Shown: positions 1 through 64,000, numbered from the stretch's first letter. The stretch: 64,000 bases of DNA from Anaeromyxobacteraceae bacterium (GCA_047602405.1 JASGHJ010000002.1:3040001-3104000), one strand, 5' to 3'. Notes: generated from the letters alone by a model not told the origin. Numbers and translations are program-made.

Positions 1-256
1 CGCCGGCGGGCGCCGGCACGGTGGCGCAGACCTTCGACCGGACCGGGATCCCGCCGTCGTGGGTGACCCCGGGCCGCCAGACCGTCCGCCGGGCGGCGGG
101 GATGACGTCCTTCCCGGCGCCCGGGCTGCCGAGCGGGAACGCGGCCACGACCGCCGCGTCGGGCGAGGCCTTGGCGGCCGTGGGGCGGCAGGCCGTCGCG
201 AGGACGGCGGCGACGGCCAGGGCCGCGGCGGCGGAGACGACGACGTGCAGGCGCAA
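1..256 (-). CDS. Secreted protein/lipoprotein, N-terminal part only (runs off the window start); possibly a beta-helix carbohydrate-active protein
   Basis: Not in the ORF track. GGAGG then TTG at 256. Translates (M)RLHVVVSAAAALAVAAVLATAC-RPTAAKASPD...VIPAARRTVWRPGVTHDGGIPVRSKVCATV: hydrophobic signal with lipobox-like LATAC. Function is a guess. Confidence 0.6.
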   Translation of the reverse strand, partial: MRLHVVVSAAAALAVAAVLATACRPTAAKASPDAAVVAAFPLGSPGAGKDVIPAARRTVWRPGVTHDGGIPVRSKVCATVPAPAG

Positions 257-357
257 GGGGGACCTCCGGAGGCGGCGAGTCTACAGCACGTCAGGAGGCC
301 TACCCGGCCGTCTCCGCTATTGATTTCGAGCGCCGGGTCGGGTACGAAGCGCCCTCC

Positions 358-672
358 ATGGCCGAGACGACCACCAAGACCAAGACCAAGAAGTCGGCGC
401 CGAAGGCGAAGGCCGCCGGCAAGAAGACCTGCACCGTCACCGGGTGCAAGCGCGCCTACCGTGCGAAGGGGCTCTGCTTCTTCCACTACAAGAAGTGGCG
501 CCGCGGCGAGCTCGAGGGCCGTCCGACCCGCTGGATCGGCGTCTGCTCGAAGGCCGAGTGCAAGAAGAAGGTCGCCGAGCACGGCCTCTGCCAGGAGCAC
601 TTCGAGGCCTGGAAGAAGAGCCGCAAGAAGAACCAGGCGAAGGCCGCGGCCGACGCCGCGCCGGCCGCCTAG
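358..672 (+). CDS. Small basic protein with two CxxxxC...CxxH repeats (resembles myxobacterial 'vegetative protein' type DNA-binding proteins)
   Basis: 104 aa, Lys/Ala-rich ends; CTVTGC..KGLCFFHY and CSKAEC..HGLCQEHF; strong G/C third-position codon bias. Confidence 0.75.
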   Translation: MAETTTKTKTKKSAPKAKAAGKKTCTVTGCKRAYRAKGLCFFHYKKWRRGELEGRPTRWIGVCSKAECKKKVAEHGLCQEHFEAWKKSRKKNQAKAAADAAPAA

Positions 673-706
673 GGCGACGGCCCGTGTGCTGCCGGGGTGG
701 GGCCCC

Positions 707-1384
707 ATGAGCTTTGCTCCGTGGGGCGGGGCGCGCCGAGCGCCCCGGAAGCACGGCATCGCCGCCTTCCTGGCCACCGCGCTCGCGGTGGCAGGGCCCG
801 CGTACGCCCAGGCCCCGCAGCCCGGCGCCGCGCCGGCGGCCGTCCCCGCCCAGGAGGTCCGCCGCGTCGGGCTCCTCCTGCGCATGGTGCTCGACGTCGG
901 TGGCGAGCAGCTCGGCGTCGTCAGCTACAGCGACGGCTCGAAGGCGAAGCTCCGCGCCGGCCAGCTCGGCACGTTCGCGGCCGGGTTCCTGTACCGCGCC
1001 GAGGCGCCCTGGGCCCTCGAGGCGACGTTCGGCTACAAGTTCGACCAGGCGAACGCCTCGAACGGCTCGGTGAAGTTCACCCGCCTGCCGGTCGACGTGA
1101 TCGCGTCCTACGCGCTCGACCGCCACCGCTTCGGCGTCGGGCCGACCCTCCACCTGTCGCCGAAGTACAGCTGCACGTTCGGCGCGACCGAGTGCCAGGG
1201 CGTGCGCGAGGTGAAGTTCGACACCGCGGTGGGCGGCATCGCGCAGTACGCCTTCCAGCTGCCCCGCGGCTCGTCGGGCTACGAGCTCGGCGCGCGCTTC
1301 ACCGTCGTGAAGTACAAGGCGTCCGGCGCCCTGCTGGAGCTCGACGGGAAGTCGTTCGGGTTCTTCTTCGGCGGGTGGCTCTGA
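707..1384 (+). CDS. Outer-membrane beta-barrel protein
   Basis: Signal peptide (..AVAGPAYAQ), alternating hydrophobic/aromatic strands, C-terminal FGFFFGGWL. ATG at 707 is in the 59..1384 frame. Confidence 0.7.
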   Translation: MSFAPWGGARRAPRKHGIAAFLATALAVAGPAYAQAPQPGAAPAAVPAQEVRRVGLLLRMVLDVGGEQLGVVSYSDGSKAKLRAGQLGTFAAGFLYRAEAPWALEATFGYKFDQANASNGSVKFTRLPVDVIASYALDRHRFGVGPTLHLSPKYSCTFGATECQGVREVKFDTAVGGIAQYAFQLPRGSSGYELGARFTVVKYKASGALLELDGKSFGFFFGGWL

Positions 1385-1433
1385 GCGGCGTCGTGGTCGC
1401 CCCGGGGCGACGCCGGCCCGCGCCCGTCGAGCG

Positions 1434-3431
1434 CTAGCCCATCCCCGCGAGCGCCCGCGCGAGGTCGCGCACGCGGTAGGGCTTCTGCACGAACGCGACC
1501 GCGCCCGCGTCGAGGACCTCCTGCGCGACGCCGTCGCGGTCGAAGCCGCTCGAGACGACGACCCGCAGCTCCGGCCGCAACGCCCGCATCCTGCGGAAGG
1601 CCTCCGCGCCGGCCATCCCCGGCATGGAGAGGTCGAGCACCACGGCCGCGAGCGGCCCGGGGTTGGCGGCGAGCCAGTCGAGCGCCTCCTGCCCGCCGCC
1701 CAGGGGCACCGGCTCGTAGCCGAGCGACTCGAGCACGCGCGCCCCGGCGCGCCGCACCGCCTCCTCGTCGTCGACGACGAGCACGCGGCCGTGGCCCCGC
1801 GGCGACGGGACCTCGGCGGCGTCCCCCGCCGCGTCGGCGGCGGGCGCGAGCGGCAGGCGCACGCGGAACCGCGTCCCCGCGCCGGGCGCGCTCTCCACCG
1901 TCACCGCGCCGCCGTGCACCTTCAGGATCCCGTACACGGTCGAGAGGCCGAGCCCGGTCCCCTTGCCCTCCGACTTCGTGGTGAAGAACGGGTCGAAGAT
2001 CCGCTCGAGGTGCTCCGGCGCGATGCCGACGCCGGTGTCGGAGACCTCGAGCACGAGCGTCCGCGCGGCGGCGTCCACCGAGGTCTCGAGCGCGAGCGTG
2101 CCGCCGGAGGGCATCGCGTCGCGGGCGTTCACGGCGAGGTTGAGGATCACCTGCTGCAGCTGCCCGGGGTCGCCCCGCACGGTGGACGGCTGCGCGTGGA
2201 GGCGCGCCTCGACGCGGATCGACTTGTCGAGCGTGCGCGAGAGCAGCGCGACCACCTCTCGCACGAGGAGGTGGAGGTCGACCGCCTCCTCCCGGCGCGG
2301 GCCCATGCGCGCGAAGGCGAGGAGCTGGCGGGTGAGCTCCGCCGCGCGGGTGGCCGCCTTCGTGATGGTGGTGGTGGCCTCCTCCTGCAGCGTGCCCGGC
2401 TTCGCCTCCTCGCGCAGGAGCTCGGAGTAGCTGAGGATGCCCACGAGCAGGTTGTTGAAGTCGTGGGCGACCCCGCCGGCGAGGAGCCCCACGGCCTCGA
2501 GCTTCTGCGACTGGCGGTGGGCCTCCTCGGCGCGGCGCTGCGCCTCGTGCGCCTCCTTCAGCTCGGCCGTGCGCGCGTCCACCTCGCGGCGCAGGATCCC
2601 GGGGAGCGCCAGGACCCGGTAGGCGAGCAGCGCCGCGAGCAGCGCGAGCAGGACCGCGCCGATCACGAGCCCCACCGTGACACCACCTCCCCAGCCGGCG
2701 CGGGGCTCGACCGCGAGCCGCCAGGCCTGCCCCGAGATCGCGAGCTCCACGGTCACCGGGTCGCGCAGCGGCTGGCCGCCGGGCGCCGTCGTGTGGAGGA
2801 GCTGGTCGGCGGCGCCGCCGTTCACCCGCACGAGCTGGAAGTCGTAGCCCGCGGGCGGCAGCTGGGTGAGGTGGCTCCGCTCGAGCAGCACCTCCTCGCG
2901 CACGATCGCGCTCACGAGCCCCCAGAAGCGGTCGCCGGCGGGCCCCTGGATCCAGACCGGCACGCGGACGGCCAGCGCTTGGCCACCCTGCATGAGCTCG
3001 AAGGGCCCGTAGACCAGCGGCCGCCGCTCGTCGCGCGCCCGGCGCGCGAACGGGCCGTGGATCGGGTGCTCGAGCAGGTGGAGCCCGAGGGCGCGCTCGT
3101 TGCCCGCGAGCGGCCACGAGTGGCGGATGATCCCGTCGGGCGCGAGCTGGAGGATGGCCCCGCTGCCGGTGAGCACGAGCAGGCGCCGGGCGACCCCGTC
3201 GAGCTCGGCCTCGGAGGCGCCCTCGGCGACCATCGCGCCGAGCGCGCCGGCCGCGAGGTTGGATCTCGAGAACTCCTGCTCGACGGCGACGCCCGCGGCG
3301 CGCGCGAGCTCGAGCGCCGCCGCGCGCCGCTCGGCACGGTCGACGCTCCCGGCCTGGTGGAGCACCGCCGCCCCCGCGGCCAGGGCCACGAGGAAGACGA
3401 GCACCGCGGTGAGGAGCGCGCCTCGTTGCAT
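1434..3431 (-). CDS. Hybrid sensor histidine kinase (CHASE-like periplasmic domain, HisKA, HATPase, receiver)
   Basis: H-box GGVAHDFNNLL, N-box LNLAVNARDAM, DTGVGI, FDPFFTTK, GTGLGL; REC with VVDDE/VLDLSMP/VQKP. Start MQRGALL at 3431 after GAGGGA. Confidence 0.9.
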   Translation of the reverse strand: MQRGALLTAVLVFLVALAAGAAVLHQAGSVDRAERRAAALELARAAGVAVEQEFSRSNLAAGALGAMVAEGASEAELDGVARRLLVLTGSGAILQLAPDGIIRHSWPLAGNERALGLHLLEHPIHGPFARRARDERRPLVYGPFELMQGGQALAVRVPVWIQGPAGDRFWGLVSAIVREEVLLERSHLTQLPPAGYDFQLVRVNGGAADQLLHTTAPGGQPLRDPVTVELAISGQAWRLAVEPRAGWGGGVTVGLVIGAVLLALLAALLAYRVLALPGILRREVDARTAELKEAHEAQRRAEEAHRQSQKLEAVGLLAGGVAHDFNNLLVGILSYSELLREEAKPGTLQEEATTTITKAATRAAELTRQLLAFARMGPRREEAVDLHLLVREVVALLSRTLDKSIRVEARLHAQPSTVRGDPGQLQQVILNLAVNARDAMPSGGTLALETSVDAAARTLVLEVSDTGVGIAPEHLERIFDPFFTTKSEGKGTGLGLSTVYGILKVHGGAVTVESAPGAGTRFRVRLPLAPAADAAGDAAEVPSPRGHGRVLVVDDEEAVRRAGARVLESLGYEPVPLGGGQEALDWLAANPGPLAAVVLDLSMPGMAGAEAFRRMRALRPELRVVVSSGFDRDGVAQEVLDAGAVAFVQKPYRVRDLARALAGMG

Positions 3432-3621
3432 CGGTGGAGGTCCCTCGTCTCGAGCGCAGCTGCGGGGCCATTGTGGCCTCACCTGGGCCCGGCCGGGTAG
3501 TCCCCTGCGCTTCGATCCGTGGGACGGGGGGTGTGGGCAGCCTCAGCGCTGCCCGATCACGAGCCGGAGGGCGGTGAGCGCGGCCAGCGCCCGGGGCGAG
3601 CGGCACCGGCGACGTGGCGCC

Positions 3622-5598
3622 TCAGACCCGCTCGCTGCGCCTCCTCCCGAACTGGCCGTCCTTCCAGACGACGCCGTTCACGCGGAACTCGACGGCGTCG
3701 GGGAAGATGCCGGTGATGGTCGCGAAGCCCTCGTGGACCACGACGAGGTGGTGGTAGGCGCAGAGCGGCATCCGGTTCCAGTCGTCCTCCGAGCCGCCGC
3801 GGCTGCGAAACTCGATGTGGTGGCCCTGGCAGCTCCGGCGGCTGCAGCCCGGGAACTGGCAGCGCCGGTACTTCGCGCGCTGCTTCTGGGAGACGGTCTT
3901 CGGCTTCGTGCGCTCGTTGCACCAGGCCTGGATGAAGTGGCGGGCGAGCTCGCCGAGGAAGGGTCCGTCGAGGCGGGGCTCGGCGGGCGGCTCGGCGGGC
4001 GGCTTCGGCGTTCCCTTGTCCTTCCCGTGCTTTCCGTCGTGCTCGCACCCATCCACGCAGGGGGCTGATTCCTCTGTGGGGCGCTCCTCCGGCACCCGCC
4101 TCATCAGCGACACCTGGAACGCCTGCTCGAGCAGCACCGCGACGCTCCGCGGCACCCGGGCCTCGAAGAACTTCAGCGCAGACATCTGCGCGTCGGACTT
4201 CGCCTGGATCGCCTCCCGGAGCTCGATGACCGTGAGCTTCTCGGCCCGCTGCGCCATCTGGAGGAGGTCGACCTGGGGCACCTCCTTCAGGAGGAGGAGC
4301 TTCGAGTAGGTGAGCCCCATCTCCTTCGCGATCCGGAGCTCCGGCTTCTCCCAGAGGTGCTTCTCGAGCGCGGCGCGGGTCTCGATGGTGCGGGCCGGGA
4401 CCCCGAGGCGCTCGGTCGCGTAGTGCCGGAAGTCCACGAACCCCGCCTCGCGGTGGGTGTGCGTGCCCTTCACGACGGCCGAGCACCACCCCATGAAGTC
4501 GTCCCAGGCCTTGAGCTCGGAGGCGATGCCGAGGCCCGTCGCCATGAGCTCGTCGTCCGTGGCGAGGGCGTTCGGATCGACGTCGAGGGCCGCGACGGCG
4601 TGGACCGGGTCGAGGTACTCCCAGTGGGAGGTCTCGTCCTCGAGCTTCGCCTCCGCGGCGTCGCGCTTCGTCTGGACGTCGAGCGGGTGGAGCCGCCGCT
4701 CCACCGCCCGCTCCGCCTCGGCGGCGACCGACTCGTCTCCCGGGTGCTCCGACAGGTACTCCTGCGCGAGCGCCTCGAGCTGCACGTGCCGGTGCGAGCT
4801 CTCGACGAGCTCGCCCGCGAGGGCCATGGCGCTGCGGAGATCCGCGTGGTCCTCGTCGGAGATCGGCACGCGCAGCCGGACCCACGGCTCCTCGTCCGCC
4901 TCCGCCTGCTCTGCGGCCGCATCCGGCCCCGGCAGCGACTTCCGCTCCTTCAGGGCCTCCTTCACGAGCTGCTTCAGCTTCCGGACCGGCTGGACCTTCG
5001 CCTCCTCCACCCAGCGCTCCTCGTCGTCGCCGGCCGCGACCGGCAGGACCGCGAGCGCCGCCGACGGGGTCACGAGCCCCTCGTACGCAGCGGCCCTCAG
5101 CAAGGGCCGCTCCCGGAGCGCCTTCGCGAGCTGCGCCGCCACCTGCGCCGCGCGCCGGCGGACGCCGAAGAGGTTCTCGGTGAGGTCGCCGAGGTTCGAG
5201 AACCCCTGCCGGGCGAGGCGGTCACCCTCCGTGAACGTGGCGAAGATCGCGCCGAGGCTGAGCTCGAGCGCGCTGCGCATGCAGGCGGCCTGCGCGAGCG
5301 CGCGCTCGAACTTCTCCGGGCCGCCCTCGCCGCGGAGGACCAGCTCTCGAAGCTCGAGCATCGTGAAAGACGGGTACTCCCAGCGCGGCGCGTGCAGGTC
5401 CCAGCGCTCGCGGAGCGGATCCCCGCGGGCGGGTTCGTTCGCGGCGGCTACGGTCGCGGCGGCTACGGTCGCGGCGACTACGGTCGCGGCGGGTTCGTTC
5501 GCGGCGGCGTCGTTCGCGGCCGCGCCCGTCGGCTCGGCACCCGGAGTGAACTCCGGGAGCGCCGCAGCGACGAGCTCGCTGGCCGTGCACGCGTCCAT
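3622..5598 (-). CDS. DUF222-like / HNH endonuclease protein
   Basis: C-terminal RCQFPGC..GHHIEFRSRGGSEDDWNRMPLCAYHH..VH is an HNH motif with Zn ligands; long helical N-terminal region with two related segments. Confidence 0.85.
   Translation of the reverse strand: MDACTASELVAAALPEFTPGAEPTGAAANDAAANEPAATVVAATVAAATVAAANEPARGDPLRERWDLHAPRWEYPSFTMLELRELVLRGEGGPEKFERALAQAACMRSALELSLGAIFATFTEGDRLARQGFSNLGDLTENLFGVRRRAAQVAAQLAKALRERPLLRAAAYEGLVTPSAALAVLPVAAGDDEERWVEEAKVQPVRKLKQLVKEALKERKSLPGPDAAAEQAEADEEPWVRLRVPISDEDHADLRSAMALAGELVESSHRHVQLEALAQEYLSEHPGDESVAAEAERAVERRLHPLDVQTKRDAAEAKLEDETSHWEYLDPVHAVAALDVDPNALATDDELMATGLGIASELKAWDDFMGWCSAVVKGTHTHREAGFVDFRHYATERLGVPARTIETRAALEKHLWEKPELRIAKEMGLTYSKLLLLKEVPQVDLLQMAQRAEKLTVIELREAIQAKSDAQMSALKFFEARVPRSVAVLLEQAFQVSLMRRVPEERPTEESAPCVDGCEHDGKHGKDKGTPKPPAEPPAEPRLDGPFLGELARHFIQAWCNERTKPKTVSQKQRAKYRRCQFPGCSRRSCQGHHIEFRSRGGSEDDWNRMPLCAYHHLVVVHEGFATITGIFPDAVEFRVNGVVWKDGQFGRRRSERV
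5431..5520. repeat. Six degenerate 15-bp tandem repeats within the HNH gene 5' end
   Basis: Units gggttcgttcgcggc / ggctacggtcgcggc x2 / gactacggtcgcggc / gggttcgttcgcggc / ggcgtcgttcgcggc; encode AANDA-AANEP-AATVV-AATVA-AATVA-AANEP. Confidence 0.9.
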
Positions 5599-5648
5599 GC
5601 CCGCGATCCTGCCACCCCGGTCTGACGGTGAGATCGCACGATCCGGCT

Positions 5649-5673
5649 GGGGCTCAGGGCTGATCTGAGCCCC
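5649..5673. other. Perfect 9-bp inverted repeat upstream of the HNH gene
   Basis: GGGGCTCAG-ggctgat-CTGAGCCCC. Confidence 0.7.
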
Positions 5674-5684
5674 CGGACCCCTGT

Positions 5685-5732
5685 CCCTCGTCTCCGCCCC
5701 CGCTGCGCGGGGGCTACGCTCGGGACGGACGG
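5685..5732. repeat. REP-like dispersed hairpin element, copy 1
   Basis: CCCTCGTCTCC-GCCCCCGC-tgc-GCGGGGGC-TACGCTCGGG-acggacgg; same flanks as the copy at 31957-32004. Confidence 0.85.
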
Positions 5733-5821
5733 GGGGAGGAGAACCCCACCGCCGCGGGCGGGGTCACGTCTACCTCCGGAGGAGCGAGGGACGGACGGGG
5801 GCGGAGAGGGACGGACGGGGG
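5722..5821. repeat. Three copies of GGGACGGACGGGGG
   Basis: Exact 14-mers at 5722, 5788 and 5808. Confidence 0.85.
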
Positions 5822-5828
5822 AGGGTTG

Positions 5829-5890
5829 GATGCGCAGACGTCTGCGCCGGCCCTCGGGAGCCCGCGCCTGATGCGCAGATGTCTGCACCG
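5829..5890. promoter_or_regulatory. Pair of 21-bp palindromic direct repeats (operator-like)
   Basis: GATGCGCAGACGTCTGCGCCG (5829-5849) and GATGCGCAGATGTCTGCACCG (5870-5890), 20-bp spacer. The repeat is directly visible; a regulatory role is inferred. Confidence 0.6.
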
Positions 5891-5943
5891 AGCATCGACC
5901 CTCCGGTCGTCCCGGGCGGCTGGCCCCGCCCGGGCACCGCCGG

Positions 5944-6075
5944 ACGTGGATCGTGCCGTCTCCGCCGCCCACGACCACGTCCGTCGCGCCCCGCTGGAGC
6001 TCGTCGGAGATCCAGGCCGGGAGCGCGGCGTGCGCGGGCGTTGACGAGGAGCACCACGCGCCGGGCCCGGTCCAC
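5944..6075 (-). pseudogene. Remnant of a diacylglycerol/lipid kinase (DAGK/YegS-like) gene
   Basis: VDRARRVVLLVNARARR, then after a frame change LPAWISDELQRGATDVVVGGGDGTI (GGDGT ATP-binding motif), then similarity is lost. Confidence 0.6.
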
Positions 6076-6111
6076 CCGGAGAGGCTGGTCCCGGGAGCGC
6101 CGCCCCGGGAG

Positions 6112-6888
6112 TCACCCCTCCACGACGAGCTCGAGCAACCCGACCGCGGTCTCCGCGTGCACGTCGAGCACCGGGGTGCGCCCAGCCACCGCCGCCTCGG
6201 TCCATAACGCGCCCGCGCGCTTCGTGAGGCCGTCGCCGATCTGCAGCCCGCCCACCACCGAAGAGGCCTCGATCCGCGCGGGCGTGGAGCCGGGGACCGC
6301 CACCCGCACGGCGGCGACGCCCGCGTCGAGCCGGGCCCGGGCGTCCCGCGCGAGCGCGCCCCCGAAGTGGGCGGTGCAGCGCGCGGCCCCGCCGGCCACG
6401 ACGAGCTCGGCGAAGCCCGCGTTGCACAGGTTGCGCAGCTCGATCGACGCGGCGCCCGCCTCCACGCGCAGCTCGCCGAGCCCCGGGGGGCACGGGCGGG
6501 AGAAGTCGAGCCGCAGGCGCCCCGCGGCCTGCCGGATCGCGATCCGGGTCAGGGGCAGGCCGCCGAGGTCGAGCGTCACGTCGGACGCGCCCGAGTCGAG
6601 CTCGAGCGCGAACGGCCGCGACGAGCCGAGCGCAAGGTCGAACGCGGGCGTCCCGCCCGAGAGGAGCTCGAACGTCCGGGCGACCTCGTAGCGCTGCGAG
6701 ACCGTGACCTTCCCGCCGTCCACCGCGACGGTCGGAGGGATGGCGCCCGACGGCTCGTCGTACGTGCCGCTCACGAGGAGCGGCCCCTCGCCCGCCGACG
6801 CACGGGCGCGACAGGCGGCGACCGCGAGCCGGAGCACCAGCGGCTCGGCGGAGGGGTACGGGATCTCGAGGCGCGGAGGGGAGGCCAT
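6112..6888 (-). CDS. Hypothetical protein with repeated beta-solenoid-like units (toast-rack/LiaF-like)
   Basis: 258 aa, AGGAG RBS; repeats LELDSGASDVTLDL / LRVEAGAASIEL / LDAGVAAVRV. Confidence 0.7.
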   Translation of the reverse strand: MASPPRLEIPYPSAEPLVLRLAVAACRARASAGEGPLLVSGTYDEPSGAIPPTVAVDGGKVTVSQRYEVARTFELLSGGTPAFDLALGSSRPFALELDSGASDVTLDLGGLPLTRIAIRQAAGRLRLDFSRPCPPGLGELRVEAGAASIELRNLCNAGFAELVVAGGAARCTAHFGGALARDARARLDAGVAAVRVAVPGSTPARIEASSVVGGLQIGDGLTKRAGALWTEAAVAGRTPVLDVHAETAVGLLELVVEG

Positions 6889-7046
6889 GGTCAGCTCCTG
6901 GTGCGGCCGGAACGCGGAGAAGGAGAACTTACTCCCGCCGGCCCTTCGGGGGCGGCGCGGCCCGTCGGGTTGCGGCCTCCCGCCGCGCTCGTCATGGGTG
7001 AGAGGCCTCCGCCCGAGCGGAGGCGGTCCAACGGAAGGAGCCTCGC

Positions 7047-7238
7047 ATGAAGAACGTCGTCCGTGCCCTCGCCGCCCTGGCCGTCGTCGCGCTCGCGACC
7101 CCGGCCCTCGCCTGCGACGGCGCCAAGAAGGAGACCACCGCCGCCGCCCAGCAGCAGAAGAAGGAGAAGAAGGCGCCGGAGCACGCGGTCAAGACCGCCC
7201 AGGCGCAGCCGAAGCCCGCCGCCCAGAAGCAGAACTAG
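7047..7238 (+). CDS. Small secreted Lys/Ala/Gln-rich protein
   Basis: AAGGAG RBS, signal peptide ending PALA-C, host-like codon usage. Confidence 0.75.
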   Translation: MKNVVRALAALAVVALATPALACDGAKKETTAAAQQQKKEKKAPEHAVKTAQAQPKPAAQKQN

Positions 7239-7257
7239 GGGCCCGCTTCGCCCGAGG

Positions 7258-7295
7258 AGGCCGCGTCCGGCGATGCCGGCGCGGCCTCTTCCTCA
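7258..7295 (+). terminator. Putative terminator hairpin
   Basis: GAGGCCGCG(t)CCGGC-gat-GCCGGCGCGGCCTC followed by a pyrimidine-rich tract, just after the 7238 stop. Confidence 0.5.
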
Positions 7296-7391
7296 TTCAC
7301 TCAACGTCCAGCACCTCACCGCCCCGGCCTGCGCAACTCGCAGCGCCGGGACGAGCCCCGCCGGCTCGCGCGCGTTAGGACCCTCACCCGC

Positions 7392-8357
7392 ATGACGAAC
7401 GCCATCGAGACGAGCGGCCTCGTGAAGCACTTCGGCGAGACCCACGCCCTGAACGGCGTGGATCTCGCCATCCGCCGGGGGGCCATCTACGGCCTCCTCG
7501 GCCCGAACGGGGCGGGCAAGACCACCACCATCCGGATCCTGGCCACGCTGCTCAGGCCCGGGGCCGGGACCGCCCGCGTGCTCGGCCACGACGTCGTGCA
7601 CGAGGCGGCCGAGGTGCGGCGCAAGGTGAGCCTGACGGGCCAGTTCGCCTCGGTGGACGAGGACCTGACCGGCCAGGAGAACCTCGTGCTCGTCGGCAGG
7701 CTCCTCGGGCTCTCGTGGCGCGACGCCCGCCGGCGCGGGGAGGAGCTCCTCGGCGCGTTCGGCCTCTCCGAGCTCGCCGGCCGGCAGGCCTCGACCTACT
7801 CCGGCGGCGAGCGGCGCCGGCTCGACATCGCCGCGAGCCTCGTCGCGGTGCCCGAGATCCTCTTCCTGGACGAGCCGACGACCGGCCTCGACCCGCGCAG
7901 CCGCTCGGCGGTCTGGGAGCTCGTGCGCCGCATCGCCGCCGAGGGCACGACCGTCCTCCTCACGACGCAGTACCTGGAGGAGGCCGACCGGCTCGCCGAG
8001 CGGCTCGCGGTGATCGACCACGGCCGGGTCATCGCCGAGGGCACGAGCCGGGAGCTCAAGGCCTCGGTCGGCTCGAACGCGCTCCACCTCGAGCTCGCCG
8101 ACGCGGGGCAGCGCGACGAGGCCCGCCGGATCATCACCAGAGTGCTCGGCGACGGCGTCCTCCCCTCGTCCGCGGAGCCGGCCGAGCTCGCGGTGCGGCT
8201 CGCGCGGACGGCCGACGCGGCGGCGGTGGTCTCGGCGCTCTCCGAGGGCGGCGTCGAGCTCACGCAGCTCACGGTGGGCAACCCGAGCCTCGACGAGGTG
8301 TTCCTCGCGCTCACCGGCCGCGCGACCGAGGCGGCGACCGAGGGGGCCGCGCGATGA
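7392..8357 (+). CDS. ABC exporter ATP-binding subunit (DrrA-like)
   Basis: GPNGAGKTT, YSGGERRR, LFLDEPTTGLDP, LTTQYLEEAD. Confidence 0.92.
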   Translation: MTNAIETSGLVKHFGETHALNGVDLAIRRGAIYGLLGPNGAGKTTTIRILATLLRPGAGTARVLGHDVVHEAAEVRRKVSLTGQFASVDEDLTGQENLVLVGRLLGLSWRDARRRGEELLGAFGLSELAGRQASTYSGGERRRLDIAASLVAVPEILFLDEPTTGLDPRSRSAVWELVRRIAAEGTTVLLTTQYLEEADRLAERLAVIDHGRVIAEGTSRELKASVGSNALHLELADAGQRDEARRIITRVLGDGVLPSSAEPAELAVRLARTADAAAVVSALSEGGVELTQLTVGNPSLDEVFLALTGRATEAATEGAAR

Positions 8358-9157
8358 ACGCCGCCCACGAGGTGCTCGCGCTCCGGACCCGCCCCCGCCC
8401 GGCGTCCGCCGGCGCCGCGGTCGTGACGCTCGCGTGGCGGGCGCTCCTCAAGATCAAGCACGTGCCGTTCCAGCTCTTCGACGTGACCGTGACGCCGATC
8501 ATGTTCACGCTGCTCTTCACGTTCATCTTCGGCGGGGCGCTCGCGGGCTCGCCGCGCGAGTACGTGCAGTACCTCGTGCCGGGCGTGCTCGTGCAGACCG
8601 TCCTCTTCATCACCGTGTACACGGGCGTCGGCCTCAACGGCGACATCCACAAGGGCCTCTACGACCGGTTCCGCTCGCTGCCGATGTGGCAGCCGGCCCC
8701 GCTCCTCGGCGCGCTCGCGGGCGACGTGTTCCGGTACTCGATCGCCTCGGCGGTGATCCTGATCGTCGGGCTCATCCTCGGGTTCCGGCCGCAGGGTGGG
8801 CTCGTGGGCGTGGTGCTCGCGATCGCGCTCCTCCTCGCCTTCTCCTTCGCGCTCTCCTGGCTCTGGATCATCGTGGGCATGCTCGTGCGCACGCCCGAGT
8901 CGGTCATGACCACGAGCTTCGCGGTGATGATGCCGCTCACCTTCGCGAGCGACATCTTCGTGGGCCTCCACACCATGCCGGGCTGGCTGCAGGCCGCGGT
9001 CGGGCGCAACCCGGTCACCCACCTCGCGGCGGCCTCCCGCGCGCTCATGCACGGCGAGCCGGCCGGCGCGGAGGTCCTGTGGACCCTCGCCGCGGCCGCC
9101 GTGCTCGTGGCCGTGGCGGCCCCGATCGCGATGCGGATGTACCGGAGGGAGCGGTGA
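8354..9157 (+). CDS. ABC-2 type permease (DrrB-like)
   Basis: ATGA overlap with the ATPase; about six TM segments; DRFRSLPM and MPGWLQ..NPVTH motifs. Confidence 0.9.
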   Translation: MNAAHEVLALRTRPRPASAGAAVVTLAWRALLKIKHVPFQLFDVTVTPIMFTLLFTFIFGGALAGSPREYVQYLVPGVLVQTVLFITVYTGVGLNGDIHKGLYDRFRSLPMWQPAPLLGALAGDVFRYSIASAVILIVGLILGFRPQGGLVGVVLAIALLLAFSFALSWLWIIVGMLVRTPESVMTTSFAVMMPLTFASDIFVGLHTMPGWLQAAVGRNPVTHLAAASRALMHGEPAGAEVLWTLAAAAVLVAVAAPIAMRMYRRER

Positions 9158-10992
9158 GCGGGAACCCCGCCGCGCCCGCCGCCGCCCGCGAGGCCGACGC
9201 CGACGAGGCCGAGCGCCGCTGGCTCGCCGAGGTCCACCAGCACACCGCCCCCCAGCTGACCCTGCGGGCCGCCCTCATGGGCTGCGTGCTCGGCGCGGTG
9301 ATGGCGCTGTCGAACCTGTACGTCTTCCTCAAGACCGGCTGGAGCCTGGGCGTCACCATCACGGCCTGCATCCTCGCCTGGGCGTTCTTCCGGGCGGTCC
9401 AGGCCGCGCGGCTCACGCGCCGCCCGTTCGGCCCGCTCGAGAACAACGCGATGGCGTCGGTGGCGTCGTCGGCCGGCTACATGACCGGCGGCGGCAACAT
9501 GTCGGCGCTCGGCGCGCTCGTCATCCTCACCGGCTTCCGGCCCGACGCGGCGCCGCTCATCGCCTGGTTCGCGACCATCGCCGCGCTCGGCGTCTTCGTC
9601 GCCATCCCGGTGAAGCGCCAGCTCGTGAACCGGGAGCGGCTGCCGTTCCCGACCGGCACCGCGACCGCCGAGACCATCCGCGCGCTGCACGGCGAGAAGG
9701 CCACCGGCCAGGCGCGGCTCCTCGGGTGGGCCGGGGTCCTCGGCGCGGTCGTCGCCTGGCTCAAGGAGGCGCCCGCCGCGTGGACGCCGCTCCACCTGCC
9801 CGCGAGCTTCAGCCTCCCCCTGAAGCTCGGCGGGCAGCCGCTCGTGAAGTGGGGGCTCGCGATGGACGGCTCGCTCCTGATGGTCGGGGCGGGCGCGCTC
9901 GTCTCCTTCCGGACCGGCTGGTCGATGCTGCTCGGCGCGCTCGTCGCCTACGGCGTGCTCGCGCCCTGGATGGTCGCCGAGGGGGTCATCCCGGCCGTCA
10001 CCTACAAGGCGATCGTGCAGTGGACGCTCTGGGGCGCCGCCGCGATGCTCGTGGCGGCGAACCTCGTCACGTTCGCGCTCGGCTGGCGCCACGTCGCGGC
10101 CTCGTTCACCGGGCTCGGGCGCGCGGTGCGCGGCGGCGGCGCGGACGATCCGCTCGCGCGCGTCGAGGCGCCCACGGCCTGGTTCGTCGCGGGCTTCCTC
10201 GTGCTCGGGCCGATCATCGTCGTCCTCATGAACCGGCTCTTCGCCATCCCGCTCTGGGTGGCCGCGCTCACGCTGCCCCTCGGCGTCGTGCTCGGGTTCC
10301 TGGCGGCGCGCATCACCGGCGAGACCGACACGACGCCGACGAAGGCGTTCGGCCCGCTGACCCAGCTCCTCTACGGCGGCCTCGTGCCGGGCCAGCTCGT
10401 GCCGAACGTCATGGGCGCAAACGTGACCGGCGGCGTCGGGCTGCACGCCGCCGACCTCCTCACCGACCTCAAGACCGGCTACCTGCTCGGCGCGCGCCCG
10501 CGGCCACAGCTGTACGCGCAGCTCCTCGGGACGGTGGTCGGCGCCGCGGCGATCGTGCCGGTGTTCGATCTCCTCGTGCCCGACGCGTCGGTGCTCGGCG
10601 GCGACCGCTTCCCGGCGCCGTCCTCGCAGCTCTGGGCCGGCGTCTCGCGCGTGCTGTCGGCCGGCCTCGACGGGCTCCACCCGACGGCGCGGATCGCCGC
10701 GGTCGTGGGCGCGCTCCTCGGCGTCGCCCTCGCGCTCGCCGAGGCGTGGCTCCCGAGGCGCTGGCGGGCGTTCGTGCCCTCGCCCTCCGGGCTCGGCCTC
10801 GCGGCGGTGCTCCCGGGGCCGAGCTCGATCGCGATGTTCGTGGGGGCGTCGCTCGCCGAGTGGCTGCGCCGCCGCCGCCCCGCCCTCGCCGAGCGCACGG
10901 TCCTGCCGGTCGCATCCGGCCTCATCGCCGGCGAGAGCCTGCTCGGGATCGTGCTCGGCGTGGTGATCGCGCTCGGGCTGGGCAGCGCGTAG
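9154..10992 (+). CDS. OPT-family (YSL-like) oligopeptide transporter
   Basis: GTGA overlap; QLTLRA, NLYVFLKTGW, LENN, LPFPTGTATA, LLTDLKTGYLLG, SGLIAGESL. Confidence 0.9.
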   Translation: MSGNPAAPAAAREADADEAERRWLAEVHQHTAPQLTLRAALMGCVLGAVMALSNLYVFLKTGWSLGVTITACILAWAFFRAVQAARLTRRPFGPLENNAMASVASSAGYMTGGGNMSALGALVILTGFRPDAAPLIAWFATIAALGVFVAIPVKRQLVNRERLPFPTGTATAETIRALHGEKATGQARLLGWAGVLGAVVAWLKEAPAAWTPLHLPASFSLPLKLGGQPLVKWGLAMDGSLLMVGAGALVSFRTGWSMLLGALVAYGVLAPWMVAEGVIPAVTYKAIVQWTLWGAAAMLVAANLVTFALGWRHVAASFTGLGRAVRGGGADDPLARVEAPTAWFVAGFLVLGPIIVVLMNRLFAIPLWVAALTLPLGVVLGFLAARITGETDTTPTKAFGPLTQLLYGGLVPGQLVPNVMGANVTGGVGLHAADLLTDLKTGYLLGARPRPQLYAQLLGTVVGAAAIVPVFDLLVPDASVLGGDRFPAPSSQLWAGVSRVLSAGLDGLHPTARIAAVVGALLGVALALAEAWLPRRWRAFVPSPSGLGLAAVLPGPSSIAMFVGASLAEWLRRRRPALAERTVLPVASGLIAGESLLGIVLGVVIALGLGSA

Positions 10993-10995
10993 CGG

Positions 10996-11622
10996 CTACC
11001 GCGGCTTGCCGCCGCCGCCGCCGCCCGGAGGCCGGCCGCGGCCCGGACCGCCGGGGCCGCGCCGATCCTTGCGGTCGTCCTTCAGCGAGTCCATCGAGAA
11101 GCCGCCGCTCTTCGGCGCGCCCTTCCCGCCGCCCCCGCCGCCGCCGCCGCCGCCACCCCCGCGCCCGCCGCCGCCGCGGCCGCCCCGCTCCCGCTTGGGC
11201 TCGGTGACCTGGCGCATCGAAGACGGCGCGTGGTCGACGAGGTACTGGAAGCCGTTCAGCGTGGTGGCGCCGGGCACGGGCTCCTCGGGCCCGAAGACGC
11301 GCACGAGGCGCACGTCGTCGATCTTCCGGCCGGCCACCTCGACCGCGTCGCGCAGGCGCGCGAGCCGGTCGCCGGACAGCCCGGTCGCGGCGCTCACCGC
11401 GGCGTCGAGCGCGGCCTTCACGGCCTCCGACTCGCCCGTCGCGGCCGGGGCCGGGGCCGGGGCCGCCTCGGCCGGCGCAGGCGCGCCCTCGGCGGGGGCC
11501 GCTGCCTCGGCGACCGGCTCCGCCTTCGGGGCCTCCTCCTTCGGGAGCGAACGCTTCGCCTCGGCGAGGGCCGCCGCCGCCTTCCTGACCGTGATGCCGC
11601 TGAGCTCCGTGAGGGTCTTCAT
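10996..11622 (-). CDS. Hypothetical protein with Gly/Arg-rich C-terminal tail
   Basis: 208 aa, host-like codon usage, converges on the OPT gene with a 3-bp gap. Confidence 0.75.
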   Translation of the reverse strand: MKTLTELSGITVRKAAAALAEAKRSLPKEEAPKAEPVAEAAAPAEGAPAPAEAAPAPAPAATGESEAVKAALDAAVSAATGLSGDRLARLRDAVEVAGRKIDDVRLVRVFGPEEPVPGATTLNGFQYLVDHAPSSMRQVTEPKRERGGRGGGGRGGGGGGGGGGGGKGAPKSGGFSMDSLKDDRKDRRGPGGPGRGRPPGGGGGGKPR

Positions 11623-11778
11623 GCCTCACTCGTACACGCATCCGGGCCCGGCGGAAAGCCTCGCGACGCTCGGGCCGAGAGGTCCGGCCTCAGCCTGGCT
11701 TTCCTATTTTCTGGATCCACCCCCTCCACCCGGCCGCTACGTCGAGACCCGGGAGTCGAACGAGCCGGAGGAGGAGCC

Positions 11779-12075
11779 ATGGAGATCGAGGTGCGAGCGA
11801 TGGGCATGCCGGTCACCGAGGGGATGAGGGCGCACGTGGAGCGCAGGCTCGCCTTCGCGCTGGACCGCTTCGGGAACCGGGTGGCGCGCGTCACCGTCCG
11901 GGTGGCCGACGTCAACGGCCCGCGCGGCGGCCCCGACAAGGCCTGCCGGGTGAACGCCGCCCTGCGGACGGGGCACCGCGTCCACATCGACGAGCGCGAC
12001 CTCGACGCCTACGCCGCGATCGACCGCGCGGCGCACCGGCTCGGGCACACGGTGGCGCGGCGGCTCGAGCGCTGA
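11779..12075 (+). CDS. HPF/RaiA-family ribosome-associated protein (short form)
   Basis: GGAGGAGGAG RBS; RAHVERRLAFAL, DVNGPRGGPDKAC, YAAIDRAAHRL. Confidence 0.85.
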   Translation: MEIEVRAMGMPVTEGMRAHVERRLAFALDRFGNRVARVTVRVADVNGPRGGPDKACRVNAALRTGHRVHIDERDLDAYAAIDRAAHRLGHTVARRLER

Positions 12076-12090
12076 GGGTCCGACCCCCGG

Positions 12091-12912
12091 TCAGGCCGGC
12101 CGCTTCAGGAGCCGCTCGAGGGCCTTCGCGCCCGCGAGGAGCAGCTCGACCTCGCGCTGGCTCGGCCCGGCCCTGGCCAGCAGCCGCCGGAAGTCCGCGA
12201 GCACCTGCTCCGGGTTCTGCGGGTTCGTGAAGCCCGCGGCGCCGAGCATGGCCTGCAGGCGGGCCCAGAGGGCCTCCACGGTGGCGTGGCGGGCGGGCTC
12301 GGGCGCGGGCTCGGCGGGCAGCGCGACCGGCGCGCCCGCGATCTCGTAGGCGACGACCGCCACCGCCTGGGCGAGGTTCATCGAGTCGTAGGCGGACGAG
12401 GTCGGGATGGTGCAGACGGCCTGGCAGAGCTCGAGCTCGGCGTCGGAGAGGCCGCGGCGCTCCTCCCCGAAGACGACCGCCACCTCCCCCGCGAGGCTCC
12501 GCCGCGCGACCTCCGCGGCGAGCTCCCGGGGGTGCAGGCGCGGCCGGCCGGGCAGCGTGCGCGACGTCGTACCGCAGGTCCAGGTGGCGGGGCCGAGCGC
12601 GGCGGCGAGGTCGGGGTGGACCTCGGCGCCCTCGAGCAGGTCCGAGGCGTGCCGGGCGGTGGTCCGGGCCCGGTCCATCACGTCGTCCCCCGCGGAACGA
12701 TCGGCCCCGGACCGGGGCGCCCCCGCCCAGGACGGCGGGGCCACGATGGCGAGGCGCGAGAGGCCGAAGTTCTTCATCGCCCGGGCGGCCTGCCCGACGT
12801 TCTCGGCGCTCGAGGGCCGGTGGAGCACGAACCTCGTCCTCGAGCGACCGGTGCTGGAGAGCCCGGCGCTCGACGGACCGGCGTTCGACGCACTCGTTTT
12901 TGACGGATCCAT
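12091..12912 (-). CDS. trmJ: TrmJ/LasT-family SPOUT RNA methyltransferase
   Basis: ENVGQAARAMKNFG, VFGEERRGLS, IPT...SMNLAQAV. Confidence 0.85.
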   Translation of the reverse strand: MDPSKTSASNAGPSSAGLSSTGRSRTRFVLHRPSSAENVGQAARAMKNFGLSRLAIVAPPSWAGAPRSGADRSAGDDVMDRARTTARHASDLLEGAEVHPDLAAALGPATWTCGTTSRTLPGRPRLHPRELAAEVARRSLAGEVAVVFGEERRGLSDAELELCQAVCTIPTSSAYDSMNLAQAVAVVAYEIAGAPVALPAEPAPEPARHATVEALWARLQAMLGAAGFTNPQNPEQVLADFRRLLARAGPSQREVELLLAGAKALERLLKRPA

Positions 12913-12941
12913 GGCGGTGGGCCCGGTATAGCATCCCGCGC

Positions 12942-13902
12942 ATGCTGAACGACGACGCCCTCCGCGCCCAGCTCCCGCACTGCCTGCGCCAGCTCGACCT
13001 GCCCGCCCTCGGCGAGCTCTACCGCGGCAAGGTCCGCGACAACTACTCCCGCGGCGACCGGATCGTGATGGTCACGACCGACCGGGTCTCCGCGTTCGAC
13101 CACGTCCTCGGGACCATCCCGTTCAAGGGCGAGGTCCTGTCGCGGCTCACCTCCTTCTGGTTCGAGAAGGTGAAGGACATCGCGCCCACCCACCTCGTGG
13201 ACGTGCCGGACCCGAGCGTGATGGTCGTGAAGCGCGCGAAGGCGCTGCCGGTCGAGATCGTGATCCGCGGGTACATCACGGGCTCCCTCTGGCGCGACTA
13301 CCAGGCCGGGAAGGCGGGCGCGTACGGCATCGCCTGGCCGGCGGGCCTGAAGAAGGACCAGCGGTTCGACCAGGCGATCATCACGCCCTCGACGAAGGCG
13401 GAGTACGGCAAGCACGACGAGCCGATCAGCGAGGCCGAGATCCTGAAGCAGGGGCTCGTGACCCCGGACATCTGGAAGGAGGCGACCGCGGTCGCGCACC
13501 GGCTTCTTCCAGCGCGGCCAGGAGTGGGCGAAGACCCGCGGCCTCATCCTCGTCGACACGAAGTACGAGATGGGGATCGCCGACGGGAAGCTCGTGGTCA
13601 TCGACGAGATCCACACGCCCGACTCGTCCCGCTACTGGGTCGCCGACGGCTACGAGGACCGCTTCCAGCGGGGCGTCGAGCAGCAGATGCTCGACAAGGA
13701 GAACATCCGGCAGTGGCTCATCACCGAGCACGGGTTCTCCGGCCACGGCACGCCGCCCGCGCTCACCGACGAGGTCCGGGTGATGCTCGCGCGGACCTAC
13801 CTGCAGCTCTTCGAGCGGCTGACCGGCCAGCCGTTCACCTCCGAGGTCGGCTCGGTCGCCTCCCGCATCGAGAAGAACCTGAAGGCGAAGCAGTACCTCT
13901 AG
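12942..13902 (+). CDS. purC: SAICAR synthase; +1 frameshift at ~13504 (probable sequencing error)
   Basis: YRGKVRD, DRVSAFD, ITPSTKAE; removing one T gives HRLFQRGQ..GLILVDTKYEMG..IDEIHTPDSSRYW. Length 961 = 3n+1. Confidence 0.93.
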
Positions 13903-13905
13903 GCC

Positions 13906-14808
13906 GTGCGCCGCCTCGCCGGCCCCGGCCCCCTCGGCCTCGCGGTCGTCGCGCTGGCGCTCGGCGCCTGCGGCGGCGCGGGCGATCCCGCCCCGGCCGG
14001 CGCCGACCCGCTCGTCTACGGCGGCGCGCGGCCGGTGCGGCTGCAGGTGCCGGCGTCGGTCGAGCCGGGCAAGACGTACCCGCTCGTGCTGCTCGTGCAC
14101 GGGTACGGCGCGAGCGGCACGCTGCAGCAGCTCTACTTCGGCCTCGGCCCCTCGACGCTCCCGGGCGGCGCCTTCCTGCTCGCGCCGGACGGGACCTCCG
14201 ACGGGTCCAGCCGCTTCTGGCACGCGAACGACGTCTGCTGCGCGTTCGGCCCCGCGCAGCCGGACGACGTCGCCTACCTGGGCGGCCTCCTCGACGCGGT
14301 CGCCGCCGAGTGGCCCATCGATCCCGCGCGCGTGCTCGTGCTCGGCCACTCGAACGGCGCCTTCATGGCGTACCGGCTCGCCTGCGATCGCGCCGACCGC
14401 GTCACCGCCATCGCCGGGCTCGCCGGCGCCGCGAGCTCGATCGACGGCTCCGGCTGCGCGCCCGCGAAGCCGGTGAGCGTGCTGCACCTGCACGGCACCG
14501 CGGACCAGACCGTCGCCTACGGCGGAGGCATGCTCCTCCCCGGCGGCCCCGCGTACCCGGGCGCGGTCGCCTCGACCGAGCAGTGGGCCGCGCACGACGG
14601 CTGCGGCACCTCCTGGACGGCGGGCGCCGCGCGGGATCTCGTCTCGACCCTCGCGGGCGCGGAGACCGCGACCGCGGCCGCCGGCGGCTGCCCCGCGGGC
14701 GTCGCCGTCGAGCGCTGGACGATGACGGGCGCGCCGCACGTCCCCGCGCTCACGGCCGACTTCTCGGCGCAGGTGCTCGGCTGGCTCGCGGAGCACCCGC
14801 GGCCGTGA
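13906..14808 (+). CDS. Lipoprotein alpha/beta-hydrolase (PHB depolymerase/LpqC-like esterase)
   Basis: Lipobox LGAC, LLVHGYG, GHSNG nucleophile elbow, HGTAD. Confidence 0.85.
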   Translation: MRRLAGPGPLGLAVVALALGACGGAGDPAPAGADPLVYGGARPVRLQVPASVEPGKTYPLVLLVHGYGASGTLQQLYFGLGPSTLPGGAFLLAPDGTSDGSSRFWHANDVCCAFGPAQPDDVAYLGGLLDAVAAEWPIDPARVLVLGHSNGAFMAYRLACDRADRVTAIAGLAGAASSIDGSGCAPAKPVSVLHLHGTADQTVAYGGGMLLPGGPAYPGAVASTEQWAAHDGCGTSWTAGAARDLVSTLAGAETATAAAGGCPAGVAVERWTMTGAPHVPALTADFSAQVLGWLAEHPRP

Positions 14809-14818
14809 CCGCCGCCGG

Positions 14819-16417
14819 TCAGCCGGCGTAGCGCCCCGGCAGGAGCGCCGTCCACCCGTCCTCGCGCGAGAGCGCCGCGGGCTTCACGTCGCCCGCGCGC
14901 CGGCCGCGCCGGCGGCAGGCCTCGTAGTACGCGGCCGCGGCGTCGCCCTCGACCACGTAGACGCGCGCCGGCGCGAGCTGGCCGAGCCGGACGCAGTGCA
15001 GGTAGTGGAAGCTCTCGCCGAGCGCGGCCTCGAGGCGGGCGCCGAGCGGCGCCGCGCCACCCGGGCCCACGGCGGCCCGCGCGACGTAGAGGGTGGTCGC
15101 GGGCGGGCCCCCCGACGCGTCCGGCGCGAGGAACGCGAGCCCGGGGCCGAGGCCCAGCCCGGCGAGCACCCGCGCCGCGAAGCCCTCGTGCAGCTTCTCG
15201 CCGCACCGGTCGAGGACGAGGTCCTCCTTGCCGACGAACTCGAGCGTCGGCGTCCGCGCGAGGAGCCCGGTCACGCGCACGCGGTCGAGGAGCCGGTAGC
15301 GCCACAGGCCGCCGCCGGTCGTGACGACCACGGAGCCCTCGTCCCCCTCGCGCCAGCGCTCGAGCGGGACGGGCCCCTGCCCCGGCAGCTCGAGCTCGAG
15401 GTAGTGCGAGCGCACCGCCGCGGGGCGGGCGCCGCCGAACGGGATCGACACGACCGCCTCGGTGGCGAGGAGCCCCTTCGCCTCGAGCGGCACGCCGGGG
15501 AGGAGCGCCTCGAGGTCGCGGGCCGGCGCCGCGGAGGGGCCGTCCGCCCAGGCCGAGACGAGCGCGAGGCGGGGCCAGACCGCCTGGAGGCCACGGGCGA
15601 GCGCGCGCTCCACCTCGCGGGCCCGCGCCGGCGCCGGGGCGAGCGGCGGCAGCGGGCCCTCGGCGGCCGCGCCGTCGCGGAGCGCGGCGAGGTGCGGCCC
15701 GGGGTCGTCCCGGAGCGGCGCGAGGAGGAGCGTGAGGAAGGTCGGGCTCCAGACCGAGAGGAGCCGGAGCTCCCGCGCGCGCAGGAGGTGCTGCAGCGTG
15801 CGCGCGCGCCAGGCGCCGAGGTCCTGGAGGTGGCGCACCGCCGAGGGCACCGCGAGCGTGGCCTCCACGAGCCGCCGCGCGGCGGCGCCGAGGTACTCGG
15901 CGTCGTCCTCGAAGCCGATGCGCGCGCCGCCGGCGGTGCGGCGCTCGCCCGCCGCGGCCGGGCTCACCGACCAGTACGCGGGGCCGAGCGCGAGCGCGGG
16001 ACGGCGGAGCGTCATGTCCGCGAGCCAGGGGCGGAGCGCGCGCTGGAACTCGTCGCGGAGCGGGGCCGGGTACGGCACGAGCTTCGTCGCGGCGGCGCTG
16101 CCGCTCGAGGGCTGGAAGAGCGGGACCGGCGCCGCCGAGAGGACGCCCGGCTCACCCGCGGCGGCCCGCTCGATCCACGGGAGGAGCCCGTCGTACGCGC
16201 GCGGCGGGACCCGCTCGAGGAACGCCCGCGGCGACGCGCCCGGCCCGAGCCCGTGCTCGCGCAGGAACGCGGCGCCCCCGTTCGCGCCGAGGATGCGCGC
16301 GAGCACCCCGGCCTGCGCGCGGGCCGGGTCGCCGAGCGCGGCGCGGAAGGCCCGCCACGCCGGGAGCATGGAGGCGAGGAGCGCGGCGTTCCCCGCGGCG
16401 GCGAGCGGCGCGAGCAC
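14819..16417 (-). CDS. GH3-family acyl-adenylate-forming (acyl-amide) ligase
   Basis: FQPSSGSAAATKLVP P-loop, GLLATEAVVS, VVTTGGGLWRYRLLD, GEKLHE. Confidence 0.85.
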   Translation of the reverse strand: MLAPLAAAGNAALLASMLPAWRAFRAALGDPARAQAGVLARILGANGGAAFLREHGLGPGASPRAFLERVPPRAYDGLLPWIERAAAGEPGVLSAAPVPLFQPSSGSAAATKLVPYPAPLRDEFQRALRPWLADMTLRRPALALGPAYWSVSPAAAGERRTAGGARIGFEDDAEYLGAAARRLVEATLAVPSAVRHLQDLGAWRARTLQHLLRARELRLLSVWSPTFLTLLLAPLRDDPGPHLAALRDGAAAEGPLPPLAPAPARAREVERALARGLQAVWPRLALVSAWADGPSAAPARDLEALLPGVPLEAKGLLATEAVVSIPFGGARPAAVRSHYLELELPGQGPVPLERWREGDEGSVVVTTGGGLWRYRLLDRVRVTGLLARTPTLEFVGKEDLVLDRCGEKLHEGFAARVLAGLGLGPGLAFLAPDASGGPPATTLYVARAAVGPGGAAPLGARLEAALGESFHYLHCVRLGQLAPARVYVVEGDAAAAYYEACRRRGRRAGDVKPAALSREDGWTALLPGRYAG

Positions 16418-16424
16418 GGCCGCC

Positions 16425-17210
16425 CTACCCGCGGAGCAACCGGCGCCCGGCGCCGGAGAGGTTCTCCGGGGAGACCTCGCAGAGGCAGGCGAGCTCGTCG
16501 CCGCGCGCGTGCCCGGGATCGAGCCGCGCGAAGAGCTCGACCGCGGGATCGCGGAGGCGCGCCTCGGTCACGTCCCCCACCCCGGGCTTCAGCCGGTGGA
16601 CGGAGCGCTCGAGGCGGATGACGCCGGTCGCCGCGTCGAAGCGCGCGCCGTACCGCTCGCGCGCGACGAGCGCGAGCCGCGCGGCGAGGTCCGGGGCGGC
16701 CTCGCGGGCCGCGGGGTGGTGGCGGCGGAAGAGCGTCGCCATCACCCGGTAGGTCCGGTGACCGGACGCGATCAGGAACCAGTCGAGCGGCTCGCCCGGC
16801 GCCTCGGCGGCCGCCGCGAGCGCACTCCGGAGCCAGGTCCGGATCGCGACCGGCGAGCGCCACGCGACGGGGTCGACGATCGTGTCGCCGCTGAAGAGCA
16901 CGCGGCGGCCCGTCGCCGCCGAGCGGTAGGCGAGCAGCGTCGAGAAGCCGCGCACCGCGCCCAGGCCGTCGGTGACGAGGACCACCCGGTCCTTCTCGTC
17001 GAGGTCGCGCTCGAAGTCCTCCCGGACCACGCCGTCGTAGTGGCGCTCGAGGAGCGCGAGCATCCCGGCGCGGGTCGCGCGGTCGAGCAGGCGCACCGGC
17101 ACGCAGGCGCCCGAGAGCGCCTCCTCGGGCGGCACGGGCTCGTGGAGCGGCACGGCCTTCTCGCCCGACGGGGTCCGGGCGGCGGGCGCGGCGAGCGTGG
17201 TGACGGTCAC
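16425..17210 (-). CDS. Hypothetical protein, probable GNAT-like fold
   Basis: FERDLDEKD..VRGFST..VLFSGDTIVDPVAW..WFLIASGHRTYR; GTGA overlap with the upstream gene. Confidence 0.7.
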   Translation of the reverse strand: MTVTTLAAPAARTPSGEKAVPLHEPVPPEEALSGACVPVRLLDRATRAGMLALLERHYDGVVREDFERDLDEKDRVVLVTDGLGAVRGFSTLLAYRSAATGRRVLFSGDTIVDPVAWRSPVAIRTWLRSALAAAAEAPGEPLDWFLIASGHRTYRVMATLFRRHHPAAREAAPDLAARLALVARERYGARFDAATGVIRLERSVHRLKPGVGDVTEARLRDPAVELFARLDPGHARGDELACLCEVSPENLSGAGRRLLRG

Positions 17211-18295
17211 AGGAGGGCGACCTCCGGCGCGAGCGGGCGACCGTCGAGCGCCGCCACCCGGGCGGCCCCCTCGACGCGGTAGACGGCGAAGACGGTGGAC
17301 GGGTACGCGCGGTGGCGGTGCCGGCGCGCCCCGGCGAGGAGCGGGTGCCCCGCCGCGAGGCCGAGGAGCAGCACCCGGAGCCCGCGCCGGTGGGCGAGGT
17401 CGAGCGCGGCGTCGAGGAGCGCGCCGAAGGCCGAGGGGTCGTCGCCGCGCGCGTGCGCGAAGGCGAGGAAGCCCGCGGCGAGGGTCTCGCCCACCGCCGG
17501 CAGGAGCGCCGCGGCGCCCGGGAGCCAGCGCAGGAGCGGCCGGGCGAGCCGGACGGCGCGGGAGTGGCCGCGCACGACGGTCTGCTTGAACGCCCGCTGG
17601 TCCCAGAGCGCGCCCGCCGCGGCGAGGGTGCCGCCCTCCTCCACGACGAGGAGATCACCCGGGCCGAGCCCGCGCGCGCGCGCGGGGCACGCGAGGCGCG
17701 CCCCGTCGAGCCGCGGCGCGAGCTGGAAGCGGCGGGCCTCGCCGTCGAGGAACGCGGCCACCTCCGGGAGGCGCTCCGGCGGGCAGGCGCGGGCGGACGG
17801 CGCGCCGCGCGCAGGGCGGGTGGCGAGCGCCAGCGTGACGAGCTCCCCGAGCGGCCGGTAGGTGGGCACGCCTGCCCGGCCGCTCGAGAGGAGGCGCCGC
17901 GCGCGCGGGTTGTCGCCCACGATGGCGGTGAAGTCGAAGGGCAGCTCGTCCGGGTCGCGGGCCGCCTCCAGCCGGCGGAAGCCGTCGCCCAGCAGCGCGA
18001 GCTCGCCCCGGGCGCCCGGCTGGATGCGGAGCTGCCCGAGGTAGCCCACCCGCGCCGGCGCCCCGTCCACCCAGGCATCCCGCACGGCCCGCGCCGCGAA
18101 GCCGACCACCCGCCCCTCCCGCCGCCCCACCACGACCGCGTGGCGGTCCCCCTCCACCTCCGCGGCGTGGCGCCAGTCCGGCTCGCGCTCGAACGCCAGC
18201 GAGAGCGGGCCCGGGAACGGCGTCTCGCGCAGGATCCGCCGGAGCTCCGGCTCGTCCGCGGCCGCCATGGGCCCGAGCTCGACCGTCGCGCTCAC
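17207..18295 (-). CDS. GNAT-like acyltransferase
   Basis: GTG at 18295 overlaps the upstream TGA; LAFEREPD, VVGFAAR, VGYLGQLRIQPGARG (motif A-like), IVGDNPRARRLL. Confidence 0.75.
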   Translation of the reverse strand: MSATVELGPMAAADEPELRRILRETPFPGPLSLAFEREPDWRHAAEVEGDRHAVVVGRREGRVVGFAARAVRDAWVDGAPARVGYLGQLRIQPGARGELALLGDGFRRLEAARDPDELPFDFTAIVGDNPRARRLLSSGRAGVPTYRPLGELVTLALATRPARGAPSARACPPERLPEVAAFLDGEARRFQLAPRLDGARLACPARARGLGPGDLLVVEEGGTLAAAGALWDQRAFKQTVVRGHSRAVRLARPLLRWLPGAAALLPAVGETLAAGFLAFAHARGDDPSAFGALLDAALDLAHRRGLRVLLLGLAAGHPLLAGARRHRHRAYPSTVFAVYRVEGAARVAALDGRPLAPEVALL

Positions 18296-19644
18296 TGGAC
18301 CTCGAGGAGCTCCGGCGGCGCGGCGGCGTCGCCGAGGGGGTGGCCATCGCGGAGCGAGATCTCGTCGTGGTGCAGTACGTTCGCGAAGAGGTAGCCCGCG
18401 GCGCGGCGGAGCGTGGCGCGGTTCCCGGGCGCCAGCAGGCGGGCCGCGGTGGAGCGCCAGGAGTAGAAGGCGCGCCGGGCGTCCAGGCACGCGCCGCGCA
18501 GCGTCTCGGGGCTCATCCGCGCCGGCCGGTAGGCCACCTGGCCGAAGCGGTAGCCGGGGTCGAGCCACCAGCGGTCGAAGAGGAGGCGCCCCTCGCGCGC
18601 GAGCCGGTCGTGGAGCGGCGTGCCGGGGAACGGGGTGAGGTGCGCGAACGCGGCGAGGAACATGCCCGACTCGCGCGCGAGCGCGAGCGACGGCGCGAAG
18701 GCGTCCGGGCCGTCCTGCTCGTAGCCGGCGACGAAGGTGCCGTAGACGGCGATGCGGTGCCGGCGCAGGTTCGCGAGCGCCCGCGCCACCCGGTCGCCGC
18801 CGTTGAAGGTCTTCCCCATGGCGCGGAGCACCTCGGGGTCGGTCGTCTCGAGCCCGATGAGCACGCCCTGGCAGCCGCTCCGCGCCATGCGCGCGACGAG
18901 GTCCTCGTCGAGGGCCGCGTGGATGGAGCACTGCGAGATCGAGGGTGCCCGCACGGTGGCGAGCCCGTCGAGGAGCTCCCTCGCGCCGGAGAGGTCGGCG
19001 GTGACGTTGTCGTCGACGAGGAACACGAGCGGGCGCTCCGCCCAGGCGGCGGCGACGTCCGCCACCACCTCGTCCACCGGGCGGGTGGTGCGCGACTGGC
19101 CGTAGGCCGACTGCACCGCGCAGAACTCGCAGTGGTAGGGGCAGCCCCGCCCGGACTCGACGAGGCCGATGGGGAGGTAGCGCCGGCCGCGGTAGAGGGT
19201 GCGGTCCGGCCGGACGCCGCGGAGCGCCGGGCGCGAGGTCGAGCGGTAGACGCGCTCGCCGCGCCCGTGGCGCCAGTCGTCGACGACCCTCGGCCAGAGC
19301 ACCTCCGCCTCGCCCACCACCGCGGAGTCGGCGTACCGCGCGACCTCGTCGGGCTGGAGCATCGCGTGGAAGCCGCCCATCACCACCGGCACGCCGCGGC
19401 GGCGGTACGCGCTCGCGATCTGGTAGGCGCGGCGGGCGGTGTAGGTCTCGACGGAGATGGCGACGAGGTCGGTCGGCGCGTCGTAGGGGATCTCCTCCAT
19501 GCGGTCGTCGTGCAGCACGACCTCGACGCCGCGCGGCGTGAGCGCGGCCAGCACCGCGAGCTGGAGCGGCTCCATCTGCCAGCTCCTCAGGTACCGCTCG
19601 CCGGGCCGCCGGCCGATGCAGGGCTGCACGAAGCTCACGCGCAC
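18292..19644 (-). CDS. B12-binding radical SAM protein 2
   Basis: Start VRVSFVQP at 19644; VVMGGFH, VVGEAE, SGRGCPYHCEFC (CxxxCxxC), FLVDDN, LTPFPGT. Confidence 0.9.
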   Translation of the reverse strand: MRVSFVQPCIGRRPGERYLRSWQMEPLQLAVLAALTPRGVEVVLHDDRMEEIPYDAPTDLVAISVETYTARRAYQIASAYRRRGVPVVMGGFHAMLQPDEVARYADSAVVGEAEVLWPRVVDDWRHGRGERVYRSTSRPALRGVRPDRTLYRGRRYLPIGLVESGRGCPYHCEFCAVQSAYGQSRTTRPVDEVVADVAAAWAERPLVFLVDDNVTADLSGARELLDGLATVRAPSISQCSIHAALDEDLVARMARSGCQGVLIGLETTDPEVLRAMGKTFNGGDRVARALANLRRHRIAVYGTFVAGYEQDGPDAFAPSLALARESGMFLAAFAHLTPFPGTPLHDRLAREGRLLFDRWWLDPGYRFGQVAYRPARMSPETLRGACLDARRAFYSWRSTAARLLAPGNRATLRRAAGYLFANVLHHDEISLRDGHPLGDAAAPPELLEVQ

Positions 19645-21090
19645 GGCGCCCTCCGGGGCTCGTCGGCGGGGGCGGCGGCGGACGCCGCGACGGCGGCCGC
19701 GGCGGGCGCCGCGACGGCGATGGGCCCGGCCGCGGCGGCGCGCTCGAGGGGCGACGGCGGCGCCGGGCTGAAGCCGACGATCCAGTCGCAGGTGTAGAAG
19801 CGGTGGAGGTTGCGCGCGTAGAAGCGGTAGCCGAGGTTCGCGGCGAGGAGGAGGTGCGGGTCCACCCGGGAGCGGAGGAGCCGCGAGGCGATGCTGCGGA
19901 GCCGGTAGGCGTGGCGCCAGGCCCGCTGGTGGCCCTCCTCGAGCTCCCGCACGGTCATGTTCCTCGGCTGGAAGACGACGTGCTGGGCGTCGTAGAGCTC
20001 CCAGTTCCGCGTGAGGATCCGGCCCTCGGCGTCGAGCCGCCGGTGGAGCGGCGTGCCGGGGAACGGCGTCACGATGGCGAAGCGCGGGAGATCGATGGCG
20101 GCGTCCACCGCGAAGCGCGCGGTCTTCTCGAAGACGTCGGGGGTGTCGTCGTCGAGCCCGAACGCGAAGCAGCCCATGAGCGCGATGCGGTGCCGGTGGA
20201 GGTCCGCGACGAGCGCCTTGTAGCGCTCGGGGTCGTTGAAGCCCTTCCGCGTCTTCGCGAGCGAGGCCTCGCAGAGCGACTCGAGCCCGATGAGCAGGCC
20301 CGCGCAGCCGCTCCGCGCGGCGAGCGCGAGGAGGTCCCGGTCGAGGCCGATGAGGGTCGTCGCGAGGCCGTACCAGCGGATGCGGAGCGGCACGAGCGCC
20401 TCGAAGAGGCGCGCCGCGTACCGGGTGTCGGAGACGAGGTTGAGGTCGATGAAGAGGACCTTCGGGGCGCCGAAGCGGCGGATGTCCTCGACGACGTCCT
20501 CGACCGGCTTCTGATGCTGCCTGCGCCCCCAGGCGGCGGGCGCGACGCAGAACTCGCAGTCGTGCGCGCAGGAGCGGGTCGCCTCGAAGACGGCGCGGGT
20601 GAAGTACTTCGCGGGATTCGAGGAGCTCGCGCCGCGGGAAGGGCAGCCCGGCGAGCGAGAGGTGCTCGCCCTGCGCGTAGCGCGGCGCGAGGCGCCCGGC
20701 CGCGAGGTCGCGCAGGAGCCGCGGCCAGGTCTCCTCGGCGTAGCCGGTGACCACCGCGTCGGCGTGCGCCTGGGCCTCGTCCGGCACGAGCGTCGGGTGC
20801 GGCCCGCCGAGCACCACCTTCGTCCCGCGGGCGCGGAGCCGGTCGGCGATGGCGTAGCCGCGGAGCGAGGAGCCGGTGATGAGCGTGATGCCCACGAGGT
20901 CGGCGTCGATCCGGTCCGGGTCGACGTCCTGGATCCCCTCGTCGAGGAGCTCGACCTCGGCGTGCAGCTCCGGCGGGACGTAGGCGGCGAGCGTCGTGAG
21001 CGTGAGCGGCCCGTAGCGGAGCGAGCGGCCGAAGATGCCGCCGCGGTGCCGGTAGAGCGGGCCCTTCGGAGAGACGAGCGCGATGCGCAT
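19635..21090 (-). CDS. B12-binding radical SAM protein 1; +1 frameshift at ~20617 (probable sequencing error)
   Basis: GAGGAGG RBS; PLTLTTLAA, VVLGGPHPT, then in the shifted frame EATRSCAHDCEFC, LIGLES, VTPFPGT. Length 1456 = 3n+1. Confidence 0.9.
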
Positions 21091-21209
21091 GGGACCTCCT
21101 CGGGAAGGATGCCGCGGGCCGGGCCCGGTGTGACGTCATGGTGAACCCTCCTGGGCACCCGGTCGAGACCGCCGTTGCCACGCGGACCGATACCCGGTCT
21201 CATGGCGGC

Positions 21210-22158
21210 ATGCGCACGCGCTCCACGCTCCTGGCCCTCGCGGCCCTCCTCTCCTCGTCCCCGGCGCTCGCCCACGAGCGCGTCCTCCTCGCCCAGTCCG
21301 GCAAGCCCGCGCCCGCCCCGGAGAAGATCCACCGGGTCGAGAAGCTCGCCGACGACGTCTACGCGATCATCACCGACCGCGGCGGCAACATGGGCCTCGT
21401 CGTCGGCGACCGGTTCTGCGTCCTCATCGACGATCAGTTCGAGCCGCTCGTGCCGGGGCTCCTCGCGGCGATCCGCACGGTGACCCGGAAGCCGCTCAAG
21501 TACCTCGTGAACACGCACCACCACGGCGACCACACCGGCGGCAACCTCGCGCTCGAGCGGCAGGTGCAGGTCATCGTCGCGCACGCCAGCTCGCGCAGGA
21601 ACCAGGCGGCCTCGCCCATGACGGCGGAGGCGGCGAAGAAGGGCGGGCTCCCGGAGCTCGTGTTCGGCGAGGCCGACCCGAAGGCGAAGGCGATGCTGGC
21701 GATCTACCTCGGTGGGATGGAGCTGCACCTCGTCCACCAGGCGCCGGCCCACACCGACGGCGACCTGATGGTCGGGATCCCGCAGCGCCACGTGCTCTTC
21801 GCGGGCGACGTCTTCTTCAACGGGATGACCCCGTTCATCGACACCTCCGCGGGCGGCAGCCTCGCCGGCTACCTCGAGAACCTCGACTACCTGCTCTCGT
21901 TCGTCCCGGACGACTCGAAGGTGGTCCCCGGGCACGGCCCGGTCGGCACGAAGGCCGACCTCGCCCGCTTCCGCGACTTCCTCGCCGCCGTGCAGAAGCA
22001 CGTCGCGGCGAGCCCCGGGAAGACCGGCGCGGAGCTCGCGGCGAGCTTCGACCGCAAGGCCTTCCCCGGCATCACCGACATCCCGAACTTCCTCTCCTGG
22101 GAGGCCTTCTTCGATTCTCGCCGCCGGGCGGCCGCCTCGGCTCCCGAAGGGGAAGTGA
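21210..22158 (+). CDS. Secreted metallo-beta-lactamase-fold hydrolase; +1 frameshift at ~22115 near the C-terminus
   Basis: Signal peptide, NTHHHGDHTGGN, AHTDGD, FAGD, PGHG. Removing one T gives FFDLAAGRPPRLPKGK* ending at 22158 and removes a >400-bp overlap with the convergent gene. Confidence 0.85.
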
Positions 22159-22165
22159 GGCAGCG

Positions 22166-24685
22166 CTACTCGACGGCGATCGAGAGGCTCGCGGGCAGGA
22201 GCCCCACGCCCGTCGCCGTGAGCGTGATCGTGCCGGCGGCGCCGGTCGGCCGCACGACGGCGAGCGCCTTCCCGCGGAACGTCACGAGCCGAGGGGCCTG
22301 GAAGCTCGCCACCCGGTTCGGCATCGCGCTGCCCGCGGCCACGAGCTCGCCGGGGCCGCTCACCGCGAGGTCCACGGTCGTCGCGGCGTTCGGGTCGAGG
22401 TTCCCGGCGGCGTCCACGGCCTCCACGCGGACGAACGCGAGGTCGTCCCGGGCGGCGCCGAGGCGAGGACGATCCGGGCGGAGCACGAGCCCGACGGCGG
22501 GGCCGGACGTCGAGAGCGACCGGGTCGCCACCGGGACGCCGCCCGCGAGGGCGACCGCCCGGATCGTCCCCGCCGCGTAGGGGACCTCGAAGCGCGCGGC
22601 GAGCGCCGCGGCCGGCTTCGCCGCCGAGATGCCGGCCGGCCCCCGCTCGAACGAGACGGGCTTCTCGCCGAGGCTCACGCCGTCGAGCTCGAGCCGGACG
22701 GCGTCGGCCCGCGTGTAGACGGTGACCGTGAGCGGGGTCCCCTCGGCCCCGGGCCAGGTCCAGCTCGGCCGCTCGTCCGGCCACGCCCAGGGGAACATCA
22801 CCTCGGTGTCCCCGGCCGGCAGCGGCGCGTGGACGAGGACCTCGAGCGGGCGCTCGCCCCACACGACGTCGCGGTACGCGGACTGCGGCTTCTTCTCGCC
22901 GGTGAGGTCGAGGTCGCCGCACCAGGCGTTCACCCAGGGCCACGGATCGAGCCGGTTGAAGGGCGCGCTCGAGGGCCCGGCGTAGCCGACGGCGGGCTCG
23001 CCCAGGTAGTCCATCGCGGACCACACGAAGTCGCCGACGACCCACGGGTACTCGTCCACGCGGCTCCAGATGTCGTACGCGTCGAGCGGCACCGACTCGC
23101 CGCCGAGCATGACCGCGGCGGGGTACGCGGCGTGATCCGGCTCCCAGCCAGACTGGTTGTAGTTGTAGGCCGCGAGGTCGAGGAGCCCGTACGCGGCCAC
23201 GACCGTGGGGGTCGAGCCGGTGCCGGTCCTCGTCGCGCCCTGGAAGGCCTCGGTGATGGGCCGCTCGAGATCGAGGTCCCGCACCGCGGCGACGAGCGCC
23301 GTGGCGGTCGCGAGCCCGGCCTCGGTGAAGCGCTCCGGGATCTCGTTGCCGATGCTCCACACCACCCTCGGGTGGTTGCGGTCGCGCCGGAGCATCGAGG
23401 CGAGGTCGGTGGTCCAGCTCGCGGCGAAGTGCTGCGCGTAGTCGTCCGGGCTCTTCGCGGTGTTCCAGACGTCGGTGAACTCGTCGACCACGAGCACGCC
23501 GAGGCGGTCGCACGCCTCGAGGAGGCGGCGGGACGGCGGGTTGTGCGCGGTCCGGATGGCGTTGAAGCCGCTCGCCTTCAGGAGCTCGACCTTGCGCTCC
23601 TCGGCGCGGGCGAACGCCGCCCCGCCGAGGAGGCCGTTGTCGTGGTGGATCGCCGCGCCGCGGAGCTCGGTGGGCACCCCGTTCACGCGCAGCCCCTGGA
23701 CCGCGTCCCACGCGAGCGACCGCAGGCCGACCTTCAGGGGGTAGCTGTCCACCCGCGCGCCCCCCGCGTGCAGCTCGACCACGAGCTCGTGGAGGTGCGG
23801 GGTCGCCGGCGACCAGCGGAGCGGCGCGGCCACCTCCAGGAGCTGCTCGACGTTCACCGTCGAGCCCGCCGCGACCGTGCCCGCGCTCGCCGTGGCGCTC
23901 GCCGCGAGCGTCCCGTCGGGCGCGACGAGCCGCGCGCGGACCTCGACCTCGCGCGGCACCGCGGCGTCGTTCACGACCGTGACCGTGAGGCGCACCCGGG
24001 CCCGCTCGGCCGAGACCTCGGGGGTCGTGACGTGCACGCCCCAGAGGTCGACGTGCACCGGATCGGTCACGACGAGGCGGACCTCGCGGTACAGGCCCGA
24101 CCCCGTGTACCAGCGGCTGTTCAGGCCGCGGTTGCGGGCCCGGACGGCGAGGACGTTGTCCTGCCCGGGCGCGAGGAGGTGCGGGGTGAGGTCGTACGCG
24201 AACGCGGTGTAGCCGTAGGGCTGGTGGCCGAGGTGGTGCCCGTTCAGCCAGACGTCCGACTCGACGAGGACACCGTCGAAGAGCACCGCCACGCGCTTGC
24301 CCGCGTCGGCCGGGTCGAGGGTGAAGTGCCGGCGGTACCAGCCCGTGCCGCCGTAGGTGTACGCCTGCGCCGGGCGGCCGAGCGCGCGCGTGAAGGGGCC
24401 CACCGTCCCGGGCTCGTCGGAGGCGAGGTCCTCGATGCCGAAGTCGTGCGGGAGGTCCACCTCTCGCCAGGCGGCGTCGTCGTACCCGGGGACCTGGGCG
24501 CCCTCGTGCGGGTCGGTGGGATCCCCGACGACGTCCCGCGCGAACCGCCACCCGCCGTCGAAGGGCCGCTCCCGCGGCGGTGCGGCGGCCTGGGGCGCCG
24601 CAGGCCCGTCCCCGGCGCAGGCCGGGAGGAGCAGGGTCGTCGCGGCGGCGAGGACGACCCGGAGGGGCAGGCTGGAGGGGCGCAT
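22166..24685 (-). CDS. Glycoside hydrolase family 2 (beta-galactosidase-like) lipoprotein
   Basis: Lipobox LPAC, VDLPHDF, GWYRRHF, RWYTGSGLYR, IRTAHNP, RDRNHP..WSIGNE, FVWSAMDYLGE. Confidence 0.92.
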   Translation of the reverse strand: MRPSSLPLRVVLAAATTLLLPACAGDGPAAPQAAAPPRERPFDGGWRFARDVVGDPTDPHEGAQVPGYDDAAWREVDLPHDFGIEDLASDEPGTVGPFTRALGRPAQAYTYGGTGWYRRHFTLDPADAGKRVAVLFDGVLVESDVWLNGHHLGHQPYGYTAFAYDLTPHLLAPGQDNVLAVRARNRGLNSRWYTGSGLYREVRLVVTDPVHVDLWGVHVTTPEVSAERARVRLTVTVVNDAAVPREVEVRARLVAPDGTLAASATASAGTVAAGSTVNVEQLLEVAAPLRWSPATPHLHELVVELHAGGARVDSYPLKVGLRSLAWDAVQGLRVNGVPTELRGAAIHHDNGLLGGAAFARAEERKVELLKASGFNAIRTAHNPPSRRLLEACDRLGVLVVDEFTDVWNTAKSPDDYAQHFAASWTTDLASMLRRDRNHPRVVWSIGNEIPERFTEAGLATATALVAAVRDLDLERPITEAFQGATRTGTGSTPTVVAAYGLLDLAAYNYNQSGWEPDHAAYPAAVMLGGESVPLDAYDIWSRVDEYPWVVGDFVWSAMDYLGEPAVGYAGPSSAPFNRLDPWPWVNAWCGDLDLTGEKKPQSAYRDVVWGERPLEVLVHAPLPAGDTEVMFPWAWPDERPSWTWPGAEGTPLTVTVYTRADAVRLELDGVSLGEKPVSFERGPAGISAAKPAAALAARFEVPYAAGTIRAVALAGGVPVATRSLSTSGPAVGLVLRPDRPRLGAARDDLAFVRVEAVDAAGNLDPNAATTVDLAVSGPGELVAAGSAMPNRVASFQAPRLVTFRGKALAVVRPTGAAGTITLTATGVGLLPASLSIAVE

Positions 24686-24812
24686 TCACCGGCATCATGG
24701 CCGGGGCGCGCCCGCGGTTCTTTCGCGTTCTTGCACGGCCTGGGCGATCCCTGCGAAGCCCAGCGGAGCGGGTCCGGGGAGAGGCCCGTGGAGGCTGCTC
24801 CACGGGGAGGGG

Positions 24813-26141
24813 CTATGCCCCCTCCGGCGTACCGAAGACGCGCCCGAAGATGTAGTCCACGTGGCGCATGTGGTGGTCGAGGTCGAAGCAGGCGTCGATC
24901 TCGGCCGCGGAGAGGTGCCTCGCGACGTCGGCGTCGGCCCGGAGGGCGGTCTTGAAGTCGACCTTCTCCTCCCAGACCTTCATCGCGTTCCGCTGGACGT
25001 AGACGTAGCCCTCCTGGCGGGCGACGCCCTTGTTCACGAGCGCGACCAGCACCCGGCCGGTCTCGTAGAGGCCGCCGGTGAGGGCGAGGTTCTCCCGCAT
25101 GCGCTCCGGGTAGACCCGCAGGCTCTCCATCATCCCGGCGAAGCGGTGCAGCGAGAAGTCGAGCGTGACCGTGGCGTCGGGGCCGATGACCCGCTCGACC
25201 GACGAGTGGCTGATGTCGCGCTCGTGCCAGAGCGCCACGTCCTCCATCGCGGCGACCGACCAGGCGCGCAGGAGGCGGGCCTGGCCGGTGAGGTTCTCGG
25301 AGAGGATGGGGTTCCGCTTGTGCGGCATCGCGGAGGAGCCCTTCTGCCCCGGGGTGAACGGCTCCTCGGCCTCGCGGACCTCGGTGCGCTGGAAGTGGCG
25401 CACCGCGGTGGCGTGCTGCTCGAGGGTCCCGCCCGCGAGCGCGAGCGCGGTGAAGTACTCGGCGTGCCGGTCGCGGTTCACGACCTGGGTGGCGGCCCCC
25501 TCGGCGCCCTCGAGGCCGAGCCGCTCCATCACGAAGGCCTCGACGCGCGGGTCGAGCGACTGGAACGTGCCGACCGCGCCGGAGATCTTGCCGACCGCCA
25601 CGGTGCGCCCGGCGCGCTCGAGGAGCGACCGGCGCCGGGTCCAGGCGTCGTACCAGCCCGCGAGGACGAGGCCGAAGGTGGTGGGCTCGGCGTGGATGCC
25701 GTGGCTGCGGCCCATGAGCGGCGTCCGCCTGTGCTCGAACGCCCGCTTCTTCAGCGCCGCGAGGACGCGGTCCATGCCCGAGAGCAGGAGCGCGGTCGCC
25801 TCCTTCAGCTGGACGGCGAGCGTCGTGTCGAGGACGTCGGAGGAGGTCATCCCCTTGTGCAGCTGGCGCGCGGGGGCGCCGCCCTTCTCCTCGGCCCAGG
25901 TCAGGAACGCGATGACGTCGTGCTTGACCGTCCGCTCGATCTCGTCGATGCGCGCGACGTCCGCCGCCGTGAAGGCGTAGCCGTCGAAGGTCTTCTTCAG
26001 CGCGGCGAGGTCCTCGGCCGGCACCTCGCCGAGGCGGACCATCGCCTCGCAGGCGGCCAGCTCGACGTCGAGCCAGATCCGCAGGCGCCGCTCCGGCGCC
26101 CAGATGCGAGCCATCTCGGGTCGGGTGTAGCGCGGGATCAT
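24813..26141 (-). CDS. purB: Adenylosuccinate lyase
   Basis: MIPRY, GRSHGIHAEP, GSSAMPHKRNP, WHERDISHSS. Confidence 0.97.
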   Translation of the reverse strand: MIPRYTRPEMARIWAPERRLRIWLDVELAACEAMVRLGEVPAEDLAALKKTFDGYAFTAADVARIDEIERTVKHDVIAFLTWAEEKGGAPARQLHKGMTSSDVLDTTLAVQLKEATALLLSGMDRVLAALKKRAFEHRRTPLMGRSHGIHAEPTTFGLVLAGWYDAWTRRRSLLERAGRTVAVGKISGAVGTFQSLDPRVEAFVMERLGLEGAEGAATQVVNRDRHAEYFTALALAGGTLEQHATAVRHFQRTEVREAEEPFTPGQKGSSAMPHKRNPILSENLTGQARLLRAWSVAAMEDVALWHERDISHSSVERVIGPDATVTLDFSLHRFAGMMESLRVYPERMRENLALTGGLYETGRVLVALVNKGVARQEGYVYVQRNAMKVWEEKVDFKTALRADADVARHLSAAEIDACFDLDHHMRHVDYIFGRVFGTPEGA

Positions 26142-26165
26142 GGCGGGCTCCTCGAGGGCGGAGGT

Positions 26166-26612
26166 TCAGTGCTTTCCGGTCGACCCGAAGCCGCCGGCGC
26201 CGCGGCCGGTGTCGGTGAGCTCGTCGACGAGCTCGACCTCGGCCTGCACCACGGGGGCGACCACGAGCTGGGCGATGCGCTCGCCGCGGGCGAACGAGAC
26301 CGGCACCTGCCCGTGGTTCACGAGCAGGACGCCGATCTCGCCGCGGTAGTCCGCGTCGATGGTGCCAGGCGCGTTCACCATGCCGACGCCGTGGCGGGCG
26401 GCGAGGCCGGAGCGCGGCCTCACCTGCCCCTCGTGCCCGGGCGGCAGCTCGACGGCGAGCCCGGTGGGGACGAGCCGCCGCTCGCCGGGGGCGAGGGCGA
26501 CGGGCTCGTCCGCGCGGAGATCCATCCCGGCGGCGCCGGGCGTCTCGTAGCGGGGGAGGTCGAGCGGCGGGCCGCGCTGGCCGACCCGCCGGAACCTGAC
26601 CTTCACCGTCAC
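26166..26612 (-). CDS. dut: dUTP diphosphatase
   Basis: [38 protein letters not shown]. Confidence 0.97.
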
Positions 26613-26624
26613 GCGGCGGATCCC

Positions 26625-28787
26625 TTACGACTTCGCCGGCTCGGCCGGGGCGGCGCCGCCCGAGGCCTTCGCGGCGTCGGCGAGCGCCTCCTTGCGGGAG
26701 AGGCGGATCTTCCCGGCGCGGTCGACCGAGATGACCTTCACCATGACCTCCTCGCCCTCGCTGAGCACGTCGGAGACGTTCTTCACGCGCTTGTCGGAGA
26801 GCTCGGAGACGTGGATGAGGCCGTCGGTGCCCGGGAACAGCTCCACGAAGGCGCCGAACTCCACGATCTTGCGCACCGTGCCCGTGTAGATGCGGCCGAC
26901 CTCGGCCTCCTGGGTGAGGGCGCGGATCATCTTGATCGCCTCCTCCACCTTCTCGTTGTTCGAGGAGGCGATGGAGACCGAGCCGTCGTCCTCGATGTTG
27001 ATCGAGGTGCCGGTGCGGGCGGTGATGTCCTTGATGGTCTTGCCGCCGGGCCCGATGATGTCCTTGATGCGCTCCGGGCGGATCTTGATGGTGGTGATCC
27101 GCGGCGCGTAGACGCTGATGGACTCGCGGGTCTTCGGGAGCGCCTTCAGCATCTCGCCGAGGATGTGCTTGCGGCCCGCGGCGGCCTGGTTGAGCGCCGT
27201 CTCGAGGATCTGCCGGGTCACGCCGGTGATCTTGATGTCCATCTGGATGGACGTGATGCCCGCGGCGGTGCCGCAGACCTTGAAGTCCATGTCGCCGAGG
27301 TGGTCTTCGTCGCCGAGGATGTCGGACAGGATGGCGATCTTCTCGCCCTCCTTGATGAGGCCCATCGCGATGCCGGCGACCGGCGCCGAGATCGGCACGC
27401 CCGCGTCCATGAGCGACAGGCAGCCGCCGCAGACCGAGGCCATCGAGGAGGAGCCGTTCGACTCCATGATGTCGGAGACGATGCGGACCGTGTACGGGAA
27501 CTTGTCCTCGGCCGGCATGACGTAGCGGAGCGCGCGCTCCGCGAGGGCGCCGTGGCCGATCTCGCGCCGGCCCGGGGAGCGGAGGAACTTCGCCTCGCCG
27601 ACGGAGAACGGCGGGAAGTTGTAGTGCAGCATGAACTTCTTGAAGATCATGCCGGTGAGCATCTCGACGCGCTGCTCGTCCTCGGAGGTGCCAAGGGTCG
27701 TGGCGACGAGCGCCTGCGTCTCACCGCGCGTGAAGAGGGCCGAGCCGTGCACGCGGGGGAGGAGCCCCACCTCGGAGGTGATCTTGCGGATGTCGGTCGG
27801 GCCGCGCCCGCCGATCCGCCGACCCTCGTCGGTGATCATCTTGCGCATGTATTCGTACTTCACGTCCTCGTAGTAGCCCTTGATCTCCTTCTCGCGGGCC
27901 ACGACGGCGGCGAGCTTCGCGGCGTCGCCGGCGGCCTCTTCCTTCAGGGCCGCCATCAGCTCCTTCTTGATCTCCGAGAGCCGGCCGTAGCGGTCGTGCT
28001 TCTCGTTGCGGGCGTAGGCCTCCTTCGTCTTCTCCCACGTGAGGGCCTTCACCTTGGCCTTCAGGTCCTCGTCCGCCTTCGGCGGCTCGAAGGCGCGCTT
28101 CGGCTTCGCGCCGAAGGCCTTCGCGAGCGCCTCCTGGGCGTCGAGCAGGTCCTTGATGGCCGCCTGGCCGAAGAGGAGGGCCTCGATCATCACGGCCTCG
28201 GAGACCTCCTTCGCACCGCCCTCCACCATGACGATGGCGTCGCGGGAGGCGGCCATGACGACGTCGAGGTCGCACTCGGCGCGCTGCGCGATGGTCGGGT
28301 TCGCGATCAGCTCGCCGTTGAGGCGGCCGACGCGGACGCCGGCGATCGGGCCGTTGAACGGCACGTCCGAGCACTGGAGCGCGGCGGAGGCGCCGGTGAG
28401 CGCCAGCACGTCGGTGTCGTTCTCCTGATCGAAGGAGATGACCGACGCGATGATCTGCGTCTCGTTGGCGTAGCCCTCCGGGAAGAGCGGCCGGCACGAG
28501 CGGTCGACGATGCGCGAGGTCAGCGTCTCCTTCTCGGTCGGGCGGCCCTCGCGGCGGAAGAAGCTGCCCGGCACCTTGCCGGCGGCGAAGAGCTTCTCCT
28601 GGTAGTCGACCGTGAGCGGGAAGAAGTCGATGCCCTCCTTCTTCTCGGCGGCGGACACGACGGTCACGAGGACGATCGAGTCGCCCTGGCGGACCCAGAC
28701 CGAGCCGTGCGCCTGCTTGGCGATCTTGCCCGTCTCGAGCAGGATCTCCTTGCCGCCGACCTTGGCGGTCTTCTGGATGGGATTCAC
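26625..28787 (-). CDS. pnp: Polyribonucleotide nucleotidyltransferase
   Basis: [37 protein letters not shown] and S1 domains; GTG at 28787 after AAAGGT. Confidence 0.97.
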
Positions 28788-29016
28788 GAATGCACCTTTC
28801 CGGCCCCCTGGCGCATCGAGCGCCGTCCGTGGGGGCCATGGGCCCGCGTGGCCGACCGAGCTCGGGGCCCGGGAGGTGCCTCTGTTCCTCACTGCGCGTC
28901 CCGTCTGCGGACGGGGGGCGGAGTCGGAAACGGAGGTTCTCCCCTCGGGTCCCTCGCGCGCCCCGGCCGTGCGAGCGCGTTCACTGCTTGTACGCCTCCG
29001 TACCCCGGAAGCGCTT

Positions 29017-29043
29017 GCGCCCCGGTCGAGGTGACCGGGGCGC
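29017..29043 (-). terminator. 11-bp stem hairpin just downstream of rpsO (terminator or processing site)
   Basis: GCGCCCCGGTC-gaggt-GACCGGGGCGC; no U-tract. Confidence 0.5.
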
Positions 29044-29057
29044 CGCCCGCACGTCCG

Positions 29058-29324
29058 CTACTTGCGGATGCCGAGCTTGTCGATGAGGGCCTTGTAGCGG
29101 GCCTCGTCGGTCTTGTGCAGGTAGTCGAGCAGCCGGCGCCGCTGGCCGACGAGCTTCAGGAGCCCGCGGCGGCTGTGGTGGTCCTTCTTGTGCGTCTTGA
29201 AGTGCTCGTTCAGGTACGCCATGCGCTCGGTGATGAGCGCGACCTGGACCTCGGGCGAACCCGTGTCCTTGTCGTGCTGCTTGAACGTCTTGACGAGCTC
29301 CTGCTTCTTGTCCGGGGTGATCAC
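29058..29324 (-). CDS. rpsO: 30S ribosomal protein S15
   Basis: [32 protein letters not shown]. Confidence 0.98.
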
Positions 29325-29443
29325 CTAAGCTGTCCTTTGCCTTGCTGACTGGGCCGTTCCCGAGGGAACGACCGGGTTGATCGGCGAGCCGCCGCGGGGG
29401 CCAAGGTCGGGCCGCGGGCGCCAGTCCGCCGAGTGAGGACGGG

Positions 29444-29472
29444 GATTTACGCGATCCCGGGTCCCCCGTCAA
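29444..29472 (-). promoter_or_regulatory. Putative sigma70 promoter for rpsO
   Basis: TTGACG-17 nt-TAAATC on the minus strand, -35 overlapping the truB stop. Confidence 0.45.
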
Positions 29473-30389
29473 CCGCCCGGAGGCGGCTCCGGAGGGAAGC
29501 CCCGGACCGGCCGCGCCCCGCCCCCGGAGATGGGCTTCAGGACCGCCACGAGCGTCCCGTCCGGGAGGAGCGCCCGCAGCAGCGGCCCGGGCGGCACCGG
29601 CCGCCTCAGGAAGCGGCCGCACCACAGGTCCTGGGCCTCGCCGGCATCGACCGGGACCGCCGGCAGGAGCCGGAGCGCCTCGCCCGCGGGCAGGAGCCGG
29701 CGGCGCAGGGCATCCGGGTCGGCCCGACCCAGGGCGAGGGCCTCCTCGAGCGGGATCGCGATTGAGAGGTCGAAGCCGGACGCCTCGGTGCGGCGGAGCC
29801 CGGCCAGGTGGGCGGGGACGCCGAGCCGACGGCCGAGCTCGGCGGCCAGGGTGCGCACGTAGGTGCCCTTGCCGCAGCGGACGGCGAGCCTCGCGACGAG
29901 GTGCCCGGCCGCGGGCGCCGGCGCGAGCTCCACGAGCTCGAGCGCGTGCACCACCACCCGCCGCGGCGTGCGGTCGACCTCCTCGCCGGCGCGCGCGGCC
30001 TCGAAGAGGCGGCGGCCGCCGACGCGGACCGCCGAGTACATCGGGGGCACCTGGTCGAGCTCGCCGACGAGGCCGGGGAGCGCCGCGCGGAGGGCGGCCT
30101 CCGTCACGGCGGACGGGTCACCGCGCTCGACGACCTCGCCCTCCCCGTCCTCGGTGGTGGTCGAGGTGCCGAACGCGACGGTGGCGAGGTACGCCTTGTC
30201 GCCGTCGGTGAGGTACTGCTGCAGCTTCACGGCGTCGCCGACGCACACCGCGAGCACGCCGGTGGCGGTCGGGTCGAGCGTGCCGGCGTGGCCGGCCTTC
30301 GCGGCGCCGAGCGCGCGGCGGACCTCGGCCACCACCTCGTGGCTGGTCGGGCCGGCCGGCTTGTCGATGACGAGGAGTCCACCCTTCAC
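29469..30389 (-). CDS. truB: tRNA pseudouridine(55) synthase
   Basis: IDKPAGPTSH, GHAGTLDP, QVPPMYSA, CGKGTYVRTL. Confidence 0.96.
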   Translation of the reverse strand: MKGGLLVIDKPAGPTSHEVVAEVRRALGAAKAGHAGTLDPTATGVLAVCVGDAVKLQQYLTDGDKAYLATVAFGTSTTTEDGEGEVVERGDPSAVTEAALRAALPGLVGELDQVPPMYSAVRVGGRRLFEAARAGEEVDRTPRRVVVHALELVELAPAPAAGHLVARLAVRCGKGTYVRTLAAELGRRLGVPAHLAGLRRTEASGFDLSIAIPLEEALALGRADPDALRRRLLPAGEALRLLPAVPVDAGEAQDLWCGRFLRRPVPPGPLLRALLPDGTLVAVLKPISGGGARPVRGFPPEPPPGG

Positions 30390-30399
30390 GGCGTGGCCT

Positions 30400-30762
30400 T
30401 CACTTGCCCGCGTCCTTCTCGCGCGCCTCCTTGAGGAGGCGCTCGATGCGGTCGCCGCGCTCGACCGACTCGTCGTAGACGAAGCGCAGGTGCGGGGTGT
30501 GGCGCAGGCGCAGGTTCCGCGAGACCTCGCGCTGGAGGAACCCTGCAGCGGCGGCGAGCCCCTGCATGGTGCGGTCGCGCTCGGCCTCCGGCGCGTGGAT
30601 GGAGACGTACACGGTCGCCTCGCGCAGGTCGGGCGACATCTTCGCGCCGGTGACGGTCACGAACCCGGTGACGCGCGGGTCCTTGATGCCGCCCCTCGCG
30701 AGGATGGCGGTGAGCTCGTGCCGGAACTCCTCGGCGACGCGGGCGGGGCGATCGTGGGCCAT
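30400..30762 (-). CDS. rbfA: Ribosome-binding factor A
   Basis: MAHDRPARVAEE, IKDPRV, LRHTPHLRFVYDES. Confidence 0.95.
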   Translation of the reverse strand: MAHDRPARVAEEFRHELTAILARGGIKDPRVTGFVTVTGAKMSPDLREATVYVSIHAPEAERDRTMQGLAAAAGFLQREVSRNLRLRHTPHLRFVYDESVERGDRIERLLKEAREKDAGK

Positions 30763-30770
30763 GTGCGGTT

Positions 30771-31145
30771 CTACCTCGGGTTCTCGTCGTCGTCGCGCCA
30801 GCCGTCGACGTCGGCCAGCGTTCCACCGCCGCCGTCCGTGCCGAGGCCGTCCGGGTAGGACTCGACCTCCACGTCCTGCCCGGTGATCATGATCTGCCCG
30901 CCGTGCATGGAGCCGACGAAGTCGGCCACCTTGTCGAGCGACTCGCGCACGAACGCGGCGTCGTTGCCCACCGCGGTCACGCCCACCACGCTCTTCTGCC
31001 ACAGGTCGTTCTCGGCGACCTCGGCGATCGAGACGTTGAACTTCGCCTTCACCCGGTCGATGGCCGAGCGCACGAGGTGGCGCTTCGACTTCAGGGAGCC
31101 GGGCTCGGGCAGGTGGAGGGTGAGGCGCAGCACGCCGACGAACAT
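30771..31145 (-). CDS. ylxP: DUF503 (YlxP-like) protein
   Basis: SLKSKRHLVRS..KFNVSIAEV..DLWQ; usual position upstream of rbfA. Confidence 0.85.
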   Translation of the reverse strand: MFVGVLRLTLHLPEPGSLKSKRHLVRSAIDRVKAKFNVSIAEVAENDLWQKSVVGVTAVGNDAAFVRESLDKVADFVGSMHGGQIMITGQDVEVESYPDGLGTDGGGGTLADVDGWRDDDENPR

Positions 31146-31204
31146 TGGGGGGCGGAGTCTAATCCTTCCGGGGGCTCAAGTCAGGAGGAACGGACTGCCG
31201 CCCC

Positions 31205-31546
31205 TCACTCCAGCCGCCGCGACACGAGCAGCACCTCCATCTCGCCCATCGAGCACTCCTCGCTCGACACCGGGTTCACCGTGATCACCTCCAGGATCCC
31301 GCCGGTGCGCAGGAAGAACCGGATGTCGTGGACCTGGGTGAAGCGGTCCTTCCCGTCGTCGCCGGAGGCGAGGCGGGTCACCTCGGTGCGGTCGAGGTCG
31401 ACGGCGGTCCGCTCCGCGAGGCCGGCGTCCACCACGGCGTCGAGGGCGAACCGCGCCGGGAAGCGACCCCGGCCGGTGCAGTCGGGCGGCTCGGCCCGGG
31501 CGGTGGCGGCGAAGAAGAAGGCGAGCGTCGCGAGCTTCGTGCGAAT
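31205..31546 (-). CDS. Small secreted two-Cys hypothetical protein without a canonical start at its signal peptide (possible ATT start or pseudogene)
   Basis: IRTKLATLAFFFAATARA-EPPDC...VTRLAS..KDRFTQVH..VITVNPVSSEECSM; host-like codons only from ~31546 downward. Confidence 0.6.
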   Translation of the reverse strand: MRTKLATLAFFFAATARAEPPDCTGRGRFPARFALDAVVDAGLAERTAVDLDRTEVTRLASGDDGKDRFTQVHDIRFFLRTGGILEVITVNPVSSEECSMGEMEVLLVSRRLE

Positions 31547-31859
31547 GTCCTCGGGGAGCGCAGCTTCCGGGCCGGGGCGGCGAACGCGAGGCGGTGCGAG
31601 CGGTTGCGCGAAGATGTGGCCGGCGGGACGCACGGTGTCTCTCGCCGGATGGAGCGAGGCCGAGAACCGGCACGCAAGCCGCCGTGGCACTCCGCCGTCC
31701 CCACCCTCCTTCGGAGGCGAGAGACAGAGGCGGGGGACCGGTCCTCGGGGGCGTGCAGCTTCACGCAGAGTCACTCCCGCCAGCGGGAGTAACTGGATGT
31801 TCTGGGTGCCGTGCCACCCGCCCTCGAGATCTGCCGAATTCAAGATGGGCGTGGGGCCG

Positions 31860-31971
31860 CCCCTCGTCTCCGCTGCCCCTCGTCTCCGCTGCCCCTCGTC
31901 TCCGCTGCCCCTCGTCTCCGCTGCCCCTCGTCTCCGCTGCCCCTCGTCTCCGCTGCCCCTCGTCTCCGCTG
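31860..31971. repeat. Perfect tandem repeat, 7 x 16 bp (CCCCTCGTCTCCGCTG)
   Basis: Seven identical units counted, starting at 31860, 31876, 31892, 31908, 31924, 31940, 31956. Confidence 0.97.
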
Positions 31972-32004
31972 CCGCTTCGCGGCAGCTACGCTCGGGGTGA
32001 ACGG
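31957..32004. repeat. REP-like dispersed hairpin element, copy 2
   Basis: CCCTCGTCTCC-GCTGCCGC-ttc-GCGGCAGC-TACGCTCGGG-gtgaacgg. Confidence 0.85.
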
Positions 32005-32051
32005 AGAGCGATTTCGCCCGTGCGGACGAGGTCCCGGCCGCGAAAGCGCCC

Positions 32052-32093
32052 GAAAACACACCGGGCGGCCACGCTCCTCGCGCAGCCGCCCGG
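32052..32093 (-). terminator. Putative intrinsic terminator after infB
   Basis: CCGGGCGGC...GCCGCCCGG stem followed by TGTGTTTTC on the minus strand, 25 bp after the infB stop. Confidence 0.55.
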
Positions 32094-32117
32094 CGGTGAA
32101 CCTGGAACCTCGAACGG

Positions 32118-34922
32118 CTAGTCGAGCGAAGGGCGCAGCTCCTCGAGCTCGAAGACCTCGAGCTGGTCGCCGGCCTTCACGTCCGGGAAGTCGACGCCGA
32201 TGCCGCACTCGAGCGGCGCCGCGACCTCGCGGACGTCGTCCTTGAGCCGCTTCAGCGAGGTCACCTTGCCGGTGAACACCACCTTGCGGTCGCGGAGGAC
32301 GCGCGCGTTGGCGTTGCGCTTCACGACACCCTCGGTCACCGCGGAGCCGGCGATGGGGCCGAGCTTCGGGATGTTGAAGAGCGCGCGGACCTCGGCCTTC
32401 CCGAGCGGCTTCTCCCGGATGATGGGCTCGAGGAGGTTGATCATCTCGTCGCGGATCTTGTCGACGGCCTCGTAGATGATGCTGAACAGCAAGATCTTCG
32501 CGCCCTGCTGGCTCGCCATCTGCGCGACCTTCACCTCGGGCTTCGTGTTGAAGCCCACGATGACCGCGCTGCCCGCCGCGGCGGTGAGGATGTCGGACTC
32601 GGTGATGGCGCCGACGCCGGAGCTGAGGATGCGGATCCCCACCTTCTTGGTGGCCGCCTTCTCGAGCGCCTGCTTCACGGCCTCGGCCGAGCCCTGCACG
32701 TCGGCCTTCACGACGACGTTGAGCACCTTCGCGGCGTTGGTCTTCGCCTTCGCGAACAGGTCCTCGAGGGTGGCCTTCTTCGAGACCCCGAGCTCCTTCT
32801 GGCGGGCCTTCAGGGCCCGGTGCTCGGCGACCTCCTTCGCGGCGTTCTCGTCCTCGACGACGTTGAACTCGTCGCCGGCGACGGGCACGCCGGACAGGCC
32901 CAGCACCTCGACCGGGTAGCCGGGGCCGACGTCGTCCACCTGCTCGCCGCGCTCGTTCATCATGGCGCGGACGCGGCCGTGGTGGATGCCGGTGACGATC
33001 GGGTCGCCGACGCGGAGGGTGCCCTCCTCGACGAGGACGGTCGCGACCGGGCCGCGGCCCTTCTCGAGCTTCGCCTCGATGACGCGGCCGGCGGCGAGCG
33101 TCTCGGGGTTCGACTTGAGCTCGAGCACCTCGGACTGCAGCGAGATGTACTCGAGGAGCTCGGGGATGCCCTGCTTCGTGCGGGCGGAGACGGGCACCAT
33201 GATGGTGGTGCCGCCCCACTGCTCGGCCACGAGCTCGTACTCGGTGAGCTGCTGCATGACGCGCTCGGGCGTCGCGCCCGGCTTGTCGATCTTGTTGATG
33301 GCGACGAGGATCGTCACCCCGGCGGCCTTCGCCGCCTTGATCGACTCGATGGTCTGCGGCATCACGCCGTCGTCCGCCGCCACCACCAGCACGACGAGGT
33401 CGGTCACCGCGGCGCCGCGCTGGCGCATGGCGGTGAAGGCCTCGTGGCCGGGGGTGTCGAGGAAGGTGATCGGGCCGTGCGGCGTGTTCACCGCGTAGGC
33501 GCCGATGTGCTGGGTGATGCCGCCGGCCTCGCCGGAGGCGACGTCGGCCTCGCGGATGGCGTCGAGGAGCGAGGTCTTGCCGTGGTCGACGTGGCCCATG
33601 ACGGTCACGACCGGCGGGCGGATGACGAGCTTCGACTCGTCGACCTCGACCTCGGGGATGAACTCCTCGACCTCGAAGCCCTTCTTCTCGACCGTGAAGC
33701 CCTTCTCGAGGGCGAGCACCGCGGCCGTGTCGGCGTCGATCTGGGCGTTGATGGTGACCATCTTGCCCGACTGCATGAGCTTGCGGATGAGATCGGCGGC
33801 CTTCACGCCCATGGCCTGCGACAGCTCGGAGACCGAGATCGACTCCTCGATCCGGATCACCTTCTTGTGCTCGGCGCGCTCGGTGATCTGCGTCTTGGCT
33901 CCCTTCTTGGTCGGCTTCTTCTTCTTGCCGCGGATGGGGATGTAGGTGCGGTCGGCGGTCGCGGCCTGGAGGAGCTCGCGGCCGGACATGTTCTTCGCGG
34001 CCTCCTCCGACACCGGGCGGCCGGTGCCGCGGCCCTTCTTCTTGTCGCGGCTGACGTCGATGAACTCGCGCTCGCGCCCGAGCATGCCCGGGACGACCTT
34101 GAGCTCGCGGACGGCGCCGAGGGCGCGGGGCCCGGGGGCCATCGGGAAGTTGCCGGGCGCGCGGGTCGGCGGCGTCACGCGGCGGACCGGGATGGTCGGG
34201 CGCGAGATGACGACGGCCTGCGTGGCCGTCGGGCGCAGCGTGCGCGGGTCGACCGGCGGGCGCGGCGGCACGGCGGGCGCGTGCGGCGCGCCGGCGGCCA
34301 TCGGCGCGTGCGCGCCGGCCGGGTGCGCCGCGGCCGGATGTGCGGCGGCCGGGTGCGCCGCCGGCGCGTGCGGCGCGGGCGGGTGGGCGACGGGCGCGTG
34401 CGGCGCGGGCGCCGGGGCCCTCGGGGCGGCGGCCGCCGGGGCCGGCGCCGCGGCGGGCGCGGGCGGCGTCACGGTCGCGCCGGCGGCGGGGGCGGCCTCG
34501 GGCGCGGCGGCAGCGGCCGGGGACGGCTCGGGCGCGGCCTGGGCCGCGATGGCCGGGGCGGCGGGCTCCGGGGCGGCGACCGGCTCGGGCGCGGGCGCCT
34601 CGACGGGCTCCGGCTCCGGCGCCGCGACCGGCTCGGGCGCGGCCGCGACGGGGGCCGGCGCGGGCGCCGGGGCGGGCGCGTCGTGCGCGCGCTTGCGGAC
34701 GACGAAGCCCGGGCCGGACGGCTTGACGGGCGCCGGCTTGGGCTTCTTCTCGTTGAGGATGCGCTCGTACGCGGAAGCCGCCTGGTCGTCCTCCAGCGTG
34801 GACGAGTGGCTCTTCACGTCGTAGCCGAGCGCGTGGAGCTTGTCGACGAGCTCCTGGTTGCTGAGCTCGATCCCGTGCTCCTTGAGCTGCTTTCCGAGCT
34901 CGTGGACCCGCTTCTTGGACAT
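32118..34922 (-). CDS. infB: Translation initiation factor IF-2
   Basis: RPPVVTVMGHVDHGKTSLLD, FLDTPGHEAF, INKID; Pro/Ala-rich N-terminal linker. Confidence 0.98.
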   Translation of the reverse strand: MSKKRVHELGKQLKEHGIELSNQELVDKLHALGYDVKSHSSTLEDDQAASAYERILNEKKPKPAPVKPSGPGFVVRKRAHDAPAPAPAPAPVAAAPEPVAAPEPEPVEAPAPEPVAAPEPAAPAIAAQAAPEPSPAAAAAPEAAPAAGATVTPPAPAAAPAPAAAAPRAPAPAPHAPVAHPPAPHAPAAHPAAAHPAAAHPAGAHAPMAAGAPHAPAVPPRPPVDPRTLRPTATQAVVISRPTIPVRRVTPPTRAPGNFPMAPGPRALGAVRELKVVPGMLGREREFIDVSRDKKKGRGTGRPVSEEAAKNMSGRELLQAATADRTYIPIRGKKKKPTKKGAKTQITERAEHKKVIRIEESISVSELSQAMGVKAADLIRKLMQSGKMVTINAQIDADTAAVLALEKGFTVEKKGFEVEEFIPEVEVDESKLVIRPPVVTVMGHVDHGKTSLLDAIREADVASGEAGGITQHIGAYAVNTPHGPITFLDTPGHEAFTAMRQRGAAVTDLVVLVVAADDGVMPQTIESIKAAKAAGVTILVAINKIDKPGATPERVMQQLTEYELVAEQWGGTTIMVPVSARTKQGIPELLEYISLQSEVLELKSNPETLAAGRVIEAKLEKGRGPVATVLVEEGTLRVGDPIVTGIHHGRVRAMMNERGEQVDDVGPGYPVEVLGLSGVPVAGDEFNVVEDENAAKEVAEHRALKARQKELGVSKKATLEDLFAKAKTNAAKVLNVVVKADVQGSAEAVKQALEKAATKKVGIRILSSGVGAITESDILTAAAGSAVIVGFNTKPEVKVAQMASQQGAKILLFSIIYEAVDKIRDEMINLLEPIIREKPLGKAEVRALFNIPKLGPIAGSAVTEGVVKRNANARVLRDRKVVFTGKVTSLKRLKDDVREVAAPLECGIGVDFPDVKAGDQLEVFELEELRPSLD

Positions 34923-34933
34923 TGCGTTGACTC

Positions 34934-35218
34934 CTAATCCTTACGCGCGTTTCCCGTCAACCCGACGCGGAGCGCCGACTCGTCCACCGCCACGTCGAGG
35001 CGACGGAGCGCCCGGGGGATCGCGCGCCGCTTCACGGCCGCGGACAGGCAGGCCTCGCGCCCGTGCAGCCAGGCGCCCCGCCCTCCCCGCGTCTTCTCGC
35101 GATCCACGATCACCCGGTTCTCCTCCACCGCGATCCTCACCAGCACCGACCGTTCGGCCCGCTTCCCGCAGCCCAGGCAGGTCCGGACGGGACCTGCGCT
35201 CGGGGTGAGCGGACTCAG
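34934..35218 (-). CDS. ylxR: YlxR (DUF448) protein; start uncertain (CTG overlapping the nusA stop)
   Basis: PVRTCLGC..LVRI..GRGAWLH..CL; between nusA and infB. Confidence 0.85.
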   Translation of the reverse strand: MSPLTPSAGPVRTCLGCGKRAERSVLVRIAVEENRVIVDREKTRGGRGAWLHGREACLSAAVKRRAIPRALRRLDVAVDESALRVGLTGNARKD

Positions 35219-36876
35219 ATGGGCGCCCCGCCGCGCAGCTTCTCGGCGTCGAGCTCGGCGCGGAGCTTCGCCTCCTCCTCGAGGTAGACGCCCGCGGCGT
35301 GCTTGATCTGCCGGACCTTCTTGATCCCGAGCCCGCTCGAGTCGGCCAGCTTGTTCATGTCGGTCTCGGCGTGGATCGCCTCGACCGTCGGGTAGCCGGC
35401 GTTCTTGAGCGCCTCGATGGTCTTCTCGCCGACGCCGCGCACCCGGGCCATCCGCTCCTCCTGCGAGAGCGAGTCGGGGTGCCGGCGCGCCTCGGCGATG
35501 CGGGCCGCCTCGCGCTCCTGCTCGAGCTGCATCTCCTTCTCGGCGTCCACGATGGCCTGCTCGCGGGCCCGCTTCTGCAGGTCCGGGATCATGTCCATCG
35601 TGAAGCCCGGGAACTGGGTCAGCATCTCGGGCGCGGCGTTGGCGACGTCCTGCGCCTTGCGGAAGCCGTGGGCGTAGAGCATCTCCTGCGTCTGCTCGGG
35701 GATCTCGATCGCGCCGAAGCTCTCGATCGCGAACTCGTGCATCTCCTTCACGCGCGACTCGGAGTTGATGTCGAGCTTCCACCCGGTGAGCTGGGAGGCG
35801 AGGCGCACGTTCTGGCCGCGGCGGCCGATGGCCAGCGAGAGCTGGTCGTCGGGGACGATGATCTCCATCGCGCCGTTCTGCTCGTCGAGGAGCACGCGGC
35901 TGACCTCGGCGGGCGCGAGCGCGTTGCACACGAAGCGGGCTGGGTCCTCGTCCCAGGGGACGATGTCGATCTTCTCGCCGCGGAGCTCCTGCACGACCGC
36001 CTGCACGCGGGAGCCCTTCATGCCGACGCAGGCGCCGACCGGGTCGACGTCGCTGTCGCGCGAGGAGACCGCGATCTTGGCGCGGCCGCCCGGCTCGCGG
36101 GCGGCGGCCTCGATGACCACCACGCCCTCGGCGATCTCGGGCACCTCCATCTCGAACAGCTTGCGGAGGAGCTCGACCGAGGCGCGGCTGAGGATGATCT
36201 GCGGCCCCTTCGACTCGCGGAGCACGTCGACCACGAACGCCTGGACCCGGTCGCCGGCGCGGTAGCTCTCGCGCGGCACCTGCTCGCGGACCGGGAGCAC
36301 CGCCTCGGCGCGGCCGAGGTCGACGATGACGTTGCCGCGCTCGAAGCGCCGCACGATGCCGGTGATGACCTCGCCCTTGCGGTCCTTGTACTCGTTGAAG
36401 ACGTTCTCGCGCTCGGCGTTGCGCGTCCCCTGGATCATGACCTGCTTCGCGGTCTGGGCCGCGATGCGCCCGAACGAGCGCCGGTAGGTCTTGAGCTTCA
36501 GGAGATCGCCCCACTGCTCGTCCTGGGCGCGCGCCTCGGCCTCGTCCTCGGACCGGTAGTAGATCGGGAAGTCGAGCTCGTCGCCCGGCTCCACCTCGAT
36601 GCCCTTCTCGTGCGCGACCGACACCGGGATCATGTTCACCGGGTCGGCGATGGGCGCCTCCTCGGTCGGCTCGGCCACGATGGTGAGGACCTGGAAGAGG
36701 TCGACCTGGCCCTTGTCCTCGTCGTACTTCGCCTTGACGTTCCGCTCCATGCCGAAGTGGCGCTTGGCGGCGGAGGCGATCGCCTCCTCGAGGATCTCGA
36801 TCAGCTTGGGCCGATCGATGCCCTTGTCCTTGGCGACCTGGTCGAGGATGAGGTTCAGGTTCACGTTCTGCTGCAT
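35215..36876 (-). CDS. nusA: Transcription termination factor NusA with C-terminal HhH extension
   Basis: [46 protein letters not shown]. Confidence 0.98.
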
Positions 36877-36878
36877 GG

Positions 36879-37394
36879 TCAGTCCTTCCTGCGGAGATCG
36901 GCCTCGACGTCGTACTCGAGGTGGGCCTTCGCGATCCGGTCGTGCGGAATGCGGTGGAGGGTGCCGTCCACGTCGACGAGGACGGCGCGGTCCTCGTACC
37001 CGCGGAGCACGCCGGTCCAGCTCTTGCGGGCGGGGGAGCCCGGCGCCGTGTCCGCGAGCGGACCGTACGCCTTCACCACCACCCGCTGGCCGGCCCAGCG
37101 GACGAAGTGCTCGGGCTTGCGGAGCGGCCGGTCGAGGCCCGGCGACGAGACCTCGAGGTCGTACGCCGGCTCGATGAAGTCCTCGACGTCGAGCATGGGC
37201 TCGACCGTGCGCGAGACGGTCTGGCAGTCGTCGACGCCGACGCCCCCCTCGCGGTCGATGAAGAGGCGCAGCGTCCACCGGCCGCCGCCGCGGCTCCACT
37301 CCACCTCGACGAGCTCGTAGCCGTCGCGCAGGAGCACGGGCTCGAGGAGAGCTCGCGCGCGCTCGGCGATGTTGTCCTGGGCAATCCCGGACAT
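36879..37394 (-). CDS. rimP: Ribosome maturation factor RimP
   Basis: GYELVEVE, LRLFID, YDLEVSSPGLDRPL. Confidence 0.96.
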   Translation of the reverse strand: MSGIAQDNIAERARALLEPVLLRDGYELVEVEWSRGGGRWTLRLFIDREGGVGVDDCQTVSRTVEPMLDVEDFIEPAYDLEVSSPGLDRPLRKPEHFVRWAGQRVVVKAYGPLADTAPGSPARKSWTGVLRGYEDRAVLVDVDGTLHRIPHDRIAKAHLEYDVEADLRRKD

Positions 37395-37413
37395 CGTTGG
37401 TTTCAGCGCTCCC

Positions 37414-37447
37414 AAAAACAAAAAAGTGGGCCGACCGCGCCCACTTT
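37414..37447 (-). promoter_or_regulatory. rimP leader terminator/attenuator-like hairpin
   Basis: AAAGTGGGC-gcggtcg-GCCCACTTT followed by TTTGTTTTT, ~20 nt before the rimP start; TTGACG-17-TACTCA lies upstream (37487-37515). Confidence 0.7.
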
Positions 37448-37586
37448 CGGCCCCGGCGCCCGCCGGGTCTCGAAAATGTGGGTGGGTGAGTAACAGACCC
37501 CGACGGACGCGTCAAGGAACGCCCGGGAGCCCGCCGGCCCGGCAGCGCCGACGAGAATGGCCAGTCCCCGCGAGGGGTTGCGTCGC

Positions 37587-38337
37587 TCAGGCCGGCAGCT
37601 TCAGGTGCAGGAGCCACTCCCGGTTGCCGGCCGGCCCCTCGATCGGGCTCTCGGCGTGCCCGAGCACGAGGAAGCCGAGCAGGCGCGCCGCCTCCGACAC
37701 CGCCTCGAGCGCCTCCCGGCGCTTCCCGTCGTCCCGGACCACGCCGCCCTTGCCGACCTCGCCCTTCCCCACCTCGAACTGCGGCTTCACGAGCAGGACC
37801 GCCTCGCCGCCCGGCCGCAGCACGTCCCTCACGGCGGGCAGGACGAGCTTCAGCGAGATGAAGGAGGAGATCGCCCACCACGAGCTCGACCCGCTCGCCG
37901 AGCGCGGCCGCGGTGAGGTGGCGGGCGTTCTCGCGCTCCCGCACCACCACCCGCGGGTCGTCGCGCAGCTTCGGGTGGAGCTGGCCGTAGCCGACGTCGA
38001 CCGCGTACACCCTCGCGGCGCCGCGCTGCAGGAGGAGGTCGGTGAAGCCGCCCGTCGAGGCGCCCAAATCGGCGCAGGTCTTCCCGGCGGGATCGAGCGG
38101 GAACGCCGCGAGCGCGCCCTCGAGCTTCAGGGCGCCGCGCGAGACGAACCGCTTCGGCGCGGCGTCCTCCTTGAGGCGGATGGGCGCGGCGGGGTCGACC
38201 AGCGCGCCGGGCTTGTCGACCCGGGCCTCGCCCACCACCACCGCGCCCGCGATCACGAGCGCCTGCGCCTGCGTGCGCGAGGCGGCGAGGCCGCGCTCGA
38301 CGAGCACGAGGTCGATCCGCTCGCGCCGCGGCTTCAC
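37587..38337 (-). CDS. tlyA: TlyA-family rRNA methyltransferase; +1 frameshift at ~37866
   Basis: FVSRGALKL, DLGASTGGFTD, AVDVGYGQL; corrected DLSFISL, LVKPQFE, SPIEGPAGNREW. Length 751 = 3n+1. Confidence 0.93.
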
Positions 38338-40244
38338 GCCGTCGCGCGCCGCGCGCGCTCGCCGACGATCTCGCGGCAGGCGCGGGCGATGCCGGCCTGG
38401 TCGAAGCCGAGCTCGGCGCGCTGCTTCGCGGCGTCGCCGTGGGTGATGAAGGCGTCGGGGAGGCCGAGCCGGCGCACCGGCAGGCCGTCGGCGACGAGGC
38501 CGCGCTCCTCGAGCGCCTCGAGGCACGCCGCGCCGAAGCCGCCGGGCAGGCAGCCCTCCTCCACCGTGACGAGCCGGCCCGCGCGGCCGACCTCGGCCAC
38601 GAGGAGCTCCACGTCGAGCGGCTTCACGAAGCGGGCGTCCACGACCGTGACCGCGAGGCCGTCGGCCGCGAGGGCCTCCGCCGCGGCGACCGCCGGCCGC
38701 ACCGTGGTGCCGACGGCGAACACGCAGACGTCCGGCTTCCCCGGCACGTTCCGGACGATCCGGCCCTTGCCGACCGGCAACGCCTGGGGCTCCGGGTCGA
38801 GCTGCACGCCCTCGACGGCGTTGCGCGGGAAGCGCAGCGCGGCCGGGCCGTCGACGGTGAGCGCGGTGCGGAGCATGTGCCTGAGCTCGTTCTCGTCGGA
38901 CGGCGCCATCACGACGAGGTTCGGCACGCAGCGCAGGTAGGCGAGGTCGAACGCGCCCTGGTGCGTCTTGCCGTCGGCGCCCACGAGGCCGCCGCGGTCG
39001 AGCGCGAAGGTGACCGGGAGCTTCTGCAGCGCGACGTCGTGGATGATCTGATCGTAGGCGCGCTGCAGGAAGGTCGAGTAGATGGCCGCGACCGGGCGGA
39101 TGCCCTCGCAGGCGAGGCCGGCGGCGAAGGTGACCGCGTGCTGCTCGGCGATGCCGACGTCGTAGACGCGCTCGGGGAAGACCTTCTTCGCCTTGATGAG
39201 CCCGGTGCCCTCGAGCATCGCGGCGGTGATGCCGACCACCTTCGGGTCGCGCTCCATCTCGGCGATGAGCGCCTCGGCGAAGGCGTCGGTGTACTGCTTC
39301 GCGCCGCCCTTCTTCACCGACTTGCCGGTCGCGACGTCGAAGAACGAGAGGCCGTGGCCGCGGGTGGCGGTGTCGGACTCGGCGAAGTGGTAGCCCTTGC
39401 CCTTCGTGGTGATGGCGTGCAGCAGCACCGGCCCGTCGAAGACCGCGAGCTTCTGGAGGCACTCGACGAGCGCCGCGACGTCGTGGCCGTCGACCGGGCC
39501 GACGTAGTGGAAGCCGAGCCCCTCGAAGAGGATCCCCGGCGTGACGAGCGCCTTCGTCGCGTTGATGCCGTGGCGGATCATCTCGATCGCCTCGGGCCCG
39601 CGCGGCACCTGCGAGAGGAACTCCTTCACGGCCTTGCGCCAGCGGTTGTAGGTCCGCGAGGCGAACTTCTTCGAGAACCACTCGCTCATCGCGCCGACGT
39701 TCGGCGAGATGGACATCTCGTTGTCGTTGAGGACGACGAGCAGGTTCCGGCCGAGGTAGCCGGACTGGTTGAGCCCCTCGAACGCGACGCCGCCGGTGAG
39801 CGCGCCGTCGCCGATGAGGGCGACGACCTTGCCCGGCTCGCCGGTCATCCGCTTCGCCTCGAGCATGCCGAGCGCGGCGGAGATGGAGGTGGAGGCGTGG
39901 CCCACGCCGAACGCGTCGTGCTCGGACTCGTGCCGCTCCGGGAAGCCGGCGAGGCCGCCCGGCGTGCGGATGGTGCGGAAGCGGTCGCGCCGCCCGGTGA
40001 GGAGCTTGTGCGCGTAGGCCTGGTGGCCGACGTCCCAGACGAGCTTGTCGGTCGGGGAGTCGAAGACGTAGTGCAGCGCCACGTTGAGCTCGACCGCGCC
40101 CAAGGACGACCCGAGGTGGCCGCCGGTCCTGGCGCAGGTCTCCACGATCTCGTCGCGGATCTCCTGGCAGAGCCCGGGCAGGTCGGCGACCGGCACCTTC
40201 TTGAGATCGGCGGGCGAGTCGATGGTGTCGAGGATGCGGCTCAT
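38334..40244 (-). CDS. dxs: 1-deoxy-D-xylulose-5-phosphate synthase
   Basis: GGHLGSSLG, WDVGHQAY, IGDGAL, DVGIAEQHAV, YSTFLQRAYDQ. Confidence 0.97.
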   Translation of the reverse strand: MSRILDTIDSPADLKKVPVADLPGLCQEIRDEIVETCARTGGHLGSSLGAVELNVALHYVFDSPTDKLVWDVGHQAYAHKLLTGRRDRFRTIRTPGGLAGFPERHESEHDAFGVGHASTSISAALGMLEAKRMTGEPGKVVALIGDGALTGGVAFEGLNQSGYLGRNLLVVLNDNEMSISPNVGAMSEWFSKKFASRTYNRWRKAVKEFLSQVPRGPEAIEMIRHGINATKALVTPGILFEGLGFHYVGPVDGHDVAALVECLQKLAVFDGPVLLHAITTKGKGYHFAESDTATRGHGLSFFDVATGKSVKKGGAKQYTDAFAEALIAEMERDPKVVGITAAMLEGTGLIKAKKVFPERVYDVGIAEQHAVTFAAGLACEGIRPVAAIYSTFLQRAYDQIIHDVALQKLPVTFALDRGGLVGADGKTHQGAFDLAYLRCVPNLVVMAPSDENELRHMLRTALTVDGPAALRFPRNAVEGVQLDPEPQALPVGKGRIVRNVPGKPDVCVFAVGTTVRPAVAAAEALAADGLAVTVVDARFVKPLDVELLVAEVGRAGRLVTVEEGCLPGGFGAACLEALEERGLVADGLPVRRLGLPDAFITHGDAAKQRAELGFDQAGIARACREIVGERARRATA

Positions 40245-40262
40245 CGTCGTCTTCCTCCGCGG

Positions 40263-41141
40263 CTACTTCCGACGGGAATACACGAACCGGGCCAGCGCGC
40301 GCAGCGGCTCCGCGCGGGGCCCCAGCTCGGCGAGGCCCGAGAGGGCCCGCGTCACGAGCCCCTCGGCCCGGCGGCGTGCCTCGTCGGGCCCCACCACCGC
40401 GTGCAGCGTGGACTTCCCCGCCTCGGCGTCCTTGCCGGCCCGCTTGCCGAGGGTGGCGCTGTCGGCGGTGAGGTCGAGGAGGTCGTCGGCGATCTGGAAC
40501 GCGAGCCCGAGGTCGAGGCCGATGCGCTGGGCGGGCGCGAGCGGCGCGCCGGCGCAGACCGCGCCGCCGGCAACCGCGGCCGCGACGAGCGCGCCGGTCT
40601 TGGTCGCCATGAGCTCCATGACCTCGCGCTCGCCGAGGTGGGCGTGCTCGCCCTCGATGTCGCGGACCTGGCCCTCGACCATGAGCATCGCGCCCTCGGC
40701 GAGCAGCCGCCCGAGCGTGACCGCGCGCGGATCGTCGGCCCCGAAGAGGTGCCTGAACGCGAGCGCCTGCAGCGCGTCGCCCACGAGGATCGCGGTCGCC
40801 TCGTCGAAGGCCTTGTGGACGGTGGGGCGGCCGCGGCGCAGGTCGTCGTCGTCCATCGCCGGCAGGTCGTCGTGCACGAGCGAGTACGTGTGGATCGCCT
40901 CGAGCGCGACCGCGAACCGGAGCGCGAGCGGGTCGTCGCCCGCGCCGCCGTGCGCCTCGCAGGAGGCGAACACGAGCGCGGGGCGCAGGCGCTTGCCGCC
41001 GCCGAGGAGCGCGTAGCGCACGGCCTCGGCGAGCCGCGGCGGGCCCTTCCCGGCGCGCTCGTCGGCGAGCGCCGCGAGGCGCGGCTCGACCCGTCCGGCG
41101 ACCTCGTGGAGGTAGGCCTCGATGGAGAGATCGGGCTCCAA
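40263..41141 (-). CDS. ispA: Polyprenyl (farnesyl) diphosphate synthase
   Basis: GGKRLRP, SLVHDDLPAMDDDDLRRG, FQIADDLLD; TTG start. Confidence 0.93.
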   Translation of the reverse strand: MEPDLSIEAYLHEVAGRVEPRLAALADERAGKGPPRLAEAVRYALLGGGKRLRPALVFASCEAHGGAGDDPLALRFAVALEAIHTYSLVHDDLPAMDDDDLRRGRPTVHKAFDEATAILVGDALQALAFRHLFGADDPRAVTLGRLLAEGAMLMVEGQVRDIEGEHAHLGEREVMELMATKTGALVAAAVAGGAVCAGAPLAPAQRIGLDLGLAFQIADDLLDLTADSATLGKRAGKDAEAGKSTLHAVVGPDEARRRAEGLVTRALSGLAELGPRAEPLRALARFVYSRRK

Positions 41142-41266
41142 GCGGGACCGGTTCTAGCAGAATTCGGGGGGCCGGGCATGGCCGGCGGGCGTGTCGAAAC
41201 GTCCATTTCGCCCGTGTCCGGGCGGACACGCGGGGCGGCGTCCGCCGCCCGCGGCGGGCCCGGGGC

Positions 41267-41674
41267 TCAGACGGCGGGAGACGCGCCCTGCCGCCGGTGG
41301 AGGATCTCCCAGATCCGCCCCACCAGCCGGTCCATGTCGAGCGGCTTCGTGAAGTAGTCGATGGCGCCCGCCTCGAGGCCCGCGCGCTCGTCGTCGGGGG
41401 TGCCGCGCGCCGAGATGAAGATGACCGGCACGTCGCCGAAGGTGGGGTTCTTCTTGATGGCGCGGCAGAGCTCGTAGCCGTCAATCCAGCTCATCATCAC
41501 GTCGAGCAGGATCACGTCGGGCCGGTCCACGTGCATCGCGGAGATGAGCCGCAGGCCGTTCGCGGCCTGGCCCACGTCGAACCCCTCGAGCTCGAGCGCG
41601 AGCGTGAGCATCTCGCGCGTGTCGCGGTCGTCGTCGACGATGATGACGCGCGGCTTCGGGGTGGAGTCCGACAT
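41267..41674 (-). CDS. Single-domain response regulator
   Basis: IVDDD, LLDVMM, FISA, FTKP. Confidence 0.92.
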   Translation of the reverse strand: MSDSTPKPRVIIVDDDRDTREMLTLALELEGFDVGQAANGLRLISAMHVDRPDVILLDVMMSWIDGYELCRAIKKNPTFGDVPVIFISARGTPDDERAGLEAGAIDYFTKPLDMDRLVGRIWEILHRRQGASPAV

Positions 41675-41682
41675 GCGGGGGC

Positions 41683-41961
41683 TCAGGACTTTGCCGCTGA
41701 GGCCGCTGCGGGCTCGAAGGGGACCGCCTCCTCGCCCCCGTCCGCCGACCGCACGAGCTGCTCCACGCGGGCCTCGGCCTCGTCGAGCTTGCGGGAGGCG
41801 TCGCGCGCGAGCCGCACGCCCTCCGCGAAGCGCTCGATCGACTGCTCGAGGGTCAGCTGCCCGCCCTCGAGCTCGCCCACGACCTTCTCGAGGCGCTCGA
41901 CCAGCGCGTCGTACGACGCGGCGCCGCTGCCTGACTGCTCCGCCTTTGCGGGCTCGCTCAC
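41683..41961 (-). CDS. xseB: Exodeoxyribonuclease VII small subunit
   Basis: LEKVVGELEGGQLTLEQSIERFAEGVRL. Confidence 0.93.
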   Translation of the reverse strand: MSEPAKAEQSGSGAASYDALVERLEKVVGELEGGQLTLEQSIERFAEGVRLARDASRKLDEAEARVEQLVRSADGGEEAVPFEPAAASAAKS

Positions 41962-41999
41962 GTGTCGGTTCCCCGTCCCCTGCTGCGCGATTCCTCTAC

Positions 42000-43601
42000 T
42001 TAGCGACGCTTTCCGCCCGGATCAACGGGGCTCCGGGGATCCGCCGTCCCGCCGGGCGGGCCCCGCCCCGGCAGTGGGTCCTCGCCCCGGTCCCGCGCCT
42101 CGACCCGGGCGTCGAGCCAGCCCTCGGCGAGGGCGATGCGGACCGGGTCGCCCTCGTTCACCGCGGCGCTGCGCGCCACGAGGTGCCCCCGGTCGAGCAC
42201 GAGGGCAAACCCGCGGGAGAGCAGCTTCGCCACGTTCGCAGGCTCCAGACGGGCGGCGAGCCGTTCGAGCCTGAGCTCCTCGCGCCGGAAGGCCTGCGCC
42301 TGCCAGGCCCCCATGCGCCGCGCGGCCGCCTCGACCCGGCGCCGGAGCTCGGTGAGGCGGCGCCGGGGTTCCTGGCGCAGGAGGCGCGGCCGGAGCGCCT
42401 CGAGCCGGGCCCGCTCGCGGCGGAGCGGCACGCGGACCGCGGCGGCGGCCCGGTGCGAGAGGTCGTCGAGCCGGTGGCGGCCGTGGGAGAGGAGCTGGGC
42501 CGGGTCGGCGAGCTCGGCCTTGAGCGCGCGCAGCTCGGCGCGGCGCGAGGCGATGCCCCCGAGGAGCGCGCGCTCGAGCCGGGCGCGCAGCCCGGCCACC
42601 TCGGCGAGGAGCTCGTCCCGGACCGGGGCGACGAGCTGCGCGGCGTGGGTCGGCGTCGCCGCGCGGAGGTCGGCGACGAGGTCCGCCACGGTGACGTCGG
42701 TCTCGTGCCCGACCGCCGAGACCACCGGCACCGGGCAGGCCGCGATCGCCCGGGCGAGCCGCTCGTCGTCGAACGCCGCGAGCTCGTCCGGCGAGCCGCC
42801 CCCGCGGGTCACCACGATGACGTCCACCCCGGCCCGGCAGAGCGCCCTCACCGCCTGGACGACGGTCGCCGCCGCGCCCTCGCCCTGCACGCGGCAGGGC
42901 GCGACCAGCACCGGCAGCGACGGGAACCGCGCGTGCACCACCCGGAGGAAGTCGCGCACCGCCGCGCCGGTCGGGCTCGTCGCGACGCCGATGCGCCGGG
43001 GCAGGAACGGGAGCGGCCGCTTCTTCGCGGGATCGAGGAGCCCGTCCGCCTGCAGCCGCGCCTTCACCTGCTGGACGAGGAGCGCGTGCGCGCCCGCGCC
43101 GCGCGGCTCGAGGTCGTCGACGATGAGCTGGTACTTGCCGTGGGGCGCGTAGATCTCGACGAAGCCGCGCGCGAGGACCTCCTGGCCGTCCTCGGGCTTC
43201 CACCCGAAGCGGCGCGCGGTCGAGGCCCAGGCCACCGCGTTGATGGTGGCGTCGTCGTCCTTGAGCGCGAAGTACACGTGGCCGGAGGACTGGCGGCGCA
43301 GGTTCGTGATCTCGCCCGCGACCCACACGCTGCGGAACTTCGGCTCGACCGCGTTCTTGAGCGCGCGGGTCAGCTCGCCCACCGTGAGCGGCTTCGCGAG
43401 CTCCGCGCGCGGGGGAGGAGGGGGCGCGGGTGGCTCGGCCGCGCGCGGGGGGTCCCTCGACTCCGGGCCCGCTTCGCGGGCCCTGCGCTCGGGATGGGCG
43501 GGCGGGGGGGCCGGCGGCTCCGCCGGGCGCGCCGGCTCGCGCGGCGCGAAGAGATCCCCGGTCGCGCCGGCGTCCGGGGCCCCCCGGCGGCGGGCGCTCA
43601 C
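42000..43601 (-). CDS. xseA: Exodeoxyribonuclease VII large subunit
   Basis: SGHVYFALKD, IGVATSPTGAA, RGGGS, SAVGHETD, TPTHAA; GTG at 43601 overlaps the otsB stop; Pro-rich N-terminal extension. Confidence 0.95.
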   Translation of the reverse strand: MSARRRGAPDAGATGDLFAPREPARPAEPPAPPPAHPERRAREAGPESRDPPRAAEPPAPPPPPRAELAKPLTVGELTRALKNAVEPKFRSVWVAGEITNLRRQSSGHVYFALKDDDATINAVAWASTARRFGWKPEDGQEVLARGFVEIYAPHGKYQLIVDDLEPRGAGAHALLVQQVKARLQADGLLDPAKKRPLPFLPRRIGVATSPTGAAVRDFLRVVHARFPSLPVLVAPCRVQGEGAAATVVQAVRALCRAGVDVIVVTRGGGSPDELAAFDDERLARAIAACPVPVVSAVGHETDVTVADLVADLRAATPTHAAQLVAPVRDELLAEVAGLRARLERALLGGIASRRAELRALKAELADPAQLLSHGRHRLDDLSHRAAAAVRVPLRRERARLEALRPRLLRQEPRRRLTELRRRVEAAARRMGAWQAQAFRREELRLERLAARLEPANVAKLLSRGFALVLDRGHLVARSAAVNEGDPVRIALAEGWLDARVEARDRGEDPLPGRGPPGGTADPRSPVDPGGKRR

Positions 43602-44377
43602 GCGCGGGCCCTCCGCGCGCGGCGGGGCTCGCGCGCCTCGACGAGCAGCTCGAGGAGCTCGTCCATGCGGTCCTGCGCGGGGACCTTCCAGGCGGCGAGC
43701 GACGGGCCCTTGCCGACGTGCACGCCGAACACGAGCGGCGGGCCGACCTCGAAGACGTCCTCGTCGGTCACGTCGTCGCCGGCGTAGAGCGCGCCCGTGC
43801 AGCCCAGCTTCGCGACGAGCGCCCGGACGGCGTCGCCCTTGTTCGGGAACGAGGCGGGGAGGACGTTCAGCACCTTCTTGCCCGGGACGAGCCGCGTCCC
43901 CGAGAGCCGGTTCGCGGCCTCGTACACGCGGAGCTCGGAGGTGCGCCAGGCGCGGGTGAGGCCGTAGTGGACCGCGAGCGTGGAGCGCTTGTCCTCGAAG
44001 AACACGCCCGGGACGCCGGCGAGCGAGCGCTCGAGCGTGCGGCGCCAGGCCTTCACCTGCCGCAGCACCGCGGCGGGGACCGGGAGCGGCCGGCCGAGCT
44101 CGTAGCCGTGGTTGCCGACGATGGTCGAGACGACGTCTCCGACGAAGCGGTGCGTGTCCCGCCAGGCACGCCCCGACACGACCGCGACGGGGTACCGCGT
44201 GCCCAGGCGGGTGAGGAGCTGGCGCGTCTGGGGACGCATGACCGCCCCGGATGGTTCGCGGACGAGCGGCGCGAGCACGCCGTCGTAGTCGAAGGCCAGG
44301 AGGACGCGCTCCGGGTGTGCCTCGCCGACGAAGCGGAGCAGGGAGGCGCGGTGGCGTGGTTGCAAAAGGTCCTTCAT
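43598..44377 (-). CDS. otsB: Trehalose-6-phosphate phosphatase (HAD)
   Basis: FDYDGVL, VVSGR, GNHG, NKGDAV, YAGDDVTDEDVF. Confidence 0.9.
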   Translation of the reverse strand: MKDLLQPRHRASLLRFVGEAHPERVLLAFDYDGVLAPLVREPSGAVMRPQTRQLLTRLGTRYPVAVVSGRAWRDTHRFVGDVVSTIVGNHGYELGRPLPVPAAVLRQVKAWRRTLERSLAGVPGVFFEDKRSTLAVHYGLTRAWRTSELRVYEAANRLSGTRLVPGKKVLNVLPASFPNKGDAVRALVAKLGCTGALYAGDDVTDEDVFEVGPPLVFGVHVGKGPSLAAWKVPAQDRMDELLELLVEAREPRRARRARA

Positions 44378-44451
44378 GTCGCGTCGATCGGGGACAGGAC
44401 GAGTCTATCACCGCCCCCCCTGGCGCGCCCCCGGCCCTGTACGATGCTCGA

Positions 44452-46278
44452 ATGCCACGCATCCTGGTCGCCGAGGGGCACGCCCCCACGCGCGACTACG
44501 TCCAGCGCAGCCTGGGCGACGCGGGGTTCGAGGTGCTCGCGGCGAACGACGTCGGTTCGGCCTTCGAGCTCTTCTCGACCCGGCGTCCGGACGCCGTGGT
44601 GCTGGGCAGCGACTTCGCGGAAGGTGAAGGCTACGCGCTGGTGCGCAAGCTCCGCGACGCGGACCCGCGCGTCCTCCTCGTCGTCGCCGACAAGCAGCAG
44701 CTCCACGGGTCGACGCCGCCGGACCTCGTCGAGCGGGTCTCCCGCCTCGTCTCTCGCGGGCGCGCGCAGGCGCCGCAGCGGCGGACGCCGCGGCCCTCGA
44801 GCCCGGCGCTCGCGGCGGCGCCGGACTGGCAGGGCGAGCTCGCGCTCGGCGCCGTGGCGCGCCTCTTCCACCAGCTCTGGGAGAACCGCTCCGACGGCGT
44901 GCTCGTGCTCGCCGAGGGCGACCTCGAGCGCCACTTCCTCTTCCACCGCGGCGTCGCGAACGGCTTCTGGTCCCCCGCCGCCGACGAGTCGCTGCTGCGC
45001 TGGATCTGCGGCGAGCGCCACGTCGCCGAGCGGGCGCGCACCATGGCCCTCGAGGCGATGGCGGGCGGGCTCTCCGCCTGCACCGCGCTCGTGGCCGCCG
45101 GCGTCGTCGAGCCGGGCGACGCGCTCGCCGCGCTCCTGCGCCGCCACCTCGGCGCCCGGATCGTGCGCGCGGTGGGCGCGCGCGAGGGGCGCTGGCGCTT
45201 CCACGCGGGCCCGCCGACCGGCGGCGACTGGAGCGCCGTCGAGCTGCGCGCGCCGCTCGCGCCGGTGCTCGAGGGCGCCCGCGGGGCGGTGCACGCGAAC
45301 CACCAGATCGAGGCCCTGCGGAACGTCGCCGAGGCCTTCCCGGTCCGCGGCGCCGCCTTCCAGGCCATCGCCCAGGCCGCGGCGCTCTCGCCCACGGACC
45401 TGAGGCTCGCGCTCTCGATCGGCGGCCGGCAGACGACCCGCACGTGGCTCGAGGCGCGCCGGGCCGAGCTCCGCGACGGCCTCTCGCTCCTCTGGTTCCT
45501 CTCGCTCACCGGCGCGGTCATCTTCCCGGTCGAGCCGGCCGGGGCGACCCCGCCGCCCCACCAGGGCCCGCGCGGCCTGCCCCCGCTCCCGCCCGAGCGC
45601 GCCGAGGCGCTCCGCCAGGCCGCGCTGCAGCTGTTGCCCGCGAGCCCGTACGGCGTGCTCGGGGTAAACGTCACCGCGGACACGGACGAGGTCGAGCGCG
45701 CGTACCACGCGCTCGCGAGGCGGTTCCACCCGGACGCGTACGCCGGGCACGACCTCGGCGACCTCGAGGACCTGCTCGTGGCCGTGCAGGACCGGATCTC
45801 CGCGGCGTACCGGGCGCTCGCGACCGGCGAGCGCCGGGCCACGCAGCTCGCGCTCATGACCAGCCGGCTCGAGCAGGCGGGGGTCCGCAGGCCCGGGCTC
45901 GACCCGCTCGCGGAGCTCGCGCTGTTCCGGGCGTGGAGGGCGCTCGAGGAGCGGCGGCCGGGCGACGCGGTGGAGGCGCTGCGGACCGCGTGCGTGCTCG
46001 CGCCGCGCGAGGCCGAGTACCACGCGATGCTGGCGTTCGCGACGCTGCACGACCCGGCGCTTCCGCCCGGGGCGCAGGCCCGCGAGGCGCTGCGGATCGC
46101 GGAGAAGGCCCTGGGCATGCAGCCGGACCACCCGCGGGCGATCGCCGCGCTCGCGCTCGCCGAGGACCGGCTGGGCGACTCCGTCGAGGCCCGCCGCGTG
46201 CTCCTCGCGGGGCTGAGGGTCCACCCGGAGCACGCGGTGCTGAAGGAAGCGCTGGCCCGGATGCTGGCGCGGCGGTAG
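44452..46278 (+). CDS. Multidomain protein: degenerate receiver + DUF4388-like + DnaJ domain + TPR
   Basis: MPRILVAE; PYGVLGV..AYHALARRFHPD (J-domain HPD); C-terminal TPR-like helices. Confidence 0.8.
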   Translation: MPRILVAEGHAPTRDYVQRSLGDAGFEVLAANDVGSAFELFSTRRPDAVVLGSDFAEGEGYALVRKLRDADPRVLLVVADKQQLHGSTPPDLVERVSRLVSRGRAQAPQRRTPRPSSPALAAAPDWQGELALGAVARLFHQLWENRSDGVLVLAEGDLERHFLFHRGVANGFWSPAADESLLRWICGERHVAERARTMALEAMAGGLSACTALVAAGVVEPGDALAALLRRHLGARIVRAVGAREGRWRFHAGPPTGGDWSAVELRAPLAPVLEGARGAVHANHQIEALRNVAEAFPVRGAAFQAIAQAAALSPTDLRLALSIGGRQTTRTWLEARRAELRDGLSLLWFLSLTGAVIFPVEPAGATPPPHQGPRGLPPLPPERAEALRQAALQLLPASPYGVLGVNVTADTDEVERAYHALARRFHPDAYAGHDLGDLEDLLVAVQDRISAAYRALATGERRATQLALMTSRLEQAGVRRPGLDPLAELALFRAWRALEERRPGDAVEALRTACVLAPREAEYHAMLAFATLHDPALPPGAQAREALRIAEKALGMQPDHPRAIAALALAEDRLGDSVEARRVLLAGLRVHPEHAVLKEALARMLARR

Positions 46279-46309
46279 CGGGGCGGGCCTCCCTGGAAGC
46301 CCGCCCCGC
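46278..46309. terminator. Hairpin between convergent genes
   Basis: GCGGGGCGGGC-10 nt-GCCCGCCCCGC. Confidence 0.55.
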
Positions 46310-46347
46310 CCACGCACGACTGCTCCTCGCTGCGACCGCGTGCTGCG

Positions 46348-48381
46348 CTACCTTCCCCGCCCCGCCATCACCTGCGCGATCTTGAAGAACACGTCCGTGT
46401 TCTCGTACGTCCCCGCGAACGGCAGCCACGCCTCCGGGTCCCGCGCGTACGCGGACAGCGCCACGTCCGAGGCCGTGTGGACCGCCTGCTCCTTGCCCAC
46501 CGCCTGCCCGCGGAGGAACGCGCCGTCCGCCTTCTCGCTGCGCCCGACGGGGCTCGCCGCGTACCCCTTCCCGCCGAGCAGGGTCGAGAGCGCCGCCGGC
46601 GTCAGGCTCTCGCGGCTCGGCCTCGAGGGCGTGAGCCAGTTCTCGTGGCGGTCGCCCGAGGCGCCGAAGCCGACGAGGAGCTTCCCGTCGACGTCGTACG
46701 TCGCGGGGTAGCCGTCCGGCTGGATGGCGTAGGCCGGGAACCTGGCGGCGTCGTACGTCCCGACGAGGCCCTGACGCTTCGGGGCCGTGGCCGGGTCGAG
46801 CGCCGCGGCGTCGGAGGGGGTGGCCCTCAGGTTCGCGATCGTCGTGTTGAGGCCGCCGATGAGCGCGAAGCCGGAGCACTCGTGGTCGGCGGTGACGAGG
46901 ACGAGGGTGTTGCCGTCGCGGCGCGCGAAGTCGAGCGCGGCGCCGATGGCCCGGTCGAACTCGATGACCTCGCCGATGGCGCGCTCGGCGTCCATCTGGT
47001 GCGACTGCTTGTCGATGTGCGCGCCCTCGACCATGAGCACGAAGCCCTGGCGGTCCTTCCTGAGGACGTCGATGGCGACCTTCGTCATCTCGTCGAGCAT
47101 CGGCTGGTCGGGCGAGAGGTGGTCCTGCACGACCGCGTCGGTGTATCCGGCCTGGCCGGCGCGGAACCGGCGCGCGGCGACCTTGTCGAGGGCGACGTTC
47201 ATGTTGCCGTACGCGAAGAGGCCCAGGAGCTTCCTCGGGGGGTTCGACGAGACGGCCTGGAGGCCCGCCGCGTCGGCGACGTAGCCGAAGCCGGCCGCCC
47301 GGAAGCCGGCGACGACGTCGCGGTTCCTGTCGAGCGCGCCCGCCGCGGCGGCCGGGAGCTTCCAGCCGGCGAGGAGGTCGGCCGGGAGCGGACCGTAGTC
47401 GGAGCCGTCGGCGCGCGAGGAGAAGGCGTCGGTCGCGGGCAGGAACCAGCGGCGGCCGCCGCCCATCAGCACGCGGAGGCCCGTGCCGCCCACGCCGGTG
47501 TCCGCGGCGTCGGCCTCGTCGAGGTACTGGTCGATGATGCCGGTGCCGTTGCCACGGGCCTGCGTGAAGACCGCGTTCGCCGCGGGCGTCGCGTCCTCGA
47601 TGTCGGCGGTGGTGACGATGCCGAGCGAGGTGCCGCGGGTGCGGTGGAGGTAGTGGCCGAGGTACTCGATGCGCGGCGCGTAGAAGGGGTTCGTGACCGT
47701 GGCCGGCCACACGCCCTCCTGGTTGTTGTTCTGGTGGTTGCCGGTCGTGTAGCAGCTCATGCCCGGCGCCGAGTCGGTGATGATCGAGTTGAGGGAGTGG
47801 GTCGAGACGAGGCCGACGCCCGGCATCGTGTCCATCGCGAGGCGGCCGTTCGGCGTCCCGCCGGTCACGCCGCGGGACACGATGCGGCCCGCGGTGCGGT
47901 GCGCGACGCCCATGCCGTCGCCGAGGAAGATGACCACGTTCTTGATGCCGCCGCCGCGGCGCTGGTCCCGCCCGCCCCGCCCGTCCTCGTCGCCGCCGAC
48001 GTCCTCGACCCCGATGAAGGAGGTCCTCGTGACGGCGACGCCGGAGCCGTCGACGAACGTCGCCTCGAGCACGTGGGTGCCGGGCTTCACGAGCGAGAAG
48101 CCGCGCACGTTGAAGCCGCCCCAGCCGGCCGGTGAGATGCCGTCGGTGGCGACGTGGTCGAGCGCGCCCGAGGTGAAGTTGACGATCCGGCCGTCCACCT
48201 TCAGCGAGGCCGAGTAGGGCGCGGCGCCCTTGCCCTCGACGCGGATGTCGAAGCGCTGCCCCGGCAGGAAGCGGGCGCCGTTCGGCGGGAAGACGGCCAC
48301 GTTCGTGGCCTGGGCGCTCGCGGCGCCGGCCGTGCAGAGCACGGCGGCGACGACCGAGAGCGGGAGGAGCTTCTGCGTCAT
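46348..48381 (-). CDS. phoA: Secreted alkaline phosphatase (PhoA family) with extra N-terminal domain
   Basis: Signal peptide; IFLGDGMG, ITDSAPG (catalytic Ser), MVEGAHIDKQSH, VTADHE, HTASDV; ATGA overlap with the upstream gene. Confidence 0.9.
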   Translation of the reverse strand: MTQKLLPLSVVAAVLCTAGAASAQATNVAVFPPNGARFLPGQRFDIRVEGKGAAPYSASLKVDGRIVNFTSGALDHVATDGISPAGWGGFNVRGFSLVKPGTHVLEATFVDGSGVAVTRTSFIGVEDVGGDEDGRGGRDQRRGGGIKNVVIFLGDGMGVAHRTAGRIVSRGVTGGTPNGRLAMDTMPGVGLVSTHSLNSIITDSAPGMSCYTTGNHQNNNQEGVWPATVTNPFYAPRIEYLGHYLHRTRGTSLGIVTTADIEDATPAANAVFTQARGNGTGIIDQYLDEADAADTGVGGTGLRVLMGGGRRWFLPATDAFSSRADGSDYGPLPADLLAGWKLPAAAAGALDRNRDVVAGFRAAGFGYVADAAGLQAVSSNPPRKLLGLFAYGNMNVALDKVAARRFRAGQAGYTDAVVQDHLSPDQPMLDEMTKVAIDVLRKDRQGFVLMVEGAHIDKQSHQMDAERAIGEVIEFDRAIGAALDFARRDGNTLVLVTADHECSGFALIGGLNTTIANLRATPSDAAALDPATAPKRQGLVGTYDAARFPAYAIQPDGYPATYDVDGKLLVGFGASGDRHENWLTPSRPSRESLTPAALSTLLGGKGYAASPVGRSEKADGAFLRGQAVGKEQAVHTASDVALSAYARDPEAWLPFAGTYENTDVFFKIAQVMAGRGR

Positions 48382-48830
48382 CGGGTGTTCTCCTGGGTCG
48401 TGGGGGTGCTGCGGGGAAGGTCGACGAGGATCCGGATCCACGAGACGCGGCCGTCCGCGTCCTCCGCGCGGCCGACGTCGAGGAGGCCCTCGACCTCGAC
48501 GGCCCCGTCGAGCGCGGGCAGCGGGCCCTCGAGGCCGCGGACCTCGACGCGCACGGCGCCCGGCGGGAGATCGCCCGTGCCGCCGCCGCTCTCGTCGGCC
48601 TCGACCGGCCGGGCGGCGAGGTAGAACGCGCCGCGGGGCGGCTCCTCCATGTGCACGGGATGACCGGCGAGCCTGACCCGCCGGCCCGCGAGCGCCGCGA
48701 CCTCGGGCGCGACGCGCGCGCCCGACGGGCCGGTCACGAACAGGTGCTCGAAGGCGAGCGCCGGCGGGGGCGGCGCGGCCGGCGAGGACGAGAGGTTGAG
48801 CGCGAGCGCGGCGGCGAGGGCGAGGGGCAT
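48378..48830 (-). CDS. Secreted hypothetical protein (DUF3299/OB-fold-like)
   Basis: Signal peptide; ALAGRRVRLAGH, VEVEGLLDVG; coupled to the phosphatase. Confidence 0.65.
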   Translation of the reverse strand: MPLALAAALALNLSSSPAAPPPPALAFEHLFVTGPSGARVAPEVAALAGRRVRLAGHPVHMEEPPRGAFYLAARPVEADESGGGTGDLPPGAVRVEVRGLEGPLPALDGAVEVEGLLDVGRAEDADGRVSWIRILVDLPRSTPTTQENTR

Positions 48831-48913
48831 CGATCCTCCGTGGGACGGAGGACGTTCTCTCGCGGGCGCTTGGCTACCGCGTGGCGGCCGGGTGAAGGAT
48901 CAGCGACGCCGGC

Positions 48914-49880
48914 TCAGGGCTTCATCCCCTGCCCGGCCATGCCCCTCTTGACCACGTCGGCCATCGCCGCCACGAAGTCCGGCCGCACGCCGAGCGCGGG
49001 GACCCGGCTGAAGCCGAGCGCCCCACCCTTCGCGCACGCCTCCTTCGCGAGGATGTCCATGTCGTAGAGCGTCTCGAGGTGCTCGGAGACGAAGGCGATC
49101 GGCACGCCGACGATCCAGCGGCCCTTCGCGTTCGCGGCGAGCCACTCGGAGGTGTCCGGGCCGAGCCACTGCGCGGGGCCGACCTTCGACTGGTAGGTCA
49201 CCTGGAACGGCAGGTCCCCGGCGCGGCGGGCGCTCTCGCGCGACGAGTGCTCGATGTACTGCGGGTAGGGATCGCCCTTCCGCACCTGGCTCATCGGGAG
49301 GCCGTGCGCGGAGAAGACCACCAGCACCTTCTCGCGGTGCTCGGCCGGGACCGTCGCGACGGTCTCCCGGAGCGCGGCCGCGGACGACGCGAGGTAGCCC
49401 TCGTGGTCGTGCCAGGTGCAGACCTCGGCGAGCGGCCGGTCCTTCGGCCAGAGCCGGCGGAGCTCGAGCAGCGACGACTTCGTGGTCGCGTTCGCGTACT
49501 GCGGATAGAGCGGCAGCGCGAGCGCCCGGGTCGCGCCGGCGGCGAGCGCCGCCTTCACGCCCTCCTCGGTGTTCGGATGCCCGCAGCGCATCGCGAGGTG
49601 GCAGCTGAACCCCGGCCCGAGCACCTTCGCGAGCGCGGCGGCCTGCGCCTCGGTGCCCTCGACGATGGGCGACTTCCCGCCGATGAGCGCGTACTTCTCG
49701 GCCGAGGACGGCGCGCGGAAGTGGCTGATGAGCCAGGCGACGAGCGGCCGGAACGGGCCGAACGGCGCCGAGATGAGGAGCGGGTCGCTGAAGAAGCTCG
49801 TAGAGGTAGGGCTCGACCTCCTCGAGGTTCCGCGGACCGCCCAGGTTCATCAGGAAGACCGCGGTCTTCTCGGTGGCCAT
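48914..49880 (-). CDS. hemH: Ferrochelatase; +1 frameshift at ~49794
   Basis: LMNLGGP, corrected YELFSDP, IGGKSP, PLYPQY, FSAHGLP, FVSEHLETLYDMD. Length 967 = 3n+1. Confidence 0.93.
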
Positions 49881-49886
49881 GCCGGG

Positions 49887-51269
49887 CTAGACGGTCCTGG
49901 AGAACGTCGGCTTCTTCTCGCCCGCGTGCTTCTCGAGGTACGCGTCGAAGAGCATCGCGACGTTGCGGACGAGGAGCTGGCCCATCGGCGTGACCCTGAG
50001 GACGTCCCCGTCGAAGGTGACGAGGCCGTCCGCCTCGAGCTCCGCCCGCCCCTTCGAGAGCGAGTGCTCGACCGCGGCGCGCGCGCCGGGCCCGAACTTC
50101 TCGGCCACCTCGCGGAGGTCGAGCTTGAGCAGGCACATCACCCGGTTGATCACGAACCGGCGCATGAGGTCGTCGTCGGTCATCGACGCGCCCTTCGCGA
50201 TCGGCAGCTCGCCCGCGAGCACGCGCTCGTTCCAGTCCTTGAGCCGGTGCTGGTTCTGGGCGTAGGCGCCGCCGATGTCGGAGATCGACGTCATGCCGAA
50301 GGCGACCGTGTCCGGCGCGGGCCGGACGGTGTAGCCCTGGAAGTTCCGGAACATCGTGCCGGCGTCCTGGGCCTGCGCGAGCTCGTCGGTCTCCAGCGCG
50401 AAGTGGTCGAGGCCGATCAGGCGGTAGCCGGCGCCGGTGAAGGCGCCGACCGACTGCAGGAACAGCTCGACGCGCTGCTCGGTCTTCGGCAGCGCCTCCT
50501 GGGGCAGGAGCCGCTGGTGCGGCTTCGCCCACGGCACGTACGCGAACCCGAAGACCGCCATGCGATCGGGGTGGATCTCGAGGATCTGGTCGAGCGTCTT
50601 CTTCCAGGTCTGGGGCGTCTGGTACGGCAGGCCGTAGATGAGGTCGAGGTTGACGCCCTTGAAGCCGTGCTCGCGCGCGGCCTTCACGAGATCGGCGGTC
50701 TCGCCGTAGCCCTGGATCCGGCCGACGACCTCCTGCACCTTGCCGTCGAAGTCCTGCACGCCCATCGAGATGCGGTTGAAGCCGAGCGACGCGAGGAGCG
50801 CGATCTGCGAGCGGGTCGTGATGGCCGGGTCGATCTCGATGGCCTTCTCGCCGCCGGGCACGAGCTCGAAGTGCCGCATGATGATCGCGTGGCAGCGCTC
50901 GAGCTGCTTCTCGTCGAGGAAGGTCGGCGTGCCGCCACCCCAGTGGAGCTGGGTGAACTTCCGGCGGTTGGGCAGCCGCTTCGCGACGAGCTCGACCTCC
51001 TTCTCGAGGACGTCGAGGTACGCGTCCGCGCGGGAGCGGTCGTGGGTCGCGACCACGTTGCACCCGCAGAACCGGCACATCTCCTTGCAGAACGGGAGGT
51101 GCACGTAGATCGAGAGCGGCTCGGGGCTCCGGTCGGCCTTCGCGAGGTGCTCGGCGTACGCGCCCGGGCCGAAGTCCTCCGACCACTCGGGCGCGGTCGG
51201 GTAGCTCGTGTAGCGCGGGCCCGGACGGTCGTACTTCTTGATCAGCGCGGGGGACGGGATTCGGATCAC
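49887..51269 (-). CDS. hemN: Oxygen-independent coproporphyrinogen III oxidase
   Basis: GPRYTSYPTA, HLPFCKEMCRFCGC, HWGGGTPT, RNFQGY. Confidence 0.96.
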   Translation of the reverse strand: MIRIPSPALIKKYDRPGPRYTSYPTAPEWSEDFGPGAYAEHLAKADRSPEPLSIYVHLPFCKEMCRFCGCNVVATHDRSRADAYLDVLEKEVELVAKRLPNRRKFTQLHWGGGTPTFLDEKQLERCHAIIMRHFELVPGGEKAIEIDPAITTRSQIALLASLGFNRISMGVQDFDGKVQEVVGRIQGYGETADLVKAAREHGFKGVNLDLIYGLPYQTPQTWKKTLDQILEIHPDRMAVFGFAYVPWAKPHQRLLPQEALPKTEQRVELFLQSVGAFTGAGYRLIGLDHFALETDELAQAQDAGTMFRNFQGYTVRPAPDTVAFGMTSISDIGGAYAQNQHRLKDWNERVLAGELPIAKGASMTDDDLMRRFVINRVMCLLKLDLREVAEKFGPGARAAVEHSLSKGRAELEADGLVTFDGDVLRVTPMGQLLVRNVAMLFDAYLEKHAGEKKPTFSRTV

Positions 51270-51283
51270 TTAGGACCTCTCGT

Positions 51284-52324
51284 CTACTTCCAGGAGTACG
51301 CGTGGACGGCGTCGACGACCGCCTTCACGGTCTCCGTCGGCGTCCCCGGCTGGATGCCGTGGCCGAGGTTGAAGACGTAGCCCGGCGCGGTGCCGGCTTC
51401 ACGGCAGATGGCGAGCGCCCGCTCGACCGCGGCCTCCTTCGGGCCGAGCAGCAGGGTCGAGTCGAGGTTGCCCTGGAACGCGAGCTCCGGGGCGAGCGCG
51501 CGGGCCTCGCCGATCGGCATGCGCCAGTCGATCGAGATGACGTCGAACCCGAGCCCCGCGAGCCGGCGGATGTGCCCGGTCGTGCCGGTCGAGAAGAAGA
51601 TCGCGGGGACGCCCGCCTTCTTCACGGCCTCGGCGATGCGGGCGAGGTACGGGAAGCTGAACCGCTCGAGGTCCTCGCGGTCGAGCTCGCCGAGCCAGCT
51701 CTCGAAGATCTGGGCGGCCTCCGCGCCGGCGTCGATCTGCGCCTGGATCTGGACGATGGCGGCCTGGGTCAGCTTCTCGAAGAGCGCGTGCGCCGTCTGC
51801 GGCTCGGCGTAGAGCATCGTCTTGAGGCGCGTGAAGCCCTGGCTGCCGCCCTCGACCGCGTAGGACGCCACCGTGAACGGGCCGCCCACGAAGCCGATGA
51901 GCGGGACGCGGCCCGCGAGGCCGGCCTTGATGGCGCGGACGCCGTCGAGGACGTACGGGAGGTCGCGCCTCGGGTCGGGGATCTTGAGCGCCTCGACGTC
52001 GGCGCGGGAGCGGACCGGGTTCGCGATCTTCGGGCCGCCGTCGCCCTTGCCCTTCTCGCCCTTCTCGAACGTGAGGTCGAGGCCCATCGCCGGGAGGTGG
52101 ACGAGGATGTCCGAGAAGAGGATGGCGGCGTCGAAGCCGAACTCGTCGATGGGCGCGCAGGTGACCTGCGCGATGAGCTCCGGCGAGCGGCACAGCTCGA
52201 GGAAGCCGACCTTCTCGCGGACGGCGCGGTAGGAGGGCTGGTAGCGCCCGGCCTGGCGCATCATCCAGACGGGGAGACGATCGACGGGCTGGCGGCGGCA
52301 GGCCGCGAGAAAGCGGTGGGTCAT
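51284..52324 (-). CDS. hemE: Uroporphyrinogen decarboxylase
   Basis: PVWMMRQAGRY, DAAILFSDI, QGNLD, FNLGHGI. Alternative start at 52336. Confidence 0.96.
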   Translation of the reverse strand: MTHRFLAACRRQPVDRLPVWMMRQAGRYQPSYRAVREKVGFLELCRSPELIAQVTCAPIDEFGFDAAILFSDILVHLPAMGLDLTFEKGEKGKGDGGPKIANPVRSRADVEALKIPDPRRDLPYVLDGVRAIKAGLAGRVPLIGFVGGPFTVASYAVEGGSQGFTRLKTMLYAEPQTAHALFEKLTQAAIVQIQAQIDAGAEAAQIFESWLGELDREDLERFSFPYLARIAEAVKKAGVPAIFFSTGTTGHIRRLAGLGFDVISIDWRMPIGEARALAPELAFQGNLDSTLLLGPKEAAVERALAICREAGTAPGYVFNLGHGIQPGTPTETVKAVVDAVHAYSWK

Positions 52325-52436
52325 GAGGGGGCGCATCCTACTGCAAGTGCCTCCCCGATCGCACCCGGATGGCCGGGCGTTTTGCCGCGCGCCCGCGCAG
52401 GTTTTTCGCGAGCGGGAACCGACCCTTTGCCGCCGC

Positions 52437-52673
52437 TCACCCGCCCCCGGGCCGCCCCGCCGCCACCCACAGCAGCGCCGCGCCGAAGGCGATCATGAGC
52501 CCTCCCCACGCGAGGAGCCCCACCCCGCCGAGCGTGACCCACGGGCCGCGGCGGTAGCTCCGGCCCTGCACGACCAGCGGCCGGCCGCGCAGCGTCCCGA
52601 CGCCGCGGGCGAGGGTGGCGAGGCCGGGGCCGACGAGCAGCACCGCGGCGAGGACCAGCGCGACCTTGCCCAC
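52437..52673 (-). CDS. Small two-TM membrane protein
   Basis: 78 aa, abuts the DUF167 stop, two hydrophobic segments. Confidence 0.6.
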   Translation of the reverse strand: MGKVALVLAAVLLVGPGLATLARGVGTLRGRPLVVQGRSYRRGPWVTLGGVGLLAWGGLMIAFGAALLWVAAGRPGGG

Positions 52674-52973
52674 CTACCCACCCTCCCCGAGCGCCGCCTC
52701 GACCGCCGCCGCGGCGACGCCCTCGACATGGATCGACTTGCGCTTCCCGGTCTCGCCGCGCAGGAGCGCGAGCGCGGTCCGGCGCACGCCGAGCGCGTCC
52801 GCGAGGAACGCGAGCAGGGCCTCGTTGGCCGCGCCGTCGACCGGCGGCGCCGCGAGCTGGAGCTTGAGGCGCCCGTCGTGCTCGCCGACCACCCGGGTGC
52901 GCGAGGCGCGCGGGACCACCACCACCTCGAGCACGGCGCCGCCGCGCTCGTCGCGCACCCAGCCGGCCGCCAC
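52674..52973 (-). CDS. DUF167 (YggU-like) protein
   Basis: [27 protein letters not shown]. Confidence 0.88.
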
Positions 52974-52975
52974 GG

Positions 52976-53785
52976 TCAGCCCTCGAGCCCGAGGAGCACG
53001 ATCTTCGCCCGGTCGGCCTTCTCGATCATGCGCGCCTCGTCCATGACGAGCGTGTGGCCCGCCTCGACCGCGAGCACCCGGCCGGCCGCCGCGCGGAGCG
53101 ACTCGACCGTGTCCGGGCCAACGGCGGGCAGGTCGAAGCGGCGGTCCTGCTGCGGCTTCACCGCCTTCACCACGGTGAACCCGCCGCTCTTCGCGAGCTC
53201 GCCCCCGCGGCGGATGCACGCGTCGGTGCCCTCGAGCGCCTCGACCGCGAGCGCGACGCGGTCCTTCACGCAGACCGTCTGGCCGAGATCGAGCCGGCCG
53301 ATGCCGCGGGCGAGCTCGAGGCCGTAGCGCGCGTCGGCGGCCTCGTCCTCGGTCGGCCGGTGCTTCCCGAGCACGCCGGCGCGGGCGAGCCGGTCGGCGA
53401 GGTACGGGGTCGGGTCGACCACCGGCAGCCCCTCCTCGTCGAGGAACCGCGCGAAGCCGGAGAGCAGGTTGTCGTCGGAGCGCACCGCGATGCGGGCGAT
53501 GACCTTGAGGCCGGTCGCGTCGAGCATCGCGTCGGCGAAGAAGCGCTTCTTCGTGATGGCGCCGAGCATCACGGTCGAGGTCGCGCCGCCCTTGCGCAGG
53601 GCCTCGAGCACGTGGCCGATCTGCCCGAGCTTCACCCAGGTGAAGGCGTCGACCACCGCCTCGAGCGCGGGGTCGGTCTCGTTCCGGTGCGCGACCGCGA
53701 CGACCCGGTGCCCGGCCCTCCGGGCGCTCTCGGCGAAGAGGATCGGGAAGCGCCCCCCGCCCGCGATGAGGCCGATGGTCGCCAC
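52976..53785 (-). CDS. lpxI: UDP-2,3-diacylglucosamine diphosphatase LpxI
   Basis: [38 protein letters not shown]. Confidence 0.93.
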
Positions 53786-53794
53786 GGCGCGGCC

Positions 53795-54569
53795 CTACCG
53801 CGTGACGCCCCGCTGCGTGCCCTTCAGGAACGCGACGAGGTGCGCGATCTCGGGGTGCGCGGCGAGCTCCTTCTCGAGCTCGGCGATCGCCTCCGCGAGG
53901 CCGAGGCCGGAGCGGAACACGATTCTTGTAGGCCTGCTTCACGCGGGCGAGCTGCTCCTCGCCGAAGCCCGCCCGCTGCAGGCCGACCGTGTTGAGGCCG
54001 CCGAGCTCCGCGCGGGGACCCGCCACCGTGGTGTACGGCGCGACGTCCATCGTGACGCCGGTGAGGCCCGAGACGAACGAGAGCCGGCCGATGCGCACGA
54101 ACTGGTGCACGGCGGCGAGGCCGGAGAGGTGCACGTGGTCCTCGATCGTCACGTGCCCGGCGAGCGCCACCGAGTTCGCGACGATCGCGCCGTCGGCGAT
54201 GCGGCAGTCGTGCCCGACGTGGCTGTTCGCCATGAACAGGCCGCCCGACCCGATGACCGTGACGCCGCCGCCGCCGACCGTGCCGAGGTTCACCGTCGCG
54301 TACTCGCGGAAGGTGTTCCGGTCGCCGATCTCGAGGCGGGTGGGCTCGCCCCGGTACTTGAGATCCTGGGGCACGCCGCCGAGGGCCGCGAACGGGAAGA
54401 TCCGGTTCTGCTTGCCGAGGGTGGTGTGGCCCGAGACGACGGCGTGGGCGCCGACGGAGGTCCCGGCGCCGAGCTTCACGTTCGCGCCGACGACGGCGTA
54501 GGGGCCGATCTCGCAGCTCGGATCGACTTCGGCCCCGGCCTCGACGATGGCGGTGGGGTGGATGGCCAT
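53795..54569 (-). CDS. lpxA: UDP-N-acetylglucosamine O-acyltransferase; +1 frameshift at ~53923
   Basis: IHPTAIV, PQDLKY, HVGHDC, VHQF; corrected AYKIVFRSG..RGVTR*. Length 775 = 3n+1. Confidence 0.94.
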
Positions 54570-54582
54570 TCGGTGCTCCCCG

Positions 54583-55059
54583 TCAGGGCTTCGGTGGATC
54601 TGCGAGCATGGCCATGAAGTCGGCCTCGGCGACGAGCTCGCCGTCGACCTTGGCCTCGCCGCGCTCCTTCCAGACCGCGCCCTTGCCCTTCACGATCTCG
54701 ACGACGAGCTCGAGCCGGTCGCCCGGCACGACCGGCTTGCGGAAGCGCGCGCCGTCGATGCCCATCAGGTAGGTGATCTTGTTCGCGCCCTGCGCCGGAT
54801 CCATCGACTTCATGGCGAGCAGCCCGGCGGCCTGGGCGAGGGCCTCGAGGATGAGCACGCCCGGCATCACCGGGTGCCCGGGGAAGTGCCCCGGGAAGAA
54901 CGGCTCGTTCATCGTGACCGACTTCCACGCGACGAGGCGCTTGCCCGGCTCGAGCTCCACCACCCGGTCGACGAGCAGGAACGGCGGGCGGTGCGGCAAC
55001 AGCCGCATGATCTCCTCGATGTCGAGGACGGGCTTCTTCTTGCCGGCGGCGTCGTTCAC
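54583..55059 (-). CDS. fabZ: 3-hydroxyacyl-ACP dehydratase
   Basis: [33 protein letters not shown]. Confidence 0.96.
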
Positions 55060-56147
55060 GGCTTCTCCTTGCTGGCGTCGCCCGCGGGCTTCGGCTCGTC
55101 CCCGGGGGCGCCGCCGAGCGCGGCGACCTGCTTCTGGAGCGCGCGGAGCTCGCGGCGCATCTCGGTGAGGCGGTTGAAGACCGCCGCGTTGCGGGCCCAG
55201 GTGACGTCGGGGCTGGACGGCGAGCCGGCCACGCGGGCGCCCGGCTCGAGGTCGCCCTGGACGCCGGCCTGCGCCGCGATGTTGGCGCGGTCGCCGATGG
55301 TGACGTGGCCGACGATGCCGGCCTGGCCCCAGACCGCGACGCCCATCCCGAGCTTCGTCGAGCCGGAGATGCCGGCCTGCGACGCGATGATGCAGAGCGG
55401 CCCGATCTGCACGTTGTGGGCGACCTGCACGAGGTTGTCGAGCTTGGCGCCGCGGCCGATGCGGGTCGAGCCGAGCGCGGCCCGGTCGACCGTGGAGTTC
55501 GCGCCGATCTCGACGTCGTCCTCGACGACCACGTTCCCGACCTGCGGGATCTTGTAGTGGCGCGGCCCCCGCCCCTCGCCCTCGAGGTCGAGCGCGAAGC
55601 CGAAGCCGTCCGAGCCGATCACGCAGCCCGGCTGGAGGATCACCCGGTCGCCGAGGGCGCACTGCTCGCGCACGACCACGTTCGCGTACAGCAGGCAGTC
55701 GGCGCCGATCCGCGCGTCCGCGCCGACGTGGACGCCGGGGTGCAGGATGGTCCGCGGGCCGACCACGGCACCCGGCCCGACCGAGGCGAGCGGGTACACC
55801 TGGGCGGAGGGATCCACCCGAGCCGTCGGGTGGACCGACGCGCCGGGCGCGACGCCGGGCACGGCGGCCGGGGGCGGGTGGAAGAAGGTCTGGAGCTTCG
55901 CGAAGGCGAGGTACGCGTTCGGCGCGCGGACGACGGTCCGGCCGGCCGGGACCTGCTCGCCCGGCTCGACCAGCACCGCGCCGGCCCTCGAGGCGAGGAA
56001 CGCCTCGCGGTACTTCTTGTTCGAGAAGAAGGAGAGGTGCGCGGGCCCCGCCTGCTCGAGGGCGGCGACGCCCTCGACGACGAGGGCACCGTCGCCCTCC
56101 ACCTCGCCGCCGACGCGGGCGGCGAGCTCGCGGAGCGGGACGCCCAC
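55056..56147 (-). CDS. lpxD: UDP-3-O-acylglucosamine N-acyltransferase
   Basis: IGSDGFGF, KIPQVG, KLDNLVQVAHN, hexapeptide repeats. Confidence 0.96.
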   Translation of the reverse strand: MGVPLRELAARVGGEVEGDGALVVEGVAALEQAGPAHLSFFSNKKYREAFLASRAGAVLVEPGEQVPAGRTVVRAPNAYLAFAKLQTFFHPPPAAVPGVAPGASVHPTARVDPSAQVYPLASVGPGAVVGPRTILHPGVHVGADARIGADCLLYANVVVREQCALGDRVILQPGCVIGSDGFGFALDLEGEGRGPRHYKIPQVGNVVVEDDVEIGANSTVDRAALGSTRIGRGAKLDNLVQVAHNVQIGPLCIIASQAGISGSTKLGMGVAVWGQAGIVGHVTIGDRANIAAQAGVQGDLEPGARVAGSPSSPDVTWARNAAVFNRLTEMRRELRALQKQVAALGGAPGDEPKPAGDASKEKP

Positions 56148-56149
56148 GG

Positions 56150-56770
56150 CTACTTCTTGTCGCCCGCGGGGGCGGACGGCTTCGCCTTGTCGCCCGCCGG
56201 CGCGGCGGGCTTGGCCGGGGAGGCCTTCCCCTTCGCGGCGGCCGCGGCCGGGGCGGCGCCGGTCGAGGGGTGCTTCCCGTTGTACTTGCGGATGAGCTCG
56301 TTCGTGAGGTCGAGCGACGGCTGCGCGTACACGAGCGAGCGGTCCTCGATCACCATCGCGAAGCCGTCGGCCTCGGCGATCTCCTTCACGATGACGCGCA
56401 TCTTGGCGTAGATGCCGCCGGTCATCTCCTGCTCGCGGTTCGCGAGGTCGCCCTGGAGCTGCTGGTAGATCCGCTGCAGCTCGACCATCCGGCGCTGGAG
56501 ATCGGTCGCCTTGTCGCGCTTGGCGCCCTCGGAGAGCACCTGCTGCTGCTTCTCGAACTCGGCGTTGAGCTTCTCGAACTCGGCCTTGCGGCCGTCGAGC
56601 TGCTTCTGCTTCTCCTCGAAGTCCCGCTTGAGGAGCGCCTTCGCGGCCTTGCCCTCGTCGACCTCGTTGAGGGCGCGCTGCAGGTCGACGTAGCCGAGCT
56701 TCACCTGGGCCGCGGCGGGCGTGGCGGCGAGCGCCAGGCCGAGCGCGGCGATGCGGAGCGTGAGGGTCAT
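56150..56770 (-). CDS. skp: OmpH/Skp periplasmic chaperone
   Basis: Signal peptide, KLGYVDLQRAL, coiled coil, DLTNELI; between bamA and lpxD. Confidence 0.9.
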   Translation of the reverse strand: MTLTLRIAALGLALAATPAAAQVKLGYVDLQRALNEVDEGKAAKALLKRDFEEKQKQLDGRKAEFEKLNAEFEKQQQVLSEGAKRDKATDLQRRMVELQRIYQQLQGDLANREQEMTGGIYAKMRVIVKEIAEADGFAMVIEDRSLVYAQPSLDLTNELIRKYNGKHPSTGAAPAAAAAKGKASPAKPAAPAGDKAKPSAPAGDKK

Positions 56771-56793
56771 GACGTTCGATCTCTCCAACGGGA

Positions 56794-59205
56794 TCAGAAG
56801 AAGTTGCCGATCGTGAACTGGAAGTCCAGGGCGTTGTCCAGGTAGACGTTCGTGGACGGATCCTTGCGGCGGTCGAGCGGGATGCCCCACTCGAACCGGA
56901 GCGGACCCACCGGCGAGACCCACCGGAAGCCGAAGCCGACCGAGCGGTAGAGATCCTTCTCGTACGGCTGCCGCTCGTACTTGGACGCCTTGTAGGCCCA
57001 GGCGTTGCCGGCGTCGAAGAAGACCACGCCGCGCACGCCCACCTTCTCGATGAGCGGGAACTCGAGCTCGGTGTTGAGCACCGCGTTCCAGTCGCCGCCG
57101 GCGGTGAAGATGCCGAGCGCGCTCTGGGGGTCGCCCTTCGTCCCGCCGATGCGGCGGCTGGGCGAGATCGAGAAGTACCGGTAGCCGCGGATCGAGTTGA
57201 TGCCGCCCACGTAGTAGAGCTCGGAGATGGGCGGCTGGTGGGTCGCGTCCCAGGCGCGGATGGCGCCGAGGGTCAGGCGCCCGCGGGCGATCAGGCCGTC
57301 GAAGAAGACGGGCCGGTAGCCGCGCAGCTCGAGCGCGTAGCGGGTGAAGAGGATCACGCTCCCGAACACCTTCTCGGGCGCGAGCAGCGGCGGCGCGACC
57401 TCGGCGCTCGCGCTCGCGAACCAGCCGCGGGTCGCGAAGATGCGGTTGTCGCGCTTGTCGACCTGGAGCGAGAGGCGGAACGAGCTCGTGGTGCCGCCGG
57501 AGAGCTGGTTCGCGAGCGTGGTCGAGGTCGTGCCGGTGACGTTGACGCGCTCGTTCGTGTAGGTGCCGATGAGGCGGACGTCCTCGAGGTGCCGCGCGAA
57601 GCTCCACCAGGGCTCGAGGCCGTTCAGCTCGTAACCCCAGGTCAGGGAGCCGCCGACCGTCCGGCGGGTGAAGTTCGTGTAGACGCCCTCGGTCGCGTAG
57701 ATGTCGAAGGCGAAGGTCCACTTCGTGTCGAGGAAGTACGGCTCGATGAACTGGATCTGCCCGAGCTGGCGGACCGACGACCACTGCACCTGCAGCGAGA
57801 GCGTCTGGCCCCAGCCGAAGAAGTTCTGCTGCGAGATCTGGCCGGTGAGGACGAAGTTCTCGTAGGAGGAGAAGCCCGCGCCCACCTGGAAGGTGCCGGT
57901 GGCGCGCTCCTTCACCTCGACCACCGCCACGATCTTGTCGTCGGCGGAGCCGGGCTTGGTGGTGATCTCGACGGTCTCGAAGTAGCCGAGCGCGGTCACC
58001 CGCTGCTTCGACACCTTGATGCCGGTGCCGGAGTAGAGCTCGCCCTCGTAGACGCGCATCTCGCGCCGGATGACCTTGTCCCGGGTCTTCTCGTTCCCGA
58101 TGACGTCGATCCGCTCGAACTTCACGCGGACGCCGGGCTGGACGTTGTAGTCGATGTCGATGGTGCGCTTCGCGGCGTCGGTGTTGGTGATGGGCGTGAC
58201 GTTCGCGTACGCGTAGCCGAGGTCCTTGTAGACGTCGGTGACCGCGAACAGGTCCTGGCCGACCCGGGAGCGGACGAAGCCGTCGCCCGCCTTCGACCTC
58301 ACCACCCGCGGCAGCACCGCCCCCATGTCGAGCAGCTGCCCGGAGAACTTCACGTTGCCGATGGTGTAGGGCTCGCCCTCCTCGATCGGGATGGTGATGT
58401 AGATCCACTTCCGGTCGGCGGAGAGGGACACGGTGGGCTTGCCCACCTTCACGAGCACGTAGCCGCGGTCGAGGTAGACGGCGCTCACGGCCTGGAGGTC
58501 GTGCTCGAACGCGTCCTCCTTGAACGTCCCCATCGACGTGAGGCCGGAGAAGTAGTTCCCCGGCCGCGTCTGCATGTACTGGAGGATGTCCTCGTCGGAG
58601 ATGTGGTCGTTGCCGACGAAGCGCACGTCCTTCACGAGGACCTTGGCCTTCTCGTCGATCGTGTAGACGACGTCGACCTGGTTCTCGGGCTTCGGCACGA
58701 TGCGGTAGCCGACCTCGGCGAGGTAGTACCCCTTCTCGACGTACTTCTCCTGGATCTTCTTCACGTCCTTCTGGACGCGCGCGAGATCGAGGAGGTCGAA
58801 GGGCTTGAGCTCGATGGTGTCCTTGAGGTCGTCGTTCGTGAGCTCGTCGTTCCCCTCGTGCTTCACCTCGGCGATCGTGGGCCGCTCGGTGACGACGTAG
58901 ACGAGCACCGGGGCGGTCTTCGGCCCCTCGAGGCGCGCCACCACGTCCGCGAAGTAGCCCAGCTTCATGAGCGCCTTCACGTCCTTCGCGACCGCCTTCG
59001 GGTCGTAGGTCGCGCCCTTCTTCTGGGAGACGGCCCCGCGGACGACGTCCACCTCGACGCGGCGGTTGCCCTCCACGCGCACGTCGGCGAGCTTCGCGCC
59101 CTCCGCCGGCCTGGCATCGGGCGCGAGCTGGGCGAGCGCGGCGGCGGGCGCGAGGGCGACACAGAGCGCCAGGAGGGCGCCCCGGATGAGGGTGACGGAG
59201 CTCAC
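56794..59205 (-). CDS. bamA: Outer membrane protein assembly factor BamA
   Basis: POTRA repeats (VEGNRRV, GNEKTRDKVIRRE), IRGY, SPVGPLRFEWG, C-terminal FTIGNFF. Confidence 0.96.
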   Translation of the reverse strand: MSSVTLIRGALLALCVALAPAAALAQLAPDARPAEGAKLADVRVEGNRRVEVDVVRGAVSQKKGATYDPKAVAKDVKALMKLGYFADVVARLEGPKTAPVLVYVVTERPTIAEVKHEGNDELTNDDLKDTIELKPFDLLDLARVQKDVKKIQEKYVEKGYYLAEVGYRIVPKPENQVDVVYTIDEKAKVLVKDVRFVGNDHISDEDILQYMQTRPGNYFSGLTSMGTFKEDAFEHDLQAVSAVYLDRGYVLVKVGKPTVSLSADRKWIYITIPIEEGEPYTIGNVKFSGQLLDMGAVLPRVVRSKAGDGFVRSRVGQDLFAVTDVYKDLGYAYANVTPITNTDAAKRTIDIDYNVQPGVRVKFERIDVIGNEKTRDKVIRREMRVYEGELYSGTGIKVSKQRVTALGYFETVEITTKPGSADDKIVAVVEVKERATGTFQVGAGFSSYENFVLTGQISQQNFFGWGQTLSLQVQWSSVRQLGQIQFIEPYFLDTKWTFAFDIYATEGVYTNFTRRTVGGSLTWGYELNGLEPWWSFARHLEDVRLIGTYTNERVNVTGTTSTTLANQLSGGTTSSFRLSLQVDKRDNRIFATRGWFASASAEVAPPLLAPEKVFGSVILFTRYALELRGYRPVFFDGLIARGRLTLGAIRAWDATHQPPISELYYVGGINSIRGYRYFSISPSRRIGGTKGDPQSALGIFTAGGDWNAVLNTELEFPLIEKVGVRGVVFFDAGNAWAYKASKYERQPYEKDLYRSVGFGFRWVSPVGPLRFEWGIPLDRRKDPSTNVYLDNALDFQFTIGNFF

Positions 59206-59255
59206 GAGGCGGGGGAATCTAGACCGGGCCCCGGAAAAGCTCAAACCCGTTTCGG

Positions 59256-59931
59256 TCACGCGAGGCGCCCCTGGTTGAGGTGGAGGCGCCGCGGCAGGGA
59301 CGCCGCCAGCGCCTCGTTGTGGGTGACGACGACCGCGGTGATCCCGAGCTTCTGGTTGAGGTCCACGATGAGCCGGTGGATCCCCTCCGCCGTGGCGGGG
59401 TCGAGGTTGCCGGTGGGCTCGTCGGCGAGGAGGAGCCTGGGCTCGAGGCAGAGCGCCCGCGCGAGCGCGACCCGCTGCTGCTCGCCGCCGGAGAGCTCCC
59501 CGGGGCGGTGCTCGAGGCGCTCCCCGAGCCCGACGACGTCGAGCATCGCGGCGGCCTTCTTCCTCGCCTCCGCCCGCGGCACCCGCCGGATGAGCGCCGG
59601 CATCATGGCGTTCTCGAGCGCGGTGAACTCGGGCAGGAGGTGGTGGCTCTGGAAGACGAGGCCGATGGTCGCGTTCCGGAAGCCCGCGAGCCCCTCCTCC
59701 CCCAGCGTGAACGGGTCGCGCCCGTCGAAGAGGATCCGGCCGCGGGTGGGCACGTCGAGCGTGCCGAGGAGGTGGAGGAAGGTGGTCTTCCCGGCGCCCG
59801 ACGGCCCGGTGAGCGCGAGGAGGTCGCCGGCCTCGATCGTGAGATTCGAGCCCGCGGAGCACCTCGAGGCGCCTTCGGTCCATCGCGTAGGCCTTCTCGA
59901 GCCCCTGGACCTCGATGAACGGGGTGGTCAC
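59256..59931 (-). CDS. lolD: Lipoprotein-releasing ABC ATPase; +1 frameshift at ~59845
   Basis: [32 protein letters not shown]. Length 676 = 3n+1. Confidence 0.9.
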
Positions 59932-61863
59932 TCGGCCCTCAGGCCGTCGACGGGACGGAGCCGGGCCGCCTTCGTGGCCGGGTAGAGCGTCGCGAGGTAG
60001 GCGATCGCGAGCGCGAGCAGCGCCACGAGGCCGAACTGCCCGGGGTCGATGAGCACCGGCAGGTTGTTGATGTAGTAGACCTCGGGATCGAGCGGGATGC
60101 CGACCCGGTCGACGAACAGGCAGGTGCCGTAGCCGAGGAGCAGGCCGAACCCGGTGCCGACCGCGCCGATGATCACGCCCTCGGCGACGAAGATCTTCAT
60201 GACGCTCGGCACGCCCGCGCCCATCGACTTCAGGATCGCGATCTCGCGCCGCTTCTCGAGCACGAGCATGATGAGCGTCGCGACGATGATGAAGCTCGCG
60301 ACGAGCACGATGAACCCGAGGATCACCGCCATCACCACCTTCTCCATCTGCAGGGCGGAGAAGAGGCTGCGGTTGAGCTCGCTCCAGTCCTTCGCGCGGT
60401 AGGGCCACCCGCCGAGCTCGAAGACGATCCGGCCCATGATCCGCTTCGCCTGGTCGACGTCGGTCACCTGGATCTCGAGGCCGGTGACCTGCTCGCCCGC
60501 GCCGAAGAAGCGCTGCGCCTCGGCGAGGTCCGTGTACGCCCACTTCGAGTCGTACTCGTACATGCCGGTGTAGAACACGGCGGCCACCCGGAACGGCCGG
60601 CTCTTCGGCTGCGGCCCCGCGGGGCCGAGGTCGCCGAGCGGCGAGACGACGTTCACCTCGTCCCCCACCGCGACCCGCAGCGACGCCGCGAGCTCGCGGC
60701 CGATGGCGATCCCCGGGAGGACCTTCCCGCCGGACCCCGGCTCGCCGCCGAGCGGCGCCGTCGGCACCGGGATCTTCTCGGGGTGGCGCAGCCCCTCGAG
60801 GCTGCCGTCCTCGACGTTCCGGGGGAGGTCGGTGACGGTGCCGACCGTGTCGACGTCGATCGCCTCGACCACCGCGCCGGTCAGGTTCTGGCCGGCCGAG
60901 ACCATCACCTCGTTGTAGAGGAACGGCGTCGCGCCCTTCACGCCGGGGACCGCGAGCACCTTCGAGCGCACCTCGCGCCAGTCGCCGAAGTCGTCCTGGC
61001 CGTAGGCGAGCACCATGCCGTGCGCCTTGTGGCCGAGGATCTTCCGCTTCAGGTCCGCCTCGAACCCGCTCATCACGGAGAGCACGACCGTGAGCGCCCA
61101 CACCCCGATCGCGACGCCGCCGATCGAGATGAGCGTCATGAGGAGCGTGGCCGGCATGCCCTTCCCCTCGATGAGCTCGCCCTTGCGGTAGGCGCGGCGC
61201 TGGCGCAGGTCGCGCACGAGGGAGAGGACGAGGAGCACGAGGAGGCCCGGCACGAGCCCGGTCACCACCAGCACGAAGAGCGCGGCGAGCGTGCGGGGGT
61301 CGAGCCTCAGGTGGCTGCGCGCGACGAAGAAGCTCGTAGGAGAGCGAGAGGTCGAGGCGGCCGCCGCCGGCGAGGAGGTAGGCGATGGAGGCGCCCACGA
61401 ACACCGCGATGCCGGAGATGAGGCCCGCGCCGAGCAGCGCGAGGACGAGCACGAGCGTGCCCTGCGCCGCGAGGTTCGCCAGCGTCTCGGAGGCGCCGCG
61501 CAGCGTGGGGAGCCCGAGCACGACGCCCGCGACCGCCGCCGTCCAGAGCAGCCCCGCCGCGGTGAGCTCGTAGAACGCGAGCCGGCGGCCGGCCACGCCG
61601 GCCGCCGCCCCGAGCCCGCCCGCGAGGAGCGCCGCCGCGACCCAGCCCAGGCCGGACGCGAGCGCGCCGGGCAGCGCGAGCCGGTCGGCGAAGAGCGTCT
61701 GGAGCGCCGGCACGCCGAGCGCCCCGCCGAACAGGCCGACGAGCACGAGGAGGAACGGCCCCCACGCGAAGACGGGCGGCGCCGGGTGGCCCGCCTCGGG
61801 CCCCCGCGCCGGGGCGACCCCGACCCCCTCGCCTGCGCGCGTGGCTTCCAAGGGGCTCGTCAA
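59928..61863 (-). CDS. lolC: Lipoprotein-releasing permease LolC/E with long N-terminal TM extension; +1 frameshift at ~61330; start uncertain (TTG 61863 or 61851)
   Basis: Corrected YELFVARSHL; ISIGGVAIGV..VLSVMSGFE, GMYEYDS, EIAILKSMG, YPATKAARLRPV. Confidence 0.85.
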
Positions 61864-63434
61864 TCGCGGGGTTTCAGGAGCGGGAAGAGGATGACGTCGC
61901 GGATGGAGGCGGCGTCGGTGAGGAGCATCGTGAGCCGGTCGATGCCGATGCCCTCGCCGGCGGTGGGCGGCATGCCGTGCTCGAGCGCCCGCACGAAGTC
62001 CTCGTCGAACGGCATCGCCTCGTCGTCGCCGGCGGCCTTCGCCTTCATCTGCGCCTCGAAGCGGGCGCGCTGGTCGACGGGGTCGTTGAGCTCGGAGAAC
62101 GCGTTCGCGAACTCCATCCCGGCGATGAAGATCTCGAACCGGTCGACGAGGCGCGGGTCGGCGTCGCGGCGGCGGGAGAGCGGGGAGGTCTCTATGGGGA
62201 AGTCGACGACGAACGCGGGGCGGTCCTTCGGCAGCCTCGGCTCGCAGAAGATCTCGAAGGCGAGCGCGATGGCCTCGCCCGGCGACTTCTTCGCGGCCTG
62301 CTCGAGCTTCCAGGCGCCCTCGGAGTCCTTCTCGCTCGCGGCGGCGCGGGCGAGCGCCTCGGCGAGCCCCTTGCCCGCGAGCGCGTCCTCCGGCGAGAGC
62401 CCGAGCGCCTTCGCGCCCTCGGCGAGCATCGAGACCCGCGGGTACGGCGGGGTGAGGTCGATCTCCTGCCCCTGGTAGACGACCTTCGGGCCGCCCGTCA
62501 CCTTCACCGCGAGCTCGTGGAAGAGCGCCTCGGTGAGCCGGATGAGGTCCTCGCAGGTCGCGTGGGCCTCGTAGAACTCGATGGTCGTGAACTCCGGGTT
62601 GTGGCGCCGGTCGATGCCCTCGTTGCGCCAGATGCGGCCGATCTCGTAGACGCGCTCGAGGCCGCCCACGACGAGGCGCTTCAGGTGCAGCTCGGTCGCG
62701 ATGCGCAGCTTGAGGTCGAGGTCGAGCGCGTTGTGGTGCGTCTCGAAGGGCCGCGCCGCGGCGCCGCCCGCCTCCTCCGGCTTGTGGAGGGTGGGCGTCT
62801 CGACCTCGAGGTAGCCGCGGTCGTCGAGGAAGCGGCGGATCGTCGACACAATCCGTGAGCGCCGCCGGAAGGTCTCGCGGACGCCCTCGGTGACGATGAG
62901 GTCGACGTACCGCTGGCGGTAGCGCTGCTCGACGTCGCCGAGGCCGTGCCACTTGTCCGGCAGGGGGCGCATCGCCTTCGTGAGGACCGTGAACGTCCGG
63001 GCCTCGATCGTCAGCTCGCCGGTCTTCGTCCGGGTGGCCGGGCCGCTCGCGCGCACGACGTCGCCGATGTCGGTGAGCTTGAAGACCTCGAAGTCCCGCT
63101 CGGAGACCTTGTCCTTCTTCACCCAGACCTGGAGGTCGCCGGAGCGGTCGCGCACCTTCAGGAAGGCGGCCTTGCCGAAGGACTTGAGCGCGAGGACGCG
63201 GCCCGCGACGGCCCAGTCGCCCGGGTCCTTCGCGATCTCGTCGGCGGGCGCCTCGCCGTACCGGGCCTGGACGTCGGCCGCGAGGTGCGCGGGCGGCTGG
63301 CCGTTGCCGTAGGGGTTCACGCCCAGGGCCCGGAGGGCCTCGGCCTTCTTCAGGCGCTGCGCGATGATCTCGCGCTCGTTCGCGCCGAGGTCATCCCGGT
63401 CACCGGGGGTCTCAGGGGTCGTCTGGTCTCGCAT
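61860..63434 (-). CDS. lysS: Lysine--tRNA ligase (class II)
   Basis: YRQRYVDL, GGAAARPF, RNEGIDRRHNPEFT, GMPPTAGEGIGIDRL. Confidence 0.98.
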   Translation of the reverse strand: MRDQTTPETPGDRDDLGANEREIIAQRLKKAEALRALGVNPYGNGQPPAHLAADVQARYGEAPADEIAKDPGDWAVAGRVLALKSFGKAAFLKVRDRSGDLQVWVKKDKVSERDFEVFKLTDIGDVVRASGPATRTKTGELTIEARTFTVLTKAMRPLPDKWHGLGDVEQRYRQRYVDLIVTEGVRETFRRRSRIVSTIRRFLDDRGYLEVETPTLHKPEEAGGAAARPFETHHNALDLDLKLRIATELHLKRLVVGGLERVYEIGRIWRNEGIDRRHNPEFTTIEFYEAHATCEDLIRLTEALFHELAVKVTGGPKVVYQGQEIDLTPPYPRVSMLAEGAKALGLSPEDALAGKGLAEALARAAASEKDSEGAWKLEQAAKKSPGEAIALAFEIFCEPRLPKDRPAFVVDFPIETSPLSRRRDADPRLVDRFEIFIAGMEFANAFSELNDPVDQRARFEAQMKAKAAGDDEAMPFDEDFVRALEHGMPPTAGEGIGIDRLTMLLTDAASIRDVILFPLLKPRD

Positions 63435-63476
63435 GTCTCGGTTTCGCCTGGGATTTGTGCCAGAGGCGAACGGGCG

Positions 63477-63505
63477 AGGCTAGTGCGCCGGCGCCGGTGC
63501 GTCAA
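63477..63505 (-). promoter_or_regulatory. Putative sigma70 promoter for lysS
   Basis: TTGACG-17 nt-TAGCCT on the minus strand. Confidence 0.55.
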
Positions 63506-63619
63506 CGCGAGAACGCTCGCCGGACCGGGGGATTCCCGCGTACCGCGGCGGTCCGGTCCGGGGGGGCCGCGAACGGCGGCGGGTTCGCACCCCCCCGCGC
63601 CGGCTGCTACGCTCCGGCG

Positions 63620-64000
63620 ATGCAGCCCAGGGTCCGCGCGCGCCACATGAAGAACCTGCTCGCGGCCATCGACCGGATGCCGTCGCACGACCGGGATCCC
63701 GTCCACGCGCGCATCGCGGTGACCACGGGGCGGACCGTCCAGGACGCCTCCGCCGTCGACTGGCTGCCCGCGCAGGTGAACCTCGAGGTGACCCGGGCCG
63801 TGTTCGCCGGGCTCGGGCCGGAGGGCGGCGCCCGGTTCTTCCGCGGGACCATGCGCGACGCGTTCACCGGGCCGCTGCTCCGGATCATCACCGACGCCGC
63901 CCGCAGGGTGCTGAGGCTCGACCCGGCCTCGTTCGCGGGCTGGGTGGGCACCGGCTGGACGCTCGTGTTCCGCGACTGCGGCCGCTGGACCGTGCAGCGC
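63620..64000 (+). CDS. Myxobacterial hypothetical protein (DUF2378-like), truncated at the window end
   Basis: Not in the ORF track. MQPRVRARHMKNLLAAID...VDWLPAQVNLEV...GWTLVFRDCGRW, open to 64000; TGcTACGCT 6 nt before the ATG. Confidence 0.7.
   Translation, partial: MQPRVRARHMKNLLAAIDRMPSHDRDPVHARIAVTTGRTVQDASAVDWLPAQVNLEVTRAVFAGLGPEGGARFFRGTMRDAFTGPLLRIITDAARRVLRLDPASFAGWVGTGWTLVFRDCGRWTVQR

Follow-up and report, generated by a model that had tools for sequence, protein, structure and literature searches.

A radical SAM-bearing GNAT–GH3–GNAT operon in an Anaeromyxobacteraceae bacterium, a candidate pathway to a fatty-acyl amide or aminolipid

The window analysed here, a 64,000-nucleotide stretch of an Anaeromyxobacteraceae bacterium (GCA_047602405.1, JASGHJ010000002.1:3040001-3104000), carries one minus-strand operon of five co-directional genes at positions 14819..21090, counted from the first letter of the window. 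The genes and smaller features are as follows.

19635..21090, minus strand: rSAM1 (clade A), B12-binding-domain radical SAM protein with a C-terminal DUF4070-like part; one-base frameshift in the assembly
18292..19644, minus strand: rSAM2 (clade B), B12-binding-domain radical SAM protein, 450 aa
17207..18295, minus strand: G362, tandem GNAT, 362 aa, whose fold resembles N-myristoyltransferase and whose C-terminal E-x-x-x-L is conserved
16425..17210, minus strand: U261, single GNAT, 261 aa, a GNAT domain with a C-terminal extension
14819..16417, minus strand: predicted GH3-family adenylating amide ligase, 532 aa (PF03321, PF23571)
21095..21101, minus strand: Shine-Dalgarno-like GAGGAGG 5′ of the rSAM1 ATG, read from the sequence
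20547..20570, minus strand: CxxxCxxC motif of rSAM1, CAHDCEFC, read from the sequence
19120..19143, minus strand: CxxxCxxC motif of rSAM2, CPYHCEFC, read from the sequence
20616..20618, minus strand: extra base in rSAM1, without counterpart in L001 and close relatives

Read from rSAM1 towards the GH3 gene, the junctions are overlaps of 10, 4 and 4 nt followed by a gap of 7 nt, and these coordinates confirm the single operon proposed in an earlier note on this DNA. On its 5′ side, 115 nt separate rSAM1 from a divergent gene, and at the other end the GH3 gene is convergent with an esterase gene. Promoter and terminator scans of the operon gave zero predictions, and none had been expected.

In the assembly, rSAM1 measures 1456 nt and is not divisible by 3; the extra base near 20617 places its B12 domain and its CxxxCxxC motif in separate frames, and the frame that starts at the assembled ATG at 21090 extends over 932 aa, reading through into rSAM2. 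An intact orthologue of 487 aa is found in L001 (94-96% identical), and the extra base is missing from L001 and, in 4 of 4 runs, from contigs of close relatives. Because 19 of 98 orthologues of this genome contain frame switches while the close relatives are intact, the extra base is probably an assembly error. It is improbable that rSAM1 is a genuine pseudogene in this strain and the operon is decaying: the frameshift does stand in the assembly, but frame switches occur genome-wide about once every 6 kb, which predicts about one across the 6.3-kb operon, purC-like and MBL-fold genes next to it are likewise split or shifted, and rSAM1 of the relatives is intact.

Both radical SAM proteins score above the Pfam cut-offs for an N-terminal, Rossmann-type B12-binding domain (PF02310, 42.9 and 34.1 bits, cut-off 32.1) and for the radical SAM domain (PF04055), the latter in rSAM1 only across the frameshift. 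The pair of B12-type radical SAM proteins recognised earlier thus stands at the level of domains and CxxxCxxC motifs in both, with the reservation that the domains of rSAM1 span two frames, and we infer from the B12-binding domain that both may depend on B12. Their closest solved sequences are TokK, QCMT, TsrM, OxsB and AprD4 (E 6e-20 to 8e-8), with AprD4, a dehydratase, nearest and QCMT, a protein glutamine methylase, second. AprD4 is not known to use cobalamin. Domain order is shared with AprD4 and with the class I B12-rSAMs TokK, QCMT, TsrM and OxsB, as far as these are described in the available part of PMC12931638. Against the NCBIfam equivalogs for BchE, HpnJ, HpnR, AprD4, MgmA, PhpK and TsrM, the best scores were 62-68 bits, with cut-offs of 251-650.

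The two proteins belong to separate clades, A and B. Residues that probably face the cofactor differ between these clades, as would suit enzymes with two distinct reactions. As the criterion for a B12-rSAM radical C-methylase we took hydrophobicity of the residue on the lower axial side of cobalamin, which in TokK is Trp76. In a weak domain alignment (8.1 bits), Tyr68 of rSAM2 aligns with this residue; mapped through the same 8.1-bit alignment, the position holds Tyr or Phe in 63 of 64 members of clades B, C and D, whereas in clade A (n = 41) it is mostly Gly (34), with Cys in 4, Ser in 2 and Tyr in 1. The counterpart of TokK Trp215 is absent from both clades. In the available parts of two sources (PMC13459092; bioRxiv 10.1101/2025.10.20.683597), B12-rSAMs are described as methylating, cyclising and desaturating lipids, with the paralogues GrsA and GrsB acting one after the other. 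GrsA/GrsB, Gmm, Ted and HpnP/HpnR/HpnJ share with our pair an N-terminal B12-binding domain and a CxxxCxxC barrel, and GrsA/GrsB is likewise a paralogue pair, acting in sequence. Scores to the NCBIfam models of lipid-modifying B12-rSAMs are nevertheless far below cut-off here, and the likeness to Grs, Gmm and Ted is one of description.

The ligase was correctly called as GH3 beforehand: PF03321 (86.8 bits) and PF23571 (40.3 bits) both exceed their gathering cut-off of 23.6, and GH3_C, at 15.9 in this copy, is above cut-off in relatives. Set against the nucleotide-binding motif definitions SSGTS..K, YGSSE and GLYRY.LGD, a 20-sequence alignment gives SSGSAAATK, GLLATE (Tyr replaced, Glu invariant) and GGLWRYRLLD. 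The closest functional comparison is OlsH of the Singulisphaera acidiphila OlsH/OlsI ornithine-lipid pathway, a bacterial GH3 that is described, in the part of the report available, as converting free fatty acid and ATP to N-acyl-ornithine, that is, carrier-protein-free N-acyl amide synthesis with a second acyltransferase encoded alongside (PMC12493201). Although the three motifs are common to both, motif II reads GLLATE here and Y-x-x-S-E in OlsH; the partners are two GNATs here and the alpha/beta-hydrolase OlsI there, and nothing in the OlsH pathway corresponds to the rSAM pair or the export genes. No OlsI-type hydrolase lies within the operon, and the adjacent convergent esterase does not recur among neighbour families. 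Against the OlsH model NF052613 (cut-off 620) the ligase scores 19.3 bits, and two relatives score 70.9 and 28.6. By analogy, then, the operon would work like OlsH, yet it is not an OlsH pathway.

Both middle reading frames are GNAT folds, as had been suspected, judging by predicted structures. The U261 model (pLDDT 92.2) has only GNATs as best matches in Foldseek and VIA (Z 13.0, rmsd 3.0, 156 aligned); its whole-length structural matches include LasI (Z 11.4) and FeeM (Z 10.7), tied with many other GNATs. Its profile also matches the N-domain of G362 (E 2e-5). Pfam and NCBIfam returned no family for U261, single and profile searches of PDB sequences with U261 or G362 gave nothing significant, and the ESM Atlas yielded unnamed or generic GNAT clusters, with NodA at 0.83 as a lead only; no link of U261-like cNMP-domain paralogues to FeeM was found in Pfam. 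GNATs canonically bind the CoA pyrophosphate through an R/Q-x-x-G-x-G/A loop. After strand beta-4 U261 instead has the consensus W-G-x-x-x-L, and because this loop is non-canonical its donor is likely to be other than acetyl-CoA. Three proteins (P0267, P0275 and P0305) are U261-GH3 fusions.

The G362 model (pLDDT 95.4) is a tandem GNAT fold, and its best Foldseek matches are N-myristoyltransferases (E 6e-12, TM about 0.6). This fold is shared with the eukaryotic enzyme at 11-13% identity, whereas Pfam and PDB sequence searches, even with a 111-sequence profile, gave zero N-myristoyltransferase matches. N-myristoyltransferase uses its own C-terminal carboxylate as catalytic base, according to the available part of PMC7048800. 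All 111 aligned G362 homologues end at one column, 107 of them with E-x-x-x-L, as would be expected if the C-terminal carboxylate were catalytic in the same manner. A clade-B rSAM gene immediately precedes G362 in 39 of 51 loci. The sole longer G362 match, P0394 (1301 aa), was rejected as an rSAM-rSAM-GNAT fusion, being an artefact in which rSAM2 matches residues 2-192 only and the remainder is out of frame; the search that yielded it is weak evidence on G362 fusions.

Records under the titles Anaeromyxobacter, Blastocatellia, Tepidisphaeraceae, Campylobacterota, Novosphingobium and Spirochaetales contain this gene set too, and because it recurs in these several groups its assembly is not a matter of chance; co-occurrence in other genomes, on which the earlier note had staked its proposal, thus extends across phyla. 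U261 itself comprises 1822 clusters at 50% identity (E up to 1e-10), and of 401 genomes from this phylum 148 carry it. Among 50 flanked loci, the distance from U261 is at most 9 kb for GH3 in 40 and for G362 in 27; in 5 of 5 complete genomes tested from one family (f2), G362 is 7-26 kb away from U261. An rSAM gene is found in 20 of the 50, always together with G362 (20/20). In Pseudomonadales (n = 20 loci) the trio occurs without rSAMs (GH3 in 19, G362 in 17, rSAM in none), often adjoining efflux and fatty-acid genes. The GNAT–GH3–GNAT trio is therefore the conserved core and the rSAM pair is optional, so that the five-gene unit first proposed is a true operon here but not the unit that is conserved. 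Lipid-type neighbours include FA_desaturase, PAP2 (in some cases desaturase-fused), FA_hydroxylase, a lipase chaperone, a MaoC hydratase and a PapA-like acyltransferase. A Rieske gene and two PAP2 genes found further away in the genome (C1, about 1.72-1.77 Mb) have unrelated surroundings and were excluded from the system.

Export genes recur around the trio. A distant satellite in this genome contains a third rSAM and an MMPL transporter, with an orthologue inside the cluster of five relatives; in 5 family members an MMPL adjoins U261 and is 60% identical to the satellite MMPL here. Three genomes carry the cassette but lack the MMPL, namely G195, a sister genome that is 99% complete, G371 and G397. 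A same-strand HlyD-type membrane fusion protein (MFP) lies within 6.5 kb in 12 of 21 gammaproteobacterial loci, which are kin and not independent; the HlyD profile was made from 5 of these 12 loci and has zero matches in 56 other loci. In Acinetobacter baumannii the order is MFP-MFS-U261-GH3-OEP-G362 (NZ_CP064203.1), with the trio directly downstream of the AmfAB pump (A1S_1772/1773) and no cluster-type rSAM in that record. The AmfAB study covers the pump alone, and its available part makes no mention of GH3 or an acetyltransferase (PMC10812440).

We give a probability of about 0.5 to the reading that the operon product is an exported or surface fatty-acyl amide or aminolipid, built by the trio and tailored by the radical SAM pair. 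The N-acyl amide or aminolipid suggested before coincides with this reading, though not the five genes as its unit. The GH3 enzyme would adenylate a fatty-type carboxylic acid and join it to an amine, as its motifs, its family and OlsH suggest. U261, paired with GH3 by adjacency and fusion, likely adds a further acyl group from a non-acetyl-CoA donor. G362, judging by fold and C-terminus, is a likely acyltransferase from long-chain acyl-CoA to a primary amine, with its C-terminal carboxylate as base. The clade differences point to rSAM2 as a likely C-methylase and to rSAM1 as likely catalysing a non-methylating radical step, e.g. desaturation or C-C ring closure; this radical chemistry is the weakest step. 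Co-location suggests that the product would leave via MMPL or MFP-type exporters. Several observations count against this reading: lipid-specific and export genes are both missing from the five-gene form here, G195, G371 and G397 combine the cassette with no MMPL, the matches of neighbouring oxygenases suit a polar substrate, the HlyD count comes from related loci, the ligase is far below the OlsH cut-off, and the methylase call goes back to the 8.1-bit TokK alignment, with AprD4 as the nearest solved rSAM. No description of this cluster was found in the literature searched, so the earlier impression that no characterised pathway matches it agrees with ours; most subscription journals, MIBiG and bioRxiv supplements fall outside that literature, and a description there could be missed.

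It is possible, if unlikely, that the rSAMs are oxygen-independent replacements for the Rieske and di-iron oxygenases of other cluster versions. Among the 50 flanked loci, 16 have only rSAM, 19 only Rieske, 4 both and 11 neither, and Ted, a B12-rSAM, is described in the available preprint text as desaturating lipids anaerobically (bioRxiv 10.1101/2025.10.20.683597). However, 6 of the 20 rSAM loci also encode an oxygen-dependent enzyme, and the type of a locus mostly goes with the kinship of its GH3 (the labels change 5 times, the lowest value after shuffling being 15; supports on the GH3 tree are SH-aLRT values), so the loci are not independent.

Somewhat less probable as the product is a secondary metabolite or signal of polar or amphiphilic nature (an acylated amino acid, a diamine derivative or a siderophore-like compound) in place of a membrane-associated lipid. 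Among the neighbours, desaturase-family proteins have their best match in the guanitoxin L-arginine hydroxylase GntB and Rieskes theirs in SxtT/DdmC/NdmA and the sterol enzyme SdmA, all far below cut-off; because these best matches act on small polar molecules, a polar substrate fits equally. EmrAB-type export, low-iron induction and the LasI and FeeM matches of U261, tied as they are, point the same way, but PAP2, PAP2-desaturase fusions, MMPL, FA_hydroxylase and the N-myristoyltransferase-like fold indicate long acyl chains.

More doubtful again is that the trio conjugates and exports foreign or excess hydrophobic acids (fatty or bile) as a detoxification, like plant GH3 hormone conjugation. 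Of the 21 gammaproteobacterial loci, 11 have an AraC regulator no more than 6.5 kb away, which is in keeping with this, but the available part of PMC10812440 reports a bile phenotype also upon AmfCD loss and no bile effect of AmfAB deletion alone in the wild type, and biosynthesis would better account for the PAP2 fusions, the glycosyltransferases and the cost of two to six rSAMs. A role of G362 as a genuine bacterial N-acyltransferase of proteins or peptides, with rSAMs and GH3 modifying a target encoded elsewhere, is very improbable: the G362 fold and C-terminus and the second-nearest position of QCMT agree with it, but no recurrent small ORF was seen (gene calls from 70-80 aa up), divergent and convergent genes bound the operon, and lipid-tailoring neighbours recur.

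A bolder form of the fatty-acyl amide reading, which we hold only tentatively and as rather unlikely in full, is a widespread carrier-free lipo-amide line in which a GNAT takes the GH3 acyl-adenylate directly, an N-myristoyltransferase-like enzyme catalyses through its C-terminus, and the exported lipid, the natural AmfAB cargo, is finished according to lineage by oxygenases or by B12 radical enzymes, one a methylase and the other introducing a double bond or ring into an unactivated acyl chain without oxygen.

Although U261 is widespread, neither a family model nor a described product exists for it, and the system offers a candidate bacterial N-myristoyltransferase-like enzyme, a bacterial GH3 pathway that would be the second beside that of OlsH, and a new pair of B12-domain radical clades. 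Since the bare trio occurs in cultured bacteria, and behind a pump with mutants and expression data, its product should be findable by deletion and LC-MS before the oxygen-sensitive rSAMs are approached, after which a mass shift could reveal the rSAM step.

We read the five-gene cluster as a real, uncharacterised pathway, a new version of GH3-based amide-lipid synthesis. The earlier note knew of no characterised pathway of this composition, and the literature we searched holds no description of one, including the available portions of an aminolipid review (PMC12971839) and of a review of lipid-modifying radical SAM enzymes (PMC13459092). The gene arrangement described in the earlier note also stands: the genes are co-directional, with overlaps of 10, 4 and 4 nt and then a 7-nt gap, and both radical SAM proteins, said to have a B12-binding-type region, match B12-binding and radical SAM domains.

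Genes of the operon in transcriptional order (window positions)
21090-19635, minus strand: rSAM1 (clade A), B12-binding domain, radical SAM domain, CxxxCxxC
19644-18292, minus strand: rSAM2 (clade B), B12-binding domain, radical SAM domain, CxxxCxxC
18295-17207, minus strand: G362, 362-aa tandem-GNAT ORF between rSAM2 and U261
17210-16425, minus strand: U261, 261-aa GNAT ORF between G362 and GH3
16417-14819, minus strand: GH3, last gene of the operon

The closest relative of the set is a record titled Anaeromyxobacter sp. (protein identity 91-96%), against which rSAM1 in the window has one surplus base near 20617. This base is absent from the contigs of relatives of approximately 94-95% identity in all four runs examined of 22 listed, each from a strain other than the window's. 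Compared with 240 kb of a sister genome (99% complete), 19 of 98 orthologous ORFs in the window's assembly switch frame, with 21 switches in 125.5 kb, so that about one is expected in the operon and pseudogene calls from this assembly are unreliable. The rSAM1 frameshift is likely an assembly error, and it is very unlikely that rSAM1 is a true pseudogene in this strain. In the same indel-rich assembly, a purC-like gene (12900-13902) and an operon-adjacent MBL-fold gene (~22116) are split or shifted. The latter (21205-22140, plus strand, divergent from the operon) encodes a hydrolase with a signal peptide, is best matched by a SoxH-related zinc metallohydrolase model and under every beta-lactamase cut-off, and is shared with the Anaeromyxobacter record and absent from other clusters.

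Within the window's phylum, 148 of 401 genomes carry U261, as do 9 of 92 in its family and 30 of 401 in the order of a Pseudomonas record. After 7 duplicate or satellite loci and 30 short ones were dropped, 50 loci flanked on each side by 5 kb or more were left; among these we found GH3 in 40, G362 in 27, Rieske proteins in 23, rSAMs in 20, desaturases in 12 and PAP2 in 9, with G362 in every rSAM locus. Among 20 Pseudomonadales loci, hand-picked from 37 places, 19 have GH3, 17 have G362 and none has an rSAM. The five genes are therefore not one fixed unit; rather, U261, GH3 and G362 are the core and the rSAM pair is an optional module. Since rSAM presence tracks GH3 kinship (5 changes versus at least 15 when shuffled), these counts are not independent. 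Of 14 genomes tested for cluster-type rSAMs, only the sister genome has them, with distant matches in three others. In family f2, probably myxobacteria, G362 lies 7-26 kb from U261 in 5/5 genomes.

Other layouts were also observed. In many f2 genomes the gene immediately ahead of U261-GH3-Rieske encodes an RnfD-like membrane domain joined to FG-GAP/ASPIC-UnbV repeats, and one Pseudomonadales genome has this fusion after the cluster (fusion loci L120-L123, L142, L143, L147, L148, L155, L186). A third layout (L151, L156, L187), near-identical in order in two phyla and without G362 nearby, has Rieske, U261, SDR, ferritin-like and AurF-like di-iron proteins, FA hydroxylase, hexapeptide acyltransferase and GH3. 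A mobilisable IncF Citrobacter plasmid (L183, NZ_CP134684.1) has four rSAMs, PAP2 and NTF2 in its cluster, and a five-rSAM cluster contains a phosphatidylserine-decarboxylase-family gene (L137:7196-7906).

The GNAT-like character suggested for the middle ORFs is borne out by predicted structures. U261, with no family in Pfam or NCBIfam, is modelled (pLDDT 92.2) as a C-terminally extended GNAT fold. GNATs canonically bind CoA through a glycine-rich loop after strand beta-4, in place of which U261 has W-G-x-x-x-L. GH3 is the next gene in 61/93 loci, and three in-frame U261-GH3 fusions occur among the 150 U261 representatives listed. The G362 model (pLDDT 95.4) best matches N-myristoyltransferases (NMTs). 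Its end column is identical in 111/111 aligned homologues, 107 of them with E-x-x-x-L, and Glu or Asp lies five residues from the end in each of the 72 locus ORFs matched by the profile as far as the stop, a requirement that filters this count. In NMT the C-terminal carboxylate is the catalytic base, and removing three residues abolishes activity (PMC7048800); by analogy, G362 may use its own. The three nucleotide motifs and C-terminal lysine of GH3 are conserved in 20 relatives. It is not OlsH, scoring 19 bits against a model cut-off of 620; OlsH is a bacterial GH3 that uses ATP and free fatty acid to produce an N-acyl amino acid (PMC12493201).

Divergent U261-like domains also occur fused to a C-terminal cyclic-nucleotide-binding domain (L144:9679-11190, L146:8922-10430), as isolated genes in several large genomes of myxobacterial type; these are possibly cNMP-regulated acyltransferases. 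On an Azospirillum brasilense Sp7 replicon (L184:8392-9756), a U261 homologue without GH3 lies beside a male-sterility-type acyl reductase and ABC transporters.

Neither rSAM reached the cut-off of a named family model. Phylogenetic analysis of 104-106 cluster rSAMs sets an A group (SH-aLRT 98) apart from a B/C/D group (SH-aLRT 96), and A and B occur together in 24 of 26 loci of at least 10 kb, with a split A in one more. The position aligned to TokK Trp76 (an 8-bit alignment) is Tyr or Phe in 63/64 B/C/D proteins and mostly Gly in A, where the second Asp of D-D-N is replaced in 40/41. Radical methylases are characterised by a hydrophobic residue at the Trp76 position (PMC12931638), which offers the lead that B-group enzymes may be methylases and A-group enzymes non-methylating. 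GrsA/GrsB, a B12-domain pair working in sequence (PMC13459092), and Ted, an anaerobic desaturase (bioRxiv 10.1101/2025.10.20.683597), are precedents for such radical steps.

In our main reading (probability roughly 0.5), GH3, U261 and NMT-like G362 would together build a fatty-acyl amide, tailored by rSAM2, likely through methylation, and by rSAM1, likely through another radical step, before export. Recurring partners are desaturase-family proteins, PAP2 (some desaturase-fused), FA_hydroxylase, AurF and ferritin-like di-iron proteins, glycosyltransferases, NTF2-like proteins, lipase chaperone, MaoC hydratase and PapA-like acyltransferase. That the rSAMs are plain stand-ins for oxygenases, a question separate from product identity, is rather doubtful. 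Partner oxygenases score best to enzymes acting on small polar molecules, which counts against a lipid. Among the rival readings, a polar metabolite or signal as the product appears unlikely to us, a core trio that conjugates and exports foreign acids is quite unlikely, and protein acylation is highly improbable.

Genes for export are recurrent as well. HlyD-type MFPs occur in 12 of 21 gammaproteobacterial loci and 0 of 56 others; 5 of the 12 positive loci supplied the seed of the search profile. Acinetobacter baumannii NZ_CP064203.1 has the order MFP, MFS, U261, GH3, outer-membrane efflux protein (OEP), G362. On it, a published cloning primer for the efflux pump AmfAB (A1S_1772/1773; PMC10812440) falls at the MFP start (0/23 mismatches) and a flanking primer inside U261 (1/21); a third locus primer (8 mismatches) and a control primer (5 mismatches) gave no match. 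Downstream of amfAB, at a distance of 2.5 kb, the OEP gene overlaps GH3 and G362 (L185:6165-13844); the operon is said to have no outer-membrane channel (PMC10812440). This record is labelled a plasmid, yet spans 3.97 Mb.

Elsewhere in the window's genome (contig C1, 533.5-537.1 kb; L159:9516-13055), a satellite of the system has a third, A-group rSAM with a B12 domain preceding an MMPL protein. Orthologues of this MMPL (57-65% identity) adjoin U261 in five family members and occur in 7/92 family genomes, six of which have U261. It is dispensable to the cassette, because three genomes (sister genome G195, G371 and G397) carry the cassette without it; the rSAM-MMPL pair was not found in G195. 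Its neighbours, named from sequence reading, include RelE/HigA-like toxin-antitoxin and nucleotidyltransferase-like genes, which suggest that the pair was acquired separately.
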